From an uncultured bacterium (lineage in GTDB: Bacteria; Bacillota_I; Bacilli_A; RFN20; CAG-826), in the NCBI GenBank assembly GCA_949290395.1, contig CASERQ010000002.1, forward strand, positions 206,079-270,078: a stretch of 64,000 nucleotides of DNA. Direction: 5' to 3'. Made by a program: the position numbers and the translations under genes. Shown one piece after another: positions 1 to 64,000 of this stretch. The notes below the pieces were generated by a model. It searched no databases, was not told the DNA's origin, and was given only the letters and a program-made list of their open reading frames with translations. Within the stretch, counting starts at the first letter, position 1. Each line of letters opens with the position of its first letter.

Positions 1-23
1 CCAGTTAAAATTATAGCGTACAT
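1..23 (-). CDS. rplU: 50S ribosomal protein L21, 5' end only (runs off window)
   Basis: Minus strand reads GGAGG SD then ATG TAC GCT ATA ATT TTA ACT GG = MYAIILTG, matching the L21 N-terminus (MYAII.TGGKQ). Not in the ORF track. Confidence 0.8.
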
Positions 24-52
24 TAATATAAGCCTCCGTTTTTTTAATAATT

Positions 53-133
53 ACTCGCTCGTAAGGTAATTTCTGAAGAAATTTTAGTGACCTTTTTAAT
101 GCGGTTGTATCAAAAAATAGGGATACAACGCTA
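53..133 (-). ncRNA. Putative L21 ribosomal protein leader
   Basis: 5' UTR of rplU contains ACAACCGCA...GGT...ACCT...GCGAGT, resembling the Firmicutes L21 leader. Upstream TTGATA-16-TATACT promoter at 136-163. Confidence 0.55.
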
Positions 134-200
134 TTAGTATACTCTTTTTAAAACAATTATCAAGAAATAAATTCTTTGCTAGAAAGGAAGAAACCTCATT

Positions 201-386
201 CTACTTCCAGACGAATTTATATCCTCCAGGAAGTTGGATTGTTCCATCATCAGTGTAGAAAAGCTTATAAATTGCAACCGCTACTAAAGCAATCGCCATA
301 ATTGCCATTACGGTTGTAAGAGTAATTGCTTCACCACATCGAAGTTGGGACATCTCTTCGTTTGATAAAGGAATCTTTTCTTCCAT
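201..386 (-). CDS. 61-aa small membrane peptide with double-glycine-type leader-like N-terminus
   Basis: Strong SD AAAGGAGGT. LSNEEMSQLRCG resembles the LSxxELxxIxGG leader and is followed by one hydrophobic helix. Confidence 0.65.
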   Translation of the reverse strand: MEEKIPLSNEEMSQLRCGEAITLTTVMAIMAIALVAVAIYKLFYTDDGTIQLPGGYKFVWK

Positions 387-390
387 ATTT

Positions 391-422
391 AAAAACCTCC
401 TTTCAAATAATACAAAGGAGGT
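391..422 (-). terminator. Intrinsic terminator of valS whose 3' arm is the SD of the 61-aa ORF
   Basis: Minus strand ACCTCCTTT-gtattatttg-AAAGGAGGT-TTTT, just downstream of the valS stop. Confidence 0.65.
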
Positions 423-448
423 AATTTAAAATTTTCTTAAAAATAAAT

Positions 449-3046
<2,598 letters not shown>

Positions 3047-3047
3047 A

Positions 3048-3650
3048 TTAACCCTCCATAACAGCGTTTAAAACCGTATTTTTAAGCTTTAAAATACTGT
3101 TTTTATCGTTTATTGATACTAACAAAGGTGCAAATTTATTAGGATCAAAATCTAATTTAGATTTTAAATTTTTATAAATTTTTGATCTCATAGACATGTT
3201 TAATTTATCGCATTTAGTCATACAAATTACAAAGCGATACTTATAAGAAATTAAAAATTTATAAAAATCAAAGTCATCATCTGTTGGTTCATGTCTAGAA
3301 TCAAGCAAAAAGACAACAAGTTTTAAGCTTTTATTGTTATCAAAAAATGATTCAATCATTTTTCCATAAAATTCATAGTCAACATCTTTTTTAGATGAAA
3401 ATCCATAACCAGGACAATCTACTAAATAAAATTTGTCTTCAACAGAATAATAATTTAATAATCTAGTGTGTCCTGGTTTAGAACTTGTATGTGCTAAATT
3501 CTTATTATTAGTTAAAGCGTTTATTAAACTTGATTTACCAACGTTTGATTTACCAACAAAAAGCACCGAGGAATTATATTCCCCTGGTGCTTCTTTTACA
3601 TCAACTATACTTTTAATAAACTTTGCTTTAGTTAAATAATAATTTTCCAT
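3048..3650 (-). CDS. engB: Ribosome biogenesis GTPase YsxC/EngB
   Basis: GKSNVGKSSLIN, SSKPGHT, DCPGYG, TKCDK motifs; follows lon as in Firmicutes. Confidence 0.95.
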   Translation of the reverse strand: MENYYLTKAKFIKSIVDVKEAPGEYNSSVLFVGKSNVGKSSLINALTNNKNLAHTSSKPGHTRLLNYYSVEDKFYLVDCPGYGFSSKKDVDYEFYGKMIESFFDNNKSLKLVVFLLDSRHEPTDDDFDFYKFLISYKYRFVICMTKCDKLNMSMRSKIYKNLKSKLDFDPNKFAPLLVSINDKNSILKLKNTVLNAVMEG

Positions 3651-3652
3651 TC

Positions 3653-5986
3653 TTATTTAAATAGAACCTTAACAGCATCGTCTACATTCTTCATGTAAAC
3701 AATTTTTAATTTTTCTGTTACTTCTTTAGGTAATTCGCTAACGTTATGTTTATTTCCGTCAGGAATAATAATCTTTTTAATGCCACTTCTCATTGCAGCC
3801 AAAGATTTTTCTCTTAATCCGCCAATAGGAAGCGCGTTTCCTCTCAAAGTAACTTCACCAGTCATTGCAATATCTCCACTTACAGGTGTTTTGCTCAATG
3901 CACTAATAATTGCACAAGTAATTGCAACGCCTGCACTTGGTCCGTCTTTTGGAATTGCACCCTCTGGTACGTGAATATGAATATCAACTTTATCAAATAA
4001 ATCTTTATCGATGTTATATTTTTCAGCGTTTGCTTTAACATAGTCTAAAGCAATTTCGCAGCTTTCTTTCATAACATCGCCAAGTTTACCTGTTAAAATG
4101 AGTTTTCCTTTACCAGCAAAGTAATTGACTTCAATTGGTAAGATGTCTCCACCATATTCGGTATAAGCTAAGCCTGTTACGACTCCAACTTGTTTACCTT
4201 TTTCTTTAGCAGTTGAATCAAAAGGCTCAACTCCTAAGTATTTGATAACGTCATCTTTAGTAATTGTTGAAACAAAGTCTTTTTCGCTATCGCTTTGAAC
4301 TTTTTCAACAATAACTTTTCTAATAACACTAGCAATATGTCTTTCAAGATCTCTAACACCAGCTTCTCTTGTATATCTATCTATAATATAAAAGATGCTT
4401 TCATCGGTGAAAGTTACTGAATTTGGCATTAAACCATTAACTTCAAGTTGCTTTTTGATTAAGAAATCTTTTGCAATATGAAGTTTATCAATGGCTGTAT
4501 AACTTGGAACATGAATTAATTCAAGTCTATCAAGTAAAGGTGCTGGAATGTTTTCAATATTATTTGCGGTGCAAATAAATAAAACATTGCTTAAATCGTA
4601 ATTTACTTCTAAATAGTTATCATTAAATTCCTTATTTTGTTCAGGATCTAATACTTCTAAAAGCGCACTACTTGGATCGCCTTTAAATGAATCTCTACCA
4701 AGTTTATCTACTTCATCGAGCAAGAAAACTGGATTATTAACCTTAACTTTTCTTAAAGAATTAATAATTCTTCCAGGTCTAGAACCAACATATGTTCTTC
4801 TATGACCTCTAATTTCTGCTTCATCACTGACACCACCTAAAGAACATTTAATAAATTTTCTTCCTAAGGCACGAGCGATGGAACGAGAAAGGGATGTTTT
4901 ACCACATCCTGGTGGCCCATAAAAACATAAAATTGGAGCTTTAAGATTACCCTTAAACTTTTTAACGCAAAGATATTCGATAATTCTTTCTTTTACTTTT
5001 AAAAGACCGTAGTGATCTTCATCAAGCACAGCTTTCGCATGATTTATATCATTATCGTCTTCAGTTTGTTCAAACCATGGGACAGATAATGCGATATCGA
5101 TATAATCTTGGATTAAACTTGCTTCAAGGGAACCTTGAGGCATCATTTCTTTACGTTTTAATTCATCCTTAATTTTAGTTTTAACTTCTTCAGGATAAGG
5201 TTGGGAATCTAATTTATTTATAATTGAACTTGAATCTTTTGTTACATCTTCTCCAAGTTCTTTCTTAATTGCTCTAAGTTTTTCTCTTAAAAGATACTCT
5301 TTTTGAGCTTTATCTGTATTTTCTTGCACAGTTTTCATGATTTTTCTATCAATCGCATTAAGCTCATCAATTTGATTTAAAAGAAGTAAAATTTTCATTA
5401 AACGGTCGTTAATTGTTTTTGCTTCTAATAAATCTTGCTTATCTTTTGGAGAAACTGAAAGTCTTTCAGATAAATAGTAACTTAATTCTTGTGCGCCAAT
5501 TCCTTTTGAAAGTTGCTCAGCAACACCTTGTCCGCTTCCTCTAAAGAAATTATCAAGTCCGCTCTCTTGAACTTTTTTAATGATGTTTGTAATTAAACTC
5601 ATTTCTTCTTTGCTATCACCACTTACATCAGGTAATAATGAGCACGAGCCATAAAAAACACCATCACAAATATCTATAGAGTTAATTTTGATTCTAAGTG
5701 AAGCATTAAGTTTCACTCTGAATCCGTATTTTACTTTTTCAACATTTGTAATTTTGCTGATAACAGCAACATCATATATATCATCGAAAGATTCGATCTT
5801 ATCTGCTTCGATATTCTTTTGAGAAACTAAAGCAACATAAGAATCGAATTTTTCGGTTGATTGAGAAATTGCGTCAGCAGAAAATTTTCTTTCTACTGAT
5901 AAAGTAACTTGTGAATCAGGATATCCTACATATCCTCTTGTAATAACTAAAGGTAATTCAAAAATTTCGTTTTCGGAAAAATTCAT
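3653..5986 (-). CDS. lon: Lon protease
   Basis: GPPGCGKTS Walker A, GHRRTYVG, LLDEVDK, PKDGPSAG catalytic Ser, IGGLREK. Confidence 0.98.
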   Translation of the reverse strand: MNFSENEIFELPLVITRGYVGYPDSQVTLSVERKFSADAISQSTEKFDSYVALVSQKNIEADKIESFDDIYDVAVISKITNVEKVKYGFRVKLNASLRIKINSIDICDGVFYGSCSLLPDVSGDSKEEMSLITNIIKKVQESGLDNFFRGSGQGVAEQLSKGIGAQELSYYLSERLSVSPKDKQDLLEAKTINDRLMKILLLLNQIDELNAIDRKIMKTVQENTDKAQKEYLLREKLRAIKKELGEDVTKDSSSIINKLDSQPYPEEVKTKIKDELKRKEMMPQGSLEASLIQDYIDIALSVPWFEQTEDDNDINHAKAVLDEDHYGLLKVKERIIEYLCVKKFKGNLKAPILCFYGPPGCGKTSLSRSIARALGRKFIKCSLGGVSDEAEIRGHRRTYVGSRPGRIINSLRKVKVNNPVFLLDEVDKLGRDSFKGDPSSALLEVLDPEQNKEFNDNYLEVNYDLSNVLFICTANNIENIPAPLLDRLELIHVPSYTAIDKLHIAKDFLIKKQLEVNGLMPNSVTFTDESIFYIIDRYTREAGVRDLERHIASVIRKVIVEKVQSDSEKDFVSTITKDDVIKYLGVEPFDSTAKEKGKQVGVVTGLAYTEYGGDILPIEVNYFAGKGKLILTGKLGDVMKESCEIALDYVKANAEKYNIDKDLFDKVDIHIHVPEGAIPKDGPSAGVAITCAIISALSKTPVSGDIAMTGEVTLRGNALPIGGLREKSLAAMRSGIKKIIIPDGNKHNVSELPKEVTEKLKIVYMKNVDDAVKVLFK

Positions 5987-6018
5987 TAAAATCGACTACC
6001 TCCTTTTTAAAAATTTAG

Positions 6019-7443
6019 TTATTTATTTTCTTCACTAACTTCTTTCTTTGTAGTTTTAGTTGATTTTTTAGTTGTTGAAGTCTTTTTAGCTCTTGGTTTC
6101 TTTTCTTTTACTTCAGTTTTTCCTTCTTCAGTTTTTGCTTCTTCAACTTTGTTTTCTTCTTTAACTTCTGGAATGTTGTTAGCACGAATAAATCTAACGA
6201 TCTTGTTTTCCAATAATGAATTTAAAACTTGAGCTTCGTTGTTTTTATAGATGTTTTTGATTTGATCAACTGGCATATTGTATGTTTTTGCTAATTGATT
6301 GTAATAGTCATCGAGTTCCGCTCTTGAGATAACTAATTTTTCTTCTTGAGCAATTTGTTGAAGGACTAAGTATTGAGTTAATCTGTTTTTAGCTTCAACT
6401 TTGAAGTTTTCATCTAATTTTTCATCACTCATACCAGTGATTTCTTTATATTGCTCATAAGTTAAACCATTACTGGAGATTTGATTAATTGTATCTTGTT
6501 TGATTGAATTTGCTTCTTGTTCTAAGACTTTGTCACCAATTTCAACAGTAGCATTTGCAATAATTTGATTTAAGATTTTGTTGAATTGATCTTGTCTTGC
6601 TTCGTTATCAAGTCTATTTTGGACAAGTTTAGCTTCATAATCTTTAAATTCTTCAACTGTTTTAACGTTTTCTAAATTTAAAGTTGAAACAAATTCTTCA
6701 TTGAGTTCTGGTTTTTTCTTTGTTTTGATTTCGTGAACCATACAAACGAATTTTGCTTCTTTACCAGCTAAATCTTTAACATATTGTTCTGGGAAAGTAA
6801 CAATAACATCTTTTTTAGTTTCGCTTGTAACGCCGACTAATTGATCTTCGAATCCAGGAATAAATTGATTTGAACCTAAGACTAATGAATAGTTGTCAGC
6901 ACTTCCGCCATCGAATTCTTTACCATCAATGTAACCTTTGAAATCAAAGACGACTGTATCGCCCATTTCAGCAGCGCCATCTTTAAGTACTAAATCTGAA
7001 TTGTCTTCTAAGACATGTTCGATTTGTTCTTCGATTTCTTTCTTTGTAGCTTTTTTAGTTTCTAATGGAATGTTGATGTCTTTGTATTGTCCAAGTTTGA
7101 CTTCTGGAACAACTGTAACTGTGAAGACAACTGTAAATCCATTATCATCAAGCTTTGTAATGTTAACTTCTGGGCTTGTGAATGGTCTTAAGTTATGTTC
7201 ATTAATTGCTGCGCTATAAGCTGCAGGTAATGCTTCATTAATTGATTGATTTAATAAATCATTTGGATTAATTCTTTTTCTTGCAAGTTCAATTGGAGCT
7301 TTTCCTTCTCTGAAACCTTCAACTTTAACTTTGCTTGCAAGTTTCTTTAAAGCTTTATTTTGAGCTTCAGTCCAAGCTTCCTTTTCAACAGTAGCTTCAA
7401 TTTCAAAAATTGAATTACCTTTGTTAGTTAATTTTGTACTCAT
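6019..7443 (-). CDS. tig: Trigger factor
   Basis: GFREGKAP ribosome-binding signature and FKBP domain (LGSNQFIPGFEDQL). Confidence 0.97.
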   Translation of the reverse strand: MSTKLTNKGNSIFEIEATVEKEAWTEAQNKALKKLASKVKVEGFREGKAPIELARKRINPNDLLNQSINEALPAAYSAAINEHNLRPFTSPEVNITKLDDNGFTVVFTVTVVPEVKLGQYKDINIPLETKKATKKEIEEQIEHVLEDNSDLVLKDGAAEMGDTVVFDFKGYIDGKEFDGGSADNYSLVLGSNQFIPGFEDQLVGVTSETKKDVIVTFPEQYVKDLAGKEAKFVCMVHEIKTKKKPELNEEFVSTLNLENVKTVEEFKDYEAKLVQNRLDNEARQDQFNKILNQIIANATVEIGDKVLEQEANSIKQDTINQISSNGLTYEQYKEITGMSDEKLDENFKVEAKNRLTQYLVLQQIAQEEKLVISRAELDDYYNQLAKTYNMPVDQIKNIYKNNEAQVLNSLLENKIVRFIRANNIPEVKEENKVEEAKTEEGKTEVKEKKPRAKKTSTTKKSTKTTKKEVSEENK

Positions 7444-7603
7444 TTCTTTCCTCCGCGTATACCGCTAAATTATACATTAAATAATGTCTTTTAGTAAAGA
7501 AAAACACCATTTAAGCAACCGTAAGAATAATATAAAATTTTTTTCACGTAAATTAGAGCAATTTATTCACATTTTTTTAACTTAATAAATTTATTTATTA
7601 AAT

Positions 7604-8566
7604 TTACGACGACTTACTTGTCAATAAATCCAAAGTACCTTTTAAAATTGCCGATATATATTGGTTAATATTAGAGTTGTCACTTGTTACTTTACTTAAA
7701 GTTTTTGGTACTTCAACTATTCTATTTAACTCCTTTTGAGCGACTAAATAACATGCTTTAAAAAATGTATTAACTTCACCTAAATTTTCAAAGTATTCAG
7801 GAATGACATTAATATAGCCAACAGCCGCATAATCAACTATTAAACCAAACGCTTCTTTATCCTCTTCAGTTTTGCTTAAATAATCCAAAACTTTGACATA
7901 TAAGCCATTACTTTTCTCAGCTTTCTCTTTAAGATTTGCCGGCACAACCATGAAATATTTCTCATTTTTTAAAAAAGTTATGGCTTTTTTAACTCCAAGT
8001 CGAATTAATTGAGACAAAATATAGCCAAAAAATGAGTCAAACTCTGTTTTGTCATTAAGATAATTAGCGACCTCATTATAAAGAAAATCTAATCTACTTT
8101 CGTTTTGATGACCATTGATATAATCAAACGCTTTAGTTATTTCGCTTAAATTTTCACTTGTTATCATATAAAGCAATTCAAAATTATCTAAAACTACTTC
8201 GTTTTTGCTTCTATCAGCAATTTTTTCTCTTAAATAAGGTTCAATGTTTTTTAAGAAGTTTTGAACTTCGACATCTAAAACTGGAGATTCATAAAAAGGG
8301 ACCAATTTATTTAATATTTCTGAATATGAGCAATTTGAATCAACCAAAATTTCAATAAATAGTTTTATTGTTTCTAGAGGTTTATGAATATATAAAATAT
8401 CTTGATTTGTCTCATATTCTTCTGTTGCTTCTTTAACTCTTTTAAGAGCTAAATAACTTTTAATCTTTAAGAATTTCGCATTATAATCCGCAATTAAATC
8501 AGCCTTATTAATGACTTCTTCATACTTTTCCTCTCTAAAAAGATCAAGCAACTCTTTAAAATCCAT
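7604..8566 (-). CDS. Hypothetical helical protein (320 aa)
   Basis: Long ORF abutting the uvrC 3' fragment. Helical/TPR-like N-terminus; no recognised motif. Confidence 0.75.
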   Translation of the reverse strand: MDFKELLDLFREEKYEEVINKADLIADYNAKFLKIKSYLALKRVKEATEEYETNQDILYIHKPLETIKLFIEILVDSNCSYSEILNKLVPFYESPVLDVEVQNFLKNIEPYLREKIADRSKNEVVLDNFELLYMITSENLSEITKAFDYINGHQNESRLDFLYNEVANYLNDKTEFDSFFGYILSQLIRLGVKKAITFLKNEKYFMVVPANLKEKAEKSNGLYVKVLDYLSKTEEDKEAFGLIVDYAAVGYINVIPEYFENLGEVNTFFKACYLVAQKELNRIVEVPKTLSKVTSDNSNINQYISAILKGTLDLLTSKSS

Positions 8567-8869
8567 CTAGATTAATCCTTTTATTTTTTCAAATAATTTC
8601 TCTGCGCTTTCTTTAGGAACGATTTGTTCTATTTCCTCAATTTTAGCATTTTTAAGTTCATTGATTGATGGAAAAGCCTTAATTAATTGTTCTTTTCTTT
8701 TTGCTCCAATCCCTGGAACATCGTCGAAAACGCTATTAAATACACTTTTATTTCTTTTATTGATGTGTGTAGTTATTGCGTAGCGGTGCACTTCATCCTG
8801 CATTCTTGTTAGTAATAAAAATAATTTTTTATCATCATCAAGATAATATTCATTAAAATTTTCATCCAT
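8567..8869 (-). CDS. uvrC: UvrC C-terminal fragment (end of RNase H-like domain plus HhH)
   Basis: RMQDEVHRYAI and DDVPGIGAKRK HhH motif; out of frame with the upstream part. Confidence 0.85.
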   Translation of the reverse strand: MDENFNEYYLDDDKKLFLLLTRMQDEVHRYAITTHINKRNKSVFNSVFDDVPGIGAKRKEQLIKAFPSINELKNAKIEEIEQIVPKESAEKLFEKIKGLI

Positions 8870-10286
8870 TAAAGCACTTGAGCTCTTTTTTAACCTCTAA
8901 AGCGATTTCTATTTGGCCCTTACCTCCATCAACAATAATTAAATTTGGCATTTCACCTTTTTCTTCAATAAGTCTTTTGTATCTTCTTGTAAGAGTTTCA
9001 CGCATTGAAGAAAGATCGTCTTTTGTGTTGTAACCTTGGATGTTGAATTTACGGTACATCTTCTTACAAGGTACTCCATTAATAAATACAACCATAGCCC
9101 CGATTGCGTTGGTACCTTGTAAGTGAGAATTATCAAAAAGTTCAATATGGGTTGGAATTTCCATATTTAAAATGTTTCCAAGTCTTTCCAAAAGGTCCAA
9201 AACATCATCATCTAGTTTTGCTGTTAAGAAATGTTCATCTAATGCTTCTTTAGCGTTTATTGCAACTGTATCTAAAACATCATGGAGTTGACCTTTACTT
9301 GGAGCAAAAACATTAGCATTTTCTAAATAATTGATTAAGTTATCTTTAATTTCTTCGTTAGAAACGATGATTTCACTAGGAATTGAGTTAATTAAGTAAT
9401 ACTGATAAATAATTTCACTAACAAATTCATCAATTTCGCCAATTAATTCATAACAAAATGTCCTTTTTGTTAATAAAACGCCTCCTCTATATGAAAAAAG
9501 AGCAATCGCAATATAGTTTTCTCTTATATGAAAGGAGAAAAAATCTCGATTAATTTTATCTTTAAATTCAACTGTTTGTTTTTCTGTGATGTGATTAATT
9601 GAATCCAGCATCTTTTTATATTCAAGAGCATTTTCAAAATCGAGTTTATCTGAAGCTTTTTTTATCTTTTCCTTTAAATCTTTAACTACTTCAGTATTTT
9701 TCCCTTTTAAAAAATCACGAATATTATCAATAATTTCTTCATATTTTTCTTTCTCAATCTTGTTTATACAAGGAGCTAAACAACTTCCGAGATGATAATA
9801 AAGACAAGGTAATTTCGGAACGTTTTTGCATTTTCTTAAAGGGAATAATTTATTAATCATATCAAGCACTTCATAAGCGGCGCTACTATTAGGAAAAGGA
9901 CCATAATATTCGCATTTTTTGTCTTTAACATTCCTTGCTAAACTAACATAAGGATGTTCAATTTTTTTATGAATTGCAAGATAAGGATAATGTTTATCAT
10001 CCATAAGCAAAATATTATAACGAGGATGATTTTTTTGAATTAAATTCATCTCGAGAATAAATGCTTCTTTTTCGCTTTTAGTGATTATAGTTTCAAAATG
10101 ATGAACATGAGAAACCATGGCAGCAGTTTTGCCATTATGTGCCCTTAAAAAATACTGAGAAACTCTCTTTTTAAGGTTTTTAGCTTTTCCGATATAAATG
10201 ATTTCATCATTTATGTCGTGCATTAAATAGCAACCTGGTTTATCAGGTAAAAGTTCAATTTCTTTTGCTAAAATTTCATTCATCAT
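8862..10286 (-). CDS. uvrC: UvrC N-terminal fragment (gene split by apparent deletion/frameshift)
   Basis: GIY-YIG (PGCYLM...YIGKAKNLKKRV), Cys cluster, IELFDNSH, VDGGKGQ; ends prematurely at KELKCFNG*. Confidence 0.9.
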   Translation of the reverse strand: MMNEILAKEIELLPDKPGCYLMHDINDEIIYIGKAKNLKKRVSQYFLRAHNGKTAAMVSHVHHFETIITKSEKEAFILEMNLIQKNHPRYNILLMDDKHYPYLAIHKKIEHPYVSLARNVKDKKCEYYGPFPNSSAAYEVLDMINKLFPLRKCKNVPKLPCLYYHLGSCLAPCINKIEKEKYEEIIDNIRDFLKGKNTEVVKDLKEKIKKASDKLDFENALEYKKMLDSINHITEKQTVEFKDKINRDFFSFHIRENYIAIALFSYRGGVLLTKRTFCYELIGEIDEFVSEIIYQYYLINSIPSEIIVSNEEIKDNLINYLENANVFAPSKGQLHDVLDTVAINAKEALDEHFLTAKLDDDVLDLLERLGNILNMEIPTHIELFDNSHLQGTNAIGAMVVFINGVPCKKMYRKFNIQGYNTKDDLSSMRETLTRRYKRLIEEKGEMPNLIIVDGGKGQIEIALEVKKELKCFNG

Positions 10287-12571
10287 TTAAGAGTTATAAT
10301 GGTCGAACCACTTCCTCCATCAAGTTCACTTCCAATTTTAAAAGAAGCGACATTCTTCTTTGTTTTTAAGAATTTATGGATACCTTCTCTTAATTTTCCA
10401 CTTCCATATCCATGAATTACTTTAACTTCTTTAAGATTTCTTAAAACACAGTCATCTAAATACTTATCTAGAGTAATAAGTGCATCATCTACTCTGTAAC
10501 CTATTAAATTTAGAGAAGATGAAACATTTTTTTGCCCTAAAATGTATTTATCTAAGTTAACCGATGATTTTACAGCATTTTTTGGAGCTTCTATAATCTC
10601 GCATTGATCTTTTGTAGCATTAAGCGTAAACCCATCGCTAGTAAGAATTCTTAGTTTATTGCCGTTTTCAGACACAACTTTACCTGCGACATCAAGCGAT
10701 TTAATTGTTATATAGTTACCAACAGTAATATTTTCGTTTTTCTTTTTCTTAACATTGATTTTATCGAGTTTTTCTTCTGCTTTTTTAAGGTTTTTGTCCT
10801 TCAAGAAAGCATTATAAATATTATTAATTTCGTTATATTTATCATTTAAGAAAACATCAAATTTATCAATTTTTTGATTTTTAAGCTTATTTTCTCTTTC
10901 TTTTAATTCATTTTCTTTTTTTGAAAGTTCTTCTTTTAGCTTATTTAAACTATCTTGTCTAAGCTTTAATTTCTCATCTTTTGTCGATAAGTATCTTTCT
11001 TTTTCATTAAGAGCATGTAGCTTTTTATCATCTTCGCTTTCAAAAGAATCATTATAAATTTTCTTCGCGTCGTTAATAATTTCGCTATCTAAACCAAACT
11101 TTTTACTTATCAAAAACCCATAACTCTTACCACTTACACCTAACAAAATCTTGAATGTTGGAGTAACGTTTTTTTCATTGAAAATGAAAGAAGCATTAAG
11201 AATATTGCTATTTGTTAAACCATATTTTTTGAGCAATTCATAATGTGATGTGATTAAAGAAAGCGTTCTAGTTTTTAGTAATCTTTTTACTATAGCAACG
11301 GCTAAAGCCTCGCCTTCTTTAGGGTCTGTACCAGTACAAAGTTCATCAATTACTACTAAATCATTACTAGTTACTGACTGAATTATTACTGAAACATTAC
11401 TAATATGTGCTGAAAACGTTGATAAATTGTTTTCTATCGATTGGCTATCACCGATATCAATATAGATGTTATCGAAGACACACATTTCACTATCAACAGA
11501 ACAAGGAATAGCTAAACCAATCTTAATCATATAAGCACATATCGCTACTGTTTTAAGTGCAATTGTCTTACCTCCAGCATTAGGTCCACTGATAATCATT
11601 AAGGTCTTATCTTTACCTAAAACAAAGTCATTTCCTACACATACTTCTTTGTTTATTAAAGGGTGTTTTGCGTTATATAACTTAAAGCATTTGTTAGTAT
11701 TTAAAATGGGAATATTAGCATCTATTTCTTTTGCATATTTTGCTTTACAACTAAGGAAATCTAATTCGCCCAGAATTTCATTGTTGTTAATTAATTCATT
11801 TCCTTTTTCTACTACTTTTGTTGTTAATTGATAAAGAATCTTATTTATTTCATCTCTTTCTTTAATTCTTAAAACTGCTAGTTGATTTTCTAGTTCTAAG
11901 ACTTCTTTTGGCTGAATAAATGTTGTTTGACCACTATCAGAAACATCCTGAACAATACCCTCTACACTAGCTTTATAAGATGTGCTCACAGGAATTGCAT
12001 AATGACCATTACGCATAACAAAATTGTCTCCAGATAATTTATCCTTAAACTTATTAAAAATTGAATTTAAAGATGAATGAATGCTTTTATTTAATGATTG
12101 AATGCTTCTTCTTATATTAAAAAGTTCTTTTGAAGCGCTATCTTTAACAGTATTATCAGTTGAAATTGCATTAGAAATTTCACTATATAATTGTTCATCT
12201 GCTTTTAAAGCCATGAACAATTCATTTAAATATGATAAATCTTCTCTGATTTTCAATGAATATTTAATCACATCAACTGTTGTTTGAATTTCCTGCTTAA
12301 TTGTATTTAATGTTAATTCGTCAAAAACATTGCCTTTTTTTGCGTATGAAATAGCTTCATACATATCAATTTCGCTTCTAATAGGAAAATCGTTATATAA
12401 GTTTAAAACAGTTTGAGTTTCTTTAAGTTTATTCAGTTCTTTGCTTAAAAAATTAAAATCTTTAGATGGTTTTAATTCATCTATTTTTTTACTAGCAATT
12501 AAAGTCTTTGAATAAGCTTTTATATTCTCTTTAATTTTATTAATTTCTAATACTACTTCTAAGTTTTCCAT
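10283..12571 (-). CDS. mutS2: MutS2 (RqcU) with C-terminal Smr domain
   Basis: SGPNAGGKT, STFSAH, DELCTGTDP, Smr motif IHGYGSGKLR. Confidence 0.96.
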   Translation of the reverse strand: MENLEVVLEINKIKENIKAYSKTLIASKKIDELKPSKDFNFLSKELNKLKETQTVLNLYNDFPIRSEIDMYEAISYAKKGNVFDELTLNTIKQEIQTTVDVIKYSLKIREDLSYLNELFMALKADEQLYSEISNAISTDNTVKDSASKELFNIRRSIQSLNKSIHSSLNSIFNKFKDKLSGDNFVMRNGHYAIPVSTSYKASVEGIVQDVSDSGQTTFIQPKEVLELENQLAVLRIKERDEINKILYQLTTKVVEKGNELINNNEILGELDFLSCKAKYAKEIDANIPILNTNKCFKLYNAKHPLINKEVCVGNDFVLGKDKTLMIISGPNAGGKTIALKTVAICAYMIKIGLAIPCSVDSEMCVFDNIYIDIGDSQSIENNLSTFSAHISNVSVIIQSVTSNDLVVIDELCTGTDPKEGEALAVAIVKRLLKTRTLSLITSHYELLKKYGLTNSNILNASFIFNEKNVTPTFKILLGVSGKSYGFLISKKFGLDSEIINDAKKIYNDSFESEDDKKLHALNEKERYLSTKDEKLKLRQDSLNKLKEELSKKENELKERENKLKNQKIDKFDVFLNDKYNEINNIYNAFLKDKNLKKAEEKLDKINVKKKKNENITVGNYITIKSLDVAGKVVSENGNKLRILTSDGFTLNATKDQCEIIEAPKNAVKSSVNLDKYILGQKNVSSSLNLIGYRVDDALITLDKYLDDCVLRNLKEVKVIHGYGSGKLREGIHKFLKTKKNVASFKIGSELDGGSGSTIITLK

Positions 12572-12634
12572 ACTCTACAATTCAAAACATAAACTTTCTA
12601 TCAATTAATAATTTTACGATAAATATCATATTTT

Positions 12635-12663
12635 TTCACTTTTTAATCATTTAATGCTATAAT
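12635..12663 (+). promoter_or_regulatory. Sigma-A promoter of rnhC (extended -10, probably leaderless)
   Basis: TTCACT-17-TATAAT with TGn; ATG lies 7 nt after the -10. Confidence 0.6.
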
Positions 12664-12670
12664 CAAGTCA

Positions 12671-13603
12671 ATGATAACCATAAAGGTCAGCAAAAATAAT
12701 CTCGAAAAACTCGAAAAAACTTATTTTGATTATATCGTAGAAAGAAATATCGGATATATTCTTTTTGTTGCGAAAACCGATAAAAACGTAATTACTGCCT
12801 ACGATAATAAAAAAGGAGAAACCTTTAAGGTTACAATTCAGGGTGAAAACTCTTTTGAAATTGCTGAAAACTGGGCAACTTCACCAGGTTCTTTGCCTAA
12901 AAAAGCAAAAACACAAACAGAAAAAATTGTTTTTTTGGATATTGATGAACAAATCGGAAGTGACGAAGTTGGAACAGGTGATTTTTTTGGTCCAATTGTT
13001 GTTTGCGCGTGTTACGCAAATCACGACACTATAAAAGTGATTGAAGATTATGGAATCACAGATTCAAAAAAGATGTCTGATCAAAAAATTCTTGAAATAG
13101 TTCCAGCATTACTTAAAAAAGTTCACTACTGCTGCAAAATTATGAGCACCGAAAAATATAATGAAGCTATTAAAAAAGGCTATAACATGAATCAAATTAA
13201 AGCGTTAGCCCATAATTATGTTCTTTTGAAACTTCATTCACGTTGTCCTTATGTTAAAAATGTTTATGTTGATAAATTTTCTTCTGAAGATAAATATTAC
13301 GAATATTTAAGTAAATTAAAACCGGAAAACATTCAATCAAATATTGTTTTTAGAGAAAAAGGCGAACTTTGTTTTCCTAGTGTTGCTTTAGCAAGTAACA
13401 TTGCTCGTTATACTTTTTTAGTAACCATGAAAGAGATTGGCGATAGATATAACGTCAAAATACCTCTTGGAGCAGGCAAAGAAGTTAATGAATTTGCAAA
13501 AAAGTTCATCGATAAGTTTGGCATCGATGAACTTAATAAAATCGTTAAACAAAATTTTAAGAACTATACTGAAGTAAGTTTAAAAACTTTTTCTCTTATT
13601 TAG
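12671..13603 (+). CDS. rnhC: Ribonuclease HIII
   Basis: N-terminal TBP-like domain, IGSDEVGTGDFFGP, DSKK, VALASNIAR; divergent from mutS2. Confidence 0.95.
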   Translation: MITIKVSKNNLEKLEKTYFDYIVERNIGYILFVAKTDKNVITAYDNKKGETFKVTIQGENSFEIAENWATSPGSLPKKAKTQTEKIVFLDIDEQIGSDEVGTGDFFGPIVVCACYANHDTIKVIEDYGITDSKKMSDQKILEIVPALLKKVHYCCKIMSTEKYNEAIKKGYNMNQIKALAHNYVLLKLHSRCPYVKNVYVDKFSSEDKYYEYLSKLKPENIQSNIVFREKGELCFPSVALASNIARYTFLVTMKEIGDRYNVKIPLGAGKEVNEFAKKFIDKFGIDELNKIVKQNFKNYTEVSLKTFSLI

Positions 13604-14507
13604 AAAGTCTCTCAACTACTTCTTTAAAATAATTAGGTAAGTCGCATTCTAGACTTATCTCTTTTTTTAATATTGGATGGAAAAATGTTAGTTTATAGGC
13701 ATGTAATAATTGTCCATTACTATATAAATTAGTGCTACCACCATATAATTTATCGCCAACTATAGGATGTGAAATAGAAGACATATGAACTCTGATTTGA
13801 TGTGTTCTACCTGTTTCAAGTTTACATCTAATAAGTGAATAATGATTAAAACGCTCTAAAACTTCAAAATGAGTGATGGCTTCTTTCCCGTTTTGATTAT
13901 CGATTGTCATTTTTAATCTATTTGTTTTATCTCTTCCTATTTTTCCAATTATTTTTCCATGATCGCTCCTAATTACGCCATCAACAAGTGCAATGTATTC
14001 TCGGTGCATGGAATGTGCTTCAAGTTGTTTTGCAATTTCTTTATGAGTGTAATTATCTTTACAAATTAAAAGTAAGCCACTGGTATCTTTATCAATTCGA
14101 TGAACAATACCAATACGTTCTAAACCATTTACTGTAGATAATTCTTTTTTTGCGTAAATTAAAGCATTAACAAGTGTATCATTGTGGTGGCCATCACCTG
14201 GATGAACTACAAGACCTTTTGGTTTATTAATAACAAGCAAATAATCATCTTCATAAACAATATCTAGATTATATTCATAAGGTAATAAATCATCATTTGA
14301 TTCTCTATGTTGATAATTAACTACAACTTCATCATTCTCTTTAACTTTATAAGAAGGTGAAATTTTTTCATTATTAACCAAAATATCGCCATTTTTAATT
14401 AAATTAGAAAAATAGACTCTTGAATTTAAAGAGTCTAAGAGGGTTAAAGCTTTATCAAGCCTTAACCCTTCAATATTTTTTTCTATTTTATATACTTTTT
14501 TCTCCAT
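13596..14507 (-). CDS. rluD: RluA/RluD-family pseudouridine synthase
   Basis: S4 domain (RLDKAL), NKPKGLVVHP, HRIDKDTSG, TGRTHQIRVH. Confidence 0.93.
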   Translation of the reverse strand: MEKKVYKIEKNIEGLRLDKALTLLDSLNSRVYFSNLIKNGDILVNNEKISPSYKVKENDEVVVNYQHRESNDDLLPYEYNLDIVYEDDYLLVINKPKGLVVHPGDGHHNDTLVNALIYAKKELSTVNGLERIGIVHRIDKDTSGLLLICKDNYTHKEIAKQLEAHSMHREYIALVDGVIRSDHGKIIGKIGRDKTNRLKMTIDNQNGKEAITHFEVLERFNHYSLIRCKLETGRTHQIRVHMSSISHPIVGDKLYGGSTNLYSNGQLLHAYKLTFFHPILKKEISLECDLPNYFKEVVERLSK

Positions 14508-15165
14508 CTTTGGTTTCGCTATCTTGAGAAACGGTTTCGTTTTGAACTCCAGCTTTATTTTCTTTAACTTCGTTTTCTTTTTCTTCTAGCTTTTTGACAT
14601 TTTCGTTATGTTCTTTTTCTTCTTTAGAAGTTTTAATTTCATCATAGATTAAATAACCAATTAACATGAATATTCCAACTACTAAACAAGCATCAGCGAT
14701 ATTAAAAATACCAAAATTAGGCCACCAAGATTGAATAGAGATAAAATCAACCACTCCCCTATCAAAGAAGAATGTTCTATCAATTAAATTTCCGATATCT
14801 CCACCAAGAATTAAAGCTAAAGTAACTCCAAAGAAAGTATTAATCTTTTTGTCCTTGTAAATAAGATAAAACGCATAACCTATTAAAAATAATGCAACTA
14901 TCCAAGACAATAAAACAAAGATAATTCTAATCCAAAGAGTATCGTCTCCCATTCCAAAGGCTGCGCCTGTGTTATAAACAAGGGTAAAATCAATAAATCC
15001 AGGAATAAAAGGAGTTGGTTCACCAAGAGTTAAGAAATTTTCAGCTAAAACTTTAGTGACTTGATCTATAACAATTGCAGCAACTGCAATTGAGAAAAAA
15101 TAAATTAAGAAAACAAGATATTTTTTCCAATTTATTTTCTTAATGTTTTCAAGCATCTTGGACAT
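14488..15165 (-). CDS. lspA: Signal peptidase II
   Basis: DQVTK, NTGAAFG, GNLIDR, VVDFI, FNIAD. Start may be 15156. Confidence 0.95.
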   Translation of the reverse strand: MSKMLENIKKINWKKYLVFLIYFFSIAVAAIVIDQVTKVLAENFLTLGEPTPFIPGFIDFTLVYNTGAAFGMGDDTLWIRIIFVLLSWIVALFLIGYAFYLIYKDKKINTFFGVTLALILGGDIGNLIDRTFFFDRGVVDFISIQSWWPNFGIFNIADACLVVGIFMLIGYLIYDEIKTSKEEKEHNENVKKLEEKENEVKENKAGVQNETVSQDSETKDGEKSI

Positions 15166-17879
15166 AGATGTGCTCCTTCAACTTCTGTGATATCTTTTGC
15201 ATCATAATAATTCCAGCATCTATCACATTTAATTCCATCATGTTTTAAAACTTTAGAATTAGATAATTTACCTTCATTTTCAGTTAAACTATCATCAAAT
15301 TTAACTTCACTAACGATAAATAATCTAGCAAGTTCTTCTTTTGAGAATTTAGCAAGTTCAGCTTTTAAATTAGCATCCCTGATATTTAAAACAAGTAAAG
15401 CTTCTTGAGCACTACCGATTTCGCCCTTGTTTCTACTATTTTCAAGTGTTTTTAAAGCTTCATCTCTAAGTTCTTTTACAAGTTTATAAGATTCTAAAAC
15501 CGATGAAGAATAAACACTGCTCTTATTAGGATATTCATAATACATAACGTTATCTTTACTCTTTAATGGATAATTTTTGTTAACTTCATCCATTGTGAAT
15601 GGAATAATTGGATTTAATAATCTCATTAAAGTAAAGCAGCATTCATTTAAAACAGTTTGAACTTGTTTTCTTCTTAAACTATCTTTGTCTTCGCAATATA
15701 AGATGTCTTTTGCAATATCAAGATAGAAGCTTGATAAATCATCACTCATAAATTTAAGGATTTCACTAACACCATTAATAAAATTATATTTATCAAAAGC
15801 GTCAATTACTTTATTTTTAACATCTTCTAATCTTGCAAGAACAAATAAATCAATTTCTTCAAATTCTTTTACTTTATCTTCTTCTTTAAAAGTATCTTCA
15901 AGTGAACCATTAGAAAGATTTCCCAAGATGAATCTAAATGTATTTCTGATTTTTCTATATTGTTCACTGATTGTTTTGACAATACTTTCAGAAATTCTAA
16001 CATCTTGTTGATAATCGGTTAATGCTGCCCATAAACGTAAGATATCGGCGCCAAAACTATCAATAATCTTTAAAGGATCAAGTCCATTTCCTTTAGATTT
16101 AGACATTTTCTCCCAGTGTTCATCCATTACAAAGCCATGGGAAACACAGGTTTTATATGGTGATTTACCAGTAACAGCTAAAGAAACAATTAGTGATGAA
16201 TTGAACCAACCTCTATATTGGTCACTTCCTTCTAAATATAAATCAGCAGGATACTTTAAACCTCTTTCTTTTAAAACGCCACTCCAGCTCGAACCACTAT
16301 CAAACCAAACATCCATGATGTCTTTTTCTTTTTTGAAGATTCCATTTGGAGAATGTTCATTCTTGTAGCCTTCTGGTAAAAGGTCTTTTTCATCTAATTT
16401 GTACCAAATATTAGAACCATTTTCTCTTACAAGTTTTTCAATATGGTCAAAAACTTCTTTTTCAAGAATTGGAGTTCCATCTTCGCAATAAATTACAGGA
16501 ATTGGTACGCCCCATGCTCTTTGACGTGAAATACACCAGTCAGCACGATCTTTAATCATGTTAACCATTCTTGTCTCGCCCCAAGCTGGTGACCATTTAA
16601 CTTCGTGAATTGCATTAATTAAATCTTCTCTAATTGGATCAATCGAGCAGAACCATTGTGGTGTAGCTCTAAAGATAACTGGTTTGTGTGTTCTCCAATC
16701 ATGAGGATAAGAGTGAACAATTTCCTTAAGTCCTAATAAATGTTTATTTTCAGTTAAAATTTGAATTACTTCTTTATTTGCATCTTCATAGAATTTGCCA
16801 GCTAAACGTGGTCCGCAGTCTTCCATCATGTAACCATGTTCATCAACTGGACAGTATGGTTTGATGCCATATTTTAAACAAACAAGGAAGTCATCCATAC
16901 CATGACCAGGAGCAATGTGAACAAGTCCAGTACCGCTATCAGCAGTAACATAATCTCCTAAAATCATTAAAGAATCTCTATCATAGAAAGGATGTTTTAA
17001 GACGATTCCTTCTAATTCACTTCCCTTAATTGTTTTGATTAAGTCACATTTTGTAAGTCCTAATTCACTTACTAATGTACTAGCTAACTCCTGAAGAAAT
17101 ACTAATTTTCCACTAGAAGTATCATAAACGCCATATTCAAACTCAGGATTTGCACAAACCGCTAAGTTAGCAGGTAATGTCCAAGGTGTTGTTGTCCAAA
17201 TTAAAACATGAGTATCTTTGTCTAAAATTCCTTTACCATCTTTTACATCAAGAGAGACATAAATTGTGTAAGCTTTAACATCAGCATATTCAATTTCGGC
17301 TTCAGCTAAAGCACTTTCACTACTTGGTGACCAGTAGACTGGTTTAAGTCCTTTATAGATGAGGCCTTTTTCAGCCATTACTGCAAAACAATGAATTTCG
17401 TTAGCTTCAAATTCTGGTAACAAAGTTAAATAAGGATGATTATAATCACCTAAAACACCAAGCCTTCTTATACCACTTTTTTGGTTCTCTACTTGACTTA
17501 AAGCGTATTCTCTACATTTTTCTCTAAAATCAAAAATTGGAGTTGTTTTTCTATTAACACCACTTTTTGTAACCATGTTTTCAATTGGTAAACCATGTGT
17601 ATCCCAGCCAAGAACAAAAGGTGTCTTAAAGCCAGACATATTCTTATATCTAACAACAAAATCTTTAAGAACTCTGTTTAACATGTGGCCACAATGCATT
17701 GCACCATTAGCATATGGTGGGCCATCATGAAGCATAAACTCAAGGTCTTTGCCTTCATTCATTTTGCTATATACATCTTCTTCTTTCCATTTTTGAACAA
17801 GAACAGGTTCTTTTTTATTTAAGTTACCTCTCATTTCAAAATTGGTTTTTGGCATTAAAAGTGAATTTTTAACTTCCAT
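15132..17879 (-). CDS. ileS: Isoleucine--tRNA ligase
   Basis: HDGPPYANG..HCGH, WTTTPWTLPAN, KMSKS and C-terminal Zn finger. Start corrected to the ATG at 17879 after an AGGAG SD. Confidence 0.98.
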   Translation of the reverse strand: MEVKNSLLMPKTNFEMRGNLNKKEPVLVQKWKEEDVYSKMNEGKDLEFMLHDGPPYANGAMHCGHMLNRVLKDFVVRYKNMSGFKTPFVLGWDTHGLPIENMVTKSGVNRKTTPIFDFREKCREYALSQVENQKSGIRRLGVLGDYNHPYLTLLPEFEANEIHCFAVMAEKGLIYKGLKPVYWSPSSESALAEAEIEYADVKAYTIYVSLDVKDGKGILDKDTHVLIWTTTPWTLPANLAVCANPEFEYGVYDTSSGKLVFLQELASTLVSELGLTKCDLIKTIKGSELEGIVLKHPFYDRDSLMILGDYVTADSGTGLVHIAPGHGMDDFLVCLKYGIKPYCPVDEHGYMMEDCGPRLAGKFYEDANKEVIQILTENKHLLGLKEIVHSYPHDWRTHKPVIFRATPQWFCSIDPIREDLINAIHEVKWSPAWGETRMVNMIKDRADWCISRQRAWGVPIPVIYCEDGTPILEKEVFDHIEKLVRENGSNIWYKLDEKDLLPEGYKNEHSPNGIFKKEKDIMDVWFDSGSSWSGVLKERGLKYPADLYLEGSDQYRGWFNSSLIVSLAVTGKSPYKTCVSHGFVMDEHWEKMSKSKGNGLDPLKIIDSFGADILRLWAALTDYQQDVRISESIVKTISEQYRKIRNTFRFILGNLSNGSLEDTFKEEDKVKEFEEIDLFVLARLEDVKNKVIDAFDKYNFINGVSEILKFMSDDLSSFYLDIAKDILYCEDKDSLRRKQVQTVLNECCFTLMRLLNPIIPFTMDEVNKNYPLKSKDNVMYYEYPNKSSVYSSSVLESYKLVKELRDEALKTLENSRNKGEIGSAQEALLVLNIRDANLKAELAKFSKEELARLFIVSEVKFDDSLTENEGKLSNSKVLKHDGIKCDRCWNYYDAKDITEVEGAHLCPRCLKTLRK

Positions 17880-17894
17880 ATTCAACTCCTTTAA

Positions 17895-18082
17895 AATAAA
17901 AAAATCCTTAGAATATCTAAGGACGTAATTTACGCGGTACCACCTTAGTTCATCTAAAATTAGATGCACTCAATAAAGTTGTCGTTTTCTAGAAAGTGAT
18001 ACCTAATAAATGATTATTGTTACCTTTCACCAAACGTAACTCGCTTCTTAATATCCTTTTTATTAGACGTGTCTTTCAACTG
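17895..18082 (-). promoter_or_regulatory. T-box riboswitch (Ile)
   Basis: AACTAAGGTGGTACCGCG T-box, terminator TCCTTAGA-tat-TCTAAGGA-TTTTTT, stem I with specifier ATC at 17998-18000. Confidence 0.92.
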
Positions 18083-18290
18083 CTAATATGTTAAATAATT
18101 TATGTAATTTTTGCAACCGATAAAATTATGACTAAAAGAGCTGAAAATATTATAAGTTTAAGACAATTCTTAGCAACTTTTTTGGTGTTTATCACTTTCA
18201 GTTTTTTGCTAAACTTGTTTTTAAAATTAGTCTAATTTCTAATTACTTTTGATATTTATATCATTCGTTTTGTATTAAAATATTAACAAT

Positions 18291-18818
18291 ATGAGTCAAA
18301 AACCAATTTATAAAATCAAAGAATTAATGTTGATGAATGGAATAAGCGAAGAAAAGCTTATTACTGATTTGAATTTAACTCCCGAAATGTTTAAAGCATG
18401 GGAAAACGGAATGACAATTCCCGAAGAAGATTTAGCCAGAATAGCAAGATATTTAAATGTAACTTATGATTATTTCTTTTTAGATGTAGAAATTTTGCCA
18501 TCAAAAGGCGGAAAGCATTCTACTTCTTCTAGTAATGTTAAAAATAATGAAGTTCCTAATGAACATAGAAGTTTCTTATCTTCCTTATTTAATTTCACTC
18601 CAATTAAAAAAGATTCAGATACAAAAGTTAGTAAAAAAGCTTCAATTATTGTTTCTTCAATTTTTCTTATTATTTCTCTAGCTTTATTACTTTATTTTAG
18701 CTTGACCCTTACAAGCGAAGGAGTTAATTATAATTTATATTTCTTTTTGATTATTCTATTTTTAGTTCTCTTCTTGATCTCAGCTACTTCTTTATTCAAA
18801 GCAATTAAAAGAAAATGA
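18291..18818 (+). CDS. XRE-type HTH protein with two C-terminal TM helices
   Basis: FKAWENGMTIP..DLARIARYLNVTYDY HTH pattern plus two hydrophobic segments. Confidence 0.8.
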   Translation: MSQKPIYKIKELMLMNGISEEKLITDLNLTPEMFKAWENGMTIPEEDLARIARYLNVTYDYFFLDVEILPSKGGKHSTSSSNVKNNEVPNEHRSFLSSLFNFTPIKKDSDTKVSKKASIIVSSIFLIISLALLLYFSLTLTSEGVNYNLYFFLIILFLVLFLISATSLFKAIKRK

Positions 18819-18848
18819 AAAGTTCCTTCCCTGGTGGAAGGAACTTTT
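18818..18848. terminator. Bidirectional terminator between the HTH gene and ftsZ
   Basis: AAAAGTTCCTTCC-ctggt-GGAAGGAACTTTT between convergent genes. Confidence 0.85.
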
Positions 18849-18849
18849 A

Positions 18850-20007
18850 TTAATCTTTTAAGAAATCTGGAATGATATTATCTTCACTCGATTCTTCTTT
18901 TTCTGCTTCTTCAGGATTTTCTGTCTTCTCTTCTTGATTTAAACCATAATTTTTATCAAAAATTGATGGTTTTTTAGGGGCAAATAATGGTCCCGCTTCT
19001 TCAACTTGAGATTGACTTGATTTTAAAGAAATTCCAGTATTTGAGAATTGAACATCTTGAGTAAAATGACTTGCAATAATAGAAAGCATGATATCATCAC
19101 TTAATTCATCATTAATTGAAACACCAAACTTAAGATCAAGTTGTCCGCCACTATCATGAATAATCTTATCAACCGTTTCTTGACATTCATATAAAGAAAC
19201 TTTGTTACCACAAGTAATGTGACAAATAGCCTTTCTTGCGCCTTTTATAGATTGTTCAATTAATGGGCAAGTAAGTGCGCTTACTGCTGCATCATTACAT
19301 CTATTTTCGCCTTTTCCGCATCCAAATCCGATTAAAGCAACACCACTATCTTTTAAAATGTTTCTAACATCAGCAAAATCAAGATTAATAACTGCAGGAC
19401 GTAAAATTAGATCAGTAATAGTTCTAACAGATTGAGATAAAACGCTGTCTGCTTCACTAAATGCTTTACCAATTGGCAAATTCCCTGCATTTAATAATAA
19501 TTTATCGTTACTAACAACAATTAAACTATCGACATTATTTTTGAGTTCATTTAAGCCATCGACTGAATAAGCTGTTCTTTTTTGTCCTTCAAAAGCAAAA
19601 GGTCTTGTAACAATAGCAATTGTTAAACACCCTTCTTCTTTAGCGTATTTTGAGATAACAGGCGCAGCACCAGTTCCTGTACCGCCACCCATTCCAGCAG
19701 CGATAAAAACCATGTGAGCTCCACGAACAATTTCTTTAATCTCTTTTTCGCTAGCTTCGGCTGCTTCTTTACCTACAGAAGGTTCTCCACCAGCTCCAAG
19801 TCCATTAGTAATACTTTCACCTAAAATGATTCTATGAGGAGCTTTTGATAAAGATAGAGCTTGTTTATCGGTATTTGCAACATAAAACTCGACGTTTGAT
19901 ATTTCGTCTTCAATCATTCTATTAACAGCGTTATTTCCAGCGCCACCAACACCAATTACAACAATCTTTGCAACTGGTTCAAAATTATCTAAGCCATCAT
20001 CAAACAT
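18850..20007 (-). CDS. ftsZ: Cell division protein FtsZ
   Basis: [22 protein letters not shown] tubulin signature, INLDFADV, C-terminal IPDFLK. Confidence 0.98.
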
Positions 20008-20017
20008 ATCATTTACC

Positions 20018-21301
20018 TCATAATTCGTCTTTTAGTTCGTCATATTTTTCTCTTCTTAAGGAAGAACGTTGCGAAGAAGCATTATCATCAACACGGTTAA
20101 TTTGTGTTACTTGAATCTTGTTTTCGTCTTCTAATGCTCCTCTATATGAACTTGCCATATAAATTGCCCCAAGACAATTTATAAACTCAGGTTCTCTGCA
20201 ACATACAGTAGGAATTGTTAAAAATTCTATAGGATTGGATGGTAAAATCTTTAAAAGATATTCTTTAAGTCCATTTAATTTACTTCCTTCACCCATGAAA
20301 GCCAATGTGATTTTCTCAACTAAATCAGGTTTTCTTGTGAAATTCAAAACTAAATTCTTCAATGAACCATTGAAATAATCGACCCATGTTTTAAGGAATT
20401 CGAGAATAACTTTTAAAAGATCATCCTTTGTAAACTTTCTTTCAGCACCGAGTGAATCTGTTCCTATGGCAATCGCAGGATTATAACTTGTTTGCCTATT
20501 GTCTAAACCGTATAAATTAACCAAATCTTCAGCTTTTTTCTTATCAATATTAAATTCGTTAGCAACTTTTAATACTAAATCATCGAAGCCAAGTGAAAAG
20601 AAATTAGATGCAAAAACTACACCATCACCAACAAAACTTAAAGATGTTGTTTTATCCGAAAAATCAATCAAAACGTATGTTCTGGTTTTAAATTTGCTTC
20701 CTGTTAAAAGATAAGAAACACCAATTGGAGCAACTACACTTCTTTTTACTTTAATTTGCGAATTTTCACATGCTTTATAAATATCAGAAACCATCTTCTT
20801 AGGAAGCGTATAAACATTAGCATCGATAGTGATTGTTGTTGAAATTTCATTTAAAGGTGGAGTCAAGAAAGTTTTGTCTCCGTCTATAATGAAAGTATTA
20901 GGAATGATATCTATTAAGTCATCATTAACACTAGGAAGTTTTTCCTTTTTGATTAAAGAAAGAGCGTTATTTATATCGATTCTATCGATTTTTGATACTT
21001 GGGAAACTGTATTTGTGGATTTTACAGATTGAAAAACTTGTAAACCATATGGCGGCAAAATTAAAACAACTTCATTTACGCCGATTGACATTTTTACATT
21101 TTTTGTTGATTTTTCGATGTTTTTAATTTTAGCTAAATCAGCGCTAAGAGATCCAATATCAAAAATGTCCCCATCTTTAAAAGGGACACTTAAAGGCTTT
21201 TTAACTTTATACAAAATATCTACTTTGTTATCCAAAGTATAACCAACGACCAATTTATAATAACGATTGGATATTTCTAAAGCCGCAATTTGCTTAACCA
21301 T
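20018..21301 (-). CDS. ftsA: Divergent FtsA
   Basis: Actin-like motifs in degenerate form (ALEISNRYYKLVVG, VLIDFSDKTT, FMGEGSKLNG); directly upstream of ftsZ. Confidence 0.8.
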   Translation of the reverse strand: MVKQIAALEISNRYYKLVVGYTLDNKVDILYKVKKPLSVPFKDGDIFDIGSLSADLAKIKNIEKSTKNVKMSIGVNEVVLILPPYGLQVFQSVKSTNTVSQVSKIDRIDINNALSLIKKEKLPSVNDDLIDIIPNTFIIDGDKTFLTPPLNEISTTITIDANVYTLPKKMVSDIYKACENSQIKVKRSVVAPIGVSYLLTGSKFKTRTYVLIDFSDKTTSLSFVGDGVVFASNFFSLGFDDLVLKVANEFNIDKKKAEDLVNLYGLDNRQTSYNPAIAIGTDSLGAERKFTKDDLLKVILEFLKTWVDYFNGSLKNLVLNFTRKPDLVEKITLAFMGEGSKLNGLKEYLLKILPSNPIEFLTIPTVCCREPEFINCLGAIYMASSYRGALEDENKIQVTQINRVDDNASSQRSSLRREKYDELKDEL

Positions 21302-21407
21302 ACAATAAAATTATAATCTTATAATAAAAAAGATACAACCAAAAAACTAGCAAAATATTAGTAGTTAATTAGTATATTTCTAGTATTTTTTTAGTATCTT
21401 TCCAATA

Positions 21408-21626
21408 TTAAAATTCTAATAAACTTTCGTCTAATAAAAGGCTTTCTTTTTTAGTTTCTTCTTCTGCATCAGTCTTATTAACTTCATTTGCTCTAATTGT
21501 AGCTGCAATAGAAACAGGAACTGCTACTAAGACAGATGCACCAGCAAATATTGAAAAACAAATACCTACTTTTTTGAAATAAAAATATACAGCTTTGTGA
21601 TGATATTTAACTAACTTATCTTTCAT
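21408..21626 (-). CDS. Small single-TM protein at the ftsL position
   Basis: 72 aa, GGGGGA SD, one TM helix, between rsmH and ftsA. Confidence 0.7.
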   Translation of the reverse strand: MKDKLVKYHHKAVYFYFKKVGICFSIFAGASVLVAVPVSIAATIRANEVNKTDAEEETKKESLLLDESLLEF

Positions 21627-21650
21627 AACTTCGTCCCCCGTGTAGGTTTG

Positions 21651-22595
21651 TTACTTAATTTTCTCTAAAATTCTTAACTTAGCACTCTTACTTCTGTGAT
21701 TCATTTCAATTTCTTCTTCACAAGGAGTAATGACTTTACGATTAACTTCTTTATAATCAGGAGTTTTTATATCTTTAGGATTTATATAGTCGTTTCTTCT
21801 GTTGCCCTCAATAACACTATATTTTTTAAAGATATTTTTAACAATTTTATCTTCGAGACTTTGAAACGTGATCACTACGATTCTTCCACCAACTTTTATC
21901 TTTTTAATTGCTCCTTCAAGAGCTTCGGTAAGAGCATTTAATTCATCGTTAACTTCGATTCTTAATGCTTGGAAGATTTGCTTTGCAGGATGCCCGATTT
22001 TTTCTAATTCTTTTTTTGGTTTGCTTTCTTTAATTATCTCTACTAATTCATAAGTAGTTTCAATTGGTAAAGTTTCTCTTTTCTTGCAAATGTTTTTTGC
22101 AATATTGTAAGAATATTTATCTTCGCCATATTCTCTAAAAACTCTTAATAAATTTTCAAACGAATATTCATTAACAATTTTTTTAGCCGTGAGTTGATTT
22201 GAGAGGTCCATTCTCATATCTAGTGGTCCATCGAACCTATACGAGAATCCTCTGTAATCTTTATCAAATTGTGGCGATGATACTCCTAAATCGAATAACA
22301 CCCCATCAACTTCATCAATTCCAAGTTCATTTAAGTTCTTTTCGATATTTCTAAAGTTATCTTTAATTATTTGAAATTGATTACTAATCTCAGAAAGTCT
22401 TTTGGTAGAGTAAGCGATTGCTTCCAGATCTTGATCGAAACATACCAATCTTCCATTCTTATTAAGCCTTCTAAGAATTTCCGAGGAATGACCGGCTCTA
22501 CCTAATGTCATATCGACATATATTCCGTCTTCCTGGATGTTTAGTCCGCTGATAGCCTCGTTTAACAAGACTGGAATGTGTTCATTATTGTTCAT
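21651..22595 (-). CDS. rsmH: 16S rRNA m4C1402 methyltransferase
   Basis: HIPVLL, DMTLGRAGHS, DLGVSSPQ, RGFSY..DGPLDMRM, FQALRIEVNDEL. Confidence 0.97.
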   Translation of the reverse strand: MNNNEHIPVLLNEAISGLNIQEDGIYVDMTLGRAGHSSEILRRLNKNGRLVCFDQDLEAIAYSTKRLSEISNQFQIIKDNFRNIEKNLNELGIDEVDGVLFDLGVSSPQFDKDYRGFSYRFDGPLDMRMDLSNQLTAKKIVNEYSFENLLRVFREYGEDKYSYNIAKNICKKRETLPIETTYELVEIIKESKPKKELEKIGHPAKQIFQALRIEVNDELNALTEALEGAIKKIKVGGRIVVITFQSLEDKIVKNIFKKYSVIEGNRRNDYINPKDIKTPDYKEVNRKVITPCEEEIEMNHRSKSAKLRILEKIK

Positions 22596-23019
22596 CGCTT
22601 ACTAGGAGGGATTCTGCATCTAATTCAAAATCTTTCGAACTTTCCTCTTCATACTGATTCCAGCTTTCAAGATCCCAAATTTCAATATGATCAATTTGAC
22701 CTAGTATCATTACCTTAGAACCAATTTTGTAATCTCTAAGAGTTTTTGTAGGAATTAACATTCTTCCTTGTCTATCAATACTAAGTTCAACAACTGAGGC
22801 AAGAAGTAATCTCGAATACTTTCTTACCTTGCTTTTTTCATAAGGTAGTAATTGAAGTTTTTGAATGTAGTTATTGAAGTCTGCTTCTTTGTAAAGCGAG
22901 ACACAACCTTCGAAGCCTTTGATTAAAAAGAGTTTTGATCCGACTTCTTCTCTCATTTTTGAAGGGATAACAACTCTTCCTTTCTCGTCAATGTTGTACT
23001 CGTAACTTCCGTAAAACAT
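22585..23019 (-). CDS. mraZ: Transcriptional regulator MraZ
   Basis: Two DxxGR motifs (IDEKGRV, IDRQGRM), DHIEIWD. Start corrected to MFYGSY. Confidence 0.95.
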   Translation of the reverse strand: MFYGSYEYNIDEKGRVVIPSKMREEVGSKLFLIKGFEGCVSLYKEADFNNYIQKLQLLPYEKSKVRKYSRLLLASVVELSIDRQGRMLIPTKTLRDYKIGSKVMILGQIDHIEIWDLESWNQYEEESSKDFELDAESLLVSDEQ

Positions 23020-23020
23020 A

Positions 23021-23050
23021 TTCTTCCACTTCGTTCCACTTTCTACCACT
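23021..23050 (-). promoter_or_regulatory. MraZ operator: three AGTGG repeats at 10-nt period
   Basis: Minus strand AGTGGtagaa AGTGGaacga AGTGGaagaa immediately before the mraZ ATG, matching known GTGG-type MraZ repeats. Confidence 0.85.
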
Positions 23051-23131
23051 AAATATATTTTATATTCTATTATCTTTATTTACAACTCATTTTTTTATAA
23101 TTTTTAAAGTTTTTTTAAGCATCGAAAAAAC

Positions 23132-23145
23132 GCGATAGTTATCGC
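23132..23145. repeat. Palindrome GCGATA-N2-TATCGC, copy 1
   Basis: GCGATAGTTATCGC; the same arms recur at 34700-34713 and 60488-60501. Confidence 0.75.
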
Positions 23146-23546
23146 ATTATTTGATATTTTTAATGGTTAGTATGACAAAAAGTGGTAATTAGTGGAATGT
23201 TTTTCAATTTTATGAATTAAAAGGTCATTTTTCTCTTCGAAAAGATTGAAATAATAGTTAAAATTAATCTAACAAAACTCAAAAAATTTCATCCAAAAGT
23301 ATTTTGAAAACTAAATCACAAAACTTTTAAACAAGATCTCAATCGTTTTCTAAAACAAATCTTTAAACCAATCTCCGATTATACGCCAAAAAATAAATAC
23401 TATATTTTTCTTAAAGTTACCATTCCGTTAGCGATGGTTAGATTAAACGAAAATAGAAAAAAAGACACGATCAAACAATGAATTACTATTTTACTACTAA
23501 CTTATACAATTTTATTTAAAAATTAATACTTTTGTTGTTTAAGTAA

Positions 23547-23573
23547 AAAAATGAGGTATAAAACCTCATTTTT
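23547..23573 (-). terminator. Terminator of the pheS-pheT-DUF177 operon
   Basis: AAAAATGAGGT-ataaa-ACCTCATTTTT at the DUF177 stop. Confidence 0.8.
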
Positions 23574-24063
23574 AGTCTAAGTCAAGATCCTTAAGTTTAT
23601 CAAATGGCGAGAATTTTGAATCGTCAACTTCTTTATCGAGTTCATCTTCACTTAATACTCTATAATTATCTCCGTGAGGATATTCCTCGCCATCTTTATG
23701 AAGCACCATTGGTAAAGATGTAATTATTAGCGAATAAATTTCTACATTCAAGTCAATGTAGCCTTCCTTAATATAGAAGACTTCTTCGCTATCTAATTCC
23801 TTTTGATCAGTGTAATAAAGTTTTTCATCTATTGTAAATATATAATCGAATGGCTCACCACTTAAAGTGGAATAAACAGTAAGTACTGGCTTAAGCAAAT
23901 AATGTACAATAAGTACACTATCAGCCTTTTCTAATGTGATTTTACCAGTTACTTTCTTATATTCTTTAATAGTGGAAATACTTTTTAAGGAATTAAAATA
24001 ACTTAAATCGCCAGTGTAATCTAAAGTTTCTTCTTCATGAACTTTGTTAAAATCAATTCTCAT
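23572..24063 (-). CDS. YceD/DUF177 family protein
   Basis: Size and C-terminal pattern (IDLNVEIYSLIITSLPM...SPFDKLKDL). Confidence 0.75.
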   Translation of the reverse strand: MRIDFNKVHEEETLDYTGDLSYFNSLKSISTIKEYKKVTGKITLEKADSVLIVHYLLKPVLTVYSTLSGEPFDYIFTIDEKLYYTDQKELDSEEVFYIKEGYIDLNVEIYSLIITSLPMVLHKDGEEYPHGDNYRVLSEDELDKEVDDSKFSPFDKLKDLDLD

Positions 24064-26453
24064 TATTGTCTTAGCTCCGCATTAAGTTTGGATGAAATTA
24101 CATTTTTGACCTTCTCTTCAACTTCATGAATTTCTTCTTCTTTTAAAGTATGGTCATCACTATTTAATTTGATTTTAAGTGCAATACTCTTAAAACCAGA
24201 TTTAATTTTTTCACCTTTATAAATATCAAAAACATTAACGTCTTTTATAAGTGAAGAAACCTTTTTAATTTCTTTTTTAATATTTAAGAAAGAAATATCA
24301 TCAGAAACAACAAAAGCAAAATCACGAGTAACAATAGGGTATTTTGAAATATACACAAATTTATTATTTGGTGTTCTTGTGTTGAATAAAACTGAGAGGT
24401 TAATTTCCATGACAGCGGCACCCAAAATCTTATCTAAAGTATATTCTTTTTTAATTAAAGGATGTAAATCACCTAAAACAGCACAAAGTTTATTATCAAC
24501 ATAAATCTTTGCACTTCTTGTAGGATGGAATTCATTGCTATCATTTAATCTTTCGATTTTAATACGTGATTCAGAAATGTTGAACATATCAGCAATAGCA
24601 TCCCAAATACCTTTTACAGAGAAATAGTTCGCTGGTACACCAAACATTTTATCGTTCGCATATTGCATACCTACAATTGCAACCGCTAAATGAACTTCAT
24701 TAACTTTCTTTGTTTGAATTGGAGAGATTTCAAATAGTTTAAGAGAATCATTTTGGTGATTAACGTTATATTCGGCACATCTTAAAAGAGAAGATAATAA
24801 GTTCTTACGTACAAATTTATGATCTTCCGTTAATGGGTTTTTGATAACATAACCTTCATCTTTATTAAAATAATTGAATCTATTGTTATCATTTTCGTTT
24901 AATAAAACATAAGTTAAAACTTCATCAAATCCATTACTTAGTAGGAAATCATCAATGATTCTTTCTCTTTTTTCACTTTCTTTTAAACCACCAACTGTTG
25001 TTTCCATATAAGGAAGTGCACTCTTAACTTGATCAAAACCATTATATCTAACAACTTCTTCACTTAAATCAGCCTTACCTGAAACATCTATTCTCCAAGC
25101 TGGAATTGTAACTTCAAAATTATCACCATCAATTTCTTTTGGCTCAAAATATAGGGCTCTTAAGGTTTCGATTATAGTATTTTTGTCAAAACTTGTTCCT
25201 AATCTTTTATTGATGTAGTCATAAGAACAAGTAATTTTTTCTAAGTCATGATTTAAAGTGTCATAAACAATTGTTTGACTAACTTTTTCAAAACCAGATA
25301 AATCTTTAATTAATTTACTAGCCAAATCAATAACGTAGTTACTTTGATGAGGATTGATTTCTTTAATAAATCTTTGAGAAGAATCACTCATTAAGCCAAG
25401 TCTACTTGTTGTGTGTCTAATTGAAGCGTGATGGAAATTAGCAACTTCAACAACAATGTTTTTAGTATTTGCATCAACTTCAACATTCTTCAATCCCATT
25501 ACGCCACCAATACAAGCAGGTTCATTAGCACTTGAAACAATCAAATCACCAGGGATAACGTGATATGTCTTGTCATCAAGAGCAATAACATCTTGATCAA
25601 ATTTTTCTTTTACAACGAGTTCTTTAGCTTTAAGTTTGTCATAATCGTACATATGTAATGGTTGTCCAGTAAGAAGCATTACATAGTTTCCAATATCAAC
25701 AATATTATCAATTGAACGAATGCCTTGAGATCTTAAAACTTCTTTTAACCATTTTGGTGAATCTTTAACACTAATTCCTTTAAACACTTTTGCATAAAAT
25801 GAAGGACATTTATCAGTATCACTTGCTACTTTAAAATCTTCTTCATAAGTTTTTTCTTCCTTTACCTCTGGTAAAGTAAGTTTCCTATGAAATAATGCTC
25901 CGATTTCTTTAGCAACATTAAGTAAAGCAAAGCAATCGCTACGATTAGCAAGTAAATTTAAATCTAAGATAACATCATCTAAACCAAGATAATTTAAAAC
26001 ATCTGTATTGCCAACTTTTGCATCTTCTGGAAGTTCTTCGATGCCAGAAATTTGTTCAGGTCTTAAAAACTTAGGATCAACACCAAGTTCATTTAAAGCA
26101 CATAACATGCCATTACTTGTTTCACCTCTAATTTCGCCTTTTTTAATTTCACCATGTGGCAATTTTGCCCCAACTTTAGCAACAATAACTTTAAGTCCTT
26201 TTCTAACATTAGGAGCTCCGCAAACAATATCTAAAATTTCATCTCCAATATCAACTTTACAACAATGTAAGTGGTCACTATTAGGATGATTTTCACAAGA
26301 TATGACTTGACCAATAACAAGATTAGTTGCTTCACTCATTCTTTTAATTTGTTCAACTTCAATTCCACTAAAAGTGAGTCTTTGAGCAATTTCTTCAGGA
26401 GTTAAGTCTTTTATATCAACATATTTTGCAATTTCTTTTAAACTTACTAACAT
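24063..26453 (-). CDS. pheT: Phenylalanine--tRNA ligase beta subunit
   Basis: HPNSDHL, IVCGAPN, SNGMLC, NRSDC, C-terminal FDX-ACB (RDFAF, FDIYKG). Confidence 0.97.
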   Translation of the reverse strand: MLVSLKEIAKYVDIKDLTPEEIAQRLTFSGIEVEQIKRMSEATNLVIGQVISCENHPNSDHLHCCKVDIGDEILDIVCGAPNVRKGLKVIVAKVGAKLPHGEIKKGEIRGETSNGMLCALNELGVDPKFLRPEQISGIEELPEDAKVGNTDVLNYLGLDDVILDLNLLANRSDCFALLNVAKEIGALFHRKLTLPEVKEEKTYEEDFKVASDTDKCPSFYAKVFKGISVKDSPKWLKEVLRSQGIRSIDNIVDIGNYVMLLTGQPLHMYDYDKLKAKELVVKEKFDQDVIALDDKTYHVIPGDLIVSSANEPACIGGVMGLKNVEVDANTKNIVVEVANFHHASIRHTTSRLGLMSDSSQRFIKEINPHQSNYVIDLASKLIKDLSGFEKVSQTIVYDTLNHDLEKITCSYDYINKRLGTSFDKNTIIETLRALYFEPKEIDGDNFEVTIPAWRIDVSGKADLSEEVVRYNGFDQVKSALPYMETTVGGLKESEKRERIIDDFLLSNGFDEVLTYVLLNENDNNRFNYFNKDEGYVIKNPLTEDHKFVRKNLLSSLLRCAEYNVNHQNDSLKLFEISPIQTKKVNEVHLAVAIVGMQYANDKMFGVPANYFSVKGIWDAIADMFNISESRIKIERLNDSNEFHPTRSAKIYVDNKLCAVLGDLHPLIKKEYTLDKILGAAVMEINLSVLFNTRTPNNKFVYISKYPIVTRDFAFVVSDDISFLNIKKEIKKVSSLIKDVNVFDIYKGEKIKSGFKSIALKIKLNSDDHTLKEEEIHEVEEKVKNVISSKLNAELRQ

Positions 26454-26456
26454 AGA

Positions 26457-27518
26457 TTAGTCCTCAACTTTCTTGTTAAATTCTTTAATAAACTTAACAT
26501 CGCTTTGGTAGAATCTTCTAATATCATCGATTCCATAACGTAACATAGCGACTCTTTCAATTCCTATTCCAAAAGCATAGCCACTATAAACTTCAGGATC
26601 ATATCCACTCATCTTTAAGACATTAGGATGGACCATTCCAGCTCCTAAAATCTCAATCCAACCGCTTCCTTTACATACAGAGCAGCCTTTTCCCTTACAG
26701 TTAAAGCAAGAAACATCAACTTCGACAGATGGTTCTGTGAATGGGAAATAGGAGCTTCTAAATCTAATTTTTGCGTCTTTTGCAAACATCTTTTTAGCAA
26801 AAAGCTCAAGAGTTGCTTTTAAGTTTCCAAGATTAATATCTTTATCAATAACAAGGCCTTCAACTTGAGCAAATTGATGTGAGTGAGTCATATCATCATC
26901 ATCTCTTCTAAATGTTTTTCCAGGACAAATGATTTTGATTGGCTTACCATTTGCTTTTTCCATAACATGAGCTTGAACGCTTGATGTGTGACTTCTTAAA
27001 AGAAGATTATCATCGATATAAAGAGTATCTTGCATGTCACGAGCAGGATGATCTTTAGGAATATTTAAAAGTTCAAAAACATATTTATCACTATCTACTT
27101 CAGGACCATTTTCAACGGTATAACCCATTCCAACAAAGATATCTTCAATTTCACGTTTTACTTTATAAAATGGATTCATAGCTCCGCTTTTAAAGTTGTT
27201 GCCAGGAAGTGTTATATCTAATGAGTCTTTTTGAAGTTCTTCGTTTAAAGCAAGGCGTTTAAATTCTTCAACCTTTTCGTTAAATGCGGATTCAAGTTTT
27301 TTTCTAGCAAAATTAAAAGCTTCTCCGAAAGCTTTTTTATCATCGACTTCTCTAATTTTGTTCATTAAAATAGAGAATTCACCTTTTTTAGAAAGATACT
27401 TATTTTTAATTTCAGTTAAATCGTTTAAAACTTTAGCTTTAATTATTAAAGCTAAAATTTCTTTTTCTAAAGGTGTAAATAAATCATCATATTTCTTGTT
27501 ATGTTCATTATTTTCCAT
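26457..27518 (-). CDS. pheS: Phenylalanine--tRNA ligase alpha subunit
   Basis: HPARDMQDT, LRSHTS, FPFTEPS, WIEILGAGMVHP. Start corrected to MENNE after GGGAGG. Confidence 0.97.
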   Translation of the reverse strand: MENNEHNKKYDDLFTPLEKEILALIIKAKVLNDLTEIKNKYLSKKGEFSILMNKIREVDDKKAFGEAFNFARKKLESAFNEKVEEFKRLALNEELQKDSLDITLPGNNFKSGAMNPFYKVKREIEDIFVGMGYTVENGPEVDSDKYVFELLNIPKDHPARDMQDTLYIDDNLLLRSHTSSVQAHVMEKANGKPIKIICPGKTFRRDDDDMTHSHQFAQVEGLVIDKDINLGNLKATLELFAKKMFAKDAKIRFRSSYFPFTEPSVEVDVSCFNCKGKGCSVCKGSGWIEILGAGMVHPNVLKMSGYDPEVYSGYAFGIGIERVAMLRYGIDDIRRFYQSDVKFIKEFNKKVED

Positions 27519-27530
27519 TATATTTCCTCC

Positions 27531-27746
27531 CAAAAAACAAAAAAGAATTAGGTTTAGGAACGAAATAATCGCGGTACCATCCTAATTCTTTATTAATATA
27601 AAGCTCTTAATTTAGTTATATCGTCAACTTAAACGGATTCATCAAATCAGCTCCAAGGTGAATTCATTAATCTTTATTAAGAGCGTTTTCACTTTATCGC
27701 TCCTCCCTAATTAATAAGAGGATTAATTACTACTCCTTTTCAACGC
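27531..27746 (-). promoter_or_regulatory. T-box riboswitch (Phe)
   Basis: AATTAGGATGGTACCGCG T-box; stem I (AGTA, AGGGAG, GTGAAA) with GAA-TTC-AC Phe specifier. Confidence 0.9.
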
Positions 27747-27769
27747 AAAGAAATAATAACACTTTTAAG

Positions 27770-27804
27770 AGTTTAAAGCATTAAATCTTTTAATGCTTTA
27801 AACT
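27770..27804 (-). terminator. Hairpin downstream of the large lipoprotein gene
   Basis: AGTTTAAAGCATTAAA-N3-TTTAATGCTTTAAACT. Confidence 0.7.
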
Positions 27805-27807
27805 TCT

Positions 27808-30800
27808 TTATTCTGTTATAACAGTGATTGGGTTTTCGTAAGTAAATACTGCAAGAGCTAAGTATTCATCACTTGTTTCATCTTCTGAATTACCAGCATA
27901 AATTGCGTTATTGGAATTTGAAGAATCAACATTAACATAGATTGTTTGAGTATTTGGATTCAAACTTCCATCTTCGTTATAGAAATTAACCTTATAAATA
28001 ATAAAGTTATATTTTGTTAAAACGTTAGTGTTATTTGGATCTGGAACAGTTGGAGTGAAGCCACTTGCAAACTCAAATCTTTTAAGAGTGATATTTTCTT
28101 CTTCATCCATCAAGAATAAATACTTTTGTCCATTTCTTTCAATGTGTCTATAAGCGTGGAAACTTTCTGCATCTGTTCCATCCGGCCATAAGTCACTGAA
28201 ATCTTCTTTTTCAACAAGAACTAAACCTTGAGGAATAAATAATTCAAAGTTTTCATTATTTGTTAATTCAGTATTACCTTTTTTCATTACAAACTTATAA
28301 CGTTGACCACCATAACTATATCTATCAGCTAAAACACCAAAAGAATAATCAGCAAGTTCGTTATAAGAGAATGCATAGCTTGTTCCATCAACTGAAGTTA
28401 ACCAAGTATTATTAATTTTAAAATAGTAGCAACTTGGATTTTCAGCTCTATTTTGAGAAACGTTACTTCCAAGCGCGCCAACTTTTTCCCAAGCATTCTT
28501 TGAATCTATAAAGATATAGCCACCATCTTGAGAACTAATAACTTTATTAGTTTCATCGATTTTATCTTCAGCATTTAACTCAGCAAAAGAATCACCAACA
28601 AATGCATAGTTAGTATTAGCATGAGTGACAACGTGTTGCGTTCTGTTATAAGTTACATTAGCTGTATATTCATCTCCTTCAATAAGAGCGTAATATGTAT
28701 TACTATCAACTTCTTTTAAGACATGATAGTTATCATAACTTTCTACTTTGACCCAGCTATCGTCAATTTCTTGATTTTTTCTAACATAAATTGAATTATC
28801 TGAACTTGATCTAAAAATTGGAGCGTTTTGACTTGGTGTATTTTCAATTATACTTCCCTCGATAAGAGGTGAATTTGGACTTGTTTTAATATATTTTTTC
28901 CCATCAAGTTCATAAATTCCATCTTTAGCTCCAGAAGTTCTATTCCATCTTGATCCAGTAATGTTTAAAACATAATCTGAACTTAAATCATCACTGAATG
29001 AAGAAATTTGGTAATTTGATTCTTTAGAAGAAACATTAGTGACTTTTTCTTCTAATTGAGAAGCACTATTTTCAACATTATATGCTGTCCAAACTCCTTC
29101 ATTTTGATAATCAGCAAGAGTTGTTCCATTATCGTCTACAAGTTTTCCGTCATTATAACTATTACTATAATCGTAATAATATTGACTATTTGATTTAAAA
29201 ATCATTCTTTCAAACTCGCTTGAAGATTCACCTTTTACAATTCTTAAGTTTTTAACACTTGAAACAAGGTTAACTCCATTAGAATCACTAGAAACAGTTT
29301 TTAAAGTTTCACTATAACTCATCGAAGCTTTTTTGCTTCCAGTAACTAAAGCTAAATAATCAGTTAATGATGTGTCGTTATGAACTTTTACATCGCCAAG
29401 AACAAATGAATTTGTAACGCCATCACTAACTTCAATTGAATTTAATAATGTGAAATTTGATGCAGAATTTGAATAAACTTTAGCGTTTTCATTTAAGATC
29501 AAGTCTCTCACACTTAAATTTCCACTTTCACTTCTAATAAATGTATTCAAAGTGACTTCATCAAGAGTAACGTTTAAATCTGCATTTGCTAAATTAAAGC
29601 CAACTTCACTAACTTTATATTCTTCATTAGATTCTTCTGAAACACTTGAAGGGTCTTCAATTGTTAAAAGTGTAACGTTATTGATATTAACTTTTGAATC
29701 TTTAGCGACTAAAGATTTTGTTCCGCTATCCAAAACAAGTTCGCCTTGAGTCAATTGAAGTAAACTATTAGATGAATTTCCAATAAATTCAAAAGTGTTT
29801 TCGTTTGTAAATGTATCAGCAGTTAAATCAAGACTTGTTAAAAGTGTAGAACCAGCACTAAATCTTGTTTTAACTTTTAAAGTGTTGAATTTATATGAAT
29901 CAAAAAGATTTACGCCATTTTCTGCTCTACTTTGAGTTTCATCAAAATTTTTATAACTTGTAACTGTTAAATTAGTAGTTAATTTTCCACCATTTTCAAC
30001 AATAACTTCACCATTATTTGTTGAATCATAAATTAAGCCATTTCCATAAAGCGCACCACCATTTTTGATTGTAACTTTATGTCCATTTAAGTCTAAAGCA
30101 GCAAATTCTCCAACAATATCGCCGCTTCCAACTTTGCTTCTTCCGATTTGAGCGCCAATATAAACTTCACCTTCAATCACTAAGTCTTTGTCTAAAGTTA
30201 AAGTTAGTTTTGCGTTTTTAGCTTCAACTTCTTCACTAAGATTTTCGTTATTTGTTAAAGAAACTACGTTTCTTGCTTCGCTAGTATTTAAAGAATATTG
30301 GAAATAAGGTAAATATAACTTTTTACCCTTTGCAACACTAGTAATATCACTTCTTAAACTATATTTATTTTTGCCTTCATCAGTTGTTAAATTAATTTGA
30401 TAGAAAGGATTAACGGCGTCATATTGTTCTAAAGCTGTTGATAAAGTATCAAACTTAGTTAAATCATAATCTCCATGATAAATCTTAACAGATTCATTTA
30501 AAGCTTCGGTTGATTCGGCTTTGATCGTTGAAAATGGGAAAGAAGAAATATTGGAGTTATCATAATTTTCAAAATAAATATTTTGAATTGATGTATTTCC
30601 AAAAGATGCAGTAAGTTCAAGAGTTAAAGGTTCATCTCCTCCGGTTAAATCAATACTTGCATCACCAAAGTCGACTGTTTCAAAACTTTGTTTAACATTA
30701 TTTCCTTCAACTTCTGTATAAGTTTGTGGAATATATAAATTTTCTAAATCAAGATCACTAAAAGCATTAAATTGGATACTTTCAAGAGTTGTTGGAAGGT

Positions 30801-31839
30801 AAACATTCTTTAAATTAGATTTGCTGGCACCTGTTTCTGAATCTCTTTCCGCATAAAAAGCGTAAAAACCAATAGTTTTAATTCCTTCACCCACATAGAT
30901 TGTATTAACATCGTAAATTGAAGGCGTGATATCTAAAGCGCCAATTTCAGGTAAAAAGTGTTCAAGTAATGTTGGAATAAATGAAATTGGACCAACAACT
31001 ACTTCTTTGGAATCAGTAAAGTTTTCATAGTGTGTTCCAGGAATATAAAGCTCAGTTGGCATATTTTGAGTTAAAGGTATTCCAACAGAACGACGATATG
31101 TATTTTTTAAGGTTGTAGATAAACCTAAAACTTCGTTAACTTTTTGAATGTCTTCTTGATTTAATAAACTATCAATAATTGAATAAAGGTCATTTCTTAA
31201 AAATGCTAAGTCCTTTCCTTCAAAATTTAATAAATCGCTTGTAAATTCTTCAAAACCTTCAAGTTGAATTGAAAAATCAGAAATAAAGAAGAAATTAGGA
31301 TCATAAGCCTTGGCATTTGATGTTTCAGGAATAATTCCGCCATCTGTAACCATAGAATAAGTTTTAACGGTGGCTCCGCCAGCGTCATCTTCATGTAAAA
31401 CAAATGGCAAATTATTTAAAAGTGCATCGACATCGAATGTTGTATTTCCATTTTCATCTTGAACAATATATTCTCCAAAACGGAAATTATCTGGATTTCC
31501 ATCAGCATCTGTATCTTTAAAAATAATTGGGACATTACCAAAATCGACAAAATAACGATTAGGATTTTCACTAAAATTGAAGTTTGAGAAATTAAGTTGA
31601 CCTAAATATTCAATGTGGCTTGGGTCGCGGACTAAAACGCCTTTAAAAGTTTCGATATCAAAATAAAAAAGTGGATCTTTTGTTAAACTTTGATTTTCAG
31701 GTTTAGCATAAAAATCGTTATAAGCTTTTAAAGCTCTATCTTTCCATTCTTGGTTTGGATCTTTATTGTATTGACAGCTTGATAAAGCTAAACCAAGTCC
31801 AACTACACTTAAAGCCAATAATCCTACTTTTTTTCTCAT
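27808..31839 (-). CDS. Large surface lipoprotein with BspA/TpLRR-like repeats
   Basis: Start corrected to MRKKVG; lipobox LALSSC; IYVGEGIKTIGFYAF and VYLPTTLESIQFNAF LRR_5-like repeats; beta-rich remainder. Confidence 0.8.
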   Translation of the reverse strand: MRKKVGLLALSVVGLGLALSSCQYNKDPNQEWKDRALKAYNDFYAKPENQSLTKDPLFYFDIETFKGVLVRDPSHIEYLGQLNFSNFNFSENPNRYFVDFGNVPIIFKDTDADGNPDNFRFGEYIVQDENGNTTFDVDALLNNLPFVLHEDDAGGATVKTYSMVTDGGIIPETSNAKAYDPNFFFISDFSIQLEGFEEFTSDLLNFEGKDLAFLRNDLYSIIDSLLNQEDIQKVNEVLGLSTTLKNTYRRSVGIPLTQNMPTELYIPGTHYENFTDSKEVVVGPISFIPTLLEHFLPEIGALDITPSIYDVNTIYVGEGIKTIGFYAFYAERDSETGASKSNLKNVYLPTTLESIQFNAFSDLDLENLYIPQTYTEVEGNNVKQSFETVDFGDASIDLTGGDEPLTLELTASFGNTSIQNIYFENYDNSNISSFPFSTIKAESTEALNESVKIYHGDYDLTKFDTLSTALEQYDAVNPFYQINLTTDEGKNKYSLRSDITSVAKGKKLYLPYFQYSLNTSEARNVVSLTNNENLSEEVEAKNAKLTLTLDKDLVIEGEVYIGAQIGRSKVGSGDIVGEFAALDLNGHKVTIKNGGALYGNGLIYDSTNNGEVIVENGGKLTTNLTVTSYKNFDETQSRAENGVNLFDSYKFNTLKVKTRFSAGSTLLTSLDLTADTFTNENTFEFIGNSSNSLLQLTQGELVLDSGTKSLVAKDSKVNINNVTLLTIEDPSSVSEESNEEYKVSEVGFNLANADLNVTLDEVTLNTFIRSESGNLSVRDLILNENAKVYSNSASNFTLLNSIEVSDGVTNSFVLGDVKVHNDTSLTDYLALVTGSKKASMSYSETLKTVSSDSNGVNLVSSVKNLRIVKGESSSEFERMIFKSNSQYYYDYSNSYNDGKLVDDNGTTLADYQNEGVWTAYNVENSASQLEEKVTNVSSKESNYQISSFSDDLSSDYVLNITGSRWNRTSGAKDGIYELDGKKYIKTSPNSPLIEGSIIENTPSQNAPIFRSSSDNSIYVRKNQEIDDSWVKVESYDNYHVLKEVDSNTYYALIEGDEYTANVTYNRTQHVVTHANTNYAFVGDSFAELNAEDKIDETNKVISSQDGGYIFIDSKNAWEKVGALGSNVSQNRAENPSCYYFKINNTWLTSVDGTSYAFSYNELADYSFGVLADRYSYGGQRYKFVMKKGNTELTNNENFELFIPQGLVLVEKEDFSDLWPDGTDAESFHAYRHIERNGQKYLFLMDEEENITLKRFEFASGFTPTVPDPNNTNVLTKYNFIIYKVNFYNEDGSLNPNTQTIYVNVDSSNSNNAIYAGNSEDETSDEYLALAVFTYENPITVITE

Positions 31840-31840
31840 G

Positions 31841-32590
31841 TTAGTCCTTCTTTCTATAGTTTGATGCTGCATACATGATAATTCCCCCTGCAACACCGAC
31901 ATTCAAACTATCTATATCTTCAATTTCTATTTTAATTTTTAGATCACTTTTTTCTTGAATATCTTTAGATATTCCATTTCCTTCATTACCTAAAATTATC
32001 ACATAGTTAGTGTCATTTTTAAAGGTTATTTTAGATAAAAACTCTGAATTCACATCTAAAGATGTAGATACTAATTTGTATCCGTTTCTTTGAAGATTAA
32101 AAAGTAAATTTTTGTTTCCATCAACAATGTTTAACTTAAAGACACTTCCTTGGGAAGATTGAATAGTTTTAAAGTTATATTTAAAAGCACATCCTTCACT
32201 TAAAATTACATCTTTATATCCAAAAGCAAGAGCGGTTCTTAAAATTGTCCCAACATTTCCTGGATCTTGAACATTATCAAGATATAAAACTCTTTTAGAG
32301 GAAATTTCTTTTGATTCTATATAAGAGCAAACAGCTAAAACTTCTGTAATTGATGAATTTTGTGAAATTTTTTTCATTAAATTTTCATCGATGACATAGA
32401 CATTTTTGTAATCATCTTTTTCTTCAAAAGAAGGTAAACAAAATAGTATTTTAATACTCTTTTTCGCCATTTCAACAAGATGTCTACCTTCAACAATAAA
32501 CATCTTTTCTTCACGAGAAAACTTGTTATTCTCAAGTTTTTTTACATATTTTAATAAACTGTTGTCTTTACTTTTAATCTCTTTAATCAT
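31841..32590 (-). CDS. TrmH/SpoU-family RNA methyltransferase
   Basis: LDNVQDPGNVGTILRT, ILGNEGNG, DSLNVGVAGGI. Confidence 0.93.
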   Translation of the reverse strand: MIKEIKSKDNSLLKYVKKLENNKFSREEKMFIVEGRHLVEMAKKSIKILFCLPSFEEKDDYKNVYVIDENLMKKISQNSSITEVLAVCSYIESKEISSKRVLYLDNVQDPGNVGTILRTALAFGYKDVILSEGCAFKYNFKTIQSSQGSVFKLNIVDGNKNLLFNLQRNGYKLVSTSLDVNSEFLSKITFKNDTNYVIILGNEGNGISKDIQEKSDLKIKIEIEDIDSLNVGVAGGIIMYAASNYRKKD

Positions 32591-33231
32591 TTATAAATTC
32601 TCTTTCTAAGTTTATAATCTAACTCTTTATGATTTGGTAAATATCTATCCATAACTGCATAGAATTTTTTTGAATGGTTCCATTCATAATAATGGGATAA
32701 TTCATGCACTATTACTTCATCTATAATCTCAATTGAATAGTGCATCAAGATATAACTATAAGTAATTGTATTTGTTCTTCTTGAATTGACGCCATAATTT
32801 GAAACTTTCTTTCTAAGGTTTACGTTATAGTGAGGAACATTCATCATTTGTTCATAATATTTGGTTCTTTCAACAAATACAGGTAAGACTAGTTTTTTTA
32901 CTTTTTTATAGAAATCATCTAAATTGACAAAAAGAATTTTTTTACCAAATATTTCGACAAAACCATCGTCAAACTCTTTAAACTCTCCAAAAATATAAAT
33001 TCCTTTTTCATTAAATGGTTTTTCTTCATCTTCTTGTCTTTCTAAAAGTTTTGCAAAGGCACTAGATAAATCGTTAAGTAAGAATTTTTTTGGGTACCAA
33101 TTTGGTGCTGTAATATAAAATTTATCATTTCTAAATCTATAATGAATTTTTTTGTTTTTTATAGATTTAGCTAGATAAACATCATAAGTTTTGCCGTTTC
33201 TTTCGTATTTACAAAATAAGTTATATTTCAC
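32587..33231 (-). CDS. YgjP/DUF45-like zinc metallopeptidase-domain protein
   Basis: VIVHELSH..EWNHSKKFY motif; GTG start. Confidence 0.85.
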   Translation of the reverse strand: MKYNLFCKYERNGKTYDVYLAKSIKNKKIHYRFRNDKFYITAPNWYPKKFLLNDLSSAFAKLLERQEDEEKPFNEKGIYIFGEFKEFDDGFVEIFGKKILFVNLDDFYKKVKKLVLPVFVERTKYYEQMMNVPHYNVNLRKKVSNYGVNSRRTNTITYSYILMHYSIEIIDEVIVHELSHYYEWNHSKKFYAVMDRYLPNHKELDYKLRKRIYK

Positions 33232-33401
33232 GGAAAAATTATACTATAAATAGGTTTATTAATGTATTTTAAACACTGGTTTTAAGAAACAATGTTAATG
33301 AAAGTAAAATGAAAATATCTGAAAATATTTGCATTTTATCCATTTTCTAGCATTTTAACTTCAATACTTTTATAATTAACAAGGTTATTTGAGGTAGTTC
33401 T

Positions 33402-33839
33402 ATGGAAACAATTATTGTAAGTGCTTGTTTATTAGGTGAAAACACAAAATATAATGGTGGTAACAATTATGATCCACGTGTTGAAAAACTAAAAGAAAAA
33501 TATAATATTGTTCCAATTTGCCCAGAAAGTTTTGGCGGATTAAAATCTCCACGTGATCCTAGTGAAATCGTTGGTTCTTCTGTTATGTCAAAAAGCGGAA
33601 AAGATGTAACACGCGAATTTAATGAAGGCGCTCATAAAGTTATAAATATTGTTAACTTTTTGCACATCAAAAAAGCCTTACTTATGGAAAGATCGCCAAG
33701 TTGTGGTGTAAATAAAATTTATAATGGTAAATTCAATGGAACTTTAATTCCTGGTCAAGGTTATACTGCTAGACTTTTAAAAGAAAAGGGTGTTGAACTC
33801 TATACTCTTGATAATATTGATGAACTTTTAAAAGATTAA
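33402..33839 (+). CDS. DUF523 (2-thiouracil desulfurase-like) protein
   Basis: VSACLLG..TKYNG, ICPE..GGL..PR, ERSPSCG. Confidence 0.9.
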   Translation: METIIVSACLLGENTKYNGGNNYDPRVEKLKEKYNIVPICPESFGGLKSPRDPSEIVGSSVMSKSGKDVTREFNEGAHKVINIVNFLHIKKALLMERSPSCGVNKIYNGKFNGTLIPGQGYTARLLKEKGVELYTLDNIDELLKD

Positions 33840-33841
33840 TA

Positions 33842-34396
33842 ATGTCTAAACGTGCTTTAATTCTTAAAATAGCACTTACTGCTTTATTTAGTGCTTTAAT
33901 ATTTGTTTTAACCTCTTTTTTACCAATTCCTTATGCCGGAGGTGCAGGATATTTTAATTTTAGCGATTTACTAATTTTATTTTCTTCGGCTTATTTTGGT
34001 CCTTTTGTTGGGGTGTTAAGTGGTATAATCGGCGCTTCTTTAAGTGATTTATATGTTGGATTTGCTAATTCAATTCCTTTTACAATACTAGCAAAAGCAC
34101 TTGAAGCAATTGTTTTTTCTTTACTCTTCTACTTTTTAAGAAATCATAAATATTTAAAACACATATCTTTTTTTATAGCTCCAGTTTTTATGGTCGCCTC
34201 TTATATTCCTTATTATTTAATTTATGATAATGGGCAAGGGGTGATGGCTTTAGTGTCTTCTTGCTTTGATTTAATTCAAGGCACAGTCTCTGGAACTTTG
34301 GCGATTTTACTTTACCTTGCCTTTTATAAAATTAAAATCCCACTTCTCAATAATACATACACAATAAAACATAGAAACAAAAATGGCGACAAATAA
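33842..34396 (+). CDS. ECF transporter S component
   Basis: ALFSALIFV, GYFNFSD, GASLSDL; about 5-6 TM helices. Confidence 0.85.
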   Translation: MSKRALILKIALTALFSALIFVLTSFLPIPYAGGAGYFNFSDLLILFSSAYFGPFVGVLSGIIGASLSDLYVGFANSIPFTILAKALEAIVFSLLFYFLRNHKYLKHISFFIAPVFMVASYIPYYLIYDNGQGVMALVSSCFDLIQGTVSGTLAILLYLAFYKIKIPLLNNTYTIKHRNKNGDK

Positions 34397-34408
34397 GTCG
34401 CCATTTTT
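34379..34408. terminator. Bidirectional terminator
   Basis: AAAAATGGCGAC-aaataa-GTCGCCATTTTT between the ECF gene and the convergent 45-aa ORF. Confidence 0.85.
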
Positions 34409-34446
34409 TATAAATTTACTCTTTAATTAAGAGATAATTGGAATGA

Positions 34447-34584
34447 TTAGAATGATGCTTGTTTAAAAATAGGAGCAATCATTTGTTGGCTGAAAGTGTT
34501 AGGCACAGTGAAGATAGTGTAAACGTTTTCAACCTTTTGCATTCTTTTTAACTCTCTTTTGATCTTTAATCTTCTAAGTAACAT
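34447..34584 (-). CDS. Unlisted 45-aa small protein MLLRRLKIKRELKRMQKVENVYTIFTVPNTFSQQMIAPIFKQASF
   Basis: Perfect SD TAAGGAGGT 6 nt before ATG; bounded by terminators on both sides; below the ORF-track length cutoff. Confidence 0.7.
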   Translation of the reverse strand: MLLRRLKIKRELKRMQKVENVYTIFTVPNTFSQQMIAPIFKQASF

Positions 34585-34660
34585 TTTCGAACCTCCTTAC
34601 GTGTATAATATTAAAGGAGTTTTAATCATTTACAAGTTAAAAAATAGATTAAAAATCATC

Positions 34661-34674
34661 TGAAAACGCTTTCA
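34661..34674. promoter_or_regulatory. cre/LacI-family operator
   Basis: TGAAAACGCTTTCA fits TGWNANCGNTNWCA; related sites at 34518-34531 and 34742-34755. Confidence 0.7.
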
Positions 34675-34699
34675 AATAATTTTAAAAGTAATAAAAAAT

Positions 34700-34713
34700 G
34701 CGATAAATATCGC
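34700..34713. repeat. Palindrome GCGATA-N2-TATCGC, copy 2
   Basis: GCGATAAATATCGC within AAAAAAT...ATTTTTT flanks. Confidence 0.75.
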
Positions 34714-34779
34714 ATTTTTTCAATGAAATTTTTTTCATTAATGAAAGTGTTTTCATAAGATTCACTTCGTTTTAATGAA

Positions 34780-34807
34780 ATAGCGACAACCATGTGGTTG
34801 TCGCTAT
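34780..34807 (-). terminator. Terminator of the maltodextrin ABC operon
   Basis: ATAGCGACAACCA-tg-TGGTTGTCGCTAT about 30 nt after the ATPase stop. Confidence 0.8.
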
Positions 34808-34839
34808 ATTTTCTAGTTTTTAAGCTACAAATTCTTTGA

Positions 34840-37386
34840 TTAATAAAGTCTAATATCGAATTTTCTTTCGAATAATCTTGTCTTATCAAGATTGATTCCT
34901 AAATGTAAAACGGTACCGTTTTCATATTTTTTATCCGATTGTATATAGATTGTATTACCTAAAACATCGCAAACTACAAATTTATATTTTCCATAGTCGA
35001 TGTAATCTTTAACAACTGCTTCAATACCATGATCTTGAATAGTATAAGCATCGTGAGCTACTTCAAGTCTAAATAAAGTTACAAATGTTCTAGTTGAGAG
35101 AGCTTGAATAATCTTACTTTCAATGTCTTCATTTACTTTAATGTAATAGCCATTAATCATAAGATAGCCTTGTCTTAAAGCAAAGTTATAAGCATTGTCT
35201 TTTGCTTGATAATCTTTTTCAACATCACTAACTTCTGTTAAAACGACTTTATTAATATCTTCGTTTTTAGCTTTAGCTTCCTTGATTAATTCTTTATCTT
35301 TAGCAAGTCTAGCTTTCTTTTCTTCGAGACCTTGAGCTTTAACTGATTGAAGTTCAGCAAGTGTTGTCTTGATATCAGCATCGCTGTCTTGTTTTAACCA
35401 AGCATCATTATCAGACATAATTGAATTGAATTTATCGTGTAATTCTTTTACATTTTTAATTCTTGCTTCAAATGCATCTCTGACTTCTTTTTCTGTTGCT
35501 TCATCTCTTGCTTTTTCTTCAGCACTTCTCGCATTAAGTTTAGCAATACTATCGTTATAAGCAGCTAAATCAGCATTATATTTTTCTTTTTCTTTAGCAA
35601 TTGCTTCAGTTAAGCCATCTTTAATTTTCTTTTTACCTTCTTTTCCAAGATCACCTTTTTCAAGGTTAAAGGTAGCTTCAGCTCTTAACTTAGCAATATT
35701 ATTTTTCATAGTTTCTTTTAAAGCTTTAGGAACTGTTGTATCAATAGCAATACCTTTTAATGCTTTTCTTTCTTCAGCTTCTAAATCATTAATATGTTCT
35801 TTAACTATGCCATCAATGCTATTTTTAACAAACTTTTTACTTTCGTGAAGTGTTGCAGCACTTGCAAATCCACTAATATATTCATCATATGTCTTAAGTG
35901 GTTCAAGAATAACTTCTTCATCCTTTTCAAGAGAAATCTTTGTGAAATCAATATTAATCTTTACGGTATCACCTACTTTATAATTTTCACCATTAAGTTT
36001 TGTGAAGAAAATTCTGTTATCGATTTCAAGATAGCAAAGTTTTACGTCGTTAACTTCTTCGATATGAGCAATTTTTGCAGGAATATCACCATCAAAGCTA
36101 ATAGCATCACTTGGAACAAGTAAACTTAAATCTTTATTATCAGCAACTTTAATTGCTTCTGGTAAAGGTAAATCAACATTTAAGAAATGTAAGATATTGT
36201 CTTTAACTTCAGCATCGAAAAGATTTAATTCAGGTACACGAGGCATAATGCTATCTTCAGTCTTGTAATCAAAGAAATGAATATGATCAACATCAAAAGC
36301 GGCATCAATAATATCACCAGGTTGAATTCCAAGATAACCTTTTTGGTTCTTAATAATAACTCTAGTTGATGATTCAACATAACCATCGCCATACATATTA
36401 AGATCACCATAAATTAATGTTTCACTTCCTAATTCTTCAAAGTGAGAAACTTTAACTTTAACGATGTTTTTACTCTTTTTAACTACTTCTGGTTCAATTG
36501 AGATATTTTCACATCTTAAGCCAACAATAACTTTCTTCTTTCCGTTAAAGTAAGCTGGTTGAACTTTTAATAATTGATTGAATGGAACATATAAAACATC
36601 ATCACAATAATCAAACTTGATTTCGACGATATCTTTATTTCTCTTTAATGTCGCTTCAAAGAAGTTCATTTGTGGAGTTCCAATAAATCCTGCAACGAAT
36701 TTATTAATTGGATAGTTATAAAGATTTTTTGGCGTATCGATTTGTTGGACACGACCTAATTTCATAACAACAATTCTTGTACCCATTGTCATAGCTTCAG
36801 TTTGATCGTGAGTAACATAAATGAATGTTGTTCCAAGTTGCTTATGTAATTTTGAAATTTCAGCTCTCATTTGAGTTCTGAGTTTAGCATCAAGATTAGA
36901 TAAAGGTTCATCAAGTAAGAAAACTTTTGGATTTCTTAAGATAGCTCTACCTAAAGCAACTCTTTGTCTTTGACCACCAGACATAGCTCTTGGTTTTCTA
37001 TCAAGATATTCTTTAATACCAAGAATGTCAGCAGCCCACATAATTTTTTCATGGATTTCAGCCGCAGGAATGTGTCTTAATTTGAGACCGAAAGCCATGT
37101 TATCATAAACTGTCATATGAGGATAAAGAGCATAGTTTTGGAAAACCATTGCAATATCTCTATCCTTTGGTTCCATATTGTTAACAAGTTTATCACCAAT
37201 GAAAAGTTCGCCAGCAGAAATGTCTTCAAGACCAGCAATCATTCTAAGGGTTGTTGATTTACCACAACCAGAAGGTCCAACAAAGACAATAAATTCTTTG
37301 TCTTTGATTTCCATATTGAAATCACTAACGGCTTTTGTTCCATTTGGATAAACTTTATAAATATGTCTTAAACTTAAATCTGCCAT
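34840..37386 (-). CDS. MalK/MsmK-type sugar ABC ATPase with long C-terminal extension
   Basis: GPSGCGKST, FQNYALYPH, MSGGQRQR, LDEPLSNLDAKLR, YVTHDQ; 848 aa versus about 370 typical. Confidence 0.92.
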   Translation of the reverse strand: MADLSLRHIYKVYPNGTKAVSDFNMEIKDKEFIVFVGPSGCGKSTTLRMIAGLEDISAGELFIGDKLVNNMEPKDRDIAMVFQNYALYPHMTVYDNMAFGLKLRHIPAAEIHEKIMWAADILGIKEYLDRKPRAMSGGQRQRVALGRAILRNPKVFLLDEPLSNLDAKLRTQMRAEISKLHKQLGTTFIYVTHDQTEAMTMGTRIVVMKLGRVQQIDTPKNLYNYPINKFVAGFIGTPQMNFFEATLKRNKDIVEIKFDYCDDVLYVPFNQLLKVQPAYFNGKKKVIVGLRCENISIEPEVVKKSKNIVKVKVSHFEELGSETLIYGDLNMYGDGYVESSTRVIIKNQKGYLGIQPGDIIDAAFDVDHIHFFDYKTEDSIMPRVPELNLFDAEVKDNILHFLNVDLPLPEAIKVADNKDLSLLVPSDAISFDGDIPAKIAHIEEVNDVKLCYLEIDNRIFFTKLNGENYKVGDTVKINIDFTKISLEKDEEVILEPLKTYDEYISGFASAATLHESKKFVKNSIDGIVKEHINDLEAEERKALKGIAIDTTVPKALKETMKNNIAKLRAEATFNLEKGDLGKEGKKKIKDGLTEAIAKEKEKYNADLAAYNDSIAKLNARSAEEKARDEATEKEVRDAFEARIKNVKELHDKFNSIMSDNDAWLKQDSDADIKTTLAELQSVKAQGLEEKKARLAKDKELIKEAKAKNEDINKVVLTEVSDVEKDYQAKDNAYNFALRQGYLMINGYYIKVNEDIESKIIQALSTRTFVTLFRLEVAHDAYTIQDHGIEAVVKDYIDYGKYKFVVCDVLGNTIYIQSDKKYENGTVLHLGINLDKTRLFERKFDIRLY

Positions 37387-37405
37387 ATTTTTTCTCCCTT
37401 ATAAA

Positions 37406-38296
37406 TTAGCCTTTAACAGCTCCACCAGTAACACCTTCAACATAATATCTTTGTAAACAGAAGAAGAATATAACAATAGGAATTGATGTAAAGACTGCTC
37501 CTGCACAGAATCTAGTGAAGTAATGACTTAAATTTTGTCCGTTATTACCTGTTAACCAGTTTTGTAAACCAATAGCAACTGTCCAGTTATCAGCGTTATT
37601 TCCTAATAAATAACTACTCATCATGAAGTCGCCCCATGGAGCAACAAAACTAGTAAGAATAGTGTAAATAATAATTGGTTTTGATAAAGGTAAAATGATT
37701 TTCCAGAAAATAGTATTTCTATTTGCTCCATCAATCATTGCCGCTTCATCAAGTGCATGAGGAACAGTGTCAAAGAAACCTTTAACAATGTAATAGCTCA
37801 TTGCACTACCAGCGATATAAACAAGTATTAATCCAAATGGATTTCCAATCATATTGATTTGTCTTAAAACGTAATAAACAGCAATAAGAGAAAGGAATCC
37901 AGGGAACATACCAATAACAAGAATCATTTTCATGATTCCTTGTCTTCCTTTAAATCTCATTCTTGATAATGCGTAAGATACCATCAAAACAAGAATTGTT
38001 TGGAAGAAACAGGTAATGACTGCAATCATCAATGTTGTAAGATACCATCTAATAAATGGATATTGATCATTAAAATTAAATAATGCAATGTAGTTATCAA
38101 ATGTCCATTCTTCTGGTAATAAATATCCGACAACACCAGTACTTTCACCTCTAAATGATTGAAGTAATAAATAAACGAAAGGGAATACCCAAATTATTGA
38201 AATTAAAACAAGAATTACATAAGTAACTGTATTACTTATGATTCTATTTCTACGTTGATGTCCTTCTTGACGATTTGTTAAATTGAGACGTTTCAT
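37406..38296 (-). CDS. malG: Maltodextrin ABC permease (MalG/MalD-like)
   Basis: KGFFDTVP.ALDEAAMIDGA EAA loop; ends GVTGGAVKG. Confidence 0.88.
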   Translation of the reverse strand: MKRLNLTNRQEGHQRRNRIISNTVTYVILVLISIIWVFPFVYLLLQSFRGESTGVVGYLLPEEWTFDNYIALFNFNDQYPFIRWYLTTLMIAVITCFFQTILVLMVSYALSRMRFKGRQGIMKMILVIGMFPGFLSLIAVYYVLRQINMIGNPFGLILVYIAGSAMSYYIVKGFFDTVPHALDEAAMIDGANRNTIFWKIILPLSKPIIIYTILTSFVAPWGDFMMSSYLLGNNADNWTVAIGLQNWLTGNNGQNLSHYFTRFCAGAVFTSIPIVIFFFCLQRYYVEGVTGGAVKG

Positions 38297-39798
38297 TATT
38301 GGAAATCCTCCTCATTTTTAACAGAGCTTGATCTAGAGTAGAAAATCAAGGAAATAACAGCAACGATAACGAAAACAATAATACCAATGACAGAAGCCAT
38401 CTTGTAGTTGTTTTCATTAACAGTTAACTTATATAACCATGTAACTAAAAGATCGGTATCACCAGCAACATACTTATCTGGATTAACTGGAACGCCACCT
38501 GTTAACAAGAAGATAACGTTGAAGTTATTGATGTTACCAACGAACGATGAAATTAAGCTAGGTCCCATAACGAACATCATATATGGGAGAGTAATGTTAC
38601 AATACATTCTGAATGGGTTTGCACCATCAATCTTTGCTGATTCATATAAATCTTCTGGAATATTCATTAAAATACCTGTACAAGATAAAACTGTGTAAGG
38701 TATACCAACCCAAACGTTGATAATAATAACGAATACTTTAGCCCAAATTGGATCTGTAGCATAAACTAATTTACCCATTCCAAATGATCCAAGTAATGCA
38801 TTAACAATACCTTCAGAAGAGAACATTTGAGAAATTAAAAGTAAGGAAACAAATTGAGGAACAGCAATTGTTGTAATTAAAATTGTTCTCCAAAGTTTTT
38901 TAAATCTAATTCCTTTTTTGTTAATCAAAAGCGCAACAACCATTCCTAAGAAAAAGTTTGTAAAGGTAGCAAAAACTGCCCAAACTAATGTCCAAACAAG
39001 AGCATCAGTAAATGAATAAGCAAATAATGCATTTTGTCCGACAGAATCTCCGCCTAACAAAATATCAAAGTTTTCAAAGCCAACCCAAGTAAATAAATTT
39101 TCAGGTGGCAGGTGTGCTTTATCGTAGTTCGTAAACGCGATAAAAATCATAAAAATTAATGGAACAATAGTAAAAACAACAAGTCCTAACATTGGCAAAG
39201 CGAGTAAAGTCTTGTGATAAGATCTATCAGCTAAAGCCTTTAAATCATCTTTAACGCCATTAACTTTTCCATTAATTGAGGTAATTTGTTGCAAATCGAA
39301 AGCTTGTTTGATGTTTGAATAATATGTATAAGCAAAGCCAATACAAACCAAAATACATATCGTACCATAGAGTAAGATAAGCATTGAATTGTCGCCTTCA
39401 ACTTTGATCCATAATCCATTTGTTTCATCCCAAACTTCAGCTGTAGCAACAGTACCTAACGATCCGAATTGTGAAAGATATTTCCAACCCCAGAAGCCAA
39501 TAAATAACGCAAAAACAATTTCAAAAAGAAGGTATAAAATACCTCTTACATATTGCTTTCTAGCAATTAAGCCAAAACCCATAAACAAAAAAGATAATCT
39601 TGTTTTCCAATCACCAAAAACAAAAGCATCTTTTAAATTTATAAATGGTTGAATTATTTTATTTCCGATTTTTCCGAGTTTTGCAGGGATTTTTTTGAAA
39701 AAGTTCTTTGTTTTACCTGGAAAATCCATAAACCATCTTTTGGTTTTATAGACAATACGGCGAGGTTTAGAAAGACCTAAATAAGATAAATCACTCAT
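38296..39798 (-). CDS. malF: Maltodextrin ABC permease (MalF/MalC-like)
   Basis: IPEDLYESAKIDGA, NINNFNVIFLLT, TDLLVTWLYKLT. Start corrected to MSDLS after GAGGAG. Confidence 0.88.
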   Translation of the reverse strand: MSDLSYLGLSKPRRIVYKTKRWFMDFPGKTKNFFKKIPAKLGKIGNKIIQPFINLKDAFVFGDWKTRLSFLFMGFGLIARKQYVRGILYLLFEIVFALFIGFWGWKYLSQFGSLGTVATAEVWDETNGLWIKVEGDNSMLILLYGTICILVCIGFAYTYYSNIKQAFDLQQITSINGKVNGVKDDLKALADRSYHKTLLALPMLGLVVFTIVPLIFMIFIAFTNYDKAHLPPENLFTWVGFENFDILLGGDSVGQNALFAYSFTDALVWTLVWAVFATFTNFFLGMVVALLINKKGIRFKKLWRTILITTIAVPQFVSLLLISQMFSSEGIVNALLGSFGMGKLVYATDPIWAKVFVIIINVWVGIPYTVLSCTGILMNIPEDLYESAKIDGANPFRMYCNITLPYMMFVMGPSLISSFVGNINNFNVIFLLTGGVPVNPDKYVAGDTDLLVTWLYKLTVNENNYKMASVIGIIVFVIVAVISLIFYSRSSSVKNEEDFQ

Positions 39799-39819
39799 TT
39801 TTCTTCTCCTCAATAGTTT

Positions 39820-39848
39820 TTAAAGGCTCTCAAAAAGAGAGCCTTTAA
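39820..39848 (-). terminator. Intercistronic hairpin after the binding-protein gene
   Basis: TTAAAGGCTCTC-aaaaa-GAGAGCCTTTAA; typical mRNA-stabilising or partial terminator giving excess binding protein. Confidence 0.75.
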
Positions 39849-39863
39849 TTAGAATATGATAAA

Positions 39864-41144
39864 TTAACTAACGATTGTTGTGATGTTTGTTGTTAAGTTA
39901 TTTAATTTCTCTTGTAAATTATCAAGTGTAACTGGATCTTTAAATCCTGGATATCCACAAGCTGTTCCGAAATTTTGCATTGCTGTCCAGAAAGTTGAAG
40001 GAACATTGATTTGTGGTTGAGAAGCTTCTTCAAATTGAGCATTTAATCCACTTAAAGCAACATCAGCTTTAACTTTCTCGTTTTCTTTAGCGACATTGTT
40101 TGATGGTCCATAAGAAAATTCTTCATATCTTTTTAATTGGACATCTTCGCTTGTGATAAATCTAGCGAAAGCATGAGCTAAAGGTTGATTTTCAGAAAGT
40201 GCGTTAACACCAACAAGTTTTGTGCCTAAGAATGTACTCATTCTTGCTTTTGCTCCGTCTTTACCTTCCATCATTGGTAAAAGACCACATCTTACATTTT
40301 CATCTCCCCATGCATCTGTATCGAAAACATAAGTTTTAACAGCGGATGGATAAGAAATGAATGCACCAATTTCTTCCATATGTGCGGATAAGTATTGATT
40401 TAAAATAAGTGATTGATCACCAGAGTTTCCTCCATCAACATATTGGAAACCAGCTGTTTTAGCAAGATTGACCATGAATGTTCCTGCGTTAACACCAGCT
40501 GCACCATTATAATCACATTCAATTTTTGATTCTTTGCCATCGACGTATGTAACATCATATGTTCCACCAAATCCAGAGAAGAATCCATAAGCATACCAAG
40601 CATCACCCATTGGAACTACAAATTTCTTTCCAGCAGCAGCACATTGAGCAGCGACTTCTGCGAATGTTGTATCTTCATCATAATCTGTAACAACAGTTGC
40701 ATCATATGTAAGCATATAACCATTATCAAGAGTCATTGGATAAGCATAAACTTTATCATCTTGTGGGTTTGATGCAGATTCAACAGCTAATGGATCATTA
40801 TTATCTGTAACATAAGATAAATTTGTTCCGCCTAATTGGTTTAAAGCACCAACGTTAATTAAATTGAATAATTGGTCGTTAGCAAATGTAAAGACATCTG
40901 CTCCACCAGCAACATCTTTTGAAATATTTGTATAAGCATCACCTTCGGAACATGTTCCAAATTCAATTGTGATATCTTTATACTCTTCATTTGATGCCTT
41001 GAATTCTTCGAATAATTTTTCATAGAATTCTTTGTGTTCAACAGGTGCCCAGACTACTAAGTCAGCTCTGCCTCCACAGCTTGATAATCCTGCAGCAGCA
41101 AGTAAAGCAACTGCGGATAATCCTAAAAGTTTTACTTTTTTCAT
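39864..41144 (-). CDS. malE: Maltodextrin-binding lipoprotein (MalE/MalX-like)
   Basis: Lipobox GLSSC, ADVFTFANDQ, YAYP, FLGTKLVGVN; first gene before the permeases. Confidence 0.85.
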   Translation of the reverse strand: MKKVKLLGLSAVALLAAAGLSSCGGRADLVVWAPVEHKEFYEKLFEEFKASNEEYKDITIEFGTCSEGDAYTNISKDVAGGADVFTFANDQLFNLINVGALNQLGGTNLSYVTDNNDPLAVESASNPQDDKVYAYPMTLDNGYMLTYDATVVTDYDEDTTFAEVAAQCAAAGKKFVVPMGDAWYAYGFFSGFGGTYDVTYVDGKESKIECDYNGAAGVNAGTFMVNLAKTAGFQYVDGGNSGDQSLILNQYLSAHMEEIGAFISYPSAVKTYVFDTDAWGDENVRCGLLPMMEGKDGAKARMSTFLGTKLVGVNALSENQPLAHAFARFITSEDVQLKRYEEFSYGPSNNVAKENEKVKADVALSGLNAQFEEASQPQINVPSTFWTAMQNFGTACGYPGFKDPVTLDNLQEKLNNLTTNITTIVS

Positions 41145-41220
41145 AAAATTTTATCCTCCTATAAGTAAACTTTAATGAATAATTTTATATTATTAACTCT
41201 CTACGAGATTAATAAACCTT

Positions 41221-42732
41221 TTAAATACGTGAGTAATTATCAACCCGCCTAACAAGAATTTCTGTCTTGTCTTTTTCTTTTTCTTTAAACAATTTTTCAT
41301 CTAATCTCCAACTCCAATTATCATCTGATAAAGTTGAAGGGAAATTAATACGGGCTTCTTTTCCTAATGTGAATAAATCCATTACAGGAATAATTGCACT
41401 TTTTGCTTTTGAAGCAAAAGTAAGTTCGCATATAACTGTTGTTAGTTGTTCGTTATTAAATTTTCTTGTAAATGGAACATCAAGTTTTAAGCATTCTTCT
41501 TCTAATATATTTAACATTTTTTCTTTTTCTTCGCTATTTAAATCATCGATAAATTGTTTTGTAGTTTTAGAATCATGTGTTCCTGAATAAGCGAAGAAAT
41601 TTGGTGTGTAATTAGATGGTCTCCAAATGTTTTTTGGGTCTTCATCTTCAAATGCTTGAGAAACAATTTTCATACCTGGATAGCCAGTTTTTTTCATAAG
41701 TTCGAGGAATTTATCATCAATCATGCCTAAATCTTCAGCAACAATTGGATAATCAAGTTTGTCTTTAAACAAGTCAAATCCTGGACCATCTACCCAAGTT
41801 CCATTTCTTGCGGTTTTGTCTCCAAATGGAATTGCAAAATATCTACTAAAACCTCTGAAGTGATCAATACGGATTAAATCATAAAGTTTTAAAGCATTAT
41901 TAATTCTTTCGTTCCACCATTTATAATTAGTCTTTTTGTGATATGCCCAATTATATAAAGGATTACCCCAAAGCTGTCCATCTTCACTGAAACAATCTGG
42001 TGGCACTCCAGCTACTTTTTTAGGATTTAATCTCTCATCTAATTCAAATAAATAAGGGTATTTCCAAACTTCAACTGAATCATAAGCAACATATATTGGT
42101 AAATCACCCATAATTTTAATGCCGTTTTTATTAGCATAATCTTTTACTAAACGATATTCATTTAAGAATTCAAATTGAGTCCACATATAGAAAAGATATT
42201 CATCTTTATGAAGTGTTTTGATTTCTTTTTCAATTGATGGATCGTATTTTCTATATTTTTCATCCCATTCATACCATGGCCTTAAAGAATGCATATCTTT
42301 TAAAACCATAAAAACAGAAAAATCACTAAAATTAGTTCCTTCTTTTAAGAATTTAACAAAATCTGGTGATGTTTTGTCGTAACGAGAAAAAGCTAATTTT
42401 AGTATTCTTAATTTGTTATTAAAGATTGCCCCATAATCAATTCTAGAAGGATTTTCTCCCCAAGAAACGCTATCAACTTCTTCTTCATTTAAGAGGTTTT
42501 TCTCAATTAAAGTTTCAAAATCAATGAAGTAATAATTAAGCGCATAATTAGATGGAGATTGATATGGTGAATTGCCAAAACTAGTAACGTTTAATGGTAA
42601 GATTTGCCAAATTGAAAGTTCTGATTTCTTTAAAAAATCAATCAATTTGAATGCTGATTTTCCAAGCGTTCCAATTCCATATTTTCCCCAAAGAGAAGAG
42701 ACTGGAAATAATAGACCTGCGTTTCTTTTCAT
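41221..42732 (-). CDS. malQ: 4-alpha-glucanotransferase (GH77), catalytically intact
   Basis: SPYQSPS, AGVPPD.FSEDGQLWGNP, RIDHFRGF (D290), AEDLG (E333), GTHD. Confidence 0.95.
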   Translation of the reverse strand: MKRNAGLLFPVSSLWGKYGIGTLGKSAFKLIDFLKKSELSIWQILPLNVTSFGNSPYQSPSNYALNYYFIDFETLIEKNLLNEEEVDSVSWGENPSRIDYGAIFNNKLRILKLAFSRYDKTSPDFVKFLKEGTNFSDFSVFMVLKDMHSLRPWYEWDEKYRKYDPSIEKEIKTLHKDEYLFYMWTQFEFLNEYRLVKDYANKNGIKIMGDLPIYVAYDSVEVWKYPYLFELDERLNPKKVAGVPPDCFSEDGQLWGNPLYNWAYHKKTNYKWWNERINNALKLYDLIRIDHFRGFSRYFAIPFGDKTARNGTWVDGPGFDLFKDKLDYPIVAEDLGMIDDKFLELMKKTGYPGMKIVSQAFEDEDPKNIWRPSNYTPNFFAYSGTHDSKTTKQFIDDLNSEEKEKMLNILEEECLKLDVPFTRKFNNEQLTTVICELTFASKAKSAIIPVMDLFTLGKEARINFPSTLSDDNWSWRLDEKLFKEKEKDKTEILVRRVDNYSRI

Positions 42733-42756
42733 AATATAAAAAAATCCTTAAAATTT

Positions 42757-42798
42757 TGTAAGCGCTTACATTTTAAAATAAGTATTTTTAGATGTCAA
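42757..42798 (-). promoter_or_regulatory. malQ promoter with overlapping cre/LacI operator
   Basis: TTGACA-17-TAAAAT (42770-42798) with the perfect palindrome TGTAAGCGCTTACA (42757-42770) over the predicted start site. Confidence 0.85.
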
Positions 42799-43096
42799 AC
42801 ACAAAAAATGCGATAATTATGCACCTAATTTTAATTATATAAATTAAACTAAATAAATATCACATTTTTTAATTAATTTTTTACATATATTCAAAAAAAC
42901 TTCGATGGTTATCGTATTTTTTTATTTAAAATTTAATATAAAATAAGATAGATTATTATCGAATTTTTAAAAATCTATACAAAATTATAAAAAATCTCTA
43001 CTTAAATTTATTTTTTTAAATCGAGTTAAAAAATTAGTGACAAACGTGAAAAAAATTAAAAAAATCAAATAAGAAAATAAAAGAAAAACTACTTTT

Positions 43097-44611
43097 CTAT
43101 TTTGCACTACGATTATATTTAACTAAAATCTCTTTAATAGAATTTTTAAGATGCGTTGTTAAATCACTCCACAAAAATCTATATGTCCAGTTTTCTTCAT
43201 TAACAGTTCCTGGTACGTTCATTCTAGCTTCTTTCCCTTGAAAAAGAATATCTGACATCATTAAAGTTACGTGATTTGCTTTACTCGCCAAGGCGACTTC
43301 AATTGCAAGACGCGATTTCTCAAATAAAGAAGCTCCCTCAATAACTTCTACTCCAAGTTTATGTGCTTCTTCTTTAATACGTTGATCACCAAGTTTAATC
43401 ATTTCAGGATCTAAAGTCTCATAAGTCCCTTTAATAGTATTATTATCGTGATCTCCTAAATAAAGATAAACATTTTCACTAATATTTGAAGGAAGTAATT
43501 CTTCTTTATAGAATTTTGTATCAAACATGTTTCTAAAGAAAATTCTAAGGCCTGGCAAGCCACTTTCTTTAACAAAGTTATCGACTTTTTCAGAATACAT
43601 TCCAGCATCGTTTGCTATTAAATTTAAGTTTGATTTAATGTCTTCAATAAACTTAATTCCAGGACCTTTTAGATAAATTCCTTTTTTAGCATTTTTACTT
43701 CTAAAAGGAACAGCGTAAACTTCAACAAATCCTCTAAAATGGTTTAATTTTGTTCGATCAAAAAAACTTTTAGAAAGATTTAAACGGTACTTCCGCCATT
43801 TATAATTATTAAGTTCCATGTACTCCCAATCATAAAGAGGATAGCCCCATTTTTGTCCATCTTTTCTAAAATAATCTGGCGGGAAGCCAACAACATAAGT
43901 AGGAATATTCCTTTTATCAATCAAAAATAACTCTGGACTCATATACATTGCATCAGAGTTATAACTTAAAAAGTGAGGAACTTCACCAATTATATCGATG
44001 TGTTTACTTTTAGCATAAGCATGTAATTTATCCCATTGTTTTATAAAAATAAAAGATAAAAATAAATAATAATCTATGAGATCTGCATGCTTTTTGGTAT
44101 ATTCTTCCTTGATTTCTTCAGAATAATATCTGTCTTCAAGCCTAAAGTTATACCAAGAATTATTGTTATTTAATGATTTGATGGTTCTAAATAAAGCATA
44201 TTGAAAACGATAGTTGTTATTTTTGAATTCTAAGAATTCTTTATCTTCTTTGTTAAATCTACGAAAAGCGATTTTGAGAAGATTTTCTTTGATTATTTTT
44301 AAAGAAGCATAATTTACTTTTCGAGGAGATTGCGTAAAATTAATCCCTGTAAAATCACGACTTGTAAGTAAGCCATCTTTTATAAGTTCATCAAAATCAA
44401 TAAGTAAATAATTTAAGCTAAAAGCACTAGGAATATCATAAGGAGAATTTCCTCCTCCTATATCTTCAATAGGTAAAATTTCCCAATATGAAAATCCAGT
44501 CTCACTTAAAAAATCTATAAATTTAAATGCATTTTCTCCTAATGTTCCAATTCCATATTTCCCAGGAAGCGAACTTATTGCAAGTAATACGCCACATTCT
44601 TTTTGACTCAT
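43097..44611 (-). CDS. GH77 amylomaltase paralogue lacking nucleophile and acid/base residues
   Basis: Full-length MalQ-like (GFPPDYF..DGQKWGYP), but KLNHFRGF and IANDAG replace RIDHFRGF and VAEDLG. Confidence 0.9.
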   Translation of the reverse strand: MSQKECGVLLAISSLPGKYGIGTLGENAFKFIDFLSETGFSYWEILPIEDIGGGNSPYDIPSAFSLNYLLIDFDELIKDGLLTSRDFTGINFTQSPRKVNYASLKIIKENLLKIAFRRFNKEDKEFLEFKNNNYRFQYALFRTIKSLNNNNSWYNFRLEDRYYSEEIKEEYTKKHADLIDYYLFLSFIFIKQWDKLHAYAKSKHIDIIGEVPHFLSYNSDAMYMSPELFLIDKRNIPTYVVGFPPDYFRKDGQKWGYPLYDWEYMELNNYKWRKYRLNLSKSFFDRTKLNHFRGFVEVYAVPFRSKNAKKGIYLKGPGIKFIEDIKSNLNLIANDAGMYSEKVDNFVKESGLPGLRIFFRNMFDTKFYKEELLPSNISENVYLYLGDHDNNTIKGTYETLDPEMIKLGDQRIKEEAHKLGVEVIEGASLFEKSRLAIEVALASKANHVTLMMSDILFQGKEARMNVPGTVNEENWTYRFLWSDLTTHLKNSIKEILVKYNRSAK

Positions 44612-44701
44612 GACTAAATTCTATAAACTTTTCTTTTAAAAAGCATTAAAAAGTATTTTTTAAAATTGATTTTGACTCTTCTCTTTACTAACATAATATC
44701 T

Positions 44702-45988
44702 ATGAAAAACTATTTAAAAAATCAAATTATTTATCAAGTTTACGTTAGAAACTTCACTAAGGAAGGTACTTTCAATGCATTAAAAGCAAAACTTGATCAC
44801 ATCAAAGCTTTAAAAACCGATATCGTTTATCTTTTACCTGTTTCTCCAATTGGAGAAATTAATAGAAAGGGTGATTTAGGTTCTCCTTATTCAATTAAAG
44901 ATTATACTAAAATCAATCCAGAGCTAGGAACACTAGAAGATTTTAAAGATCTCATCTCTGAGACTCATAAAAAAGGTATGAAGATCATGATTGATATAGT
45001 CTATAATCACACTTCTTGCGATTCATGGATTAAAGAAAATCACCCTGAATGGATGTTCCATAAAGATGGTAAGATTACTGGAAAAGTTCCTGTTTGGAGT
45101 GATGTATATGATTTAGACTACTCTCATCCTGAACTTATCAAATATCTAGTTGATGTAATTGAATACTACTGCTCTTTAGGCGTCGATGGATTTAGATTTG
45201 ACGTCGCAAGTTTAATTACTAAAGAATTCTTCATTGCTTTAAGAAAAATGCTTGATGAAAAATATCCTGAAACCATTTTACTTGCAGAAAGCGTTCATCC
45301 AGGATTTGTTGATTCTTTAAGAAGTCAAAATTATAACGCTCTTAGTGATTCAGAGCTTTATCAATACGCTTTCGACCTTCTTTATCCATATAATAGTTAT
45401 GAAAATTTACGTAACTATTTAGATACAAAAGATGTTAGATGGCTTGATTATTATAAATTCTCAGTCTTGCTTGAAGACAGCATGACTCAAGATTTTGCTC
45501 TTCGTATTAGAGGCTATGAAAATCATGACCAAAAAAGATTCTATGAATTTACTCATGACTTTACTTTAATGAGAAATCTTGCTGCTCTTGCCCCATTTAT
45601 GAAAGGGCCACTCTTTATTTACAATGGACTTGAAACAACAGCCGATCACATGAATAGTCTTTTTACAAAAGACGTCATGAGCTGGGATATCGACAAAGAT
45701 TGGTATGACTTCATTCTTAAACTTTCTGAATATAAGAAAGACGAAAAGAATCTTGAATTAAATACAACTTCTATTCTTTTAACAAAAGGCGAAAATGTTG
45801 CTTTAAAAAATACCTACAAAGATGAAAGTTACTCTTATGGATTATTCTCTTTAACTGGTAAAGAAGAATTAATTGAAGATGAGGCTTTAGTAGATGGAGA
45901 ATATGTTGATTATTTAACAAACAAAACTTATCTAGTTAAAGATCACAAAATAAAAGTTAAAGAACCACTTTATCTCTTTAAAAAGTAA
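44702..45988 (+). CDS. Cytoplasmic GH13 alpha-amylase-family glycosidase
   Basis: GSPYSIKDY, DIVYNH, GFRFDVAS, LAES, ENHD (catalytic triad intact). Start corrected to MKNYL. Confidence 0.92.
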   Translation: MKNYLKNQIIYQVYVRNFTKEGTFNALKAKLDHIKALKTDIVYLLPVSPIGEINRKGDLGSPYSIKDYTKINPELGTLEDFKDLISETHKKGMKIMIDIVYNHTSCDSWIKENHPEWMFHKDGKITGKVPVWSDVYDLDYSHPELIKYLVDVIEYYCSLGVDGFRFDVASLITKEFFIALRKMLDEKYPETILLAESVHPGFVDSLRSQNYNALSDSELYQYAFDLLYPYNSYENLRNYLDTKDVRWLDYYKFSVLLEDSMTQDFALRIRGYENHDQKRFYEFTHDFTLMRNLAALAPFMKGPLFIYNGLETTADHMNSLFTKDVMSWDIDKDWYDFILKLSEYKKDEKNLELNTTSILLTKGENVALKNTYKDESYSYGLFSLTGKEELIEDEALVDGEYVDYLTNKTYLVKDHKIKVKEPLYLFKK

Positions 45989-45989
45989 T

Positions 45990-46415
45990 ATGCGTTTAAA
46001 ATTATTTCGTATTTTTAATTTGGCTGCTAACATAGTCTCTTTAGCAGTTTCCATAATCGTCTTTGTTTTTTCGATTATTCACGATGAAGATCCATTCCAT
46101 ATGGCAGCAATTGCTTGTGGTCTTGCAGTAGTTTTTTCAATATTTTTGCTTGCTGTTAGTATTAAAAATATTCATAAACAAACATGTATGCTAGTTGATC
46201 TAGCATTCAACAAAGACTTCTCAAAAAACAAAGTTGCTTTTTATGGAGCAATTGTTTTGCTTGTATTAAGTGTACTAATGGTAATTGGTGGAATTTTACT
46301 AATTACTTTAGTCAAACAATATCTAATTGCCTGTCCATTAATGGAGTTAGGGAATATTATTTTCTTTAATATTATTTCTTTCTTTGTCTATATGTATGTC
46401 GAACTTCACTACTAA
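45990..46415 (+). CDS. Hypothetical 4-TM membrane protein
   Basis: Four hydrophobic segments; starts 1 nt after the amylase stop. Confidence 0.75.
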   Translation: MRLKLFRIFNLAANIVSLAVSIIVFVFSIIHDEDPFHMAAIACGLAVVFSIFLLAVSIKNIHKQTCMLVDLAFNKDFSKNKVAFYGAIVLLVLSVLMVIGGILLITLVKQYLIACPLMELGNIIFFNIISFFVYMYVELHY

Positions 46416-46458
46416 AAAAATGGAGTTTTGCAGGGATTTTAAATAATATTAAGAGTTT

Positions 46459-46668
46459 TTAAAAGATAAGACCATGAATTAGATTTCTATTTATGGTCTT
46501 TTTTGATGTTTCATAAAGCACAAAACTACCATAAATCGCTATTTCTAAAATTATGATAGAGTAATAATAAAACTCAGGATCTTTTATGTCAGGACGCGTA
46601 GCAAAAACAATAAACAAAACTATATCAATTACTAAAAACACCAAAAATAAAATAACACTCTTTTTCAT
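46459..46668 (-). CDS. Small 2-TM hypothetical protein
   Basis: GAGGT SD and two hydrophobic segments. Confidence 0.6.
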   Translation of the reverse strand: MKKSVILFLVFLVIDIVLFIVFATRPDIKDPEFYYYSIIILEIAIYGSFVLYETSKKTINRNLIHGLIF

Positions 46669-46704
46669 TTTCTAACCTCATTTATAAAGCAAAAATATCT
46701 AATC

Positions 46705-47628
46705 CTATTTTCTAACTTTGACAACATCTCCTTCTTCAAGTTCACCTATTAATAAAGATGAATTTTCATCATGATTTTTATAATTTTCTTTTACTTTATT
46801 TTCATCAAAATTCGCGTAGCAATATTTACATAAAGATAAACAAGAATTGTAATCTCCTATATCCACTGTTTCTACGCACTTACAAGTAAACTTATCATTT
46901 CCTTTTGTTGTTTTCTTAAATTTAACTACTTTGTTTAACTTTTTCATTAGACTATTTGCGTGTTCTAATGATAAGCAGGCACCTTGTTTAAAACCATATT
47001 CACTTAAATCATTACGTTCGCCACAAGTAAATATTTCAAAATTATTGTCTTTAGCTATCTCATAAAAGTTTTTACCAATTACTTCATAATCTTTTTCAGT
47101 GAAAGGTAAAATACGTAGGAATTTATCATTATTTTTTAAAACATTTTTATATAAATCAATAAATGATATAACAATAGTATTAGCATAGCCTTTTAAACTT
47201 TCGCATAACTTTTTAAATGCTTTTATATGATATGAAATTGTATATTTTTCACTTTTAAAGATTGGATCAAAGCGTATAAAAATATTTTCTTTTCCATACC
47301 TTAAAGATAATTTTTTTACGCTTTCTATCACTTCTTTTTTGATTTTGCCTATACGAGGTTCTATGTCTTCTTTATAAGGCGTAATTGTAATATGAAAAAC
47401 TAAAGGAATTCCTTTTGTTAAGTTATCTAACTCATCTAAATAAGGAAAAAGTGGAATAGGATTTTTAGTACAAAACATAATAATATCCACGTCTTCCATA
47501 TAAATTCTTGATACAAGTCTTCTATTATAAGGATTTCTTGTATCAAAAAATCCAGCTTTTAGTCGATTAATAAGCCATTTTGGATAGTAAGTTAAAATAT
47601 CAGTTCTGCCACTAATAAATAAGACCAT
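46705..47628 (-). CDS. DUF1848 family (radical-SAM-related) protein
   Basis: ISGRTDI, FCTKNP, RFDPI, C-terminal CKC..DIG.YNSC...CKYCYAN. Confidence 0.9.
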   Translation of the reverse strand: MVLFISGRTDILTYYPKWLINRLKAGFFDTRNPYNRRLVSRIYMEDVDIIMFCTKNPIPLFPYLDELDNLTKGIPLVFHITITPYKEDIEPRIGKIKKEVIESVKKLSLRYGKENIFIRFDPIFKSEKYTISYHIKAFKKLCESLKGYANTIVISFIDLYKNVLKNNDKFLRILPFTEKDYEVIGKNFYEIAKDNNFEIFTCGERNDLSEYGFKQGACLSLEHANSLMKKLNKVVKFKKTTKGNDKFTCKCVETVDIGDYNSCLSLCKYCYANFDENKVKENYKNHDENSSLLIGELEEGDVVKVRK

Positions 47629-47721
47629 GAGTTTAATTTAAATCAAACTTTGTTATTTTGACAATAAGAAAAAATATATTATGTTTCTAAATAAGAATTG
47701 CTGAATAAATCGATTTATAAT

Positions 47722-50700
47722 CTAACTCTTGTAATATTTAAATGAACAAGATTTTTCTGGATCATCAAAAAGAATAAAAATGGAATAGGTGCCTTTCTGT
47801 AAATGATATATTTTGAATTCTTTTCCGCTATCAGGATCGCTCCAAACTCGATCATAGTCAGGTAACAAATTGTCATCACTATTTTTTAAAGCATCGTAAA
47901 AAACAAAATCTGCAGCATTATTATATTCAAATGTATAATCTCCCTCTTCTTGAATTTCTAATTCGACAACAAATGCTCCTAAATTATAAGAATCTTCAAT
48001 AACAATTTCACTATTTTCTTCTATTTTCACACACTCTATAACATCATACTTTAAAACATACTCTTTTTCGTTATAGTTAATATAATTTTCCTTTACTCCT
48101 GGGGTAGTTAAATCAATTGCAGAAACCAAAGTTGTTGACGGAATGTAGGTATAATTATAAAAATGACCATCTATTAATCCACCATCAAGATTTATGTATT
48201 CATAAACATAAGAATCTACGCCTATATAAATATCATACGGATAATCAATACCAATATCTTGGTTTTGTACAAAAGATGGAAAATACAGAAACGCATCTTC
48301 TTCTTGAATAATTTCTACGTAGATATAGCTAGGAATATCTTTTTCAAAAGAAGTTGTTTCTACAACATCAATATAAATGTCGACAGGATTCCCAAAGTAG
48401 CCATTTAATGTACTTGTAAAAACTACTGTAGAACCAACATCTGAATAACTTGGGTTAAAGTCATTAAAACTCTCTTGCGTAAAGTAAAATTGTTCAATAA
48501 CCTTTACTTTCTTTGTTAATCGTCCACTTGCATCTCTATATAAACCTCTAATTCCATAATAAACATCAACATAATCTTCTAAAAACATGCCGCTATTATA
48601 ATCATAAGGTGTATTTACATAGTATTTAGGTTCTCTATCTCCAGACAATAATTCATTCACGTAGTATTCAAACTTAAATGTTTTATTCGTCGTTTGATCA
48701 AAATATGTTGTTTGAACTTTCCCTGCAATTGAAGTATCTAAATGATTAGAAAAATCCGTTTTATTTAAATTAAATGCATATGATTCCGTTTTTATCGAAC
48801 ATTCAATGCCAAATTCGTTTTGGATTACTGTCATCTCGTATCCATAATAGTATAATTCATCATCTACAGGTACAAACTGATAAAAAGATTTATTCTCTAA
48901 ACAATATTCTTTTGTTATAACCTCTGAAACATAAACTTTTGTTAGGAAGTTATTTCCATTAGTATCTTTAAAAGTCATTGTTGTTAGACCTGGCTTTGAC
49001 GTATCTAATTCAGTTAAAGAATCGATAGAATTAAAATCCAAATATATAAATCTTTCACCAAAAAATTCGTCCTCAAAAACTATTGTTATAGTAAGGTTGG
49101 AAATCATGAGGTCCTCTACATTTTGCTCCTCATACAAATAGTTTCCAGGTGTATAAATTTTACCATTAATAATTTGTTCATCTTCGTAAACAAAATAAAC
49201 TATATATAGATATACTCCTTCAAATTCCAAAAAAGCACTTTTTAAACCTGTTGTTGATAAATCTAAATTAAATTGACCTAACGAAATCGTATAGTACTCA
49301 CTATTTAAGCCAGACCCAAAGATTAAATCAATGTTTTCTAAATCATTAATGCTAATTCTACTTCTGTTAAAACATAAAGTCTGTGAATATAATGAGGATA
49401 TTGGCCATATATAACTATAACTTAATAAATTTTTAAATTTATCTGGAATAGTCAAACTATAATATGGTGAATTATTAACTACATAATAAAATTGAGACAC
49501 TTCAAATCCTTTATAATAAAGAAAGCCAATTCCAGAATGAACATATGTCGTATCTACTCCCACGACTGAGTATAGACTTTTTAAACTTTCATCCATAGAA
49601 ATAAGAAAATGAGATAATGGATCCGAATTCAGTGAAAAACTAATAACATCGCCATAATAACATAACTGCACTTCATTATTATTTTTTTCAAAGTTCTTAA
49701 GAGTGTCGGTCAAATTAGAAATATAATCTTCAAAATAGTTTTTTATTGAATCCGTATTTTGCTCTTCTCCTACTAGACCTTGCAAGTCTTCAGCAAGAGA
49801 AAAAAGTTCTGCGATACGAAATTCAATTACGTCAATATTTGCAAAATTATAACTGTTATAAAACATATTGTAATTATTAGGAATTACATTGAAAATAACC
49901 TTAGCAAGAATGTTTAAAATAATTTCAAAACCGTCAACAAATTTAACAAAAAAATCGTCATTTTGCATTAATAACTGAAAATTTGAAGAATTTTTTAATT
50001 CTAGAAACGAGCGCAAATAATATTCGGATTTATTTATATTGAGAGAATTATTAATCAAATCAGAAATAAAAGTTAAAATCCCGTCTGAGTGCGTATCATT
50101 TACTACATAATCAGACAAAACTTTTAGTGAATAATAAAAAGATTTAATATCATTTTCATCTTTTGTGTCAAAAAAACTAAATGTCTCTTTAAGTGCATCA
50201 AAACTAATATAAAAACCACAAATTTTCAAACAATATCCAATAATTACACCTAAGTTTTCATTCTTTAATAAAGAAAGAAATGAATCATAACCAGGTAGAA
50301 TATCATTTATTATTTTAAAGATAACTTTCAGATTACTTCTTGATAATTTATAATCATCAGGATTTTCGAATTTTTCTAAATCTTCCATTGTAAAATTATC
50401 AAATAGAAGGCGAGTAAAGTCATAACTTATTTTAGAAAATTTAAATAAATTATTTTCAGAAACATTACTTGAAGGCAACTTCATCGAACCACTTTCAATA
50501 TTCGGATTTATAAAACTTCCGAAATAATTTGCTGCCTCAAAATTTCCTTCGTTTTCATAATATGTTTTCAGCATTTTACTATCTTTATACAAAGCATCAA
50601 TTGAATTGATAATGTAGAGCATCTGCCAATTCAAGTAATAATACATTATTTGATTAAAAAGATTCTCTGGAACAGAAGATGATAAATTTGAAATTGCTCC

Positions 50701-52056
50701 GGCAAAATAATTACCTTCGTATGAACTAGAAGCAAATAGATAGCTAAAACATGAAACCACTGTTTTTAATGACTCTAAAGGCATATCAATTTTGCTTATT
50801 ACACAATCATAAAAATCACAAGCAAAATAGCTATTATTGGTTAATGAAGCATCATAATTCATGCCAAAAACTTCATTAACAGTATTTAAATAATCTGCAT
50901 AACTTATTCGATTCCCAGAATCCGGATATGGCACCGCATCTATTTCATAACCTTTTTCAAATTCTGCTACTGGATCAAAAGGGGCTTCACTAAACCCAAT
51001 ACTAATAATGTTTTCACCTTCGTTTGGATAAATCTTATATAAATTATCTGAAATTTGATTGTAATCACTAGGAATGTAAATGTAATTTGTTTGAAAATTT
51101 TTATTTGGTTCAATTGTTAAAGTAACTTCTTCTCCCACTTCGCCTTCCGTTTTATCAACACTTGCGCTACCCAGACTTTCATCATATTCAAGCGCGATTT
51201 CAAAATATCTTATTGGTTTAACAAGCATATTAAAAGTTACAAATAAGGTGTTAGTTCCTCTTATTGGCGTAATTTTATATTCATTAATACTTGTTAATTC
51301 AAGTTGACTGCCATTAAAGTAAACTCCTTCGACTTCATAACCTTCATTTGGAACTACATTAAAAGTTACTTCCTTCGTTCCATCTGTGTAACCTGATGTA
51401 TTTTCTAAATTTATTGTTCCATATTTTTCGTTATAGACTAAATCGATATTAAAGTTTTCAAATTCTTCAATGATATTTCCGCCTTCAAATTCAACTTTAA
51501 CTAAGTTATCACCTTTAACGGGTTTAAAAGTAAATTCTAAATTTTCTTTGCTGAATTCAACATCATTAACAAGAATCGAAGAAACTTCATTACCTCCATA
51601 AGGTTTAACACTTACATTGACAAAAGTTTCAAGATAGTTAGACCCTTTTACTGGGCTCACCCTAACTTCGCCTTTAGTAGTATCATAATTAGTTAAAATT
51701 TGATATGAATTATCTACCGTTGGATCTACATATGGTTTATAGAAAGCAACAATAATTTCATTTTTTCCTTTTTGAGCCGTAAAAGAAATACTTTCGCTAA
51801 TTTCAGCTTTTATTCCATTAATTTTAACTAAACTAATCTCATAGCCGGCATTAGGTTTTATCTCTAAAGTAATAGTTTCACCTGGCTGACATTCAGTTTT
51901 TGAAGCCGTTACACTTCCTAAACTTTTATCATAGTTTAATTCAATTATAGTTTTTTCTTCTTGCGTTTCATTATTCGCACATCCACTTATACTAGGCAAA
52001 ATTATAGTTCCAAACGTTAGTGATAAAATTAAATTTAACAATAGTTTTCGTCTCAT
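47722..52056 (-). CDS. Giant surface lipoprotein, paralogue 1
   Basis: Lipobox ISGC; four ~80-aa N-terminal repeats (LxYDxxxGxV...VTLxIxPxxGY); helical core; C-terminal DTSxxG Ig-like repeats. Start 52056 fits SD spacing better than 52062. Confidence 0.82.
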   Translation of the reverse strand: MRRKLLLNLILSLTFGTIILPSISGCANNETQEEKTIIELNYDKSLGSVTASKTECQPGETITLEIKPNAGYEISLVKINGIKAEISESISFTAQKGKNEIIVAFYKPYVDPTVDNSYQILTNYDTTKGEVRVSPVKGSNYLETFVNVSVKPYGGNEVSSILVNDVEFSKENLEFTFKPVKGDNLVKVEFEGGNIIEEFENFNIDLVYNEKYGTINLENTSGYTDGTKEVTFNVVPNEGYEVEGVYFNGSQLELTSINEYKITPIRGTNTLFVTFNMLVKPIRYFEIALEYDESLGSASVDKTEGEVGEEVTLTIEPNKNFQTNYIYIPSDYNQISDNLYKIYPNEGENIISIGFSEAPFDPVAEFEKGYEIDAVPYPDSGNRISYADYLNTVNEVFGMNYDASLTNNSYFACDFYDCVISKIDMPLESLKTVVSCFSYLFASSSYEGNYFAGAISNLSSSVPENLFNQIMYYYLNWQMLYIINSIDALYKDSKMLKTYYENEGNFEAANYFGSFINPNIESGSMKLPSSNVSENNLFKFSKISYDFTRLLFDNFTMEDLEKFENPDDYKLSRSNLKVIFKIINDILPGYDSFLSLLKNENLGVIIGYCLKICGFYISFDALKETFSFFDTKDENDIKSFYYSLKVLSDYVVNDTHSDGILTFISDLINNSLNINKSEYYLRSFLELKNSSNFQLLMQNDDFFVKFVDGFEIILNILAKVIFNVIPNNYNMFYNSYNFANIDVIEFRIAELFSLAEDLQGLVGEEQNTDSIKNYFEDYISNLTDTLKNFEKNNNEVQLCYYGDVISFSLNSDPLSHFLISMDESLKSLYSVVGVDTTYVHSGIGFLYYKGFEVSQFYYVVNNSPYYSLTIPDKFKNLLSYSYIWPISSLYSQTLCFNRSRISINDLENIDLIFGSGLNSEYYTISLGQFNLDLSTTGLKSAFLEFEGVYLYIVYFVYEDEQIINGKIYTPGNYLYEEQNVEDLMISNLTITIVFEDEFFGERFIYLDFNSIDSLTELDTSKPGLTTMTFKDTNGNNFLTKVYVSEVITKEYCLENKSFYQFVPVDDELYYYGYEMTVIQNEFGIECSIKTESYAFNLNKTDFSNHLDTSIAGKVQTTYFDQTTNKTFKFEYYVNELLSGDREPKYYVNTPYDYNSGMFLEDYVDVYYGIRGLYRDASGRLTKKVKVIEQFYFTQESFNDFNPSYSDVGSTVVFTSTLNGYFGNPVDIYIDVVETTSFEKDIPSYIYVEIIQEEDAFLYFPSFVQNQDIGIDYPYDIYIGVDSYVYEYINLDGGLIDGHFYNYTYIPSTTLVSAIDLTTPGVKENYINYNEKEYVLKYDVIECVKIEENSEIVIEDSYNLGAFVVELEIQEEGDYTFEYNNAADFVFYDALKNSDDNLLPDYDRVWSDPDSGKEFKIYHLQKGTYSIFILFDDPEKSCSFKYYKS

Positions 52057-52139
52057 ATTCATACCTCTTTTAAAAAGTAAAAACTAGTTTTATCATTTTT
52101 TATTCAACACTTAATACATTTTTCGCATCGTATACTTTA

Positions 52140-55100
52140 CTAATAATCAAAATAGAAAGTAATTATTTCCCCATTCATGAAATAAACAAAATATTTTTCT
52201 GATTGATAGTTCACTTCCGTAATATATTTTTTAATGTCTTTAAATTTCACTATCTTATGTGTAACGAATTTTCCGCTATAAACTGTGTTATCTATCACCG
52301 ACCAGTCATTAAAGTAGGCGCCCAAAATAATTGTTGAATCGTCTGTCATAGTTTCATCAATAACTAAATATCTTGTTTGTTCATAATATATTTCACCATC
52401 ATATAGCTTACGTGGAATTAAATAATAGCCCTGGCTTTCGTGATAAACAAAATTCTTAACTTTAAAATATACTTCTTCATCTACATTTCCATTATCGCCA
52501 CTAAAGGTTATTACAACAGATGTGAGACCTTCTTTAGATGTATCAAAATTAGAAGAATCTTTTATAGAAACAAAATTACTAAGTCTACAATCTGGTTTTG
52601 AATCATCAATTTCGATTTTCCTTTCTAAAAAACCATTTCTCAGCTGATAAAAAGCTTCTTTTCCATAAACAAACATACTTCCATTTAAATCAAGAGGAAA
52701 ATTAACTTCTTGGCCGACCCAGAAAACATTAGAAGAAAATAAGCGCGATTCTTTCTCAGAACTTATAAGTTCATTTACATAATAAGTAAAAGTATAGACG
52801 CCACCATTTTCATCAGTGTATGTTGTGGTCTTTAAACCACACGTTGAATTGTCTAGTTTGTTGGCGAAATCTCTATATGTTAATTGAATTATATTATCAT
52901 TAAGACAATAGTAACCTTGAAGAATGGAGCCATTTTCGTCTTTTATTGTAAGTTCCATATTCTTAAAAAATCGCATTCGGGAAGAATCGATTCTCATACT
53001 CTCATATTCATAAAAGCCTTTATCGTAATTAGATAAATAATAATTTTTAGCTACGCTTTCACAAACGTAATATTTTAAATCAACGTCTTTTATAGAATAA
53101 AAATCAACTGTTGTATTTTGCCAACCAACTTCAGTTGTATCTAAAGTTAACTCATTTACAATTGAATCTAATCTATCGAATCTCCATGTATATTCAGTGT
53201 CATCAATATTAGACACACAATAAAAAGGTATATAGCCTAATCTTGGTTCCATATTGTGAATTATATAGTCTTCAAGAGAGGAATTTTCAAAAGATGGCTT
53301 TTGTTCTAAGCTAACATTATTCTCATCAAAAACGACATAACTCAAAAAATAATACGTATTATTTAAATTAATTACCTTAAAAAATGAACCAATTTTGGAA
53401 GTATCAACAGATTCAGTGTTACCCAATAGTTCATAAGTCCATGTACTATCCTTAGAGAAGTATGACGTTTCACCAAAATAAGAATAAGAGTCAAAAACTG
53501 AGTCGTAACTTGAGTAATCAAATCCGCCAATTGGTTCTATATTGAATGCGGGATTATAAACAGTGTAATTAATTTTGTAATTCAAGTCATCGAATTTCAA
53601 AATAGCGGTATGGGAACCATATTTAGAATTATTAAAAGAAACTAATTCAAAAGGTATTTCGCTTTCATTATTATTTTTTTTCGCTTTTATTTTCAAATTC
53701 AAACTTTCATTTTTTTCAATTTTTGAATTGTACGAAATACAATACATTTTCGTTGTACTATACGAATAAGAGGTTTTAAACGCAGTGTGGATCTCATTTT
53801 CAAGATCATTTAATTGGTCGTAATTAGCAGAATTGATGTCAATCTTGCTCGCTTTATTATATATTTTTTCGAACAAACCATCCTGAAAGTCAACATCACT
53901 AGAATATAAATTAATGTTAGTAACATTTTCATTATTCAAATCATTTTCCAAACTATTTTTCTCGTTGTTTTGCGAAGCATAATTAGAATAAACATCGTCT
54001 AAAGGGTAAGAAGTATATCTATGCCAAAAAGTGTCAAACAAACAGTTAGCAACAATAGTTAACGAATTTTTAATTATTTCAGCATTATTTCCTGATTCAA
54101 ATAAAGCACCATTAAGAAGTTGTGAAAATGAAATAAACGCCTTTGCAAAACTTGATGGCCTATCCTTAAGTACGAGAATAATATTGTTAAAACTTTGCTG
54201 ATCACTCTTATTGATTGTTTCACATAAAAATCTAAGGCCAATATAGCCTGCTTCCCCTTCAGCGAAAACTTTTTTAAGAAAGTCGATAAAACTTTCAGAA
54301 AAATTAATGGAACTATTTGTATTTATGAATTTGTCTTTTTTATTGCTTTCAAAATAGGCTTTTAAAATATTGTTATAAGATTCATAGTTAGGAAAAGCTG
54401 CAGTTAATGCTGCAAAAAATTGTTTTAAAGCTATCTTGATTTCTTTATCAGTTTCATTGCTGTTTCTACCAGGTGATCCTACAGTTTGATAAGGAGTGAA
54501 TAAATAACTTAATATTTTTAAAACATTAGAAAATTCATTAACATTTTCACATTTCCTTAGCAAAATCCTTAATGTTCGATAAAAAAACTTTGATGTAAGG
54601 ATATGCGTGCTTTTATTCTCAACCAAATAATTATAACTAATAGGAACACTTTCGGTATCCGCTTGGTTCACTTCATCAATATAATTCGCAATTTCGATAT
54701 AACCGTTTTCTCTAAATTTTTGTGCGTTTGACGTCGTAAGTCCTGGTCCAGGATTTGGAACGTCTGGAGCAGGATCGTAATAAAAGTTTCCTTTAGAGTA
54801 TTCAAATAAAGTAAAAAGAACACTAAAATCATTTTCGCTTGCACTCGACAAAAGATAGCCTAATGAATTAAAAACCCTAGTTAAGCAATCTTTTGCTAAG
54901 CTTATATTCAAATTAAGATATTCTTTATACAACAAATAATTTTCAACAATCCCACTGTCAAACAATTTATCAAAAGCAGACTTTCTTAAATCAGAATCGG
55001 CAACAATTAAATCATAAAACTCCGACAAATTAACGCCATTTTCGCCATCCTTAATTAAAGTTGAAGCTTTCTCAACAAAATACTCTTTTGTTACATCGGT

Positions 55101-55964
55101 TTTTTCACCTAAAAATAAAATATCAGTATATTCAGCACCTTTTTTAAGTTTTTCTAAATAGTCTAAGGAACCGTTACCAAAATTAATCTTTATTGTGTTA
55201 TTGCCGCCAATAGGTTTTATAAGTAATTTTTCATTATAGTTATATTCTAAAAGTTGATTATTAAAAAGAATTCCTTCAACTTTATAGTTTGCGTAAGGTT
55301 CAATTGATAATAACACTTGTTCGCCGACATTACCTTCATATTTATCAACGTCTGCGACTCCTTTTTCTTCATCATATTCAAGATTGATTGTAAATTTATT
55401 ACTATCGACTGTCATAGCAGTATTTCTAAAATCGATGAAAACAAAATTTAGACCTTCATTCAAAGTTAAAGTATAGGTATTATCTTCTTCTATTTGAATT
55501 TGATTATCGTTTAATTTGATTGAATCGATGACTACATTTTCAAAAGGTGTAACATTGAGATTTAAAATGTTATTTTCTATAGAATAATCAACACTACCTA
55601 GGTTAGTGTTGTAATCGAGTTCAACTTGGTAATCATCAACTGTTTTAAAAGCAAAAAGAACGTTGACTTGATTTTCTCCAGCAATAGTCACAAAAGTTTG
55701 GCTCCCAACACTTTGAGCTATTACGCCGTTAATAATAACTTGCTTAATTTCATACCCTACAAAAGGTGTAATATTTAAAGTTACGGTTTCGCCAGCTTTA
55801 CCTTCTTTTTTATCGATGCTTACTTCACCATGTGCTTTATCGTAAGTTAGTTTGACGGAGAACTTTTCCTCATTTTGAGTTTCGTTACTTGCGCATCCGC
55901 TTAAAGAAGAAATAGCAAAACCTCCAAAAAGGAGAGACAACATTAAATTAACTCTTTTATTCAT
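52140..55964 (-). CDS. Giant surface lipoprotein, paralogue 2
   Basis: Start corrected to MNKRV; lipobox LSGC; three N-terminal repeats; same layout as its neighbour. Confidence 0.82.
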   Translation of the reverse strand: MNKRVNLMLSLLFGGFAISSLSGCASNETQNEEKFSVKLTYDKAHGEVSIDKKEGKAGETVTLNITPFVGYEIKQVIINGVIAQSVGSQTFVTIAGENQVNVLFAFKTVDDYQVELDYNTNLGSVDYSIENNILNLNVTPFENVVIDSIKLNDNQIQIEEDNTYTLTLNEGLNFVFIDFRNTAMTVDSNKFTINLEYDEEKGVADVDKYEGNVGEQVLLSIEPYANYKVEGILFNNQLLEYNYNEKLLIKPIGGNNTIKINFGNGSLDYLEKLKKGAEYTDILFLGEKTDVTKEYFVEKASTLIKDGENGVNLSEFYDLIVADSDLRKSAFDKLFDSGIVENYLLYKEYLNLNISLAKDCLTRVFNSLGYLLSSASENDFSVLFTLFEYSKGNFYYDPAPDVPNPGPGLTTSNAQKFRENGYIEIANYIDEVNQADTESVPISYNYLVENKSTHILTSKFFYRTLRILLRKCENVNEFSNVLKILSYLFTPYQTVGSPGRNSNETDKEIKIALKQFFAALTAAFPNYESYNNILKAYFESNKKDKFINTNSSINFSESFIDFLKKVFAEGEAGYIGLRFLCETINKSDQQSFNNIILVLKDRPSSFAKAFISFSQLLNGALFESGNNAEIIKNSLTIVANCLFDTFWHRYTSYPLDDVYSNYASQNNEKNSLENDLNNENVTNINLYSSDVDFQDGLFEKIYNKASKIDINSANYDQLNDLENEIHTAFKTSYSYSTTKMYCISYNSKIEKNESLNLKIKAKKNNNESEIPFELVSFNNSKYGSHTAILKFDDLNYKINYTVYNPAFNIEPIGGFDYSSYDSVFDSYSYFGETSYFSKDSTWTYELLGNTESVDTSKIGSFFKVINLNNTYYFLSYVVFDENNVSLEQKPSFENSSLEDYIIHNMEPRLGYIPFYCVSNIDDTEYTWRFDRLDSIVNELTLDTTEVGWQNTTVDFYSIKDVDLKYYVCESVAKNYYLSNYDKGFYEYESMRIDSSRMRFFKNMELTIKDENGSILQGYYCLNDNIIQLTYRDFANKLDNSTCGLKTTTYTDENGGVYTFTYYVNELISSEKESRLFSSNVFWVGQEVNFPLDLNGSMFVYGKEAFYQLRNGFLERKIEIDDSKPDCRLSNFVSIKDSSNFDTSKEGLTSVVITFSGDNGNVDEEVYFKVKNFVYHESQGYYLIPRKLYDGEIYYEQTRYLVIDETMTDDSTIILGAYFNDWSVIDNTVYSGKFVTHKIVKFKDIKKYITEVNYQSEKYFVYFMNGEIITFYFDY

Positions 55965-56374
55965 AATAATTACCCTCTTTAATTTTAGACTTTTAAAAGG
56001 CAATACGCATGTTGAAAAAAAATATAAAAAATCGAAGATAAGAAGATGATCAACATTGCTTAAGCAACTTAATCTGTAATTTATTCTAAATATTAAAAAA
56101 ATATCCGTTTTTGGCAAAGTTTTTGCGAAAAAATTTCAAATTTAACTTCTTGAAGTAGGCAAATTATATACAAGAAAATTAGTAATTTAAATTCCACAAA
56201 ATTCAAAGACTGACAAAAATATCAGCGATATTTTTATTTGAATGCCCTGTTTTCTTAAAGAATAACTAAACGATTCAAAAAATCTATTCTTCCTAAAAAG
56301 AGTACGTTTATAACTTCATATGTTTTTTAACTAAAAAAGAAAACTATTACTAAAAGAAAAAATACACTATAAAG

Positions 56375-57775
56375 TTATAAGTTTGTTGTTTCCTTCTCTT
56401 CTTTATCAACCTCTTCTGCTCTTCTTTTTATAACTTTTGGAAAAGTGATAAAAATAACAATTCCTGTAATAACGCCTGCTACTAAATCAGCAATTCCTTC
56501 AGACATATACACACCTTCAAATCCAACGATGTAAGTAAGAATAAAACATAATGGAATTAAGATTATTACTTTTCTTAATGTGGCTAAAAACATCGCTGAC
56601 TTTCCTTGTCCTAAAGCAACATTTATATTTTGAAGAGTCATTTGAATTGCAAACATAATGGTCCCCATTAGAAAGAGAGGAGTATATCTTTTAACTAGAT
56701 TCATAACTTCTGAATCAGCGCTAAAAATATATCCATAAATTTCAGGGAATGCTATTGAAAAAGTATAAATCAAAACATCAAAAATAAGAGCAATAATGAA
56801 AGTATAAATAATTCCTTTTTTAAGGCGATAAGCATCTCCTTTTCCATAGTTATAACTAACATAAGGAGCTATTCCATAACCTAATCCATTTAATGGTAAA
56901 GATATAAGTTGTAAAGCACTTAACATAATAGTAAGTGCTGCCGTATAACTACTAGCTACACCTCCTGTTGCAATCTTTAAACACACATTAAAAACAATCT
57001 GAATAATGCTTTCAGTAAGTGTCATAATAAAAGGCGATAAACCTAAAAATAGGATAGAAAGTATTATTTTTCCTTCAAGTTTCATGTCTTTAAACTTGAA
57101 CTTAAAAGTCGAGCCTTTCATCAAAAAGAGCGCAAAAACCCAGCAAAATGATGCAAATTGAGAAATTATAGTTGCTAAGGCAGCTCCTTCTACTCCCATA
57201 TTAAAAGTAAAGATAAATAATGGATCTAGCCCTACATTTAATAAAGCGCCAAGTAGCGTTGTTCCCATTGCTAACATTGAATGTCCTTCAGCACTTATAA
57301 ATGGGTTTAAGCCTTGAACAAGTATAATAAAAACACTTCCTAATGAATATATTCTTAAGTAGTTTGTAGCGTAAACTAGTGAATTTTCTGGGCAACCAAA
57401 TAAAACAATAATAGGTTCAGCAAATATATATAAGATAACAGTTAAAACTACACCTAATAAAGTTAATAAAAGCGTTGCATTATTAAAAATCTTATTAGCT
57501 TTTTCTTTCTTATTTTCACCTAGAGCCATGCTCGCTCTAGGCGAAGCACCTAGTCCAATTAAATTAGCAAAAGCTTGAACAATTAATGTAATAGGTAAAA
57601 CAATTCCTAAAGCGGCGAGCGCTTCTGTTTTGATAGATTCGATATTTGAGACAAACATTCTATCAACAAGGTTATATAAAAAAGTTATAAGCTGAGCTAT
57701 TACAGCAGGTATTGTTAATTTAAATACGAAAGGTAAAATCTTACCTTTTCCAAATTCTTTAGTAAGTTCTTTCAT
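56375..57775 (-). CDS. MATE family efflux transporter
   Basis: LYNLVDRMFV, LNVGLDPLFIF, GAALATIISQ; about 12 TM helices. Confidence 0.93.
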   Translation of the reverse strand: MKELTKEFGKGKILPFVFKLTIPAVIAQLITFLYNLVDRMFVSNIESIKTEALAALGIVLPITLIVQAFANLIGLGASPRASMALGENKKEKANKIFNNATLLLTLLGVVLTVILYIFAEPIIVLFGCPENSLVYATNYLRIYSLGSVFIILVQGLNPFISAEGHSMLAMGTTLLGALLNVGLDPLFIFTFNMGVEGAALATIISQFASFCWVFALFLMKGSTFKFKFKDMKLEGKIILSILFLGLSPFIMTLTESIIQIVFNVCLKIATGGVASSYTAALTIMLSALQLISLPLNGLGYGIAPYVSYNYGKGDAYRLKKGIIYTFIIALIFDVLIYTFSIAFPEIYGYIFSADSEVMNLVKRYTPLFLMGTIMFAIQMTLQNINVALGQGKSAMFLATLRKVIILIPLCFILTYIVGFEGVYMSEGIADLVAGVITGIVIFITFPKVIKRRAEEVDKEEKETTNL

Positions 57776-58009
57776 ATAATCTCAACTTTGAGATTATAGG
57801 CGTTAAAAAACAGATTATCAACGGGATAATTTCAGAAAACTACAATACATTTAAGAAATTGTGAAGTTTTACTTCACATTTTACTTCACAATTTAAAAAG
57901 AACAAAATGTCTAGGACATTTATGTCTCTTATAAAATATTCTAGAACTAATTTTCCATACGAAATTCTTAACAATTTAATTAAAAACCCTGCAAAATACT
58001 AATATTTTT

Positions 58010-58430
58010 CATCATTTAACTTTTCTATTATCTTTCTTAATTAAATAATCTCATCCGAAATTATTTCGCCATATTTAAGTTTTAAAAATCTATTTCCAAA
58101 TTTTACATTCTCTAAATCATGAGTAACTTGAATAATTGTAATATGTTTTCTTTATTTATTTTTGATAAATAGTTCATGATCTTTATTGAATTAGCGCTAT
58201 CTAAATTTCCAGTAGGTTCATCAAGGAAAAGAATTTTTTGCTCATAAATTAAACTTCTAGCAATAGCAACTCTTTGTTGCTCACCGCCACTTAATTCATC
58301 AGGATAAGCTTTTATACGATCTTCAAGTTCAAAAAACTTAATAAGTTCATCAAACTTTTCTATACAATCTTTGACCTTTTTATTTCCTAAATAAATTGGA
58401 GTAAGAATGTTTTCTTCTAGATTTAAATAG
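58010..58430 (-). pseudogene. ABC ATPase remnant (3' half, frameshifted)
   Basis: [13 protein letters not shown] and LDEPTGNLD present, Walker A absent; H-loop (QVTHD) in another frame. Boundaries approximate. Confidence 0.7.
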
Positions 58431-58653
58431 TTTGCTAAATTATATATAAAATTACTCGCTAATTTTAGTAAGTTCAAAGTTTTTAAGTCAAGCCGACAAT
58501 AAGAAAATGCCTTAAAAACGATAAAATCTCCATTACTAGTTACACAAAACCTCAAAAACAAATATCCAAATTAAAAAATCTCGTTTTCAAAAATGAGAAA
58601 TTGTTATATACTTTTCATTGCTAACGAAAAGACAACGCTTCGATTAGCTTTTT

Positions 58654-58730
58654 CTCCTAGTAGCTCAACTGGATAGAGTGTTTGGCTACGAACCAAGAGG
58701 TTGCGGGTTCGACTCCTGCCTAGGAGGCCA
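58654..58730 (+). tRNA. tRNA-Arg(ACG)
   Basis: Acceptor CTCCTAG/CTAGGAG, D arm with GG-A20, anticodon arm TTTGG-CTACGAA-CCAAG, T loop GGTTCGACTCC, G73, encoded CCA. Confidence 0.97.
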
Positions 58731-58744
58731 AATAAATAAAGAAT

Positions 58745-58778
58745 AGCCGATATAACATGATAAAATCGGCTTTTTTTA
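58745..58778 (+). terminator. tRNA terminator
   Basis: AGCCGAT...ATCGGCT followed by a T run. Confidence 0.7.
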
Positions 58779-58929
58779 TACTTTTGTTAGGTAAAATTAT
58801 ATCTATATCTGAATTCATGGCATACATTATAAATGCTCTTTATTAAATTTTACAAGCACCTTTGTATAATCATGATTGAAATGCAGTGCTTATTTTCCGA
58901 TTTTAGGTGCCTACTTTTAGGTTACCATT

Positions 58930-59624
58930 CCAAACATATTCTGTTGACATTTCAAAAATTGACAAGAAAAAGAGAAAACCACGTATAGCAAGAGAAATTT
59001 TGCGTTCATATAGTCGAAATATATGTACACTTGCTAGTAATAACACCATTTTTGAAGATAAAAAAGCAACTTTGATTTAAGTATGCCAACATTTGCAGAT
59101 TATGTTGAAGCATTGGAAAAAATCTATATTATAGAAGATATTGATGCATGGTCACCCGCCATACGCTCTAAAAGTTCAATACGATCATCGAAAAACGAAA
59201 TTTAATAGATCCTTCTGTCGCAGTGGCTGCCTTAGGTTTGTCGCCTGAATATTTCAATAATGATTTTAAAACACTAGGATTTCTTTTTTAATCCTTGTGC
59301 ATTCGTGATTTAAAGGTATATTCATCTTTGCTAGATGGTGATATATCCTACTATCACGACTGATCCGGACTCGAAGCAGATGGCGTTTTACATTTAAGCG
59401 ATGGTAGATATGCACTCATCGAATTTAAACTTGGTTCAAAACAAATCGAGGATGGAGCTAGGCATTTACTAAAGATTGAACAACTAATAAAAGAATATAA
59501 CGAGAAAGAGAAACAAATACCATTACGTCTTCCTAATTTAAAAATTATCATAACGGCAACTCAATACAGATATAAACGTTCCGACGGTGTTCTTGTTATA
59601 CCGATTGGATGCTTAAAGAATTAA
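58930..59624 (+). pseudogene. AAA+ ATPase/DUF4143-family pseudogene (5' truncated)
   Basis: Fragments LRSYSRN, YVEALEKIYIIEDIDAWSPAIRSK, DPSVAVAALG, GLEADGVLHL.DGRYALIEFKLG, VIPIGCLKN*; frameshifts and an internal TGA at 59361. Confidence 0.85.
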
Positions 59625-59668
59625 CACTCTTTTTTTAGTTAGTCTAGAAATTATTAGCCTTTGGATTT

Positions 59669-60376
59669 TTATATTTCAATGTAAGCTAATTTATTACTTT
59701 TGTTATGAATAAATGAACTAACAAGAGCAAATAAATATCCAAGTAAAATAATAAGAACTAACAAAATAATAATGTAATAAAATACGCCAATTCTGTTTTC
59801 GGTTATATCAAACCATCCATGAGTTTCGTAATTTAAAAAGAAATAAGGAACCAAATCACCATTAAATCTAATATTGGACGCTATACAAATAAATACAAAA
59901 CCAAGATAAGCTAATGGAAAGAGTGTGCCAATAAGAGGAGACACTTTATTAAATCTAATGTCATTATCAAAGAGGAAGAAATCTAAAACAGCTAAAATAG
60001 GAACAAAACAATGTACAGTTAAATTAGTCAATGAACCTAAATAAGATGGTTCACTTGTTGGAGCAAGCAATATAAAGAAAACTAAAAATGTTATTGTAAC
60101 TCCAAGTGTAAAAACATACTTGATATGAAGTAATGTATTATTTATTAATCTCTTTTTTGTTTGAGTTTCTACAAGTTTAAGTATAAAAAATACGATAGTA
60201 ATCGCAATTATTGCGATATTAGATTGAATTGTAAAATATAAAATTGTTGATCCATTTCCCATAAAACCATGAGAAAAGAAATTTAAATATAGCCCATATA
60301 ATCCAACAACTATTAGAATAAATTCAACTATTAAATTAGTAATTTTCTTTTTAGTAATCATAACTTTTTCCTTCAA
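59669..60376 (-). CDS. Multi-TM membrane protein (Pr6Pr-like)
   Basis: YFTIQSN, VHCFVP, PYFFLN pattern; about 6 TM helices; TTG start uncertain. Confidence 0.75.
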   Translation of the reverse strand: MKEKVMITKKKITNLIVEFILIVVGLYGLYLNFFSHGFMGNGSTILYFTIQSNIAIIAITIVFFILKLVETQTKKRLINNTLLHIKYVFTLGVTITFLVFFILLAPTSEPSYLGSLTNLTVHCFVPILAVLDFFLFDNDIRFNKVSPLIGTLFPLAYLGFVFICIASNIRFNGDLVPYFFLNYETHGWFDITENRIGVFYYIIILLVLIILLGYLFALVSSFIHNKSNKLAYIEI

Positions 60377-60487
60377 GTAATAATTTTAAAACAACATACT
60401 ACTTCTTATCTATAAATTTATTTTTAAAATATTTCTACTTTTTTGGTATTATTTTTTCTCTTTAAGAAAAACATGCATATATTAAAC

Positions 60488-60501
60488 GCGATATTTATCG
60501 C
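60488..60501. repeat. Palindrome GCGATA-N2-TATCGC, copy 3
   Basis: cGCGATATTTATCGCg. Confidence 0.75.
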
Positions 60502-60791
60502 GAAAATTTAATGGAAGTTGTCTTCGTGGAAAACGTCTTCCACAAATTGCGTTATTTAAATTATGTTAATCACCATCGGTTTCTTTATTAAAAAAATGAA
60601 TATAGTTATTTTTGTGGAAGTGTATTCAATCGTTAGGAAACTTTTTTAAAGAATTACTTTTTTAACTAATTTAAATACAAAATCAGCTTTACATATAAGA
60701 AATTTTATTTATATTTATTTGCAATGCACATAATATTATTAAAATTTTAATTTTTGAGATATAATAATTTATAACATGGAGGTATTCAACT

Positions 60792-61049
60792 ATGGCAAAT
60801 ATAAACGTAACAATTCGCTTAGACGAAACTGTTAAAACACAAGCAGATGAACTATTTTCGGATCTTGGAATTACATTAACTTCCGCCATTAATATGTTCC
60901 TTAAACAAGCAATACGCGAACAACGCATTCCGTTTGAAGTTAAACGAACTTCTTCAGCTTATGAAATTGCGCAAGATAAGACTTTAGATTCAATTTCGGA
61001 AAAATTACTCGACAAGAATCTTGAAGCATATAAAGAATTAGCAAAATGA
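60792..61049 (+). CDS. RelB/DinJ-family antitoxin
   Basis: IRLDETVKTQADELFSDLGITLTSAINMFLKQAIREQRIPFEV; GGAGG SD; ATGA overlap with the toxin gene. Confidence 0.9.
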   Translation: MANINVTIRLDETVKTQADELFSDLGITLTSAINMFLKQAIREQRIPFEVKRTSSAYEIAQDKTLDSISEKLLDKNLEAYKELAK

Positions 61050-61427
61050 TTATAATTAGCAAAAAGCAAGTAATTGCAATGCATCATGTTATCATCCTAC
61101 GCACAGGTGGTAGTTATGGTTTACGTGATAAAAATATGCTGGAGTCTGCACTTACCTCGCCATTTCAAACCTTCGATTCACAAGAACTATTTCCTTCTTT
61201 TGAAGAAAAAGCTGCACGATTAGGTTTTGGCTTAGTATCAAATCATGCGTTTATAGATGGAAACAAAAGAATTGCAGCGCATACAAATGCTTGTTCTATT
61301 AGAATTAAATGGCGTTGTCTTAACTTATTCACAAACAGAACTTATCAACATTTTTCTAGAACTTGCTTCAGGTAAAGCTTCTTATTCTGATCTTTTAAAG
61401 TGGATTTTAGTGCATAAAGCCAGATAA
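61046..61427 (+). pseudogene. doc: Fic/Doc toxin with 1-nt insertion
   Basis: GLRD..LESAL, HAFIDGNKR. The extra A at 61285-61287 shifts away from MLVLLELNG...LLKWILVHKAR* (stop 61427). Confidence 0.85.
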
Positions 61428-61479
61428 ATTGCTTTTTCGTATACCTTTTTAAAAACAGTTTTAATTAATTTGTTAATCA

Positions 61480-62193
61480 TTATTTCTAATGATTTCAATT
61501 GGTTTATTCGCTTAATCATCACGTAAGGATTAATCAAAGATAAGACAACAAAAAGAACTATAAGAAGAGCAAAAATACTAGTTGATACAAAATTAAATGG
61601 TAAAAACTGCATTCCTGGTATTTCTTCTAAACCATGGAAAGATAAGAAACTATTAATAAGTATATTTTCGCAAAGTAAATTACCTAGATAAGTTCCAATA
61701 AAAAGCATAATAATCGATAAAATTAAAATTCCAGTGAGCGTAAATATGTAAAGATAATTAATAGAAGAAATCTTTAAGCCTATCGCTCTAAATATACCAA
61801 TATTTTTCTTATCTTTTTTAACAATTAAAGTTACAAATAAAATAACAAAAACAATAGTTAAAACAATCATCATAGTTGTGACGGTTTTAAAAATAGCTTT
61901 AAAGATTGCAGCTTCATCTTCTACAGCGTAATAATAAACATCATTTTTACTAATTAAATCGAATCCATCATCTTTAAAAGCACTATATAAACTTAAGAAA
62001 TCACCATTATTATCAAAATAAAGATGTACAGGGTTGAAAGAAGATTTAAAAGAGTGGATTTGCCACTTCCAGACTTACCTAAAATAAACGTTAACCCTCT
62101 TTCTTCAAGAGTAAAAGAAATTCCATTTATTGCTTTTGTTTTAACAAATTTACTTCTTGAATAAACTTTAACAATATTTTCGACTTTAAACAT
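61480..62193 (-). pseudogene. Collapsed ABC ATPase/FtsX-type permease remnant
   Basis: ATPase N-terminus (GKSGSGKSTLLN) breaks off after about 55 aa and is followed by a permease C-terminus (IGIFRAIG). Boundaries approximate. Confidence 0.7.
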
Positions 62194-62268
62194 TTTTTAA
62201 TCTCACTTTTAGTCTATTTTTAATGTTCTAAAACTATGTTAAATAAATAATATCCTTGCAAATCTCTA

Positions 62269-63261
62269 CTATTTTTTCTTTTCTTGAAGATTTATAAATG
62301 CTTTAGCAAATTTTTCAGTCATGAATTTATATCCATTTATATTAGGATGAACTGGGTCTTGCATAACAAAATTGAAATCTTGATTAATAAGATTTTCATC
62401 ATAATAAAAATCTATAAAGCCTAATGAATCTTTCTCTAAAATCCTTTTTAAAGATTCAATTCTATTTTCATAACTCTTGTCTCTGTCTTTAAAGCAGGTA
62501 TAAAAAATTACTTTAGGATTATTAAAGGATTTATCTAATTTTAAAAATTCATTTATCGCTCCTAGAGTGGTTGTTTCATCATTTACATCGTCTTCTTTTT
62601 TCACTCTAGAAAGATCATTTGTTGATAATTGAACGAGTATATAATCAAAGGATTTAAGTTCATCAAGAGAATATTTTCTTAACCTAGCAACATATGAATC
62701 TTTATCAATATTAGCAAGTGTTGTGCCATCAATCGCTTCTTTTATTACTTCAAAATAGTATTCATTATCTTCATATTCATTTAACATATCGACAAAGGAA
62801 TATCCATTTGTTGCATATCCTCTTGTAACACTACTTCCAATAGCTAAAATCTTAATTTTCTTTTTATCGCTATTATTAATAAGATTATAAAGTTCTAAAA
62901 AATCTTGTGATAGTTTGTAATTCTTTAAATCTTTCTTTTTTATCCAAAAGACTTTGCCTTCATTGCTATCTTTTAGCTCACCTTCAAATTTATCTGTTTT
63001 ATATAAAAGACCAAGATATCTAGTGTCATTCCCCCAATCCCAATCTTTTATATCGCATAATTTTGGATTAAAAATGGTTAAACCAGTTTCTTCCTTCATC
63101 TCTCTTATGACACTTTCTTCTAAAGTTTCCCCTTTTTCAACGTGACCTCCAGGAAAAGAAAGACCTGGCCAATCTAATTTTGTTCTATCAATAACTAAAA
63201 TTTCATCGTCTTTATAGACCATGCACATATTAGAAAGAATGCATTTAGTAATTTTATTCAT
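62269..63261 (-). CDS. Nudix hydrolase fused to SGNH/GDSL hydrolase
   Basis: GGHVEKGETLEESVIREMKEETGL, then AIGSSVT, QLSTND, DPVHPN. Confidence 0.85.
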   Translation of the reverse strand: MNKITKCILSNMCMVYKDDEILVIDRTKLDWPGLSFPGGHVEKGETLEESVIREMKEETGLTIFNPKLCDIKDWDWGNDTRYLGLLYKTDKFEGELKDSNEGKVFWIKKKDLKNYKLSQDFLELYNLINNSDKKKIKILAIGSSVTRGYATNGYSFVDMLNEYEDNEYYFEVIKEAIDGTTLANIDKDSYVARLRKYSLDELKSFDYILVQLSTNDLSRVKKEDDVNDETTTLGAINEFLKLDKSFNNPKVIFYTCFKDRDKSYENRIESLKRILEKDSLGFIDFYYDENLINQDFNFVMQDPVHPNINGYKFMTEKFAKAFINLQEKKK

Positions 63262-63263
63262 AA

Positions 63264-63752
63264 TTAATCTACAACTAATTCCTTAATTCCTTTTTCAAAA
63301 TAATTAACAAACAATCTTGCATCCATTTTTAAACATCTATCAAGATTTATGTTTTTAAAATTATAAAACTTGATTTCTAAAGATTCATTATCATTTGGTT
63401 TTATCTTGATATCTTTTGAATTAACTCTAGCTAAAAAGATAGCATCAACATAATATGTAACATCCTTATTAGGATATTTCATTCTTCCTTCTTCTCCGGA
63501 ATAAAGAGCGATAAGTTCTAAGTCTTCTATATTTAACAAAATTCCAGTTTCTTCAAAAGTTTCTCTTAAAGCGCCATCTTTAAGTTTTTCTCCCATATTT
63601 AAGGCTCCGCCTGGAATAGAAAATTTTCCATTATCAGCTCGCGTTTCAAGAAGCACTTCATCTTTTTCATTTAAAATCATTATAGCAACGCCAATTGCCA
63701 TAATTTCTTTATGTCCAACTATTTCTCGAATATATTTAATGTAATCTTTCAT
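63264..63752 (-). CDS. Nudix hydrolase
   Basis: PGGALNMGEKLKDGALRETFEETG; YPNKDV motif. Confidence 0.9.
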   Translation of the reverse strand: MKDYIKYIREIVGHKEIMAIGVAIMILNEKDEVLLETRADNGKFSIPGGALNMGEKLKDGALRETFEETGILLNIEDLELIALYSGEEGRMKYPNKDVTYYVDAIFLARVNSKDIKIKPNDNESLEIKFYNFKNINLDRCLKMDARLFVNYFEKGIKELVVD

Positions 63753-64000
63753 ATAAATGAATTATGAAATATTTCTTTTCGCTTTCCAAGAAAATTATAG
63801 ATGGCTATCAAGTTAATTTTAGATTCACTATTTAACTTAAGATAATAAACTCAAAACGAATATAGCTGAAATTTTTGCGTATATACGCTTTTTTTAGATA
63901 ATAGTTAGACTCATTAAACAACGTAACAACAAACACATCAAATCCGTCCTTTAAATAAACCGCCCATCAAGATAAAATATTTACGTATGGAAAAGAATTC

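Follow-up and report, generated by a model that had tools for sequence, protein, structure and literature searches.

A conserved GH77 paralogue with a dead active site in a bacterial maltodextrin locus: a candidate glucan-binding pseudoenzyme

The locus described here raises the question why a bacterium would keep, directly upstream of a canonical amylomaltase gene (malQ, GH77), a second and intact copy whose product lacks the residues needed for catalysis. Both genes lie in a window of 64,000 nucleotides, by which we mean the whole stretch of DNA that was analysed, and we refer to their products as MalQ1 and MalQ2. The first-pass annotation had described them as tandem paralogues of 503 and 504 aa with an unbroken reading frame for MalQ2, and our ORF calls agree. 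The features of the locus are the following:

43097..44611, minus strand: MalQ2, a GH77 paralogue of 504 aa, intact but dead at the canonical active site (ORF, Pfam, AF2, Foldseek)
43742..43750, minus strand: codons K288-L289-N290 (AAA TTA AAC), replacing R-I-D of the family
43610..43612, minus strand: codon N334 (AAC), at the position of the acid/base Glu
43445..43453, minus strand: codons D387-H388-D389, of which H388 and D389 (the third catalytic Asp) are kept
44612..44701, no strand: spacer of about 90 bp separating MalQ2 from the divergent GH13 gene
44666..45988, plus strand: cytoplasmic GH13 alpha-amylase-like enzyme with intact catalytic motifs
42733..43096, no strand: AT-rich 364-bp spacer between MalQ2 and MalQ1
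42757..42798, minus strand: strong sigma-70-like promoter (TTGACA-17-TAAAAT, 11/12) upstream of MalQ1
41221..42732, minus strand: MalQ1, a canonical active-type GH77 of 503 aa (R288, D290, E333, D387)
34840..41144, minus strand: maltodextrin-type ABC transporter, downstream of MalQ1
39864-41144, minus strand: binding protein of the transporter
38296-39813 and 37406-38296, minus strand: permeases of the transporter
34840-37386, minus strand: MalK-like ATPase of 848 aa

The GH13 enzyme, for which 3dhu is the closest solved structure (E 3.6e-93), would be about 428 aa long with the ATG at 44702 as its start. The first-pass annotation had described MalQ2 as divergent from GH13, with a promoter of its own. 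The MalQ2 gene is the first on its own strand after the divergent GH13 gene, and because of this geometry its promoter must sit in the spacer of about 90 bp. This spacer contains weak matches to the promoter consensus only (9/12), and promoter-like sites in the region are not commoner than in shuffled sequences (25 found, 32 expected). The strong promoter upstream of MalQ1 abuts a perfect 14-bp palindrome at 42757-42770. A terminator scan of the spacer between MalQ2 and MalQ1 called none, a comparison of the last 376 residues of the MalK-like ATPase with Pfam gave nothing significant, and our search of sequencing runs found no RNA run containing the MalQ2 locus.

By family membership, MalQ2 is a complete GH77 protein. 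It matches PF02446 (Glyco_hydro_77) over its full length with 377.2 bits (cut-off 25), residues 11-484 covering model positions 2-464 of 465; MalQ1 likewise matches over its full length, with 505 bits, and the two proteins are 35% identical over 478 residues (E 1e-106). MalQ2 also passes the TIGR00217 malQ cut-off (220.7 vs 205.65), but falls below that of NF011080, the closest NCBIfam subfamily model (406.9 vs 477), which MalQ1 passes. Its AF2 model has a pLDDT of 93.4 and a pTM of 0.92, and Foldseek superimposes it on 6m6t, the S. agalactiae amylomaltase with acarbose, with a TM of 0.93 and an rmsd of 2.1 over about 510 columns; the model shows a (beta/alpha)8 barrel that has B subdomains but lacks a C domain. 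MalQ2 thus shares with Thermus-type amylomaltases (6m6t, 1tz7, 1cwy) the length, the Pfam family and the predicted fold (TM 0.90-0.93). It also retains the motifs of the 250s and 460s loops, the His that follows the nucleophile and the His-Asp pair, and it lies in a maltodextrin utilisation locus. Unlike Thermus-type enzymes, it has neither the nucleophile Asp nor the acid/base Glu nor the invariant Arg, and it belongs to a clade of its own on a long stem.

These losses are apparent from the motifs of the two paralogues. MalQ1 reads R288-I-D290-H-F-R-G, A-E333-D-L-G and T-H386-D387, whereas MalQ2 reads K288-L-N290-H-F-R-G, A-N334-D-A-G and G-D-H388-D389-N. Both asparagine codons, N290 at 43742-43744 and N334 at 43610-43612, are AAC, as previously claimed, and the motifs PPDYF..DGQKWGYP and HDN that had been reported as retained are indeed present. 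N290, N334 and K288 of MalQ2 align with the columns of the catalytic D293 and E340 and of the conserved R291, as these are listed in the excerpts of PMC8465469 used here. In T. thermophilus numbering, MalQ2 therefore lacks the nucleophile Asp (D293), the general acid/base Glu (E340) and R291, the Arg at position -2 from the nucleophile; D395, the third catalytic Asp, and the His in front of it are retained as H388-D389. Among the 150 best representatives obtained when 8908 matches were clustered at 50% identity, 146 read R-D-H-E-H-D at the six active-site columns. Since these columns are nearly invariant in GH77, the double substitution is far from what chance drift in an ordinary member would produce.

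Substitutions at otherwise invariant positions, among them an Arg to Lys change two residues before the nucleophile, are also a feature of Borrelia-type GH77 proteins. The Borrelia enzyme, however, is active, with its catalytic triad complete. MalQ2, from the unrelated lineage of a Bacillota gut genus, is without two of the three triad residues, which rules out an active variant of this type. The Borrelia-type amylomaltases are named as a group in PMC8465469, which cites Kuchtova & Janecek (2015).

The dead site is not a peculiarity of one strain. We compared 63 distinct dead-site homologues, which are 43-69% identical, with 76 active-type relatives. The nucleophile column holds N in 59 and S in 4 of the 63, as opposed to D in 76/76 active-type proteins, and the acid/base column holds S (37), N (21), D (3) or A (2) in place of E (76/76). 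The first-pass annotation had regarded the two amide substitutions as selected; this holds for N290, but not for the acid/base position, where the mixture of S, N, D and A calls for the description 'non-catalytic' rather than 'amide selected'. Because so many distinct homologues share the dead-site state, the substitutions in MalQ2 are not a sequencing slip. In a separate count at 43-69% identity, the nucleophile was N (52) or S (3) in 55/55 homologues, and it was N or S in all ten full-length orthologues from relatives' genomes, each with an unbroken ORF free of stops, as well as in two more recovered by a family-wide search. Further changes, which the earlier annotation did not contain, mark the clade. 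The Arg column has K in 51 members (E 6, R 3, M 2, V 1) and R in 76/76 active-type proteins, position 387 before the His-Asp pair has changed from Thr, present in 76/76 active enzymes, to Asn in 60/63 (MalQ2 itself has Asp), and a Tyr has become Phe in 61/63. The third-Asp column, on the other hand, is kept, with H388 in 63/63 and D389 in 62/63 members.

All dead-site sequences fall on one side of a single branch with a support of 100 and a stem of 0.53 (FastTree, 70 rows), and the clade retains an SH-aLRT of 100 when 20 signature columns are removed (IQ-TREE quick, 41 rows). The dead site of MalQ2 has a single origin. In 14 genome pairs, the NG86 omega was 0.12-0.45 for MalQ2, 0.17-0.33 for MalQ1 and 0.13-0.44 for GH13, values which are approximate since pS of 0.50-0.69 places dS near saturation. 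In the closest pair, in which the MalQ2 proteins are 83% identical, its omega was 0.12 and thus below that of both neighbours. It had been proposed that the substitutions were selected rather than decayed, in which case orthologues should not have retained D/E and dN/dS should stay away from 1. Both expectations were borne out: the orthologues keep the dead site together with intact reading frames, and omega is not about 1. Selection rather than decay is supported. MalQ2 thus has an active homologue in the same genome, has lost essential residues and is under purifying selection across species, as is characteristic of a pseudoenzyme.

The distribution of the gene is narrow. It was verified in 11 of the 25 sampled species of the window's genus, and this patchiness indicates that it is dispensable. 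When a profile of the clade was searched against 151 genomes of the family, matches of at least 625 bits occurred only within the window's genus, in five of its six genomes. Another 11 genomes, from other genera, gave matches. Six of them were examined, including the five best (529-545 bits), and all six carry R-I-D-H and A-E-D; the other five matches scored 420-427 bits. Dead-site proteins are verified only within the window's genus. The order GH13, MalQ2, MalQ1 and transporter recurs in relatives: GH13 adjoins the dead-site gene in 9/10 loci, and MalQ1 lies directly downstream in 7/10. In one genome (G011), the dead-site gene stays with GH13 and malQ1 is on another contig. In genomes without the dead copy, GH13 is divergent from the active malQ.

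The cleft remains constrained in the clade. The 29 cleft positions taken from a review have a mean entropy of 0.65 bits in the clade versus 1.53 for the rest of the protein, a value as low being reached by 0/10000 random position sets, and H291, H388, G252, Q253, D246, N465 and P467 do not vary at all. Constraint is relaxed in the acid/base loop, with 1.35, 2.44 and 1.24 bits at the equivalents of E340, D341 and L342, and the equivalent of Tyr54 at the secondary site is variable (2.73 bits) and Gly in MalQ2, so that the canonical surface for glucan contacts is not fully maintained. At the same time, the clade has fixed residues of its own. Q has become E44 in 98% of the clade (Q in 99% of active enzymes), and I->H213 (94%), T->N387 (95%), G->R304 (86%) and L->K254 (83%) are similarly specific. 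E44, H213, F214, N290, R304 and N387 map to the C-terminal ends of the predicted barrel strands or to positions directly following them.

The reading that we favour, at somewhat better than even confidence, is that MalQ2 is a selected, non-catalytic glucan-binding pseudoenzyme of the cytoplasmic maltodextrin pathway, where binding is what we infer from the preserved cleft. The protein would have arisen when the amylomaltase gene of the cell was duplicated in tandem. It has lost the double-displacement machinery (nucleophile Asp to Asn, acid/base Glu to Ser or Asn, invariant Arg to Lys), and purifying selection has kept it through the radiation of the genus. Preserved, by contrast, are the cleft residues that grip the glucose units: Pro, Asp, Phe, Gly, Gln and Trp of the 250s loop, Asn-x-Pro of the 460s loop, the His-Asp pair and the His next to the nucleophile. 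Such a protein could act like a lectin, binding alpha-1,4-glucan or maltodextrin in the old active-site canyon with neither cleavage nor transfer. Presumably transcribed from its own start, beside the cytoplasmic GH13 and upstream of the operon of active malQ and maltodextrin transporter, it may assist the turnover of maltodextrin or glycogen in the cytoplasm as an accessory factor that holds or buffers chains, or presents them to MalQ1 and GH13. The first-pass annotation had suggested a maltodextrin-binding sensor, scaffold or regulatory subunit, roles that would likewise be hypothetical. A precedent for binding after loss of the nucleophile carboxylate is the D293A/D395N mutant of the T. aquaticus enzyme, which still binds long alpha-glucans, as seen with cycloamylose in 5jiw (excerpts of PMC8465469). 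Such ligand-trapping mutants are engineered, whereas MalQ2 is a natural, conserved version of the nucleophile loss, and unlike the double mutant it keeps the third Asp and its clade adds the fixed residues K288, N387, F214, E44 and H213. Against the glucan-binding reading stand the relaxed acid/base loop and the variable Tyr54 site, the patchiness of the gene across the genus, and the newly fixed polar residues E44, H213, K254 and R304, which could instead point to another ligand or to a new reaction.

A different carrier of function, overlapping with the glucan-binding reading, would be protein contact: MalQ2 might be a regulatory or structural subunit that tunes the activity or product length of MalQ1 or the adjacent GH13, by analogy with ISA2-ISA1 or BAM9-AMY3. 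We consider this rather unlikely. The conserved tight adjacency to GH13 and MalQ1 would fit it well, as would the G011 locus, where the dead-site gene accompanies GH13 despite the separation from malQ1. Plant pseudoenzymes of alpha-glucan metabolism offer precedents, at least in the portions of PMC12218847, PMC12046210 and PMC8774843 that we draw on: ISA2, partner of ISA1, and BAM9, activator of AMY3, are likewise inactive, selected paralogues that work in one pathway with their active counterparts. However, they are eukaryotic GH13 and GH14 proteins with partners proven by experiment, whereas MalQ2 is a bacterial GH77 protein for which any partner would be putative. GH77 proteins can oligomerise, plant DPE1 forming homodimers and the enzyme of Aquifex homotetramers, but four bacterial amylomaltases are monomers (all from excerpts of PMC4705983). 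Furthermore, a role played by an interface only would let the cleft drift, and the cleft is the most conserved part of the protein. A complex prediction for MalQ1 (5-503) and MalQ2 (4-504) gave a score of 0.00 and a mark of 0.32 with no controls folded, which weighs neither for nor against this reading.

It is improbable, in our estimate, that MalQ2 is instead a re-tooled enzyme, using for example Glu44 and His213 with the retained His388-Asp389, or a binder of a different, possibly anionic sugar. The clade-specific residues are near-invariant and placed at the catalytic face, as judged from the predicted strand ends, the long stem fits a burst of change followed by stasis, and around the site two acidic residues have been lost and basic ones gained. 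However, the acid/base column varies between S, N, D and A, and the column adjacent to it is the most variable of the cleft, which is unlike a tuned centre. We know of no member of clan GH-H that works without an Asp nucleophile. A GH77 scaffold rebuilt around Glu44, His213, Lys254, Arg304, Asn290 and Asn387 with the retained His388-Asp389, whether for other chemistry or as a cytoplasmic sensor of a different, possibly anionic ligand derived from glucan, is a doubtful proposition; if true, a reaction without the Asp nucleophile of the clan or a sensor of a new ligand would be a first for clan GH-H.

That a redundant malQ copy decayed recently in this strain alone, or that sequencing or assembly went wrong, is scarcely credible and is ruled out by the orthologue survey: the genome does have two other GH77 genes with intact sites, and hence redundancy, and roughly half of the sampled species of the genus lack the gene, but the same state recurs in one clade of 63 distinct sequences down to 43% identity, with low omega, no stops and a confident fold, and four DNA runs contain 0.86-0.96 of the sampled words of the locus.

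Our literature search found no report of a pseudoenzyme in GH77 or in bacterial maltodextrin metabolism; the survey of Kuchtova & Janecek (2015) and Table S2 of PMC8465469 may list GH77 proteins with incomplete machinery. A member of the clade is named 4-alpha-glucanotransferase by its source, and databases thus name dead-site proteins as the active enzyme. As these proteins also pass the TIGR00217 equivalog cut-off, metabolic reconstructions over-count active MalQ in the genomes that encode them. Conserved inactive paralogues of glycoside hydrolases are established regulators of plant starch turnover. A natural, selected, ligand-trapping amylomaltase would offer a handle on how gut bacteria with small genomes manage alpha-glucan in the cytoplasm, and such a MalQ2 might double as a scaffold for maltodextrin binding that comes ready-made.

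On its predicted model, MalQ2 is a full-length, well-folded GH77 paralogue that has lost the family nucleophile, acid/base and arginine. It lies beside an active-type copy:

43097-44611, minus strand: MalQ2 (P0001), unbroken ORF, 504 aa
41221-42732, minus strand: MalQ1 (P0002), ORF, 503 aa

The two proteins share 35% identity over 478 residues, and Pfam PF02446 (Glyco_hydro_77) spans the entire length of both (MalQ2 377 bits, MalQ1 505 bits). MalQ2 exceeds the TIGR00217 malQ equivalog cut-off and is therefore annotated as an active enzyme; for a closer subfamily model it falls below the cut-off and MalQ1 above. MalQ2 reads K288-L-N290-H-F-R-G, A-N334-D-A-G and G-D-H388-D389-N, and MalQ1 reads R-I-D290-H-F-R-G, A-E333-D-L-G and T-H386-D387. 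The ORFs and motifs thus bear out the first-pass annotation, which had described dead-site residues in an intact MalQ2 next to an active-type MalQ1; the codons of N290 (43742-43744) and N334 (43610-43612), AAC at both, lie where it had placed them.

In a review of amylomaltases (PMC8465469), the catalytic residues are D293, E340 and D395 (Thermus thermophilus numbering), Y59, D213, R291 and H394 are generally conserved, W258, H294, L342 and N464 form the cleft core, and P247, P248, D249, G255 and Q256 belong to the 250s loop. When these positions were placed on MalQ2 by motif alignment and by alignment with the solved enzymes of S. agalactiae and Aquifex, D293 (N290), E340 (N334) and R291 (K288) were found to be replaced, and D395 with H394 (H388-D389), H294 (H291), the 250s loop (P244-P-D-Y-F, G252-Q, W255, P258) and N464/P466 (N465/P467) to be kept. 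An AlphaFold2 model built with the clade alignment as input has a pLDDT of 93.4 and a pTM of 0.92, and Foldseek aligns it with 6m6t (TM 0.93, rmsd 2.1), 1tz7 (TM 0.90) and the Thermus amylomaltases (0.91).

A word-indexed protein search with MalQ2 returned 5030 matches among 8000 scored candidates. Among the best 120 of these, all 55 that are 43-69% identical (P0003-P0057) carry N (52) or S (3) at the nucleophile and one of S, N, D and A at the acid/base position, all 63 full-length matches at 42% identity or less carry R-x-D-H and A-E, and one fragment lacks the active-site region. Together with genes from relatives' genomes, the search homologues amount to 139 distinct full-length sequences, of which 63 are dead-site and 76 are active-type.

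Residues at active-site columns, dead-site clade (n=63) and active type (n=76)
Nucleophile D293: dead-site N 59, S 4; active D 76
R291: dead-site K 51, E 6, R 3, M 2, V 1; active R 76
Acid/base E340: dead-site S 37, N 21, D 3, A 2; active E 76
T393: dead-site N 60; active T 76
Tyr at F217 equivalent: dead-site F 61; active Y 75

The dead site extends well beyond one strain, since 63 distinct homologues carry a non-catalytic nucleophile and acid/base. The earlier description of two amide substitutions holds for the nucleophile alone, because the acid/base column is mixed; judging by the alignment, that position is simply non-catalytic in the clade. Beyond these two, three further changes absent from that description are fixed, at R291, T393 and the F217-equivalent Tyr. 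In one dead-site sub-branch (P0036-P0043; locus L024, 8003-9676, plus strand) the ORFs are 556-557 aa, with an N-terminus about 50 residues longer, which may reflect either a genuine extension or a start codon called too far upstream.

Selection was gauged by Nei-Gojobori estimates on codon-aligned orthologues of 11 genomes, for the 14 pairs whose MalQ2 proteins are over 50% identical.

Omega over 14 pairs, rough values because synonymous sites are close to saturation (pS 0.50-0.69)
MalQ2: 0.12-0.45
MalQ1: 0.17-0.33
GH13: 0.13-0.44

None of the three is anywhere near 1, and for MalQ2 this speaks for substitutions that are selected rather than decayed. Of the three genes, MalQ2 is the most constrained in G013-G024, the closest pair (83% identity, omega 0.12; MalQ1 72%, 0.17; GH13 71%, 0.23), and all 10 full-length orthologues from relatives' genomes are open frames with zero internal stops. 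MalQ2 is, as far as coding sequences tell, under purifying selection as strong as that on its enzymatic neighbours. Decay or sequence error as the origin of the dead site is ruled out by homologue conservation, open frames and omega far below 1.

Such sites are rare among GH77 proteins. When 1.84 billion cluster representatives were searched exhaustively with HMMER, 8908 matched, and 146 of the best 150 read R-D-H-E-H-D at six active-site columns. One exception, P0053, is the sole dead-site clade representative among them, 110 bits over the next match; P0154 (M-S-S-E-H-N), P0223 (R-N-H-E-H-D) and P0262 (E to D) may have lost catalysis independently in other parts of GH77. A full-text literature search, whose reach did not include the in-silico family survey of Kuchtova & Janecek 2015, turned up no description of a pseudoenzyme in GH77.

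A single branch separates all dead-site sequences from the others (FastTree, 70 rows: support 100, stem length 0.53), also with 20 signature columns removed (IQ-TREE quick, LG+G4, 41 rows: SH-aLRT 100); they are placed beside the MalQ1 clade of the same genus only weakly (FastTree, 70 rows: support 42). The gene was verified in 11 of 25 genomes of the genus, the window's own included; a twelfth genome, G010, has two contig-end fragments and is not counted. Across 151 genomes of the family (48 genera), the clade profile reached at least 625 bits only in five of six genomes of this genus, and two of the five, newly inspected, were both N-type. Eleven genomes outside the genus gave matches; the six inspected, including the five best (529-545 bits), all read R-I-D-H / A-E-D, and the remaining five scored 420-427 bits. 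One clade member bears the source label of a Candidatus Onthovivens MAG and is named 4-alpha-glucanotransferase. The MalQ2-type dead site thus has a single origin and is verified only in one genus, all sequences compared deriving from metagenome-assembled genomes.

The surroundings of the pair contain the following:

42757-42798, minus strand: near-consensus promoter-like site (11 of 12) upstream of MalQ1, abutting a perfect 14-bp palindrome (42757-42770)
34840-37386, minus strand: MalK-like ATPase, 848 aa
45990-46415, plus strand: 141-aa ORF, 2-bp gap after GH13
46705-47628, minus strand: DUF1848 protein (273.7 bits), beyond the GH13 unit
47722-52062, minus strand: 1446-aa ORF, also beyond it

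Downstream of MalQ2, a 364-bp AT-rich spacer leads to MalQ1, followed by a sugar-binding protein, two permeases and the ATPase. The palindrome, which we take to resemble a LacI/CcpA-type operator, has no counterpart in the MalQ2/GH13 spacer; the genome has one LacI-family regulator gene (G000:C4:212765-212902). Residues 1 to about 378 of the ATPase match UgpC/MalK models, and its last ~470 match no Pfam family, a scan of the C-terminal 376 (34840-35970) giving nothing significant; the corresponding ATPase in the relative G017 has 394 aa, and several other relatives have a second GH13 of ~510-540 aa at the operon's end instead. The 141-aa ORF scores 20.6 bits against DUF202, below the cut-off of 23.4, and a similar small ORF (28% identity) follows GH13 in G008 (L023, 6458-6892).

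The GH13 upstream of and divergent from MalQ2 is cytoplasmic and keeps its catalytic motifs; among solved structures, 3dhu is the closest to it. Of 10 loci from relatives, 9 have GH13 adjoining the dead-site gene (divergent in 7, convergent in 2) and 7 have MalQ1 directly after that gene; G011 has the dead-site gene still with GH13, malQ1 and the transporter lying elsewhere. In the relative's locus L022 (G019:C14:184000-203000) the array is expanded, with MalQ1, dead-site MalQ2, GH13, another active MalQ and another GH13 in a row. Among genus members lacking the dead copy, the best GH77 match was an active-type malQ in all 8 loci inspected, and in G022, the only such locus with a GH13 neighbour in view, it is divergent from GH13. 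The simplest history would be a tandem malQ duplication followed by loss of catalysis in the promoter-proximal copy. The genome also encodes a third GH77, of active type, a glucan phosphorylase and a glycogen synthase; this GH77 (G000:C3, L032 6048-7601, plus strand, 517 aa, R-I-D-H / A-E-D intact) lies at a different locus, and its branch in the tree is very long (1.5 changes per column).

By column entropy, the old cleft is still the most constrained part of MalQ2-type proteins. The clade mean is 0.65 bits at 29 review-named cleft positions versus 1.53 at the other 475, and not one of 10000 randomly drawn 29-position sets reached that conservation; active-type enzymes have 0.28 versus 1.83. 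The clade cleft has relaxed mainly at the acid/base loop (equivalents of E340, D341 and L342), at the Arg, at D213 and Y59, and at Y54 of the secondary site. There are eleven clade-fixed positions, with a residue at 85% or more in the clade and 10% or less in active enzymes (F40, E44, R85, D155, L158, D160, H213, F214, N290, R304, N387), and six of them (E44, H213, F214, N290, R304, N387) lie at or within 3 residues after predicted barrel strands, on the putative catalytic face.

We infer that MalQ2 still binds alpha-1,4-glucans in its old cleft without turnover, and cite for this an engineered inactive amylomaltase, two of its catalytic Asp residues removed, that crystallised with 34-mer cycloamylose bound along the cleft (PMC8465469). 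A live alternative is that MalQ2 would act mainly through contact with MalQ1 or GH13, as is reported for plant ISA2 and BAM9; also live is that the pocket has been re-tooled for another ligand or reaction. As a glucan binder, MalQ2 would be an accessory component of the cytoplasmic maltodextrin and glycogen pathway.
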